Positions 1-31,524 are shown, counted from the first letter of the stretch. The stretch: DNA of 31,524 nt from Gemmatimonadota bacterium (GCA_039591655.1 JBDHDE010000029.1:1-31524); one strand, 5' to 3'. The notes: generated from the letters alone by a model not told the origin. Program-made: numbers and translations.

Positions 1-192
1 GACCCCCATGACGAACGACGCGAACCCCTTGCCGGGGAGGGCGATGCCGAAGCGTCTGCTGAGGGCGGCTGCCGTGGCCAGAACGAGGAGCTGCAGGGCG
101 AAGCTCCCCCCCCGCAGCTCGGGACGGGCCATCAGGGTCAGCAATGAAACGGCGATGAAAGCGACACCGGCGAGGGTGATGAGCACCCTCAT
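1..192 (-). CDS. Partial membrane protein (N-terminus; runs off left edge), possibly a membrane sensor region of a signalling protein
   Basis: Manual translation from ATG 192: MRVLITLAGVAFIAVSLLTLMARPELRGGSFALQLLVLATAAALSRRFGIALPGKGFASFVMGV, open to base 1 with hydrophobic helices. An in-frame GTG at 228 is an alternative start. Not in the ORF track because its stop lies outside the window. Confidence 0.65.
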   Translation of the reverse strand, partial: MRVLITLAGVAFIAVSLLTLMARPELRGGSFALQLLVLATAAALSRRFGIALPGKGFASFVMGV

Positions 193-372
193 CCAGTTGG
201 CGAACTGCTGTCTCTCAGCGGTGGACACAGTAGAGAACCCAGGTTACCCAGGCGTAGGTGTGTGCGCCGCGGGAATGTCGTATCCCGCCCGGGAATCTGC
301 AAGCGCCCGCGGCGCCCTCGTTGTAGTTTCTTGGGCGAGGTCGTGCCAAAACCGGCAATCCAGGAGGGAATC

Positions 373-597
373 GTGCAGGTTTCCATCGAGTACTGCGGGG
401 TCTGAGGCTACAAACCGCGGGCCGCCAGTCTGGCGGCCGAGATCGAGGAGGCCTACCCAGGAACCCCGGTGGAGCTCATCGAGTCGGCCGGCGGGGTCTT
501 TGAGGTAGTAGTGGACGGAGAGTTGGTGTTCTCCAAGATGGCGCTGGGGCGGCACGCAGAGCCCGGCGAGGTGCTGGGCCTGATCCAGGGCCGCTGA
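373..597 (+). CDS. Rdx family (SelW/SelT/SelH-like) selenoprotein, 74 aa, Sec at codon 11
   Basis: AGGAGG RBS 362-367, GTG 373. Translation MQVSIEYCGV-U-GYKPRAASLAAEIEEAYPGTPVELIESAGGVFEVVVDGELVFSKMALGRHAEPGEVLGLIQGR* with TGA at 403-405 in a CxxU motif; the IEYCxxU and GxFEVxVDGELVFSK signatures match the Rdx family. Confidence 0.93.
420..438 (+). promoter_or_regulatory. Putative bacterial SECIS hairpin
   Basis: GGCCGCCA-GTC-TGGCGGCC perfect stem starting 14 nt after the in-frame TGA, with a G-containing apical loop, as expected for a bacterial SECIS. Confidence 0.8.
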
Positions 598-723
598 GCG
601 CCGCGGGTTCGGCCGCACGATTGTTAGCCCGACCAACCGCGGCGACCCGTTCCGCTGGCCCATGGATGCCGGTTCGGTGCTGACGGCGAGGGAAGTCGGG
701 ATCCCCCACTATCTTCCACTCAC

Positions 724-3291
724 ATGCCCCACCAGAACATCCGAGATCACCTCCTCCCACCGGACCGGGATGCCTACCTCCGTGCCGAGCCGCCCACCGG
801 CCGGGTCATCGTCATTGCCCCGACGCGCGCCGCCTGCGAGACGATCGAGCTGGCGTGCCGGTTGCAGATCGAGACAGTGCTGGAGCGAGAGCACGGGGCG
901 GAGATCCGGGAGCTAGCGCGCCGCGGAGTCGGGTTCGGCATCGTCGCGGGAACCGGAACCGGCAAAACGCTGGCGATCCGTCCCATTGCCGAGGAGATCG
1001 TCAGGGCCGACCTCAGGGTCGGTGTGGTCAACCGCGAGCGGGAAGCCACACCGGAGACGCCCACCTGGAATGTCGTCATCGTCACCACGGGAATCGCGCG
1101 GCGCTGGTTCCAGGATGAGCTCATCGATCCCCACGACACCCTCGTCGTGGACGAGATCCACCAGACCTCGGCGGAGCTCGAGCTCTGCCTGGCTCTCGGC
1201 AAGCGGGTGGGCTGCCGCTTCGTGTGGCTCTCGGCGACCGTCGACCCGGCGTTCTATGAGCGGTACCTCGACTCGGCGGAGATGCTGGAGACCACCGTGT
1301 TCGACCCGGCGCTCTCCGCACGCGTCGCCACGAAGCTCCAGGACCCTGTGGACTTCCTGGATGATCGGTTCGTGCGGCGGGCAGTGAAGGAGCGCCGTGG
1401 GGTCGCGGTGTTCCTGCCCACCCGGGCCGAGGTGGAGGCAGCGGCCACGGGGCTGGGGGAGCGGTGGCCCGGCCTCAACGCCGCGTTCTATCATGGCGGG
1501 GAGCCCATCCGGGTCATCCGACCGTTCCTCGAGGGCACGGCGGAGAAGCCCTTTCTCCTGGCCATGACCCAGGCCGGACAGTCGGCCCTCAACATTCGGG
1601 GGCTCGACACGGTGGTGATCCTCGACTCCCGCTTCAGCAACGTGGTCATGCGTGGCCGCAACGTGCTCACGCGGCAGTTCCTGGGCCCCAACGAGATCCT
1701 GCAGATGGCGGGCCGGGTGCACGGCCGGGTAGCAGGCGGCGAAGTGTACATCCTGTCGCGCCGGGACATCGACTTCTTCTCCCTGGAGCCCGTGCCGCCC
1801 GAGTTTCAGTTGGCCGGAGACAGTGAGCGGGTGGCGCTCACCGCCGCCGCGTTGGGGGTGGATCTCACCGACCTGGAGCTTCCCGTCCCGCTGGACCGGC
1901 TTGCCTATCGCGCAGCCGTCGACCGGCTGAGCGATCGAGGGGTGGTGCAGAACGGCCGGCTGACGACCTACGGGAAGGACGTCGAAGCCATGCCGGTGGA
2001 CCGGCCCTGGGGCGAGCTGCTGGTGCACGGGGACGACGACCTGGTGCCGTTCCTGGCCGTCATGTGCAACGTGGACTCCCTGCATCGGATGACCCGCGAG
2101 GAGGCGGACCTGAGCGGTGTAGTGGTGTACGGCAGCGATCATCTCACCGCCTACAACCTCTACGCGGAGGCCGTCAACCAGTATGGCTACCTGGGCGAGG
2201 TGTATGGCCTTCCCCGGCACCTGCTGGTGGAGGACATCGACACGTGGGCCGAGGACCGGGGCGTCCTCGTGAAGGCGATCGAGGACGTGGCACTGGGAAT
2301 GGCCTCGGTGTTCCGCACCCTCGAGCTCCCCCTCCCGGCCGAGCTGCCGTACGCCAATCGCGAGGTGCTGAAGCAGCTGCAGGATCTCCTCGCCCGGGTC
2401 ATGCCCTTCGATCTCGTGATAGACGGCGAGACCGCCGACGGCGAGCGGGTGCGTCTGTCGGATTCTTCCGTGTGCCGGCCAGAGGGGGCGGTGGCGGGAG
2501 CGGTGCGCTACTTCGCCGACCGATTCGGGGTGCCTCGCGGCGCCCTGGAAGGAACGAATGTGCCGTTCGGCCTCATCAAGCGCTACGCCAGGCGCCGGCC
2601 CCCGGTGGTGGAGTTCCGCCAAGGGCGCAGGAGCGGAGGCCTCGTGGTCACGCGGCGGACCGAGTACTTCGGCTACGTGCTCGACCAGGAACGGCAGCCG
2701 CTGACGGGGTCCTTCCCCGACGAGCTCGCGGAGGGCGCCCGCCAGGCTCTCACCCGGGCGCTGTCGGCCGGCGCAACCGCGCACCCCAACCAGCGCACCG
2801 TCTCCCGGGCGGTGCAGCGCCTCGACGAGTACTGGCGCCGCTCCGGCGGCACCCTCGAGGGTGCCGCCCCCGGCGTTGTGCAGGGGTTGCTGCGGGAGCA
2901 GGTGGGAGCCGTGCAGAGCTGGCGGCAGTTCCTGGAGACCCCGGTAGCGCTCGATGCGGACTCGATGGTGCCGCAGGAGACCCGCGAGGAACTCGAGCGG
3001 CTGCCCACGTCGGCCGCCGTGCTGGGTGACCGCGTGCCGCTCACCTACGAGCTCGAGGCGGGTCGCGGGGTCGCCACGCTGCGCCTGCGGGAGAAGCAGG
3101 CCAGGCGGCTCACGGAGCAGGATCTGCCGCCGCTCGATCGGCCGCTGAGGCTCAGCGTCTACCGGGGCAAGCGGGAAGTGGCCCGGGCCGCCTCACTCGA
3201 GGAGCTGGCGGTGGCTCTGGGCAGCCTGGCAGCGCGGCGCCGCGAGCCGCGGGGCGGCGTGAGGCGCCGGGGCAGGCGCCGCCCCCGTTAG
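724..3291 (+). CDS. DEAH/RHA-type (HrpA/HrpB-like) ATP-dependent helicase
   Basis: 855 aa; Walker A AGTGTGKT, Walker B VVDEIH, motif III SAT, motif IV VFLPT, motif VI-like QMAGRVHGR, HA2-like RLTTYGKDVEAMPVD, basic C-terminal tail. Confidence 0.85.
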   Translation: MPHQNIRDHLLPPDRDAYLRAEPPTGRVIVIAPTRAACETIELACRLQIETVLEREHGAEIRELARRGVGFGIVAGTGTGKTLAIRPIAEEIVRADLRVGVVNREREATPETPTWNVVIVTTGIARRWFQDELIDPHDTLVVDEIHQTSAELELCLALGKRVGCRFVWLSATVDPAFYERYLDSAEMLETTVFDPALSARVATKLQDPVDFLDDRFVRRAVKERRGVAVFLPTRAEVEAAATGLGERWPGLNAAFYHGGEPIRVIRPFLEGTAEKPFLLAMTQAGQSALNIRGLDTVVILDSRFSNVVMRGRNVLTRQFLGPNEILQMAGRVHGRVAGGEVYILSRRDIDFFSLEPVPPEFQLAGDSERVALTAAALGVDLTDLELPVPLDRLAYRAAVDRLSDRGVVQNGRLTTYGKDVEAMPVDRPWGELLVHGDDDLVPFLAVMCNVDSLHRMTREEADLSGVVVYGSDHLTAYNLYAEAVNQYGYLGEVYGLPRHLLVEDIDTWAEDRGVLVKAIEDVALGMASVFRTLELPLPAELPYANREVLKQLQDLLARVMPFDLVIDGETADGERVRLSDSSVCRPEGAVAGAVRYFADRFGVPRGALEGTNVPFGLIKRYARRRPPVVEFRQGRRSGGLVVTRRTEYFGYVLDQERQPLTGSFPDELAEGARQALTRALSAGATAHPNQRTVSRAVQRLDEYWRRSGGTLEGAAPGVVQGLLREQVGAVQSWRQFLETPVALDADSMVPQETREELERLPTSAAVLGDRVPLTYELEAGRGVATLRLREKQARRLTEQDLPPLDRPLRLSVYRGKREVARAASLEELAVALGSLAARRREPRGGVRRRGRRRPR

Positions 3292-3869
3292 CTCGCCAGG
3301 GAGAGGATGCCGAGCCAGGCGGCGGCGTAGGCGCCCTCCAGCTGCGCCCTGTCGGCCCCGCTCAGCAACTGGAAACCCATCCCGTGGACCACGGCGCCCA
3401 GCAGCCAGCCGATCTCCGACGGCGGGATGCGGGGCACCATCCCCAGGTCCCGGAGCATCCGATGGGCTGAGTCGCCGAGGGCCGTGCCGAATCCCTGCGC
3501 CGCCTCGCTGACTGTCTGGTCAGGCACCACACTGCCCGGCCCGAACATGGAGCTCCAACCGAGGATGGTCCCGTCCTCTGACTCCTTGGTCAGTAACCCC
3601 CACGTTTGATCGATCGCTGCCTTCGGACTGGGGGCCCGGAAGGCCGCGACCCACGCCTCCCGCCGCTTCCTGGCGAGGTGCGCCGCCACGGCCTCGAGGA
3701 GCCCGCGTTTCGTCTTGAAGTGATAGTGGATCAATCCCTTGGCGCACCCAGCCTGGCTGGCGACCTGGTCCACCGTGATGCCCGTGGCCCCGCGCTGCCG
3801 GATGAGATCCTGGGCCGCCCCGATGATCGATTCCTTCGCCTGCTTCGAGTCAGTGCGCTTCTTTGCCAT
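3288..3869 (-). CDS. TetR/AcrR family transcriptional regulator
   Basis: HTH signature IIGAAQDLIRQRGATGITVDQVASQAGCAKGLIHYHFKTKRGLL; start placed at ATG 3869 (MAKKRTD). Confidence 0.9.
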   Translation of the reverse strand: MAKKRTDSKQAKESIIGAAQDLIRQRGATGITVDQVASQAGCAKGLIHYHFKTKRGLLEAVAAHLARKRREAWVAAFRAPSPKAAIDQTWGLLTKESEDGTILGWSSMFGPGSVVPDQTVSEAAQGFGTALGDSAHRMLRDLGMVPRIPPSEIGWLLGAVVHGMGFQLLSGADRAQLEGAYAAAWLGILSLAS

Positions 3870-3883
3870 TGGGCGTCTCTCGA

Positions 3884-3895
3884 CTGTCCGGACAG
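3884..3895. promoter_or_regulatory. Perfect 12-bp palindrome, candidate TetR operator
   Basis: CTGTCCGGACAG lies 14 nt upstream of the TetR ATG in the divergent intergenic region. Confidence 0.5.
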
Positions 3896-3989
3896 CCAAA
3901 GATAAGGGTTCCGGCGCGGTCTGTCAGGAGTGGCGCGATCTGAAACCTGGTCGCGCAGGGCCTCGTAGGTCACCCTGAGGACCTGACAA

Positions 3990-4439
3990 ATGGCCGAGCG
4001 TTTGCCTTCCGCCTTTACCCCGCTCGCTCGGGCGGTGCTGGAATCCCTCTCAGAGGGCGTGCTGATCATCGATGGCGCCGGAGAGATTGCGTATGCCAAC
4101 CGGGCCGCGCGCGCCGCGCTGAAGAGCGTCGAGAGCGACGACGACAACGGCCGCGCCATTCTGCCCAAGCTGGCACGCATCGGTGCGCGCATCGCACCCC
4201 TCTGGATCGGAGGCTCCAAGCTGGGCGAGGCGGTGTACCTGCCGCCACCTCAAGGCGAGGGTCGTAGTACACTGGCCGAGCGCGAGCGCCACGCGATCAT
4301 CCAGACGCTCGACGCAACGGGGTGGAAGCTCACCGAGAGCGCGCGGCGGTTGGGCATCTCCCGTACGACGCTGTGGCGGCGGCTCAGGACATACGGACTC
4401 GAGCGGGACAGTCGCGGCCGATGGTCCAACCCGTCCTAG
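3990..4439 (+). CDS. PAS-like plus Fis-type HTH (HTH_8) small regulator
   Basis: N-terminal VLESLSEGVLIIDGAGEIAYANRAA (PAS start) and C-terminal LAERERHAIIQTLDATGWKLTESARRLGISRTTLWRRL (Fis HTH); 149 aa. Confidence 0.85.
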   Translation: MAERLPSAFTPLARAVLESLSEGVLIIDGAGEIAYANRAARAALKSVESDDDNGRAILPKLARIGARIAPLWIGGSKLGEAVYLPPPQGEGRSTLAERERHAIIQTLDATGWKLTESARRLGISRTTLWRRLRTYGLERDSRGRWSNPS

Positions 4440-6634
4440 CGGCACTTCTCCTCCTCGCCCCCCAGCAATCCGACACCGCGACGTTCCGGGACGCCGCGAC
4501 AGCGGAGTTGTACGCCCGGGCCCGGGTGCGGCACATCCGGCAGGACTCCCTGGTGCGGGACTACCGGGCCATCGTGGAAACGCGGGCGGAGGCGCGCGCC
4601 GGCCGCAGCCGGTTCGCAGGGCTCAACACCCTGCTGGCGCACGAGTCACGCTCCCGAGTGACGTGGCGCAGCCCCAACGACCTGAAGGTCGAGGTGCTCG
4701 GCGCCCGCAGCCGGGCGCCCATCATTCGGATGTTGCGGGGGTTCGGTGCCGACGTCCGGGAGCAGGTGGAGGACGAGCTGCGCCAGGACTTGGTGCCGGA
4801 GCGTCCCTGGTTCATCCCCCGGTCCCTGGGGGACAGCATCCGCGTGATGGGAGTGCCGGAGACCGCGGTGCTCCACCCGTTGGCCGACGACGCCCTGGAC
4901 TACTACCGGTTCGCCATCACCGATTCGGTGGAGCTCGTCCTACCCAGCCGCACGGTACAGGCCATAAAGATGGAGGTGCGTCCCAAGCGGTTCGGGCCGG
5001 CGCTGGTCTCGGGCGATATGTGGCTCGACGCCACGACGGGCGACGTCGTACGGCTGATGGTGATCTTCGTCGGCGAGTACCTGTGGGACAATCCCGAGGA
5101 CGGCACACCGGAGGACAGCGCCCAGAAACGTCGGGAGAACCGCCAGGCCGACAGGTACCTCTCCGTCGAGGCCGACATAGAGTACGCGTTGGTGGACAAC
5201 CTCTACTGGATGCCCCACCGGCAGCTGCTGGCCCTCACCGCCGACATTCCCTTCATCCTGAACATCACGATCCCGGCCCGGGTCATAGTCACCTTCAGCG
5301 AATACGAGGTGAACACGTCGCCGCATATCGAGTTCGTGGTACCGGACGACAGCCTCGAAGCGCAGGGCGAGGTGCGCGCCGCGCGTCGTCGTCGCCGCCG
5401 CGAGCGAGAACGGACCGACGCGGACCGCGAGGCAGAGGAAGACCGCCGGGGAGAGGGCTATGTCCACGCCGGCGCATGGCGTGACGGCCGCTGGGAAGTG
5501 GATGTTCCGCCCGACAGCACTCTGGCCGCCTACGAGTGGGAGACCGAGTTCAGGGTCCAGCTCGACAAGGCTGAGGAGAAGCACTACCGCGAGTCGTTCG
5601 CCCGGCTGAGCGAGCTGCAGTACGAGCTTCCGCCGGAGTGGACCGGCAGGCAGAGACTGGCGCTGGCATGGGAGCGGTTCGCGGAGATCGTGCAGTACAA
5701 CCGGGTGCAGGCGCTCTCGCTGGGAATCGGCGTGCAGCTCCAGCCGGGGCCCGACTTCACGACCGTGCTCCTGACGGGCCGCTTCGGAATCGGCGACCTG
5801 CGCCCCACGGGCTCCGTGCTGTGGCGCTACGACGGGCCGGATGGCCAACTGGACCTGCGGGCCTACCGCGCGGTGTTCGAGGCGGAGCCGTGGACCAAGG
5901 GCCTCACGATCGGCAACAGCATGAACGCGTTCTGGACCGGCCACGATGATGCCGATTACTACCTGGCGTCGGGAGGCGGGTGGTCGTTCGCCTGGAACCA
6001 CGGGCTCCTGCGGGAGACCCGGATCGCCGGGGCGGTGGAATTTCTCGAGAGCATGGAGAAGACGACCGACGTCGCCTTCCCCAACCTGTTCGGCGATTTC
6101 ACGTTCCAGGAGAACCCGCCGGTGGACGAAGGCTGGTTCTTCCGCGGCACCCTCAGCCGGCGTGACCCAATCGGCCCCGTGACCCTGCGGGAAGGGGCGG
6201 AAGTGCTGGCAGGAGACGACCGCGCCGGGGGGCGGCTGTGGGGCTCGCTGGACGTCCCATTCAGTGTGCTGCGCCGCACGGGCAACATCACGGTGCGTGC
6301 GGGGGTGGCGCTGGGCGACACCCTCGAGCAGTTCCAGTTCCGGCTCGGCGGCCCACAGACCGTGCGCGGCTACACCTACGGGACCCGGCGCGGCCGGTCC
6401 TTCTGGTCCGCGCAGCTGGACTATGCGTTGATGCAGTCGGCGTGGATCAGTCCGGTGGTGTTCGTGGACGTAGGCGACAGCTTCGACGGCGAGCCGCTGG
6501 TGGGTGTCGGGGCCGGTGTGTCACTGTTGAGCGGCCTCGTCCGATTCGACTTCTCCAAGGGTCTGCGCGCAGCGGCGCCTGGCCTCGAGGCGCCGGCCCT
6601 CAGGTTCGATCTCCGAATCCGCGCCCCGCGTTAG
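4421..6634 (+). CDS. Exported protein with probable C-terminal outer-membrane beta-barrel (Omp85/BamA-like features)
   Basis: ATG 4421 gives signal-like MVQPVLAALLLLAPQQ. C-terminal half has amphipathic strands and FRLGGPQTVRGY, similar to the Omp85 L6-loop (V/I)RG(F/Y) motif, then VVFVDVG and GVGAGV. Confidence 0.7.
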   Translation: MVQPVLAALLLLAPQQSDTATFRDAATAELYARARVRHIRQDSLVRDYRAIVETRAEARAGRSRFAGLNTLLAHESRSRVTWRSPNDLKVEVLGARSRAPIIRMLRGFGADVREQVEDELRQDLVPERPWFIPRSLGDSIRVMGVPETAVLHPLADDALDYYRFAITDSVELVLPSRTVQAIKMEVRPKRFGPALVSGDMWLDATTGDVVRLMVIFVGEYLWDNPEDGTPEDSAQKRRENRQADRYLSVEADIEYALVDNLYWMPHRQLLALTADIPFILNITIPARVIVTFSEYEVNTSPHIEFVVPDDSLEAQGEVRAARRRRRRERERTDADREAEEDRRGEGYVHAGAWRDGRWEVDVPPDSTLAAYEWETEFRVQLDKAEEKHYRESFARLSELQYELPPEWTGRQRLALAWERFAEIVQYNRVQALSLGIGVQLQPGPDFTTVLLTGRFGIGDLRPTGSVLWRYDGPDGQLDLRAYRAVFEAEPWTKGLTIGNSMNAFWTGHDDADYYLASGGGWSFAWNHGLLRETRIAGAVEFLESMEKTTDVAFPNLFGDFTFQENPPVDEGWFFRGTLSRRDPIGPVTLREGAEVLAGDDRAGGRLWGSLDVPFSVLRRTGNITVRAGVALGDTLEQFQFRLGGPQTVRGYTYGTRRGRSFWSAQLDYALMQSAWISPVVFVDVGDSFDGEPLVGVGAGVSLLSGLVRFDFSKGLRAAAPGLEAPALRFDLRIRAPR

Positions 6635-6800
6635 GGGTGCGCAGTGCAGGACGAGGCGGGTGGCCGGAGCCTGCCGGAGCGAATGCTCGGCCGGCCCCCT
6701 CCCAAGAGCGCCGACCTACCGCACCGTCCCCGACGAGTCTAGGTTGCAGATCCATGTGAAGTCTGGCGCGTTCCCCGAGCTTCGAGACGGGAGCGGTAGT

Positions 6801-7454
6801 ATGACACATTTGTCCACGAGAATCGTCCTTGCACTGGTGGCCGGATCGCTTGCGGCGTGCGGTGGCGAGGCGTCCGAAGAGGGTTCCTCACCCGGCACGG
6901 CAGACTTCCTCGACGAGGACGCTCCTTCGCAGCCGCTGGAGATGCCCGAGTACCCTGCGCAGCGGCGCGGATACCTGACAGCGCGGAGCGAAGGGCGGCA
7001 CGAGATCGCAGGATCCTGGGAAGCCCGAGCGGGGATCTGTGAGGATCCTCCCATGTTGCAGGTAGTCGCTCAGGAGCCCGGTGCGGGGACGCTGGTGCTG
7101 CTGCAGTTGCCTCCGGCCGACGAGCGCGTGACAACGTACCCGGTAGCTCTCATCGAGGCGGGCTTTCCGGAGCCGCCGGCGTCGCAGGTCGGGGTGCAGC
7201 TCTTCGTTGGGCGCAACTCGTTCGCCTTTCAGGCCATGGACGGGGACGTCGAGGTCTACGCATTCGGCGCGCGGGTGAGCGGTCGGTACGCGGTGAGCTT
7301 GCGAGAGATCGCGAGCAGCGACACGGTACTCTACGCCGGCGTATTCCACGGCATCCCGATCGAGCCGATCCCCGAGGACCAGTGCCTCGCGGCCAAGCAG
7401 GCGGCAGAGGAAGCCCCGGCCGAAGAGCCGGACACATCGGATGCCGGGAACTGA
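6801..7454 (+). CDS. Hypothetical lipoprotein
   Basis: ATG 6801 preceded by GGGAG; MTHLSTRIVLALVAGSLAA-C has a lipobox LAAC followed by an acidic linker. Confidence 0.75.
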   Translation: MTHLSTRIVLALVAGSLAACGGEASEEGSSPGTADFLDEDAPSQPLEMPEYPAQRRGYLTARSEGRHEIAGSWEARAGICEDPPMLQVVAQEPGAGTLVLLQLPPADERVTTYPVALIEAGFPEPPASQVGVQLFVGRNSFAFQAMDGDVEVYAFGARVSGRYAVSLREIASSDTVLYAGVFHGIPIEPIPEDQCLAAKQAAEEAPAEEPDTSDAGN

Positions 7455-7507
7455 GTCCGGCCGCCCCGATCCCGTGATTGGCGGGGCGCAGCCAGATTAG
7501 GCGGCCC

Positions 7508-8701
7508 ATGGAGCAGACCTACTTCCGCAAGGGCTTCGGTCTCCGGCGGGAGATCCAGGCCACGCTGGCCGAACAGTACCACAGCCAGCTGGTGGATCAG
7601 ATCCGCGAGGCGAACTCCACTCTTCAGGTGAAGGATCTCACGATCCGCCTGGCGAAGGAGTTCGGCTTCTGCTACGGCGTGGACCGAGCCGTGGAGTACG
7701 CCTACGAGAGCCGCACGAAGTTCCCCGAGAAGCGGATCTTCCTGGTCGGCGAGATAATCCACAATCCCCACGTGAACGAGCAGCTGGAGAGCGCCGGGAT
7801 CATCATCCTGCGGCCCGGTGACGACGGCCAGTTCGACTTCTCCGCGATCAGAGTGGAGGACGTGGTCCTGATTCCGGCCTTCGGAGTCAGGGTGGCGGAC
7901 TTCCAGCGTCTGCGGGAGATCGCCTGCGTGCTCGTGGACACGACCTGCGGCTCGGTGCTCAACGTGTGGAAGCGGGTGGAGCAGTATGCCCGGGACGGCT
8001 TCACGGCCATCGTGCACGGCAAGCACTTCCACGAGGAGACCAAGGCCACCGCCAGCCAGGTCACCAAGTACGGGGGCGGCAAGTACATCATCGTGCGCGA
8101 CATGGAGGAGACCGAAGCACTGTGCCGGTTCCTCATCGGCGATGCGAAGGTGGCCGAGATGGAGGAGGTCTTCGGACACAAGGTGTCGGACGGCTTCGAC
8201 TTCGAGCGGGATCTCGAGCGGATGGGCGTGGCGAACCAGACGACCATGCTCGCGGGGGAGTCATTGGCCATTGCCAAGCGCATCTCCGACGCACTGGCCG
8301 CACGGTACGGAGAGGATCATCTGGAAGAGCACTTCCGCACCTTCGACACCATTTGCTCGGCGACCCAGGAGCGCCAGGATGCCATCCTGGAGCTGATCGA
8401 GGAGCCGCTGGATGCTATGATCGTGATCGGCGGCTACAACTCGAGCAACACCAATCATCTCGCCAAGATCTGCTCCAAGAAGGTCACCACCTACCACATA
8501 TCCGATGCGGCGTGCATCGATGCGGCGTCGGGCGCGATTCGCTACAAGCCGGTGGATACGACCGACGAGATCGAACGGCCGGACTGGCTGACCGGCCTCG
8601 AGCGCATCGGGATCACCGCTGGCGCTTCCACGCCGAACAACAAGATCGGCGAGGCAATCGAGCGGGTGCTACAGAGTAAGGGGCTGGCGGTACCGGCCTG
8701 A
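7508..8701 (+). CDS. ispH: 4-hydroxy-3-methylbut-2-enyl diphosphate reductase (long form)
   Basis: GFCYGVDRA, EIIHNPHVN, DTTCGSV, HEET, NQTT, DTICSATQERQ, GGYNSSNT and GITAGASTP motifs, including the three Fe-S cysteines. Confidence 0.97.
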   Translation: MEQTYFRKGFGLRREIQATLAEQYHSQLVDQIREANSTLQVKDLTIRLAKEFGFCYGVDRAVEYAYESRTKFPEKRIFLVGEIIHNPHVNEQLESAGIIILRPGDDGQFDFSAIRVEDVVLIPAFGVRVADFQRLREIACVLVDTTCGSVLNVWKRVEQYARDGFTAIVHGKHFHEETKATASQVTKYGGGKYIIVRDMEETEALCRFLIGDAKVAEMEEVFGHKVSDGFDFERDLERMGVANQTTMLAGESLAIAKRISDALAARYGEDHLEEHFRTFDTICSATQERQDAILELIEEPLDAMIVIGGYNSSNTNHLAKICSKKVTTYHISDAACIDAASGAIRYKPVDTTDEIERPDWLTGLERIGITAGASTPNNKIGEAIERVLQSKGLAVPA

Positions 8702-8724
8702 GCACAACGCCGAGCGGCGAACGC

Positions 8725-9414
8725 GTGACGGACGAGCGGCGCAAGACGTTCAGCTTGGCCGACCTCAACCGGCGGCTCACTCCGTCGGCCGTAGCCCTCA
8801 TCCTCGCCAACCTCGTACCGCTCTACGGCGTTGCCCTCTTGGGGTGGAGGGTCTTCCCCGTCGTCCTCCTCTTCTGGTTCGAGAACGTCGTCGTGGGGTT
8901 CTACAACGCGCTCAAGATCGGCTTCGCCCGCCCGGGCGACGTTGGCCGCTGGATCGCCAAGGTCTTCATGATCCCGTTCTTCCTGTTCCACTACGGCATG
9001 TTCACGTTCGTGCACGGGATCTTCGTGCTGGCGCTGTTCGGGAGCGGAATCGTAGACATGGACGGCGGCCCCAGCGTCGCGTGGTTCCGGAGTGCGCTGG
9101 TGGCGGCGGGCGTCACCTGGGCGGCCGTCGCACTGTTCGTGAGCCACGGATTCTCGTTCGCCCACAACTACATCGCACGCGGTGAGTACCGCCGGGCCAC
9201 GCTGGAGAACCTGATGAAGCAACCGTACTCCCGGGTGGTGGTGCTGCACGTGGTGATCATCGCCAGCGGGTTCCTGGTGATGGCGCTCGGAGCACCGGTG
9301 CTGGGCCTCGTGCTGTTGGTGCTGCTCAAGACCGGGGTGGACGTGAGCGCGCACCTGAAGGAGCGGGACAAGTTCGCTACCCCCAACTCTTTGCCGCCGG
9401 CGGGTTCTTCCTGA
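8725..9414 (+). CDS. Membrane protein, DUF6498-like
   Basis: LILANLVPLYGV, FWFENVVVG, FFLFHYGMFTFVHG and PYSRVVVLH patterns; multiple TM helices; overlaps the dnaE2 3' end by 38 nt. Confidence 0.8.
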   Translation: MTDERRKTFSLADLNRRLTPSAVALILANLVPLYGVALLGWRVFPVVLLFWFENVVVGFYNALKIGFARPGDVGRWIAKVFMIPFFLFHYGMFTFVHGIFVLALFGSGIVDMDGGPSVAWFRSALVAAGVTWAAVALFVSHGFSFAHNYIARGEYRRATLENLMKQPYSRVVVLHVVIIASGFLVMALGAPVLGLVLLVLLKTGVDVSAHLKERDKFATPNSLPPAGSS

Positions 9415-12400
9415 GCTGCTTGAGGAACGTGTAGGGCGAGCGCCCGCCGGCGCCGGGCTGGTCGGACACACCTGTGGGCAGCGCTGCCATGAGCTTGGTC
9501 CGCCGGTAGCCGTGTCCGTCGGTGAGTCCCCTGGGTGGCCCGCCCGACTGCCGCAGCTTCAAGGGCCGCACCTCCTTGGCGATCACGTTCACCGTCCCGG
9601 CGTCTTTGGCCAGCGTCCCCAGGATCCACAGAAACGGCTCGCCCCGCACCGCCACCCGATCGCGCTCGTAGATTTCGGGTCGCACGATGGCGTTGATCAT
9701 ACCGGCCTCGTCCTCCATCAGGATGAACGTGTAGCCGTTAGCCGTCTCCGGGCGCTGGCGCGCCACCACGAGCCCGGCCACTTCGATCTCGGCTCCGTGC
9801 TCCAGCTCCTCGAGCTTATCGCTGCACAGCACCTTTGGAGGTAGTGTGTCGCGCAGCATCGAGAACGGGTGGCCGCTGGCCGAGAACCCCAGCACGTCGT
9901 ACTCGGCCACCAGCCGCTCGTCGCTCGAGATGCCGCCGAAGCGCAGGTGCTCGTACGGGTGTGTGAGGGGAAGCTCCAGCTGGCGGCGCACCCGGGCCGG
10001 GTTGGACGGCTCGCTCTTGGGCGGGAGCCACAGCCCCACCTGCCACAGGAGCTCGCGCCGCGTCAACCCGAAGGAGTCGCAGCCGCCCACCCAGACGAGG
10101 TTCTCGATGGCGTCCCGGGAGAGCTTACGCGGCGCCCGGCGCACGAGCTCGCCGAGGCTCCGGTACGGCCCGCCCTTCTCCCGCTCGAACACCGCCTCCT
10201 CGGCCACGTCCCAGCCGCAGTCCCGGATGAACCCGAGCCCGATGCGGATGCAATTGTCCTCCACGGTGCAGTAGACGTCGCTCCGGTTGATGTCGGGCAA
10301 CTCGATGTCCACGCCGTGCCGCGCCGCGTCCCGTCCCAGGGCGTCCAGCGAGTAGAACCCCATGGGCTGGTTGTTGAACAGCCCGGTGTAGTACTCCACC
10401 GGGTGGTAGTAGCGCAGCCACGCCGACTGGTAGGCGAGCAATCCGAATGCCGCGGCGTGGGACTTGGGGAAGCCGAACGCTGAGAACGCCACCACTTGCT
10501 CGAACACCCTCCGGGCGGTGGGGTCCGAAACGCCGCGCCTGCGCGCCCCTACCAGGAACTCCCCCCAGAAGCCCTCCATGAGCTCCCGGGAGCGGCGGCG
10601 GCTCATGGCGCGGCGCAGCGCCTCGGCCTGCCCCGCGGTGAAGCCGGCGAGCGCTTGGCAGACCTGGAGCACCTGGTCCTGATAGATGATGACGCCCAGG
10701 GTCTCACCGAGGGACTCCTTGAGCAGCGGGTGGTCCACAGGGGGCTCGTAGGGGAGCCCGCGCTCCCGAGCGTGGCGCTCTGCTTCTCTGCGGCGCACGT
10801 AGGGGTTCACCGCCCCGCCCACGATGGGGCCGGGCCGCACAATGGCCACCTCGACGGCGAGGTCGTGGAGGTCACGCGGCCTGGTGCGGCGGATGATCTG
10901 GATCTGGGCACGGCTCTCGATCTGGAACAGGCCCACCGTATCGCCGGCGCAGATCTGGTCGTAGACCTTCTCGTCCTCGAAGTCGATGCGGGAGAGATTG
11001 GGCGGCGCGCCTTCCTTCTTGGCGACGAGCTCGACGCACTCCTCTACGGCCGAGAGCATCCCCAGGGCCAGGAAGTCGATCTTGATGAACCGGGCGTCGT
11101 CGCAGGAGTCCTTGTCCCATTGACACACCACGCGGTCGGGCATGGCCGAGCGCTCCAGCGGCACGAGCTCCACCAGGGGCCGGCTCGAGATGATCATCCC
11201 GCCCACGTGCTGCGAGACGTGCCGCGGTAGCCCGGCGATCTCCTCGGCCAGGTCACACAGGTCGCGCCACAGGGGAGCCTTGGTGCGCCCCGCGAACCCG
11301 GGGAGCTTCTCCAGCTCTTCCCTGAGCGCTCCCGCCGAGCGGTGCTCGGCGAGCTTGGCCACCTGCTCCAGCTCACCGATGGGGAGGTCGAGAGCCTTGC
11401 CCAGCTCCCGCACCGCCGAGCGCAGGCGGTACGTGGGAAAGGAACAGACCAGTCCGGTGTGCTCGTCGCCGTAGCGCTGGTACACGCGACGGATGAGCTG
11501 TTCGCGGATCTCCCGGGGAAAGTCGAGGTCGATGTCGGGGATCGACGCCAGCGTCTCGTTCAGGAACCGGCCCAGGAAGAGCCGGTTGCTCACCGGATCG
11601 ATGTGGGAGAGGCCGAGGAAGTAGCAGATGATGGACGAGACCGACGAGCCGCGACCCCGGCCGGGTAGCAGGTTGCCCGCGGCACGCCGCGTTCCCCGGC
11701 GCACGTCCGCTCCAACCTCCCGGGCCAGCTCGAACAGATCGTTGTAGACCAGGAAGAAGCCGCACAGCTGGTGGTGCTCGACCAACCGTAGCTCCTCTTC
11801 CAGACGACGCTCGGCTTCGGCACGGTTTGCTGAGTCGGGTGGGTAGAGCTCCTCGAGCTTCACGCGGCACAGCTCGGCGAGAGCCTGCGAGGCCGTCTGC
11901 CGCTCCGAGCCACGGAAGTTGGGGAAGGTGTATCCCAGGTCTTTGGTCAGATCGAACGCCCGGCAGCGCTCGGCGATTGCCACCGTGTTGGCGACGGCGT
12001 CGGGCCGGTCGCGGAACAGGGTGGCCATCTCATCGGGCGGTCTGAGATAGAACTCGCTGTTGGACCTCCGCACGTCGTGGGAGGCGTCCAGCGTGGTGCG
12101 GTGCCGGATGGCGGTGAGGGCGTCGTGCAACCGGTGTCCCTCGCGCCGGTGGTAGTGCACGTCTCCCGTCGCCACCACGGAGAGGCCGCTGCCGTCGGCG
12201 ATGTCCGCCAGGGCCTTGGTGAGGTCACGGTCTCCCCGCACGTGATTGCGCTGGAGCTCCACGAAGAAGCGCTCGCGGCCGAACAGCGCCCGGCAGCGCT
12301 CGGCGAGGCGTCGGGCCGCCGTGAGCCCTTCCCGCGCCAGCACCGTGGGCAGCAATCCGTTGCGGCACCCCGAGAGCACGATCAATCCCTCGTGCCGCGC

Positions 12401-12736
12401 CTCCAGCGAAGCGAAGTCCAGGCGGGGATCGCGTCGGTCCTCCCGACCCAGATGTGCCTCGGTGATCAAGCGGCAGAGGTTGGCGTACCCTTCAGGCGTC
12501 TCGGCGAGGAGGGTGACGTGGGAGCCGTCGAGCAGGGTGACCTCGGCGCCGGTAATGGGTTGCAGGCCGAAGTCCCTCGCCGCCCGCGCGAAGGCCATGG
12601 ACCCGTACACGCCGCTGTGGTCGGTGACGGCCAAGGCTGCGTACTCCAGGCCCGTCGCCTCGAGGACCAGCTGCTCGGGCAACGCGGTGCCGTCGAGGAA
12701 CGAGAAAGCGGAGTGGCAGTGGAGCTCGACGTACAT
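9377..12736 (-). CDS. dnaE2: Error-prone DNA polymerase III alpha (DnaE2/ImuC)
   Basis: 1119 aa; PHP YVELHCHSAFSFLDG, GRGRGS, PDIDLD, KIDFLALG, FQIESRAQ, GFPKSHAAAF, NNQPMGFY, OB-fold RQRPETANG; last gene of an imuB-type cassette. Confidence 0.95.
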   Translation of the reverse strand: MYVELHCHSAFSFLDGTALPEQLVLEATGLEYAALAVTDHSGVYGSMAFARAARDFGLQPITGAEVTLLDGSHVTLLAETPEGYANLCRLITEAHLGREDRRDPRLDFASLEARHEGLIVLSGCRNGLLPTVLAREGLTAARRLAERCRALFGRERFFVELQRNHVRGDRDLTKALADIADGSGLSVVATGDVHYHRREGHRLHDALTAIRHRTTLDASHDVRRSNSEFYLRPPDEMATLFRDRPDAVANTVAIAERCRAFDLTKDLGYTFPNFRGSERQTASQALAELCRVKLEELYPPDSANRAEAERRLEEELRLVEHHQLCGFFLVYNDLFELAREVGADVRRGTRRAAGNLLPGRGRGSSVSSIICYFLGLSHIDPVSNRLFLGRFLNETLASIPDIDLDFPREIREQLIRRVYQRYGDEHTGLVCSFPTYRLRSAVRELGKALDLPIGELEQVAKLAEHRSAGALREELEKLPGFAGRTKAPLWRDLCDLAEEIAGLPRHVSQHVGGMIISSRPLVELVPLERSAMPDRVVCQWDKDSCDDARFIKIDFLALGMLSAVEECVELVAKKEGAPPNLSRIDFEDEKVYDQICAGDTVGLFQIESRAQIQIIRRTRPRDLHDLAVEVAIVRPGPIVGGAVNPYVRRREAERHARERGLPYEPPVDHPLLKESLGETLGVIIYQDQVLQVCQALAGFTAGQAEALRRAMSRRRSRELMEGFWGEFLVGARRRGVSDPTARRVFEQVVAFSAFGFPKSHAAAFGLLAYQSAWLRYYHPVEYYTGLFNNQPMGFYSLDALGRDAARHGVDIELPDINRSDVYCTVEDNCIRIGLGFIRDCGWDVAEEAVFEREKGGPYRSLGELVRRAPRKLSRDAIENLVWVGGCDSFGLTRRELLWQVGLWLPPKSEPSNPARVRRQLELPLTHPYEHLRFGGISSDERLVAEYDVLGFSASGHPFSMLRDTLPPKVLCSDKLEELEHGAEIEVAGLVVARQRPETANGYTFILMEDEAGMINAIVRPEIYERDRVAVRGEPFLWILGTLAKDAGTVNVIAKEVRPLKLRQSGGPPRGLTDGHGYRRTKLMAALPTGVSDQPGAGGRSPYTFLKQLRKNPPAAKSWG

Positions 12737-12743
12737 CTGCCTA

Positions 12744-13031
12744 TTACGGCATCTGCATGAACCACTGCCGGGTCTTCAGGTCTTCGAACAACACCATGTG
12801 CCCTCCTCCCTCCAGCACGACCTCCACGTATTGCCGGGTGATTGGTTCTCTCCACCACTCGTCGTTGATGCGCCAGGCCTCGAGGATCTCCTCGACCAGC
12901 CGCCTGTCGTCCTCGTCTTCCCCGATCGCAAAGGGGAAGCCCCGATCATCGAGCTCGACGGTCACGGGCCGCGGCACGTTCAAGGCTCGAAGTCGATCAG
13001 CGCGTAGCGGCGTTCGGGTATGCGTGACCAT
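12744..13031 (-). CDS. Small protein resembling the ImuB C-terminal domain (DUF6504-like), 95 aa
   Basis: ATG 13031: MVTHTRTPLRADRLRALNVPRPVTVELD...EAWRINDEWWREPITRQYVEVVLEGGGHMVLFEDLKTRQWFMQMP. The RIxxxWW...RxY...LF...WF pattern parallels ImuB C-termini; sits between imuB and dnaE2. Confidence 0.8.
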   Translation of the reverse strand: MVTHTRTPLRADRLRALNVPRPVTVELDDRGFPFAIGEDEDDRRLVEEILEAWRINDEWWREPITRQYVEVVLEGGGHMVLFEDLKTRQWFMQMP

Positions 13032-14443
13032 GGCTGCACCTCGATGATGTGGTAGAGCATCGGACGCTTGAGTCGAGTCTGGATCTCGTGGGCCGCGGCG
13101 TGGAGCGCGCGGCGGCGGCCGGCCCGGGCCGCGGCGCTGGCGTCCCGGGCGAAGAGTTGGAGCTCGTCGGTGCCCCGGGCGAAGGCGGTGAACTCCACCG
13201 CGAGATGCTCGACCGCCCCCGCGGGCGGTGCGTGCTCCAGGCGCACCTTGAGCGGGGCGGCAATGCGCTCGCGGTCGGCCGAGGGGTCCTTGAGGGTGGC
13301 CCCGGTCATCCAGGAGGCGCCGTGCTCCAACGTGGCGCGCACGCGCACCACGTGGACGCGCCACCCGGTGCGCCGCGGGTGGGAGAGGGCCCGCTCGATG
13401 AGCTTGTCCAGCGCGTGGGCGAGCATGGCCCGGTCGGCCACAGGCGTCAGGAAGTCGAGAGATGCCACGATGGGCTCGGGGCGCTCCCTGCCGGTGACCG
13501 GATCGGTCACGTTCCCCGTGGCGAGCTGCCACGCCTGGCGTCCCTCGCCGCCGAACTGGGAGACGAGGGCCACCTCGGGGAGCCGGGCCACCTGGCGCAG
13601 CGTCTTGAGTCCCAGCTGCCAGAGGCGGCGATGCGTGTCGGGAGAGACAGGGAGGACCGCGACGGGTTGGTTGGCGAGGAACTCGCCGCGCTCCTCATCG
13701 GGGACGACTACGGCCTCGCCCGGTTTCGCCCGGGTGGCCGCGACCCAAGAGAGGAACTTGCCACGGCCCCAGCCGAGGCGCACGACCGAGGAAAGGGAGC
13801 GGGGCCGCTTCCCGTTTCCCGCTTCCCCCTTCCTGAGGGGGTGAGCGGGGTGGAGCAGCCCCGGAGAGGTTGTTACGGAGCGGCGGTTCGGTCGCGTTTG
13901 TGCCCTATCGCTCCGCTCGTGCGCCGCCGCCGTCCCGCCACCGCATATGTTGAACGCTTCAGGCGTCCCCAAGGTTGCAATGCACGTTGCGCGTTGCACG
14001 ACCTGCGCTATCGCTTCCAGCTGTGATGCCGGCTCTCCATAGAGCCCTTCCAATCCGTCCACTCCAACAAACACCCGCCCCAGCTCTGCGGGCTCGATGA
14101 CCGGACTGGCCTCGCCCAGCGCCAGCAACAGCCGGGAGAACTGCTCGTCGTAGTAGACCGGATCCGGCTCGCACAGCGTGAGGGAAGGGCAGAGGCCGAT
14201 CGCCTGGCTCACGGTCATGCCGGTTCGCACGCCGGCGCGCCGGGCGAAGGGCGAGACCTGCCACACCCGGCGGGTGTCGTCCGGTGAGAGCAGGGCGGTG
14301 GGCGTCGTCGCCAATTCCGGACGGCGGCGCTCCTCGCACCGCAGGGCAAAGAGGGGGATCCAGAGACACACGGCGAGGTCGCTGGAAAGTGCGGCCCTGC
14401 TGTTGCAGGGCCGACCGTTGCCGCCTGAGAGAGAGCGCGTCAT
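12980..14443 (-). CDS. imuB: ImuB-like inactive Y-family polymerase
   Basis: IMS-like N-terminus (CLWIPLFAL, ARRAGVRTGMTVSQAIGLCPSL) with catalytic acidic motifs replaced (GRVFVGVDG), HhH LWQLGLKTLRQVARLP, little-finger region, SRIPERRY tail; ATGA overlap with the upstream gene. Confidence 0.85.
   Translation of the reverse strand: MTRSLSGGNGRPCNSRAALSSDLAVCLWIPLFALRCEERRRPELATTPTALLSPDDTRRVWQVSPFARRAGVRTGMTVSQAIGLCPSLTLCEPDPVYYDEQFSRLLLALGEASPVIEPAELGRVFVGVDGLEGLYGEPASQLEAIAQVVQRATCIATLGTPEAFNICGGGTAAAHERSDRAQTRPNRRSVTTSPGLLHPAHPLRKGEAGNGKRPRSLSSVVRLGWGRGKFLSWVAATRAKPGEAVVVPDEERGEFLANQPVAVLPVSPDTHRRLWQLGLKTLRQVARLPEVALVSQFGGEGRQAWQLATGNVTDPVTGRERPEPIVASLDFLTPVADRAMLAHALDKLIERALSHPRRTGWRVHVVRVRATLEHGASWMTGATLKDPSADRERIAAPLKVRLEHAPPAGAVEHLAVEFTAFARGTDELQLFARDASAAARAGRRRALHAAAHEIQTRLKRPMLYHIIEVQPWSRIPERRYALIDFEP
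13805..13825. repeat. Heptamer tandem triplet (CCGYTTC)x3
   Basis: CCGCTTC CCGTTTC CCGCTTC inside the imuB insertion. Confidence 0.6.
13981..14001. repeat. Heptamer tandem triplet (TGCRCGW)x3
   Basis: TGCACGT TGCGCGT TGCACGA at the other edge of the imuB insertion. Confidence 0.5.
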
Positions 14444-15534
14444 CGCGCCCCCTCTCCATCGGCGGCGGATGATCTCGGGGAAATGGGGCAGTGCCGCCCG
14501 CCGTCATCTGTCGCGGAGAACAGGCTCAGTTGCGCCGCACGCCCGGCCTGCTGCGCCGACTCCTCCTCGTCGGTGTCGCCCTGAGGGATTCCGTACTTGA
14601 GCGAGAAGCGCTGAAAGCGGCGCTTGGCTGCAGCGGCGTACTCCTGCGGCGCATTCCACGTGTCGTGGTAAGCCGCTCGATACCGCCGGGCGAGATCGGG
14701 GAAGTGCTGTTCCACGATGGGCAGGAAGCGCCGGCGTGAGTCGGGGTAGAGGCGCAGCGTAATGGGTGTGATGAACTTGGCGCCCGCCGCGCTGGCCGCC
14801 TCCATGAGCGCATCGACCTGAGGTACCGTGTCGGTGATGCCGGGGAGGATCGGGGCCACGATGAGTCCGGCGCGGATCCCTCCCCTCACGAGCTGCTCGA
14901 GGGCCCGCAGCCGGGCGTGGGGCATGGGGGAGCGCGCCTCGAACAGCCTGATCACCCGGGCGTCGACGCTGACCAGCGAGATGTACACCGACAGCCAATG
15001 CCGGCGCGAGAGATCCTGCAGCAGGTCGAGGTCGCGACAGACCAACGGGCTCTTCGTGATGACCCCGATGCGAATCCCGCGCTCGCCGCGCAGCCGGGCG
15101 AGCACTGCGCGAGTCACCTGATACTGGCGCTCCGCCGGTTGGTAGGGATCGGTGGCGCTGCCGATTAGGATCGTCTGGAGGCCGTCGAGGGCCGTGCGGC
15201 GCCTGAGGCGGTTGAGGTCGCGGTCCAGTGCCGCCAGGACCGCGCTGCGGGACTTGATGAAGATGCGATGCTCGAAGGGCTCCAGCCCCTCCGGCCGCTG
15301 GAAATCTGTGAACTCGGCTGCGGTGATGCGTCCATCGTCCCGCGCCCGCTCGACCACGTAGCGGTGCGTGTAGCGGGCGTAGCAGTAGGTGCACCCGAAC
15401 TCGCAGCCCACGTAGGGATTGAGGGACCAGAAGCCCATGCCGGTGGACTCGGGCGAGTTGATGACCGAGCGCACCGAGAGCTCGGCGAACTTGGTGCCGC
15501 GGTGGCGCTGGTCGAGGACTGGGAGGGCCGGCAT
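14440..15534 (-). CDS. SplB-like (Rv2578c-type) radical SAM DNA-repair-associated protein
   Basis: SLNPYVGCEFGCTYCYARY (CxxxCxxC), ILIGSATDPYQPAE, ITKSPLV, APILPGITD; C-terminal QLSLF. Confidence 0.9.
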   Translation of the reverse strand: MPALPVLDQRHRGTKFAELSVRSVINSPESTGMGFWSLNPYVGCEFGCTYCYARYTHRYVVERARDDGRITAAEFTDFQRPEGLEPFEHRIFIKSRSAVLAALDRDLNRLRRRTALDGLQTILIGSATDPYQPAERQYQVTRAVLARLRGERGIRIGVITKSPLVCRDLDLLQDLSRRHWLSVYISLVSVDARVIRLFEARSPMPHARLRALEQLVRGGIRAGLIVAPILPGITDTVPQVDALMEAASAAGAKFITPITLRLYPDSRRRFLPIVEQHFPDLARRYRAAYHDTWNAPQEYAAAAKRRFQRFSLKYGIPQGDTDEEESAQQAGRAAQLSLFSATDDGGRHCPISPRSSAADGEGAR

Positions 15535-15726
15535 CTACCCACACCTTCCCCACCCGCACGCCAGGCAGAACTCGCAGCCGGAGGCATGAACCAGCGGCGC
15601 ATCGCAGTCCGGGCAGGTGGCCGGTCCCAGCTGCGGTGCCTGCCGCGGGCAATGATCCGTAACCCGTTGTGGAACGGGCACTTCGTAGATGCGACGCCAA
15701 CGCATCTTCGGGATATATTCGGGCAT
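15535..15726 (-). CDS. Small Zn-ribbon protein resembling the C-terminal tail of class II ribonucleotide reductase
   Basis: CPDCDAPLVHASGCEFCLACGWGRCG* ending; stop TAG directly abuts the radical SAM ATG. Start is either ATG 15726 (63 aa) or ATG 15705 (56 aa). Confidence 0.7.
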   Translation of the reverse strand: MPEYIPKMRWRRIYEVPVPQRVTDHCPRQAPQLGPATCPDCDAPLVHASGCEFCLACGWGRCG

Positions 15727-15757
15727 CTAATACCGAATATACCCCGAAAACATACCG
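15707..15757. promoter_or_regulatory. Candidate repressor operator: CCGAA-N6-CCGAA repeats in inverted arrangement
   Basis: TTCGGGATATATTCGG (15707-15722) and CCGAATATACCCCGAA (15733-15748) are reverse complements at 15/16; a further partial unit CCG at 15755-15757 keeps the 11-bp period. Confidence 0.65.
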
Positions 15758-15763
15758 CTGCAA
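15736..15763 (-). promoter_or_regulatory. Putative sigma70 promoter of the mutagenesis cassette
   Basis: Minus strand TTGCAG (15763-15758), 16-nt spacer, TATATT (15741-15736); AT-rich island in high-GC DNA. Confidence 0.55.
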
Positions 15764-15812
15764 GGGTGGGGTTCGGGGTGCTTGATCCCACCGGATCGCC
15801 CCTTGCCACGCT

Positions 15813-15830
15813 GTTACACAGACGTGACAT
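15813..15830 (-). promoter_or_regulatory. Pho-box-like direct repeat upstream of the phosphate operon
   Basis: Minus strand ATGTCAC-GTCT-GTGTAAC (TGTCA/TGTAA with 11-bp period); overlaps a possible plus-strand promoter TTGCCA(15803)-N17-GACATT. Confidence 0.55.
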
Positions 15831-15896
15831 TCTCCGCGGTCCGACGCGTCGTCTCATCCGAGGCCGAACCGCGAACCTCTACGGTCGAGCGCTCTC

Positions 15897-17066
15897 TTGA
15901 GTCCCACCGCACCGCCACTCACGAAGATCCCGCCGGCCGTCATCAACCATCCGCTTGTCCGGACGCTTACCGTCCTGGCTCTGCTGTTCGTGTTCCTGCT
16001 GGGCGTGAACGGACTGGGTGACGGGTTCAAATCGCTGGGACGGGACTTCGTCACGTCGTTCTTCGCGGCGACCGAGAACCCCTTCATGGCGCTCATCGTG
16101 GGCATTCTGGCGACCACGCTGGTGCAGAGCTCCTCGGTCACCACGTCGCTCATCGTGGGGCTCGTCGCAGCGCCGGAGAACCCCCTTCCCATCGCCAATG
16201 CCGTCCCCATGGTCATGGGGGCGAACATCGGGACCACGGTGACCAACTCGCTGGTCTCCCTGGCGTATATGGGCCGCAGGGAGGAGTTCCACCGCGCCTT
16301 CTCGGTGGCCACGTGCCACGACTTCTTCAACTACATGGCCGTGATCGTCCTGCTGCCGTTGGAGTTGATGACCGGCTACCTGCGAACGACCGCGACGTAC
16401 CTGGGTTCCCTGGTCACGGGCGTCGGCGGCATGGAGTACGACAGCCCCATCAAAGGGGCGCTGAAGGCGACGTGGAAGCCGATCAAGGATGCGGTCCACG
16501 CGGTCACCGACTCCCAGGGAACCCAGGCGGTCCTCCTCATCGGCATATCTGCCGTGCTGATCTACATCGCCCTCATGCTGCTGGTGCGGGTGATGCGACA
16601 GGTGATGCACTCGCGGGTGGAGGCGATCGTCACGCAGGGGCTGTACAAGGCCGCCCCCTTCGCCATCCTGGTGGGTATCCTGGTGACGGTGATGGTGCAG
16701 TCCAGCTCCATCACAACGTCACTGCTGGTGCCGCTGGCGGGTGCGGGGCTCATCACGCTGGCACAGGCGTTCCCCGTCACCATCGGAGCGAACATCGGGA
16801 CCACGGTCACCGCGATGTTGGCCGCCCTCGCGGTCACGGGGGTGAACGCGCAGTTCGGCGTCATCATCGCGCTGGTGCACTTGCTGTTCAACTTGAGCGC
16901 GACCCTGCTGATCTACCCTGTGGAGCGGGTCCGCCGTATACCGCTCACCGCGGCGACCAAACTCGCGGACGTTGCCGTGCGGTCCCGCCGGTGGGCATTC
17001 TTCTATGTGGTGATGTTGTTCTACGGCTTGCCGGCGCTCCTCATCGCGCTCGACGAGCTCCTCTAG
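15897..17066 (+). CDS. Na+/phosphate cotransporter (PNaS/NptA family)
   Basis: Two repeats of VQSSSxTTS...GANIGTTVT; start codon uncertain (TTG 15897). Confidence 0.92.
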   Translation: MSPTAPPLTKIPPAVINHPLVRTLTVLALLFVFLLGVNGLGDGFKSLGRDFVTSFFAATENPFMALIVGILATTLVQSSSVTTSLIVGLVAAPENPLPIANAVPMVMGANIGTTVTNSLVSLAYMGRREEFHRAFSVATCHDFFNYMAVIVLLPLELMTGYLRTTATYLGSLVTGVGGMEYDSPIKGALKATWKPIKDAVHAVTDSQGTQAVLLIGISAVLIYIALMLLVRVMRQVMHSRVEAIVTQGLYKAAPFAILVGILVTVMVQSSSITTSLLVPLAGAGLITLAQAFPVTIGANIGTTVTAMLAALAVTGVNAQFGVIIALVHLLFNLSATLLIYPVERVRRIPLTAATKLADVAVRSRRWAFFYVVMLFYGLPALLIALDELL

Positions 17067-17085
17067 GTGGTACCGGAGGCGACGT

Positions 17086-17784
17086 ATGCTTCGTGAACTG
17101 CTCAGCATCTTTCGGTCGGATCAGCCTCTGGCGGCTATGGGCGAGAACTTCGCCCAGATGCTCAAGCTGACGTATCAGATGACGCTCCAGGCGGGCGACG
17201 CGTACTTCGGCAAGTCGCGGAAGCCCGACTCCCGCACGCAGATCTACGAGCACGACGTTGAGGTGAACAAGCTGCAGCGGGTCATCCGCAAGCAGGTGAT
17301 TGCCCACCTCTCCGTCGCAGGCAACAGCGCGTCGCTCCCGTATTGCCTGCTGCTGATGAGCCTGGTGAAGGACGTGGAGCGACTGGGAGACTACGCCAAG
17401 AACCTGTCGGAGGTCGCGGAGTTGCGTCCCGATCCCCTCCCGGAGGACGAGCTCGTGGAGGAGCTCAAGGAGATCCGGGCAGGGGTCGAAGAAGCCTTTG
17501 TAGCGACGGCCGACGTGTTCGCCACGTCCGATCACGAGCGGGCCGTCACCCTGATCCAACAGGGGCGCGACGTGACCCACCGCTGCGACGCGCTGGTGGC
17601 TTCCGTGGCCCGCAGCGCTTACGATGCGGGCACGGCGACGGCGGTGGTCCTGGGGGCGCGATTCTACAAGCGCATCGGCGCCCACGTGCTCAACGTGCTG
17701 TCCAGCGTCGTGATGCCGCTGCACAAGCTGGACTACTACGACGAGAAGCTGTTCGAGAAAGAGGGATCGGCCGAAGGCAACTAG
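17086..17784 (+). CDS. PhoU-domain protein
   Basis: GGAGG RBS; EHDVEVNKLQ and KDVERLGDYAKNLSE PhoU-repeat motifs; degenerate second repeat FYKRIGAHVLNV. Confidence 0.85.
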   Translation: MLRELLSIFRSDQPLAAMGENFAQMLKLTYQMTLQAGDAYFGKSRKPDSRTQIYEHDVEVNKLQRVIRKQVIAHLSVAGNSASLPYCLLLMSLVKDVERLGDYAKNLSEVAELRPDPLPEDELVEELKEIRAGVEEAFVATADVFATSDHERAVTLIQQGRDVTHRCDALVASVARSAYDAGTATAVVLGARFYKRIGAHVLNVLSSVVMPLHKLDYYDEKLFEKEGSAEGN

Positions 17785-17816
17785 CCCGCACCCCAATCTC
17801 GTTGGGAGGCTGCTGA

Positions 17817-18431
17817 ATGCGGCTGCTACCACGGCAAGAGGAGTTCTTCGACCTGTTCGTCGAGGTGGCGACCCGCTCGCACGAGGCCGCCGGACACCTA
17901 CGGCAGCTGTTCGCGTCTTTGCCGGGGGGAATCGTCTACCACGTGGACGCGATCAAGCGGCTCGAGCACGAGGCCGACGAGATCACCCATGAGGTCGTCA
18001 AGCGGCTCGACCGCACGTTCATCACCCCCATCGACCGCGAAGACATCCACCTACTCGCCTCGGATCTGGACACGGTCATGGACCGGATCGATGGCACGGC
18101 GCGTCGGGCACAGATCTTCCGCTTGAGCCCACCGCCGGATGGCATCGCGCAGCTGTGCGAGCTGGTCGTGAGTATCACCCAGGCGACCGCCGAGGCGGTC
18201 GAGCAGTTGCGAAAGAAGCGCGACGTGATGCCCCACTGCATCGAGGCCAAGCGGCTCGAGGAGGAGGCGGACTCGGTTTACCACCTGATGCTGGGCCGGC
18301 TGTTCGATAACGAGCGCGACCCCATCACGCTCATCAAGTGGAAAGAGATGTTCGACAACCTCGAGCGGACGATCGACCAGTGTGACGATGTCGCGAACGA
18401 CCTCGAATCGATCGTGCTGAAGCACGCGTGA
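17817..18431 (+). CDS. DUF47 Pit accessory protein (PhoU-like)
   Basis: LEHEADEITH, TFITPIDREDI, LEEEAD, IKWKE motifs; GTGA overlap with pit. Confidence 0.92.
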   Translation: MRLLPRQEEFFDLFVEVATRSHEAAGHLRQLFASLPGGIVYHVDAIKRLEHEADEITHEVVKRLDRTFITPIDREDIHLLASDLDTVMDRIDGTARRAQIFRLSPPPDGIAQLCELVVSITQATAEAVEQLRKKRDVMPHCIEAKRLEEEADSVYHLMLGRLFDNERDPITLIKWKEMFDNLERTIDQCDDVANDLESIVLKHA

Positions 18432-19465
18432 TCCTCGAGTCTGTCTGGTTCGTCCTGGCAATCGTCGGGCTGGCACTCCTATTCGACTTCATCAACGGAT
18501 TCCACGACAGCGCGAACAGCATAGCGACCATCGTCTCGACGCGGGTGCTGTCGCCGTTCGTGGCGGTGGGCTGGGCGGCCTTCTTCAACTTCGTCGCGGC
18601 ATTCGGATTCGGGACGGCCGTCGCCAAGACGATAGGCAGCGGCCTCATCGACCTTTCGATCGTCGATCCGCTGGTGATCCTGGCCGGGCTCGTGGGAGCC
18701 ATCCTGTGGGATGTGATCACATGGTATTACGGGATCCCGTCGAGCTCTTCGCACGCCCTCATCGGCGGGTACGGGGGTGCCGCAGTGGCAAAGGCGGGAG
18801 TGACGGCGCTGATCATCGGAGGTTGGGTGAAGCCCATCGCCTTCATCCTCGTGGCGCCGCTGCTCGGCATGCTGCTCGGCCTGCTGCTCATGGTGGGGAC
18901 GGCCTGGACGTTCCGCCGGGCGTCGCCCCGGTCGGTGGACAAGCACTTCCGGAGGCTACAGCTCGTGTCCGCGGCGGCCTACAGCCTGAGCCACGGGACC
19001 AACGATGCCCAGAAGACGATGGGCATCATCGTGGGGCTGCTCGTGTCGTCACAGCACCTCTTCCGTGACTTCCCGATTCCGGCGTTCCACCTCACAACGG
19101 CGGATGTGATTCCGACGTGGGTCATCCTGTCGGCGCACGCGGCGATCGCTGCGGGCACGGCGGCTGGCGGCTGGCGGATCGTGAAGACGATGGGATCCCG
19201 GCTCACGAAGCTCAAGCCCGTTCACGGCTTCTGCGCCGAGACCGGCGGCGCGATTTCCGTGTTCCTGGCATCCGGCCTCGGCATCCCGGTCAGCACCACG
19301 CATGTCATCACGGGGTCCATCGTCGGTGTGGGGGCGGCACAGCGGTTCTCTGCGGTGCGGTGGGGGCTGGCCGGCCGGATCATCTGGGCCTGGATTCTCA
19401 CGATCCCTGTGTCGGCCGGCATCGGGGGCATCGTCTACCTGCTGCTGCACATCTTCATCCGCTAG
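18428..19465 (+). CDS. pit: Inorganic phosphate transporter (PiT family)
   Basis: NGFHDSANSIAT, GIPSSSSHAL, HGTNDAQKTMG, GIPVSTTH signatures. Confidence 0.95.
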   Translation: MILESVWFVLAIVGLALLFDFINGFHDSANSIATIVSTRVLSPFVAVGWAAFFNFVAAFGFGTAVAKTIGSGLIDLSIVDPLVILAGLVGAILWDVITWYYGIPSSSSHALIGGYGGAAVAKAGVTALIIGGWVKPIAFILVAPLLGMLLGLLLMVGTAWTFRRASPRSVDKHFRRLQLVSAAAYSLSHGTNDAQKTMGIIVGLLVSSQHLFRDFPIPAFHLTTADVIPTWVILSAHAAIAAGTAAGGWRIVKTMGSRLTKLKPVHGFCAETGGAISVFLASGLGIPVSTTHVITGSIVGVGAAQRFSAVRWGLAGRIIWAWILTIPVSAGIGGIVYLLLHIFIR

Positions 19466-19993
19466 CTACGATTCTGCCTTGAGCGCCCTGGCCTGCTCCA
19501 GATCGATGTCCCGCGCTACGGGGGGCGGCCACGCCCCCTGCCTCAGCTGCAGGTCGATGATGGTCTGCTCGTTCTGAATGCGGCGCTGTGTGGCGCGGTC
19601 GATGAGGCCCGACCGCACCGCCTCCGCCAGCTCCTCCTCATCGAGCCACTGGGGCTCCCCCTCCACCGGCTGCCACAGGTCCAGGAACAGGTCGCTGCCG
19701 ACCCAGCGGTCCTCCGCCAGCTGTACCGGCCGGCACAGGTTCGTGTACCAGCCGGTGAGGCTGCCGTCCTCCAGATGAAACCGGCCGATGTCGTGCCACT
19801 TCTCGGGGAAGACGCACCAAACGATGGGCGCCCCCGCCTCCAGCACCGATCGCCCTGCCACGCTGACCTCCGGACCCTCGTAGCGTTCCAGCAGCAGCAC
19901 CTTCAAGTCGGGCCGGTCCAGCACCAGCCATTCGTCGTAGTGCGTGGTCGGCCTGCCTGGGCGGCGGTACTCGTAGCGGATACGCTGGGCCAT
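19466..19993 (-). CDS. DUF402 (FomD-like) protein
   Basis: GWYTNL...DLFLDLW...WLDEEEL motifs; start ATG 19993 (MAQRIRY). Confidence 0.8.
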   Translation of the reverse strand: MAQRIRYEYRRPGRPTTHYDEWLVLDRPDLKVLLLERYEGPEVSVAGRSVLEAGAPIVWCVFPEKWHDIGRFHLEDGSLTGWYTNLCRPVQLAEDRWVGSDLFLDLWQPVEGEPQWLDEEELAEAVRSGLIDRATQRRIQNEQTIIDLQLRQGAWPPPVARDIDLEQARALKAES

Positions 19994-20064
19994 CGGGCTG
20001 GCGTCCTTATCTTGGGGTGCAGCCGGCACAAACAGTCCGTCATCTAACGTATATTGCTCTCGAT

Positions 20065-20763
20065 ATGGCGAGCATTCTGATCGCCCTTCAGGAGCCCCTG
20101 CTGCGCATGGGGGTGGAGGCCACGCTGGGGGAGTCCTCGGAGTTCGAGGTGGTGGGCCACGTGGAGGGGGTCGGGAGTGTGAAGCCCGAGGTGGACCGTC
20201 TGGACCCGGATGTGCTCATCCTGGACGAGCAGTTCCGCCGGCGGGACCAGGAGCTACTCCCCGGCATCGCCGCCGCCCATCCCGACTGCAAGGTCGTGGT
20301 CATGGTAGACCACACCGACGAGCAGTGCACCCTCCGTTCCCTGCTCTTGGGCCCCCGGGATCGCTGGCCGGAGGACGACGTCCTCAAGCAGGTCCAGGAG
20401 TGCTGCATCCTGGCTTTGCGCCAGTCGGCCCGCGGCTGCGTCCCCAAAGGCTCCACACCGGAGCGCCTCGTGGACGCCCTCAAGGCCGTCACCGCGGGTG
20501 AGCTGTGGGCCGGCCCCGGGCTGGCCTCCTACTTTCGGGAGACGCTCGTGGAGCCCGAGCCGCAGCCGTCTCATCGGCTCACGGCGCGGGAGCTCGAGGT
20601 GATCGGGCTGGTGGTGGACTGTCTGAGCAACCGGGAGATCGGCGAGCGGCTCAACCTGAGCGAGCAGACGATCAAGAACCACCTCGCCCGCATCATGGAA
20701 AAGCTGGGCATTCGCAACCGCGTAGAGTTGGCCCTCTACGCGGTGCGCGAGCGCCTGGCATAA
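20065..20763 (+). CDS. NarL/LuxR family response regulator with atypical receiver domain
   Basis: REC PDVLILD...VPK; HTH LTARELEVI...SNREIGERLNLSEQTIKNHLARIMEKLG; start ATG 20065. Confidence 0.9.
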   Translation: MASILIALQEPLLRMGVEATLGESSEFEVVGHVEGVGSVKPEVDRLDPDVLILDEQFRRRDQELLPGIAAAHPDCKVVVMVDHTDEQCTLRSLLLGPRDRWPEDDVLKQVQECCILALRQSARGCVPKGSTPERLVDALKAVTAGELWAGPGLASYFRETLVEPEPQPSHRLTARELEVIGLVVDCLSNREIGERLNLSEQTIKNHLARIMEKLGIRNRVELALYAVRERLA

Positions 20764-20793
20764 CCACCGCGAGACGCCCGCGCGGGAAGGAGC

Positions 20794-21222
20794 CTAGCGC
20801 TTTCCGCCGGGAGGACGTCCGTGGGGTTGAGCCTCCTCCTTCGATGCACTCTGCTCGGCCGCCGCCCCGCCCTCGGGTGGGCTCGGCGCTGCCTCCGCCG
20901 GAAGCGCCCTGACCTTGTCCTCCGCCGCCACCGCCCTCCCTTCCGCCTCGGACTTCGCGGCCACCGCTTTCTTGCGTGCCCAGTTCGCCAGCGAGAAGCG
21001 GCCCTTGTAGTAGAACGTCGTCAGGGCGCCCACCAGCAGTCCTACGAGGAACGATCCCAAGACCAACAGCGAAGCGCTGGCATCGATCTGCCAGAACACG
21101 ATGTCGATCCGCACCGCGTGCAGGTTCTGCAGCGCGAACAGCAGCGCCGCCGCGGTGAGCACGGCCACCAAGAGCAGTCGGACTCGATCCCAAATGCCGC
21201 GTAGCTTCTGCATCAGTCCCAT
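20794..21222 (-). CDS. LapA-domain (DUF1049-like) membrane protein
   Basis: LLFALQNxxxVxIxIVFW...LLVLGSFLVGLLVG pattern followed by a charged tail. Confidence 0.75.
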   Translation of the reverse strand: MGLMQKLRGIWDRVRLLLVAVLTAAALLFALQNLHAVRIDIVFWQIDASASLLVLGSFLVGLLVGALTTFYYKGRFSLANWARKKAVAAKSEAEGRAVAAEDKVRALPAEAAPSPPEGGAAAEQSASKEEAQPHGRPPGGKR

Positions 21223-21233
21223 ACGCACCCGCC

Positions 21234-23114
21234 TCAGCTCGTTGCCGGTTCGTCGTGTCCGTCCTCGTACCGCCCGCCCAGGTGCTCGGCCAGGAACCGC
21301 TCGGCCACCGCATAGAACTTGAGCCGATTCTCGGGTTTGGCAAACCCGTGGCCCTCATCGGGGAACAGCATGTACTCGTGGTCGATCCCCTTCTCCCGCA
21401 TCGCCGCCACGACCTGCTCCGACTCCGACTGCTTCACCCGGGGATCGTTGGCGCCCTGCGCGATCAACATGGGGACTGCGATATTGTCCACGTGAAACAG
21501 TGGAGAGCGCGACTCGAGAAACTCCCGGTCCTTCTCCGGCTCCCCCACCCGCTGGTGCAGCATCGCCAGATAAGACGACCAGTACGGCGGAATCGTCTCG
21601 ATGAACGTGATGAGGCTCGAGGGTCCCACGATGTCGACAGCACAGCAGAACAGATCCGGGGTGAAGGTGGCGCCCACGAGCGCGGCGTACCCGCCGTATG
21701 AACCGCCGTAGATGGCAATGCGCTCGGGGTCGGCGACGTCCCGCCGCACGATCCACTGGATCGCGTCCACCAGGTCGTCGTGCATCTTGCCGCCCCACTC
21801 GCGGTTCCCGGCGTTGAGAAACCGCTTGCCGTAGCCCGTGGAGCCGCGGTAGTTGATCTGGAGGCAGGCGTAGCCGCGGTTCGCGAACCACTGGGCTTCC
21901 GGATCGTAGCCCCAGGTGTCCCGGTGCCACGGCCCCCCGTGCACGTTGAGCACCAGGGGCAGCTTCTCCCGGGTCGCGCCCCGGGGCGAGGTGAGATAGC
22001 CGTGGATCGTGAGCCCGTCGCGCGACTCGAAAGAGACGGGTTCGACCTTGGCGAGGGTGTATTCGGCCAGCGCGGGCCGGGTGTGGAACAGGAAGCGGCC
22101 CTCTCGCGTGCGGCGATCGAAGCCGTAGTAGGAAACCGGGCGGTCGTCCTCTAGAAACTCGACGATCCAGGCGTCGTCGGCGTGCGTGCGGCTGTGAATG
22201 GCGAAGTCGCCGGGGTTCAGCTTGCGGATCTCCTCGATGTCCTCCCGGATCGTGGCGTCCAGTACCTCCCATTCTCGCCGTGCCCGGGTGAAGGCCACCA
22301 TTTGGATCTCCCGGGTGTCGGGATGCACCACCGCGCTGCTCACGTCGTACTGCGGGTCGCCGGCCAACACGTCGACTTGGCTCGACGCGAGCTCGAGCGT
22401 GACCAGGCGTGCCGCGTTGGCATCCCGGGAGTCCACGAGGTAGAGGGACCTCCCGTCCTTGGTGAATGCCGCCGGCCAGCTCGTGAGGGCGTCCTCGGCG
22501 CTCCACCGAACGAGACTGTGCCACTCGCCGTCGCCGCCATCCCTCACCAAGAGCTCCGAGCCCCCGTCGGGGGTTGCCGCCGCGGCGGCCCGCACCCGGA
22601 GATCGGCGTCGGCCACCCAGCCCATCACGTTGCCCGGGTTCTGCGCCACCAGCTCGAGGGCGTTGGTGGCGAGATCCAGATGGTAGACGTCGTGGAGCCG
22701 GGCGTCCTCCTTATTCATCGCGATGAGCAGCTCGTTCGGGTGGTGCTTCTCGTGGGCCACCACTTGTACCTGCACGTCCTCGAAGGGCGTTAGGTCCTCA
22801 GTGGTCTCCGACTCCACATGCACCTTGTGCAGCCGCCAATTCTCGTCTCCCCCGATGTCCTGGAGGTAGAGCACGTGCTCCCCGTCGTGAGCCCAGAAGT
22901 AGATGCGCACCCCGCGGTCGGTGTCCCGAGTGATGGGTCGGAACTTCTCGCCGCCGACCGTGCCCACCCACACGTTCAGCACGCCGTCGAGCGGAGCCAG
23001 GTATGCCATCATGGAGCCGTCGGGGGAGAGCTGCGGGTCGGCGCGCTCCGGGTTGCCGAAGATGACGTCGCGCGGGATGAGGGAGGGCAGGCCGTTCAGG
23101 TAGTCTCGGCTCAT
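21234..23114 (-). CDS. S9 family serine peptidase (dipeptidyl aminopeptidase/acylaminoacyl peptidase)
   Basis: [45 protein letters not shown] catalytic triad; start ATG 23114. Confidence 0.95.
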
Positions 23115-23133
23115 ACGGACGAGTCGGTTCCTC

Positions 23134-23694
23134 TCAAAACACGAACGGTATGAACATCTTGGTGTGTTGCATGTACGTACGGTACGCAGCACCGAAATAG
23201 CGGACATTCTCCACTTCCTCAGCCTTCGCCGTCGCCAGTAGAAATGCCGTCGCACCCAGCGCCACACCAACCGCAACCCAGGACGGGTGCTTGAAGAACA
23301 CGCCCCATGCCAGAAGCAGCAGCGAGCTGTACATCGGATGGCGGATGTACTTGAACGCGCCCGTCGTCACCAGTTGGGTTGTCTTCTCGATCCAGAGCAG
23401 GGGTGCATCGTGGGATCGTTGGGCGTCCGGTCTGCCCTGGGCGCGCAGAAGATGTATGCCATGTGCGGCAGGGACGATACAGCTGATCAGGAGGAACCAG
23501 GAAATGAGCTGGCGGACGGAGAACGGATCGCCGAACCACTGGTGAAAGCTGATGAAGTTGAGGAAGAAGAGGCCGAGAATGCACTCCCAGGCAAAGAACC
23601 GGTAGAAGCCGTGAGAACGGGGCACCTTCAGGGAAGCTCGTGAGACATGGGCCAGCGCAGCGGACAGTATGGCGAAAATAATGACTCTGAGCAT
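23134..23694 (-). CDS. Isoprenylcysteine carboxyl methyltransferase (ICMT/PEMT-like) family membrane protein
   Basis: LVTTGAFKYIRHPMYS...EE...FGAAYRTY...FIP signature. Confidence 0.88.
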   Translation of the reverse strand: MLRVIIFAILSAALAHVSRASLKVPRSHGFYRFFAWECILGLFFLNFISFHQWFGDPFSVRQLISWFLLISCIVPAAHGIHLLRAQGRPDAQRSHDAPLLWIEKTTQLVTTGAFKYIRHPMYSSLLLLAWGVFFKHPSWVAVGVALGATAFLLATAKAEEVENVRYFGAAYRTYMQHTKMFIPFVF

Positions 23695-23713
23695 GTCTTA
23701 TGACTTAAGGGCC

Positions 23714-24082
23714 TCAGCGTCCCCGCCGCACGCGCTTGGCGTACCCCCAGTAGGCCACCCCGTTGATCGCGATCACCAAGATACCCAGGACCACCTGGAT
23801 CGTGCGGGTGAGCCCCGACGGATAGATGAGGGGCACGATGTAGTGGTCGATGAAGCCGCCTGCATAGCCGAGCTGCCCGGCGCGGTAGCGGAACTCGTTC
23901 TCCCACGAGGTGAGGGGACAGCCCCAGTGAAAGATCTCGATGAGGGCGCCCCACACCGCGGCCGGGACATGTAACCACGCGAGCCGGCGCCAGCGCCAGG
24001 CCAGGAACCCGCCCGCCACCACGAAGATGACGAACAGGGCATGGAGCGCGACGACTGCGTCGGCAGCGAGGCGGTACGGCAC
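23714..24082 (-). CDS. DUF2784 membrane protein
   Basis: GTG 24082: MPYRLAADAVVALHALF...WLHVPAAVWG...CPLTSWEN...GFIDHYIVPLIYP; corresponds to the 3' part of track ORF 23714..24760. Confidence 0.88.
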   Translation of the reverse strand: MPYRLAADAVVALHALFVIFVVAGGFLAWRWRRLAWLHVPAAVWGALIEIFHWGCPLTSWENEFRYRAGQLGYAGGFIDHYIVPLIYPSGLTRTIQVVLGILVIAINGVAYWGYAKRVRRGR

Positions 24083-24090
24083 GGCGCAGG

Positions 24091-25323
24091 CTACAGCTCG
24101 GGAATCCCCCCGGTCCCCCGTTCCGCCCGGTCCATCACGACTGCCGCCGACATGTGCCCGGTCACGTTGGTGGCGGTGCGGGCCATGTCCGGAATGCGAT
24201 CGACGCCTAGGAGCACACCCATGCCGTCCAGCGGTATGCCTACCACCCCGAGCGCAGGGGCCAGAGAGAGCACGCTGGCTGCCGGCACGCTCGCCACGGT
24301 GATTGAGACCAGAGCGGTGGCGAGCACCGCCACACCCAATCCCGCAGCGGGGACCTGCACGCCGTAGAGCCAGGCCAGAAAGATCACTCCGCAACCCTGG
24401 AACAGCGCGCTGCCGGCCCGGTTGATGGACGCCCCCAGCGGAATCACGAAGCTCGAGACCTCGCGCACCAGGTGCAGCTGCTCGTCGGCCGCCTCCAGCA
24501 TGGCGGGGATCGTGGCCGCGGAGCTGGTGGTCGTGAAGGCGATGATCTGCGGGCCGAGGCACGCCCTGAGGAATGTGTCGGGCTCCATTCTGCCCAGCAG
24601 CCTGACCGTGGGGAGATAGACGCATACGATGAACACGGTCAGCCCCACGAGCACCGCCATCACGAACACGCCGAGACTCTGCAGCATCGCCCACCCCGAG
24701 CGCGCCGTGACGGGTGCCGCCAGCGCGAAGACGCCGAAGGGCGCGATCCACAGAATCCACTGTACCAGCTTGATGAGCGCCGCCGAGACCGACGTTGCCA
24801 GCCCGACGAGCCGCTTGCGGTCCTCGAAGGGCAGCGTGCCCGTGGCGGCTCCGAACAGCACCGTGAAAACGATCAGCGGAAGCAGCGCTCCGTCGGCCGC
24901 TGCCTTGAACGGGTTCGCCGGGATGAGTCCCACCAGGAACTCCACCGGTCCGGGGAGGGCGGCCGCGTCCGGGGCGGTCGCCTCCACCGCGCGGGCCGCC
25001 GCCTCACTTGCCAACGGGAGCATGAGGCGCATCGTGCCCATGCCCAGTACCACCGCCACCAAAGTCGTGACTGCGAAGAACAGCAGCGTGTACGCGCCCA
25101 TGCGGGTGAGCCGCTTCAAGTCTCCCATGCCGGCCACGCCCACGAAGAGCGTGGTGCCGACGAGGGGGATCACGACCATCTTGAGCAGGTTGATGAACGC
25201 AATGCCCAGGGGCTCGACGCCCTCGGCGGCGGCGATCAGAGTCGGGGAATCCGTGAGCGCCGCCAGGAGCCCGAACAGCAGCCCGCCCGCCAGGCCCAGC
25301 GCGATGGCTACGTGCAGCTTCAT
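24091..25323 (-). CDS. Dicarboxylate/amino acid:cation symporter (DAACS)
   Basis: FINLLKMVVIPLV, LIPANPF, AFTTTSSAATIP, PLGASINRAG, GVDRIPDMARTATNVTG; start ATG 25323. Confidence 0.93.
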   Translation of the reverse strand: MKLHVAIALGLAGGLLFGLLAALTDSPTLIAAAEGVEPLGIAFINLLKMVVIPLVGTTLFVGVAGMGDLKRLTRMGAYTLLFFAVTTLVAVVLGMGTMRLMLPLASEAAARAVEATAPDAAALPGPVEFLVGLIPANPFKAAADGALLPLIVFTVLFGAATGTLPFEDRKRLVGLATSVSAALIKLVQWILWIAPFGVFALAAPVTARSGWAMLQSLGVFVMAVLVGLTVFIVCVYLPTVRLLGRMEPDTFLRACLGPQIIAFTTTSSAATIPAMLEAADEQLHLVREVSSFVIPLGASINRAGSALFQGCGVIFLAWLYGVQVPAAGLGVAVLATALVSITVASVPAASVLSLAPALGVVGIPLDGMGVLLGVDRIPDMARTATNVTGHMSAAVVMDRAERGTGGIPEL

Positions 25324-25328
25324 GACCG

Positions 25329-26492
25329 CTAGTCTTGGGCCATGCTTTCTTTGAGGAGGTTGGCCGCGATGACGTTGCGCTGGATCTCGTTCGATCCCTC
25401 GTAGATCTGCGTGATCTTGGCGTCGCGCATGAGCTTCTCGACGGGATACTCCTTCATGTAGCCGTACCCGCCGAAGATCTGCACCGCGTCCACGGTCACC
25501 TTCATGCACGCGTCCGAAGCGAACGTCTTACAGATGGCCGACGCCTTGGCGACGTGCTTCGCCCCCGAGTCGATCATGCGCGCCGCGGAGTAAACCAGGG
25601 CGCGAGAGGCCTCCACCGCGATGGCCATGTCGGCGAGCATGAACTGGATGCCCTGGAACGACGAGATGGGGTGGCCGAACTGCTTGCGGACGCGGGCGTA
25701 GTGGGTCGCCTCGTCCATCGCGCGCTGGGCGATGCCCACCGCCTGGGCGGCCACACCCGGCCGCGCATGGTCGAACGTCTTCAGCGCCACGACGAACCCC
25801 ATCCCCTCCCGCCCCAGGCGGTTCGCCTCGGGTACCCGGACATCGTTGAAGATCACCTCGCGGGTGGCGGAGCCCCGGATACCCATCTTGTTCTCTTTCT
25901 TGCCGAACTCGACACCGGGCGTGCCCTTGTCCACGATGAATGCGCTGGCGCCCCGCGCGCCCTTGGACTTGTCGGTCAGGGCGATCACGGTGTAGACCTC
26001 CGCCTCGCCGCCGTTGGTGATCCACTGCTTGGTGCCGTTGAGCGCGTAGTGGCTGCCGTCCCACACTGCGGTGGTCCGGATCCGCGCGGCGTCGGAGCCG
26101 GCGTCTGCCTCGGTGATGGCGAACGCCGCGAGCTTCTCACCCTTGGCGATGGGGGGCAAGTACTTCTGCTTCTGCTCTTCGTTGCCGAACAGCAGGATGG
26201 GGAAAGCGCCGAGCCCGGTGCCGCCGAATGTCAGGGCGATGCCGCCGCACCCCCAGGAGAGCTCCTCCGTCACCAGCGCCATCTCGAGGACACCGCCCCC
26301 CATCCCGCCGTATTCCTCCGGGAAGGGGACAGAGAAGACGTCGGCCTCGGCCAGAATCTTGACGATGTCCCAGGGAAACTCTCCCGACTCGTCGTACTCG
26401 GCCGCCACGGGCTTGATCTTCTCCTCTGCGATCTGATGGCAGAGGTCCTTGATCATCCGCTGTTCTTCGGTGAGCAAGTAATCGATGCTCAT
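25329..26492 (-). CDS. Acyl-CoA dehydrogenase
   Basis: FAITEADAGSD, LNGTKQWITNG, KMGIRGS, QIFGGYGY, RDAKITQIYEGSNEIQR; start ATG 26492. Confidence 0.96.
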   Translation of the reverse strand: MSIDYLLTEEQRMIKDLCHQIAEEKIKPVAAEYDESGEFPWDIVKILAEADVFSVPFPEEYGGMGGGVLEMALVTEELSWGCGGIALTFGGTGLGAFPILLFGNEEQKQKYLPPIAKGEKLAAFAITEADAGSDAARIRTTAVWDGSHYALNGTKQWITNGGEAEVYTVIALTDKSKGARGASAFIVDKGTPGVEFGKKENKMGIRGSATREVIFNDVRVPEANRLGREGMGFVVALKTFDHARPGVAAQAVGIAQRAMDEATHYARVRKQFGHPISSFQGIQFMLADMAIAVEASRALVYSAARMIDSGAKHVAKASAICKTFASDACMKVTVDAVQIFGGYGYMKEYPVEKLMRDAKITQIYEGSNEIQRNVIAANLLKESMAQD

Positions 26493-26677
26493 TCTGCTTT
26501 GTGTCTCCTGCGTCCGTGACCCGGCCGCCGGTCGCACGTGCCGCGGGAACCGCGGAGCCAACCGGATCGGTCGGCTTTGATTCTACCGGGCGGGGCAGAG
26601 GGAAGCTAGGAGGGAGGGGAATGGCGAGATGGCCCAGGGGCCGCTAGGTTCTATGGCCCTGTGAATGGAGGGTGCCA

Positions 26678-27475
26678 GTGAGACATGCACAGAGGACGGT
26701 ACCGCGCTGGGCGGTGATCCTTGGTGCGTCGAGCGGGTTCGGTGAGGCGACCGCCATGGAGCTCGCCAAGTCGGGCTACGACATCTGCGGGGTCCATCTG
26801 GACCGAGGCGCCGGGAAGCAGCGGGCCAAGGACATCCAGGATGACATCGACGCGACCGGCAGGCGCGCGCTGTTCTTCAATATGAACGCAGCCGATGAGG
26901 AGAAGCGCAACGATGTGCTGAACGCGCTGGTCGATGACGGCGATAAGAACGCCAGTACGGTAGCCATCCTGATGCACTCGCTGGCGTTCGGTACTCTCAA
27001 GCCGTACATCGCCGACGACGCGGTCACCAAGCGCGGTATGAACATGACGCTGGACGTAATGGCGCACTCACTCGTCTACTGGGCGCAGGAGCTGGTGGCG
27101 CGCAACCTGATGTCGCCCGGCGGGCGCGTCTACTGCATGACCTCCGCGGGCTCCAACCGGGTGATCCCCTCCTACGGCGCGGTCTCCGCAGCGAAGGCGG
27201 CGCTCGAGTCCCACGTTCGCCAGCTCGCCGTGGAGCTGGCGCCCCACGGCATCACCGTGAACGCCTTGCGGGGCGGGGTTACTAGGACACCCGCCGCCGA
27301 GCGGATACCCGAGAGCGACGCGCTGTTCGTGGAAGCGGTGCACCGCAACCCGCACAAGCGGCTCACGACACCCGAGGACATCGCTCACGCCGTGGTCGCG
27401 CTCTCCAAGCCGGGGACCGACTGGATCACGGGCAACGTGATCAACGTGGATGGTGGAGAGGAGATTTCGGGCTAG
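26678..27475 (+). CDS. SDR oxidoreductase, enoyl-ACP reductase (FabL/FabI-like)
   Basis: ILGASSGFG, YGAVSAAK (Yx6K), ITGNVINVDGG; GGAGG at 26667-26671 favours GTG 26678 as start. Confidence 0.85.
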   Translation: MRHAQRTVPRWAVILGASSGFGEATAMELAKSGYDICGVHLDRGAGKQRAKDIQDDIDATGRRALFFNMNAADEEKRNDVLNALVDDGDKNASTVAILMHSLAFGTLKPYIADDAVTKRGMNMTLDVMAHSLVYWAQELVARNLMSPGGRVYCMTSAGSNRVIPSYGAVSAAKAALESHVRQLAVELAPHGITVNALRGGVTRTPAAERIPESDALFVEAVHRNPHKRLTTPEDIAHAVVALSKPGTDWITGNVINVDGGEEISG

Positions 27476-28041
27476 TTCCGGACGCGGAGTTGGGCCAGCT
27501 CCTGCTCGAGCTGCTCCAACCGCTGCAGCATCTCGTCTTCCGCGGGCTCGGAGGCCACGATGGGCACCCCCCGGCGGTTCAGCAGGGTCTCGACCAACGC
27601 GTCGGTATAGCCTACGACGGCGTTCGATATGCCCCGGTCGAGAATCCGGTTGAGGCGCAGCACCGCCGCCATGGACTGGCGCGGCGGGAGGTTGAGCACC
27701 GTTTCCGAGAGGTGGTGGATCAGGAGCTCACGCAGCTGCTGCAACTCCTCGACGACCTCGCCTGCAGCGAGCCCCCGGGCCGCAGCCACCTCGCCGTATA
27801 CTTCGCAGGACGTGAACCAGAGCTCTGCTACCTGGCGCCTCAGGGGGCCGGCTGATTCGGTGAGCACATCCACCAGGAGGGTGAGGTGGCGCTCGACGGT
27901 GGGGCGCTGGATGTGGGGTGCCACCGCCGTCCGCTTGATGACCCAGCGCGACCATTCCTCGATGAGCCGGTCGCGATTGGCCCGAAGTGAGCGGCTGACG
28001 GCCAAGAGAGCCGGGTTGGACGGCCGTATCGTCAGGCCCAT
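27472..28041 (-). CDS. Helical protein, RsbRD N-terminal-like domain
   Basis: LRANRDRLIEEW...YGEVAAARGLAAGEVVEELQQLRELL pattern; no output domain. Confidence 0.6.
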   Translation of the reverse strand: MGLTIRPSNPALLAVSRSLRANRDRLIEEWSRWVIKRTAVAPHIQRPTVERHLTLLVDVLTESAGPLRRQVAELWFTSCEVYGEVAAARGLAAGEVVEELQQLRELLIHHLSETVLNLPPRQSMAAVLRLNRILDRGISNAVVGYTDALVETLLNRRGVPIVASEPAEDEMLQRLEQLEQELAQLRVRN

Positions 28042-28116
28042 GCCGCGTATCCTGTCAGACTGCTCACGAGGGTAAAAAAGGTACCCAGGCCCATCCCGCA
28101 GGTCAAAAGGAGCCCC

Positions 28117-28968
28117 ATGGCCACGGTCAACACGACGCTATTCAGGCTGGAGGGAGCCGACGGTGGTCCCCTGCGGGGCGAGGTCCGGACCCAGCAGGGG
28201 GGCGCCGACCGCCCGGCGGTGGTCATCTGCCACGGCTTCAAGGGCTTCAAGGATTGGGGGTTCTTCCCCCACCTGGCCGCCCGGCTGGCCCGAGGTGGGA
28301 TGACGGCGGTCTCGTTCAACTTCTCGGGCAGCGGGGTGGGCGAGGACGGCGAGTCGTTCTCCGAGCCGGAGCGGTTCGGGCACGCCACCTACTCCAACGA
28401 CCTGAGGGATCTGGAGACGGTGGTGGAAGCCCTGTGCGGGGGCACGCTGAGCGAGGGGTTGGCGCGGCCGACGAGGCTCGGGATGTTCGGCCACAGCCGG
28501 GGCGGGGCCGTGGCGATCCTCTACGCAGCCCGGGAGCAGCGGGTTCGGGCGCTGGTCACCTGGGCGGCCGTCGGGCACCTGCTGCGGTTCGACGAGGAGA
28601 CGGTGGCACGGTGGCGCGAGGAGGGGAAGATCGACGTCGTGAACATGCGCACGGGCGACGTCCTGCCGCTCTACCTCGACATGCTCCGGGACGTCGAGGA
28701 GCACGGGGCCGGAAAGCTGGACCTGTTGGGCGCGGCCGGGACCCTTCGGGCACCCTGGCTAATCGTGCACGGTGAGGCTGACGAGGCGGTGAGCCCGTCG
28801 GACGCCCGCAAGCTCGAAGCAGCGGCGCGCCCGGGCACCGCGGAGCTGGAGATCCTCGCCGGGGGCACCCATACGCTGGGCGCGCGCCACCCATGGGCTG
28901 GTGTTACTCCGGAATTGGGGACGGGAATGGACCAGACAGCGGCGTGGTTCAGCCGCCACCTGCTGTGA
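28117..28968 (+). CDS. Alpha/beta hydrolase
   Basis: AGGAG RBS; CHGFKGFKDWG, GHSRGG nucleophile elbow, VHGEADEAV, GGTHT. Confidence 0.92.
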   Translation: MATVNTTLFRLEGADGGPLRGEVRTQQGGADRPAVVICHGFKGFKDWGFFPHLAARLARGGMTAVSFNFSGSGVGEDGESFSEPERFGHATYSNDLRDLETVVEALCGGTLSEGLARPTRLGMFGHSRGGAVAILYAAREQRVRALVTWAAVGHLLRFDEETVARWREEGKIDVVNMRTGDVLPLYLDMLRDVEEHGAGKLDLLGAAGTLRAPWLIVHGEADEAVSPSDARKLEAAARPGTAELEILAGGTHTLGARHPWAGVTPELGTGMDQTAAWFSRHLL

Positions 28969-28973
28969 GTCGG

Positions 28974-29010
28974 AAAGCGAAACCGGGCGACCCCGCGAAG
29001 GATCGCCCGG
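28974..29010 (-). terminator. Rho-independent terminator-like hairpin
   Basis: Minus strand CCGGGCGATCC-TTCGCG-GGGTCGCCCGG followed by TTTCGCTTTC, just downstream of the small ORF stop at 29019. Confidence 0.65.
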
Positions 29011-29018
29011 CGCCGCCG

Positions 29019-29183
29019 CTACAGACCGGCCGCGTAGAGGGAGTCGATCAGACTTCCGCGGCGGCTAGCCGTCGCCACTGCGTGGCGGCGGCGCAGCAGC
29101 ACCGCAGCGGCCACAGTGGCCAGGGCGAGAAGACCGACACCAAAGCTCCTGATTCGTACCTCCCAAGAGAGTCGCCGAAACAT
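29019..29183 (-). CDS. Small single-TM hypothetical protein, 54 aa
   Basis: GGAGGT RBS about 8 nt before ATG 29183; MFRRLSWEVRIRSFGVGLLALATVAAAVLLRRRHAVATASRRGSLIDSLYAAGL*; terminator downstream. Confidence 0.65.
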   Translation of the reverse strand: MFRRLSWEVRIRSFGVGLLALATVAAAVLLRRRHAVATASRRGSLIDSLYAAGL

Positions 29184-29220
29184 CACGCACCACCTCCGCC
29201 CGCGGACAATATAAACGGGC

Positions 29221-29237
29221 ATGCAAGTCCTATACCC
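29221..29237 (-). promoter_or_regulatory. Putative sigma54 (-24/-12) promoter
   Basis: Minus strand GGGTATAGGACTTGCAT = GG-N10-GC with TTGCA, followed by an AT-rich stretch. Confidence 0.45.
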
Positions 29238-29386
29238 GCGATCCCGGTTTCCGTTCGCACGGTCACTGGGGCGGGTGGCGCGACCCGCAGCACACCATTC
29301 GCGTCTTGTGGGGTTGCAATCGGCCGTGGGCGAATCGCACACTGCGGGCCGCAGCGACAATCTGTTTTGGATACGTCGCACTTTCA

Positions 29387-29965
29387 GTGAGCCACGTTAC
29401 CGTCGACACCTTGCGGCGACGCCTCGCCGATCACGTGCCGCAGCGAGCCACCGGTCCCGGACTGATACAGGCGGCGGTGGCCATAGTCCTCGCGCCGGGT
29501 GAGCGGGGTGAGCTCGACCTCCTGTTCATCAGGCGGGCCGAGGAGCCGGCCGATCCCTGGTCGGGCCAGATGGCGCTGCCCGGCGGTCGCCGGGAGGACG
29601 ACGATCCGGATCTCATGACGACCGCGATGCGGGAGACGTTCGAGGAGACCGCCGTCGAGCTGCCGCGGCAGAGCTTGCTGGGAGAGCTGGACGACCTGGC
29701 ACCCACTACACCGGTGCTGCCGCCGATCATGGTGCGGCCGTTCGTGTTCGGCCTGGGGGACAAGCCTGAAGTGGTTCCGAGTCCGGAGGTGGCACTCCAC
29801 CTGTGGACCCCGCTCGACGGACTGCCCGGTTCATTGGGGGAAAGCGAGGTCTCCGTCCGGGGCGTCGACCTCACGCGCCCAGCCTACCTGATCGGTCCCC
29901 ACGTCGTGTGGGGAATAACCTACCGTATCCTCAGCCGCTTCTTCGAGTTGATCGGGTCGGCCTAG
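29387..29965 (+). CDS. CoA pyrophosphatase (Nudix, NudL/PCD1-like)
   Basis: LLFIRRA...WSGQMALPGG, Nudix box TAMRETFEET, VWGIT; start placed at GTG 29387. Confidence 0.9.
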   Translation: MSHVTVDTLRRRLADHVPQRATGPGLIQAAVAIVLAPGERGELDLLFIRRAEEPADPWSGQMALPGGRREDDDPDLMTTAMRETFEETAVELPRQSLLGELDDLAPTTPVLPPIMVRPFVFGLGDKPEVVPSPEVALHLWTPLDGLPGSLGESEVSVRGVDLTRPAYLIGPHVVWGITYRILSRFFELIGSA

Positions 29966-30018
29966 CCCCGGGGAGCTCGCCGCCCCCTCGGTCTTGCCCC
30001 GGCGACGGGCCACAACGT

Positions 30019-30040
30019 AAATTTAGGCAAGCTTAAATTT
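30019..30040. promoter_or_regulatory. DtxR/MntR-type operator
   Basis: AAATTTAGGCAAGCTTAAATTT, near-palindrome whose core TTAGGCAAGCTTAA resembles the DtxR-family TTAGGTTAGCCTAA core; 40 nt upstream of the regulator gene. Confidence 0.8.
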
Positions 30041-30080
30041 GGGATTCAGGCGGCGTGAAACCTCCTCCCAGGGCCGCGGC

Positions 30081-30794
30081 ATGAGCGCAGACAGGAAGTC
30101 GCCGGGCTACAGTCGATCCACCGAGGATTACCTCAAGGCCATCTATGAGCTGGAGTCCGAGGATCGGGCCGCTCAGACCAGCGCCATCGCCGAGGCGCTG
30201 GATGTCGCCCCACCTTCGGTGAGCGGCATGGTGAAGCGCCTCTCGGAGTCCGGCCTGCTGGAGCACGTGCCCTACCGCGGAGTGCAGCTCACCAGGGCCG
30301 GCCGGCGCGCGGCCCTGAGGATGATGCGGCGGCATCGCATCCTAGAGACCTACCTGACCTCGAAGCTGGGATACGACTGGGACTCGGTGCACGAGGAGGC
30401 GGAGCGCCTGGAGCACGCCGTGTCGGACGAGCTCGTCGAGCGGATGGCGATGGCGCTGGGTTATCCGCAGTACGACCCGCACGGCGCGCCCATCCCCACC
30501 AAGGATGGCGAGATCGAGGAGCCGGCAGATCTCCTGCTCCTGTCCGAGGTTCCGGTGGGGCAGGTGGCGGAGCTGCGGATGGTGAGCGACCGCGATCCCG
30601 ACCTGCTACGCTACGTCGCCTCCCTCGGGCTCAGGGTAGGCGTGGTGTTCGAGGTGATCGGTCGGCAGCCGTTCAGGGGACCGACCGCGATCCGCCTCGC
30701 GGTCGGCCACGGCAGGGAACAGCACGACCATGTCATCGGGCACGAGCTCGCCGAGCACCTGAGCTGCCTGGTGCTGGAGGGCGACGTGGTGTAG
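30081..30794 (+). CDS. DtxR/MntR family metal-dependent regulator with FeoA-like domain
   Basis: EDYLKAIYEL, SVSGMVKRL, RRHRILETYL, VHEEAERLEHAVS, DPHGAPIP; C-terminal SH3/FeoA-like region. Confidence 0.95.
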   Translation: MSADRKSPGYSRSTEDYLKAIYELESEDRAAQTSAIAEALDVAPPSVSGMVKRLSESGLLEHVPYRGVQLTRAGRRAALRMMRRHRILETYLTSKLGYDWDSVHEEAERLEHAVSDELVERMAMALGYPQYDPHGAPIPTKDGEIEEPADLLLLSEVPVGQVAELRMVSDRDPDLLRYVASLGLRVGVVFEVIGRQPFRGPTAIRLAVGHGREQHDHVIGHELAEHLSCLVLEGDVV

Positions 30795-30798
30795 GCCC

Positions 30799-31248
30799 CT
30801 AGTGCGACCCCCCGTGGTCCCCGATGCACATCCACCTGTCGCCCTGTCGCACTAGCACGTCGGTCCAGCGGCCTCGCTCGGCGGTCTCCTTGCCCTCCGC
30901 GTCTACGACGGCGTAGGAGAAGTAATAGTGCACGATGGCCAAGTCACCGTGCACGGTGACGCCCACCGGATTGATCTCGTGGTGGAGGAACTCGTACTGG
31001 GCCGCCAGGTCCCCCACTGACGTCACGACATCCTCCCTGCTGCGTGGCATGTTGGCGTTGTACACCCAGCCGCTGAAGTCGTCGTGGAAGTAGCTGGCGA
31101 ACTCGGCGACTTCGCCCTTCGTGAAATGGCCCCAGTAGGTCTCGACCGTGCGCCACACTTCCTGCTGCGCGCTGGACCACTCCTGAGCCCGAGCCTCCAG
31201 AGGCAGGAGGATCGTGAGGCCTAGTGCTGCGATCACTGCGCGTCGCAT
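30799..31248 (-). CDS. Secreted NTF2-like (SnoaL/DUF4440) protein
   Basis: GGAGG RBS; signal peptide ending ARA-Q; VHGDLAIVHY...GRWTDVLVRQGDRW..IGDH. Confidence 0.85.
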   Translation of the reverse strand: MRRAVIAALGLTILLPLEARAQEWSSAQQEVWRTVETYWGHFTKGEVAEFASYFHDDFSGWVYNANMPRSREDVVTSVGDLAAQYEFLHHEINPVGVTVHGDLAIVHYYFSYAVVDAEGKETAERGRWTDVLVRQGDRWMCIGDHGGSH

Positions 31249-31259
31249 GACAACCTCCC

Positions 31260-31523
31260 TCAGAAGCTGTACGACAAGCGAACCGATGCGGCGTCATGCC
31301 AGGCCGACACGCTCACCTGCAGCCGGCTCACGGGCACCTCCTCCCACCGCTCGGTCTTGGCCTGGCTCCCGATGAGACCGCCTATGAGGGCTCCGCCGAG
31401 GGCGCCAAATGCGGCGCCGGCGAAGGCGGTGAGAGCCGGGCACGGTTCCGGGTTGTCCCACCAGCAGGGCGCGTCCTCTGGGTAGCTCACGTACCCGATC
31501 ACGCCCCCGATCAGTGCTCCACC
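31260..31523 (-). CDS. Partial hypothetical protein (C-terminus) with glycine-zipper segment
   Basis: Frame is open to the window edge; GAAFGALGGALIG...ERWEEV...VRLSYSF with C-terminal Phe. Confidence 0.65.
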   Translation of the reverse strand, partial: GGALIGGVIGYVSYPEDAPCWWDNPEPCPALTAFAGAAFGALGGALIGGLIGSQAKTERWEEVPVSRLQVSVSAWHDAASVRLSYSF

Positions 31524-31524
31524 G

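Follow-up and report, generated by a model that had tools for sequence, protein, structure and literature searches.

Closest described systems

In Verrucomicrobia, splB adjoins the imuA-imuB-dnaE2 cassette. Operons encoding an inactive Y-family polymerase (PolY), a standalone ImuB-C protein and DnaE2 without imuA have been published, and RecA has been proposed as the ImuA substitute (PMC6511836, PMC12926913). Bridging of ImuB to the PHP domain of DnaE2 has been modelled (PMC12926913), and the Deinococcus deserti lexA-imuY-imuB-C-dnaE2 operon, which is listed without a radical-SAM gene, was shown to be mutagenic (PMC8072749). Elsewhere, the targets of LexA include SplB-like genes (PMC3323433), which have also been linked to ImuB-C (PMC3765255), and a LexA ChIP peak lies at Rv2578c/Rv2579 (PMC3381160).

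We identified an operon of five minus-strand open reading frames (9377-15726) in the window, i.e. the whole 31,524-nt stretch of Gemmatimonadota DNA that was analysed (Table 1). The operon resembles the split-ImuB mutasome of Kyrpidia tusciae (DnaE2X-iPolY-ImuB-C-RecA; PMC6511836, PMC12926913) in its inactive PolY, standalone ImuB-C and DnaE2, in the lack of an imuA found genome-wide and possibly in a RecA-NT-like C-terminal helix. It differs from this type in being headed by a peptide gene and a radical-SAM gene and in having no lexA in the operon; its likeness to DnaE2X is judged by gene content, because no named DnaE2X reference was in the comparison. The D. deserti operon has the same three polymerase parts in the same order, no ImuA and SOS control, which is predicted here. 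It differs in including a lexA and in being listed with neither a radical-SAM nor a peptide gene; it was shown experimentally, whereas the Gemmatimonadota operon is known from sequence. A dead Y-family scaffold, DnaE2 and (predicted) SOS control are shared with imuA-imuB-dnaE2 (DnaE2A), which sister families carry behind the same radical-SAM gene. Unlike that cassette, the operon has no ImuA and a split ImuB, and its DnaE2 falls in a separate clade without the SxDF[H/R] tail. The locus is a new wiring of known parts and its polymerase part was already known, so that the proposal of a sequence-only reading that the ImuA-less set is an undescribed system is not supported.

Organization and predicted regulation of the operon

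Table 1. Genes, junctions and predicted signals of the operon in the window.
Feature	Position	Strand	Remarks
Peptide gene	15535-15726	-	63 aa; ORF
PA0069/Rv2578c-like (SplB-like) radical-SAM gene	14440-15534	-	364 aa; CxxxCxxC at 44/48/51
Inactive PolY gene (iPolY/ImuY type)	12980-14443	-	487 aa
ImuB-C-like (DUF6504-like) gene	12744-13031	-	95 aa counted from its ATG
DnaE2 gene	9377-12736	-	1119 aa
Peptide/radical-SAM junction	15535/15534		TAG and ATG abut
Radical-SAM/iPolY junction	14440-14443		ATGA overlap
iPolY/ImuB-C junction	12980-13031		52-nt overlap
ImuB-C/DnaE2 junction	12737-12743		7-nt gap
Candidate SOS box 1	15732..15749	-	TTCGG-N6-TTCGG direct repeat; PWM score 30.3
Candidate SOS box 2	15706..15723	+	Inverted; PWM score 27.7; covers first codons of peptide gene
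Predicted -10, TATATT	15741-15736	-	Read by eye; overlaps SOS box 1
Predicted -35, TTGCAG	15763-15758	-	Read by eye; spacer to -10 16 nt
QLSLF beta-clamp-binding-type motif	14518..14532	-	Radical-SAM residues 335-339; disordered tail

The coordinates of the five co-oriented genes and of all four tight junctions agree with those of the sequence-only reading, as does the absence of imuA and lexA from the unit; the genome's own lexA lies on contig C1. Its view of a single, likely damage-inducible operon without ImuA and with a SplB-like radical-SAM gene at the head is supported. A promoter/terminator scan found no terminator at the operon end, and a consensus scan of the operon region gave no consensus sigma-70 promoter.

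A perfect palindrome was our first guess for the operator and was replaced by a direct repeat, TTCGG-N6-TTCGG. With a PWM built from the sites of relatives, box 1 has the second-best score genome-wide, and a second inverted box is present in many relatives. The PWM scan found the motif twice before the genome's own lexA. In relatives, it precedes recA in 12 of 15 cases (15/15 with a looser pattern), and of the 108 loci in which at least 400 nt precede the radical-SAM gene, 103 have a box there. The own genome contains seven PWM matches above 17, compared to 0-1 in two shuffles; three of the seven (on C127, C37 and C20) adjoin no recognised SOS gene. In two loci (L089, L090) insertions split the head from the polymerases, and an additional box then precedes iPolY. 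The operator common to lexA, recA and the operon indicates that the operon is likely a member of a candidate LexA regulon. The box is similar to the alphaproteobacterial LexA box GTTC-N7-GTTC (PMC3323433) in its direct repeat, 11-bp period and TTC core, and differs from it in the consensus. A literature search found no description of a TTCGG-N6-TTCGG LexA box for Gemmatimonadota; the motif is a candidate LexA box of this phylum and a testable lead.

The polymerase module

The protein called 'imuB' in the sequence-only reading is indeed Y-family and ImuB kin (IMS match, E 2e-18), but the ImuB here is split, and this protein is an inactive PolY to which no ImuB-C is fused. Its active site is disrupted: SIDE of DinB is replaced by ELGR in the window and is also altered in the commonest variants among 41 homologs, and no motif I aspartates were seen in an alignment that is ragged at motif I. 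iPolY carries an ELQLF clamp-like motif at residue 427, followed by a RecA-NT-like helix (residues 443-463) placed as in DinB, which matches RecA N-termini weakly (E 0.036, best of 11 windows). The naming of the next gene as 'DUF6504-like' held in part. The encoded protein has no relevant match in the Pfam library searched, and 38 homologs likewise went unrecognised by Pfam. It contains a WRIxDEWW motif and aligns with the C-terminus of one full ImuB (hhalign probability 84.5, E 7e-6); hhalign gave no match to a second ImuB, and a RefSeq 'DUF6504 family protein' is a weak match (36%, E 0.07).

DnaE2 has intact catalytic residues (D401, D403 and D554), an S(K)SWG-like rather than an SxDF[H/R] C-terminus and PRK05672 as best model (E 3e-280; 932.7 bits against a cut-off of 939). 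In a quick tree with long-branch warnings and without a named DnaE2X reference, it falls within a separate clade of 21 iPolY-linked DnaE2s (SH-aLRT 100), apart from the ImuA-linked DnaE2s. By sequence, the last three genes are assigned to the published ImuA-less type.

A search for imuA elsewhere in the genome, which is 95% complete, gave no ImuA with a profile built from five relatives (best E 0.21); the same profile detects ImuA at 11 loci in relatives with E<=3e-30. In five relatives with the same operon it matched recA (E 1e-12 to 1e-14) and otherwise gave two weak matches (E 6e-4 and 7e-3). Simple loss of imuA from the cassette of the sister families is disfavoured because the DnaE2s fall in different clades. 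recA was not found in the own assembly. Of 61 genomes, 57 have it, and in four congeners the sequence around recA aligns with the own contig C148 as far as that contig's end. On these grounds we reject a loss of the gene in this lineage; its absence is probably an assembly gap.

The radical-SAM enzyme

The NCBIfam models PA0069 and Rv2578c are the best two for the radical-SAM protein (E 6e-54 and 6e-51). Their scores are below the curated cut-offs (183 vs 360 bits and 173 vs 430 bits), and we therefore consider the protein to represent a related subfamily; TIGR04070 gave 22 bits against a cut-off of 400. The best PDB fold for its structural model (pLDDT 86.6) is spore photoproduct (SP) lyase, with a Z score of 20.9 compared to 16.5 for the next protein. 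This relation came from the fold search alone, as sequence searches against PDB gave nothing meaningful. The only conserved cysteines are C44/48/51 (92/92). No conserved fourth cysteine (Cys140, or Cys77 in clostridia) was found, other columns having Cys in at most 13 of 92, and the position matching Cys140 of SP lyase, inferred by motif (PMC3467042), is T/S/G. With SP lyase and the SplB-like COG1533 (PA0069/Rv2578c) SOS genes the enzyme has in common CxxxCxxC followed by Tyr, an SP-lyase-like fold and a LexA-type box; it differs from SP lyase in its 15% identity, the missing fourth cysteine and a C-terminal clamp motif.

This motif lies in a tail with pLDDT <50. Its strict form occurs at the C-terminus in 8/8 congeners and 27/97 loci (rough background 23/1648), but in none of 11 f3 enzymes and in 8 of 51 other f1 enzymes; many of these C-termini end in looser Q-x-x-L tails. 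Literature searches turned up no substrate for the PA0069/Rv2578c family. The protein is likely a DNA-repair enzyme, and a clamp motif on SplB-like SOS enzymes is a testable lead.

Head and polymerase modules in relatives

The gene content of 111 loci of relatives was scored by targeted tblastn. The five-gene order is contiguous in 14 of these loci, among them those of 7 of the 8 congeners with sufficient sequence, and given this recurrence it is not due to chance. The radical-SAM gene is followed by a module of the iPolY type in 26 loci, by imuA and imuB in 15 and by a third PolY type in 15; in 45 loci no polymerase gene lies on the same strand for at least 5 kb, and 10 were too short to score. 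DnaE clades track the module type with a minimum of two changes in a tree of kin that are not independent. Three different DnaE clades are found behind the same head, indicating that polymerase modules have been swapped, and, as judged from these gene contents, the head module is independent of the polymerase module across relatives. Within a single order, the same SOS-boxed radical-SAM gene heads three different kinds of mutasome, which makes the locus useful as a natural experiment.

These data bear on the suggestion that the enzyme and the Cys peptide are obligatory components of the mutasome in place of ImuA and couple radical lesion processing to translesion synthesis. The tight junctions and retained order, the clamp-type motifs on both the enzyme and iPolY, and the frequent strict QL[S/N]LF where the five genes are contiguous would fit such a role. 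It fails because the radical-SAM gene precedes imuA-imuB in 15/111 loci, in nine of them together with the peptide (imuA lies 29-207 nt from the head in six family-f3 loci), and the many enzyme genes without a polymerase neighbour also speak against it. Moreover, the same DnaE2 type occurs without a radical-SAM match in G018 and on another contig in G019, G020 and G023, the enzyme fold is unrelated to RecA/ImuA, and the mutagenic D. deserti operon is listed without such a gene. We regard this role as extremely unlikely; peptide and enzyme are add-on neighbours of the mutasome, not ImuA stand-ins.

In the reading that we prefer, with a probability of about 80%, LexA likely represses the operon as part of the SOS response, and the head of peptide and radical-SAM genes is followed by the known ImuA-less split-ImuB mutasome, which is predicted to use RecA instead of ImuA. 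Upon damage, RecA would trigger LexA cleavage. The inactive PolY would dock on the beta clamp and bind RecA via its C-terminal helix, ImuB-C would bridge to DnaE2's PHP domain, and DnaE2 would copy past the lesion. Most likely, the radical-SAM enzyme acts alongside the mutasome and not as its subunit: as a separate clamp-docking enzyme it may direct a 5'-deoxyadenosyl radical at some DNA adduct and would meet the mutasome at the clamp.

Possible roles of the six-cysteine peptide

The peptide has a C-terminal CxxC-x9-C-x2-C-x2-C-x4-C array (C38, 41, 51, 54, 57, 62), which matches positions 726-759 of the NrdJ model PRK08665 (E 2.9e-6). A six-Cys regular expression matched elsewhere in the genome only in the NrdJ tail on contig C17. 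The peptide is under purifying selection (dN/dS 0.08; 11 congeneric cores). The NrdJ study (PMC5704485) describes a six-cysteine zinc array, CxxC-x9-C-x2-C-x2-C-x4/5-C, at the extreme C-terminus of NrdJ, which passes electrons into the active site. Compared to that array, the peptide here is free (45-65 aa), has neither the remaining CRD nor the catalytic barrel, and is encoded under an SOS-type box. Most likely the peptide would bind zinc and keep a redox-active Cys pair like the NrdJ tail, to which we give slightly less than even odds; otherwise it would be a zinc ribbon with a structural or buffering role.

A generic small zinc ribbon, acting as metal/thiol buffer or nucleic-acid binder without a dedicated enzyme partner, is rather unlikely, although the same six-Cys tail ends other unrelated-looking proteins and an ORF in G145, which we take to be prophage-like and nuclease-type, and free short homologs are also present in further clusters, one of them viral. 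The NrdJ-proposed non-zinc redox pair is kept in 68/68 peptide cores, a count that is partly circular because the cores were picked by the six-Cys pattern, and this retention argues for more than a generic role. The peptide could also be the partner of the enzyme and give in trans the thiol H atom or electrons that SP lyase takes from Cys140. Of the 71 f1/f3 loci with sufficient sequence, 65 have the peptide immediately upstream of the enzyme; a conserved fourth cysteine is missing from the enzyme, and a tail that shuttles electrons is known from NrdJ (PMC5704485). The enzyme occurs without the peptide, however, in 17/17 family-f2 and 20/20 other-order loci, where scattered cysteines are more numerous in it (mean 2.0 vs 1.0) but no one Cys compensates, and an intact boxed peptide is found in G136, G184 and G085 (95-99% complete), in which no enzyme was found. 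A complex prediction for enzyme (1-325), peptide (30-63), 4Fe-4S and Zn, run without controls, scored 0.00 and speaks neither for nor against the pairing. Such a partnership is improbable in our estimate.

We are still more doubtful about a third role, in which the peptide serves the own class II RNR as an SOS-induced extra shuttle or modulator that raises the dNTP supply available to translesion synthesis. The peptide and the own NrdJ tail have identical cysteine spacing, most peptide-bearing genomes contain a second match in an approximately 850-aa frame, the peptide persists in genomes in which no radical-SAM gene is found, and electron transfer between NrdJ subunits was shown; against this, a separately expressed CRD did not rescue NrdJ lacking its CRD (both PMC5704485), the peptide lacks the ~150-aa remainder of the CRD, and the PWM scan found no box at the own nrdJ. 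A free NrdJ-type six-cysteine peptide is a further testable lead, and its role could bear on the reductant of class II reductases. The head might be a self-contained radical DNA-repair unit, in which a clamp-docking SplB-like enzyme without the internal cysteine of SP lyase is supplied in trans by a freed RNR six-Cys shuttle and works at the same clamp as the mutasome that follows, of whatever type. This is a long shot; if true, the widespread PA0069/Rv2578c-like SOS enzymes would gain their first partner and a mechanism.

Gene content of the operon

The five minus-strand open reading frames and all four junctions described in the sequence-only reading were reproduced. A family scan placed an IMS domain of the Y family in the ORF of the inactive PolY (iPolY), found a PA0069/Rv2578c-like protein in the radical-SAM ORF and identified DnaE2 (PRK05672, E 3e-280). 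It aligned the 63-aa ORF with the model for class II ribonucleotide reductase over the final 34 positions of that model (E 2.9e-6). Gemmatimonadota are the source of the named records with the operon, whose four large genes are 72-87% identical. No terminator was found at the convergent end of dnaE2 and the adjoining DUF6498 gene. The insertion in iPolY differs in length among relatives.

Features of the operon and its surroundings in the window
Feature	Position	Strand	Remark
Peptide	15535-15726	-	63 aa
Radical-SAM enzyme	14440-15534	-	
iPolY	12980-14443	-	
Insertion in iPolY	13850-14000		low complexity, ~60 residues, between two Y-family halves
ImuB-C	12744-13031	-	standalone
DnaE2	9377-12736	-	
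DUF6498 membrane protein	8725-9414		convergent with dnaE2
dnaE2/DUF6498 overlap	9377-9414		38 nt
Box 1	15732-15749	-	TTCGG-N6-TTCGG
Box 2	15706-15723	+	TTCGG-N6-TTCGG
Phosphate-transport cluster	15897-19465		Na/Pi cotransporter, PhoU, DUF47, PiT; divergent from operon, common intergenic region

The unit had been read as containing neither imuA nor lexA, and this holds: imuA was found neither elsewhere in the genome nor in five operon-bearing relatives, and lexA sits on contig C1. recA was not found in the assembly and probably lies in a gap where contig C148 ends; it was above cut-off in 57 of 61 genomes. In two of four congeners (loci L186/L189 versus L187/L190) recA is oriented oppositely relative to a common flanking block (C148 in the own genome), a possible sign of a local inversion.

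Operons of inactive PolY, standalone ImuB-C and DnaE2 in genomes without imuA are described with Kyrpidia tusciae as the type and RecA as the presumed ImuA substitute (PMC6511836). The same arrangement has been named DnaE2X-iPolY-ImuBC-RecA and is also modelled in PMC12926913; the window proteins share its dead PolY, standalone ImuB-C, intact DnaE2 and lack of ImuA. ImuB-C was defined in PMC3765255, which also noted operon links with DnaE2 as well as with SplB-like radical-SAM genes. How imuY and dnaE2 bring about UV mutagenesis in D. deserti, a species without imuA, is reviewed in PMC8072749.

A candidate LexA operator

Two TTCGG-N6-TTCGG boxes lie around the peptide start, one of them overlapping the likely -10 element. 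Searched as TTCGG-N6-TTCG on both strands, the box was present upstream of the radical-SAM enzyme in 103 of 108 loci (3 loci with <400 nt upstream left out); it also occurs twice ahead of the own lexA, and ahead of recA in 12 of 15 relatives, or in 15 of 15 by a looser pattern. Seven sites in the own genome score >17, compared to 0-1 in two shuffles. We infer from these sequence data that LexA would bind the box, whose 11-bp period resembles that of the GTTC-N7-GTTC box in Alphaproteobacteria (PMC3323433). Published work counts SplB-like genes among the known or predicted targets of LexA (PMC3323433, PMC8565304, PMC3381160).

Three of the seven sites adjoin no recognised SOS gene: C127:1386, C37:18862 and C20:18307 (scores 30.9, 28.5 and 17.2). 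By eye, the neighbours resemble a thioredoxin-like small ORF, a TonB-type receptor and glutamine synthetase. A boxed standalone ImuB-C gene occurs in Longimicrobiales (L091:6899-7252), the other operon genes being unmatched within 7 kb.

The radical-SAM enzyme and the six-cysteine peptide

The best fold match of the enzyme model (pLDDT 86.6) was spore photoproduct (SP) lyase (Z 20.9, rmsd 3.3 over 269 residues, 15% identity), followed by a second protein at Z 16.5. SP lyase depends on a fourth cysteine that acts as H donor (PMC3467042). Across 92 aligned enzymes no cysteine is conserved apart from the three of the cluster, and the enzyme is therefore not classed as SP lyase. After 14 truncated loci were dropped, 27 of 97 loci encode an enzyme with a strict clamp-type motif at the C-terminus and 49 one with the motif at either end, against a rough background of 23/1648. 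The disordered tail of the window enzyme contains QLSLF, and QL[S/D]LF is a beta clamp-binding motif.

Distribution of the peptide and the clamp-type motif (f1-f3, families of relatives)
Group	Peptide directly upstream of enzyme	C-terminal strict clamp-type motif
Congeners	9/9	8/8
Other f1	45/50	8/51
f3	11/12	0/11
f2	0/17	4/17
Other orders	0/20	7/10

For a few loci missed by the pattern, a profile search located the peptide at the locus or close by. The peptide gene varies most at third codon positions, uses all three stop codons and has a dN/dS of 0.08 in the genus and of 0.20 across 68 cores, the dN being biased down because the six-Cys pattern served to select these cores. The enzyme was not detected in three 95-99% complete genomes with a boxed peptide, in a search run without a positive-control genome and in agreement with a single-protein search. 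On its sequence record the peptide is a real, independently retained candidate SOS gene.

The Cys spacing of the peptide equals that of the own NrdJ tail and comes close to the spacing in S. nassauensis NrdJ, in which four Cys are proposed zinc ligands and two proposed electron shuttles; the cysteine-rich domain (CRD) of NrdJ failed to complement when expressed separately (PMC5704485). It seems improbable that the peptide serves in trans as the redox or H donor of a radical repair enzyme that docks on the clamp. Six-cysteine tails also terminate unrelated proteins; a prophage-like small nuclease-type ORF in one relative (L185:4411-4760 of G145), at which no SOS box was found, ends in such a tail. 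Titles and abstracts in the open literature yielded no description of the Gemmatimonadota box, the free peptide or the five-gene order.

Probable exchange of polymerase modules

Searches recovered the radical-SAM protein from 52 of 61 near relatives and, across the phylum, from 111 of 151 genomes. The survey covered 111 loci, namely all 51 non-self loci of the near-relative set and 60 chosen from the phylum set, and the five-gene order was contiguous in 14 of them. On the same strand downstream of the radical-SAM gene we found the iPolY type (26 loci), imuA+imuB (15) or a third PolY type (15); 45 loci had no polymerase module over at least 5 kb, and in 10 the sequence was too short to classify. 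The third PolY, also without catalytic motifs in the single example inspected, may by analogy be gbDinB2-like (after PMC12926913).

The proposal that the peptide and the enzyme take the place of ImuA is contradicted, since peptide, enzyme, imuA and imuB stand together in 9 loci. Three groups in a 42-row DnaE tree match the three modules (SH-aLRT 100, 88 and 100) with two changes, the smallest possible number, in a quick tree that carries long-branch warnings and excludes ORFs <700 aa or with <650 aligned residues. These results are most simply read as an exchange of whole polymerase modules behind a constant head of peptide and enzyme.

One relative (G045) carries the radical-SAM gene, imuA and imuB followed by an integron integrase (L074:6845-7888) and toxin-antitoxin-like genes (MazE, Fic), with dnaE2 ~20 kb away. 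In L054, L062 and L073 a 3-methyladenine glycosylase I (tag) gene that looks truncated occurs downstream of the radical-SAM gene, in two of these loci between PolY and DnaE. DUF72 genes recur in the vicinity of the radical-SAM locus (L045, L047, L050, L051, L052 and L054), in most cases on the opposite strand, with two in tandem in L045.
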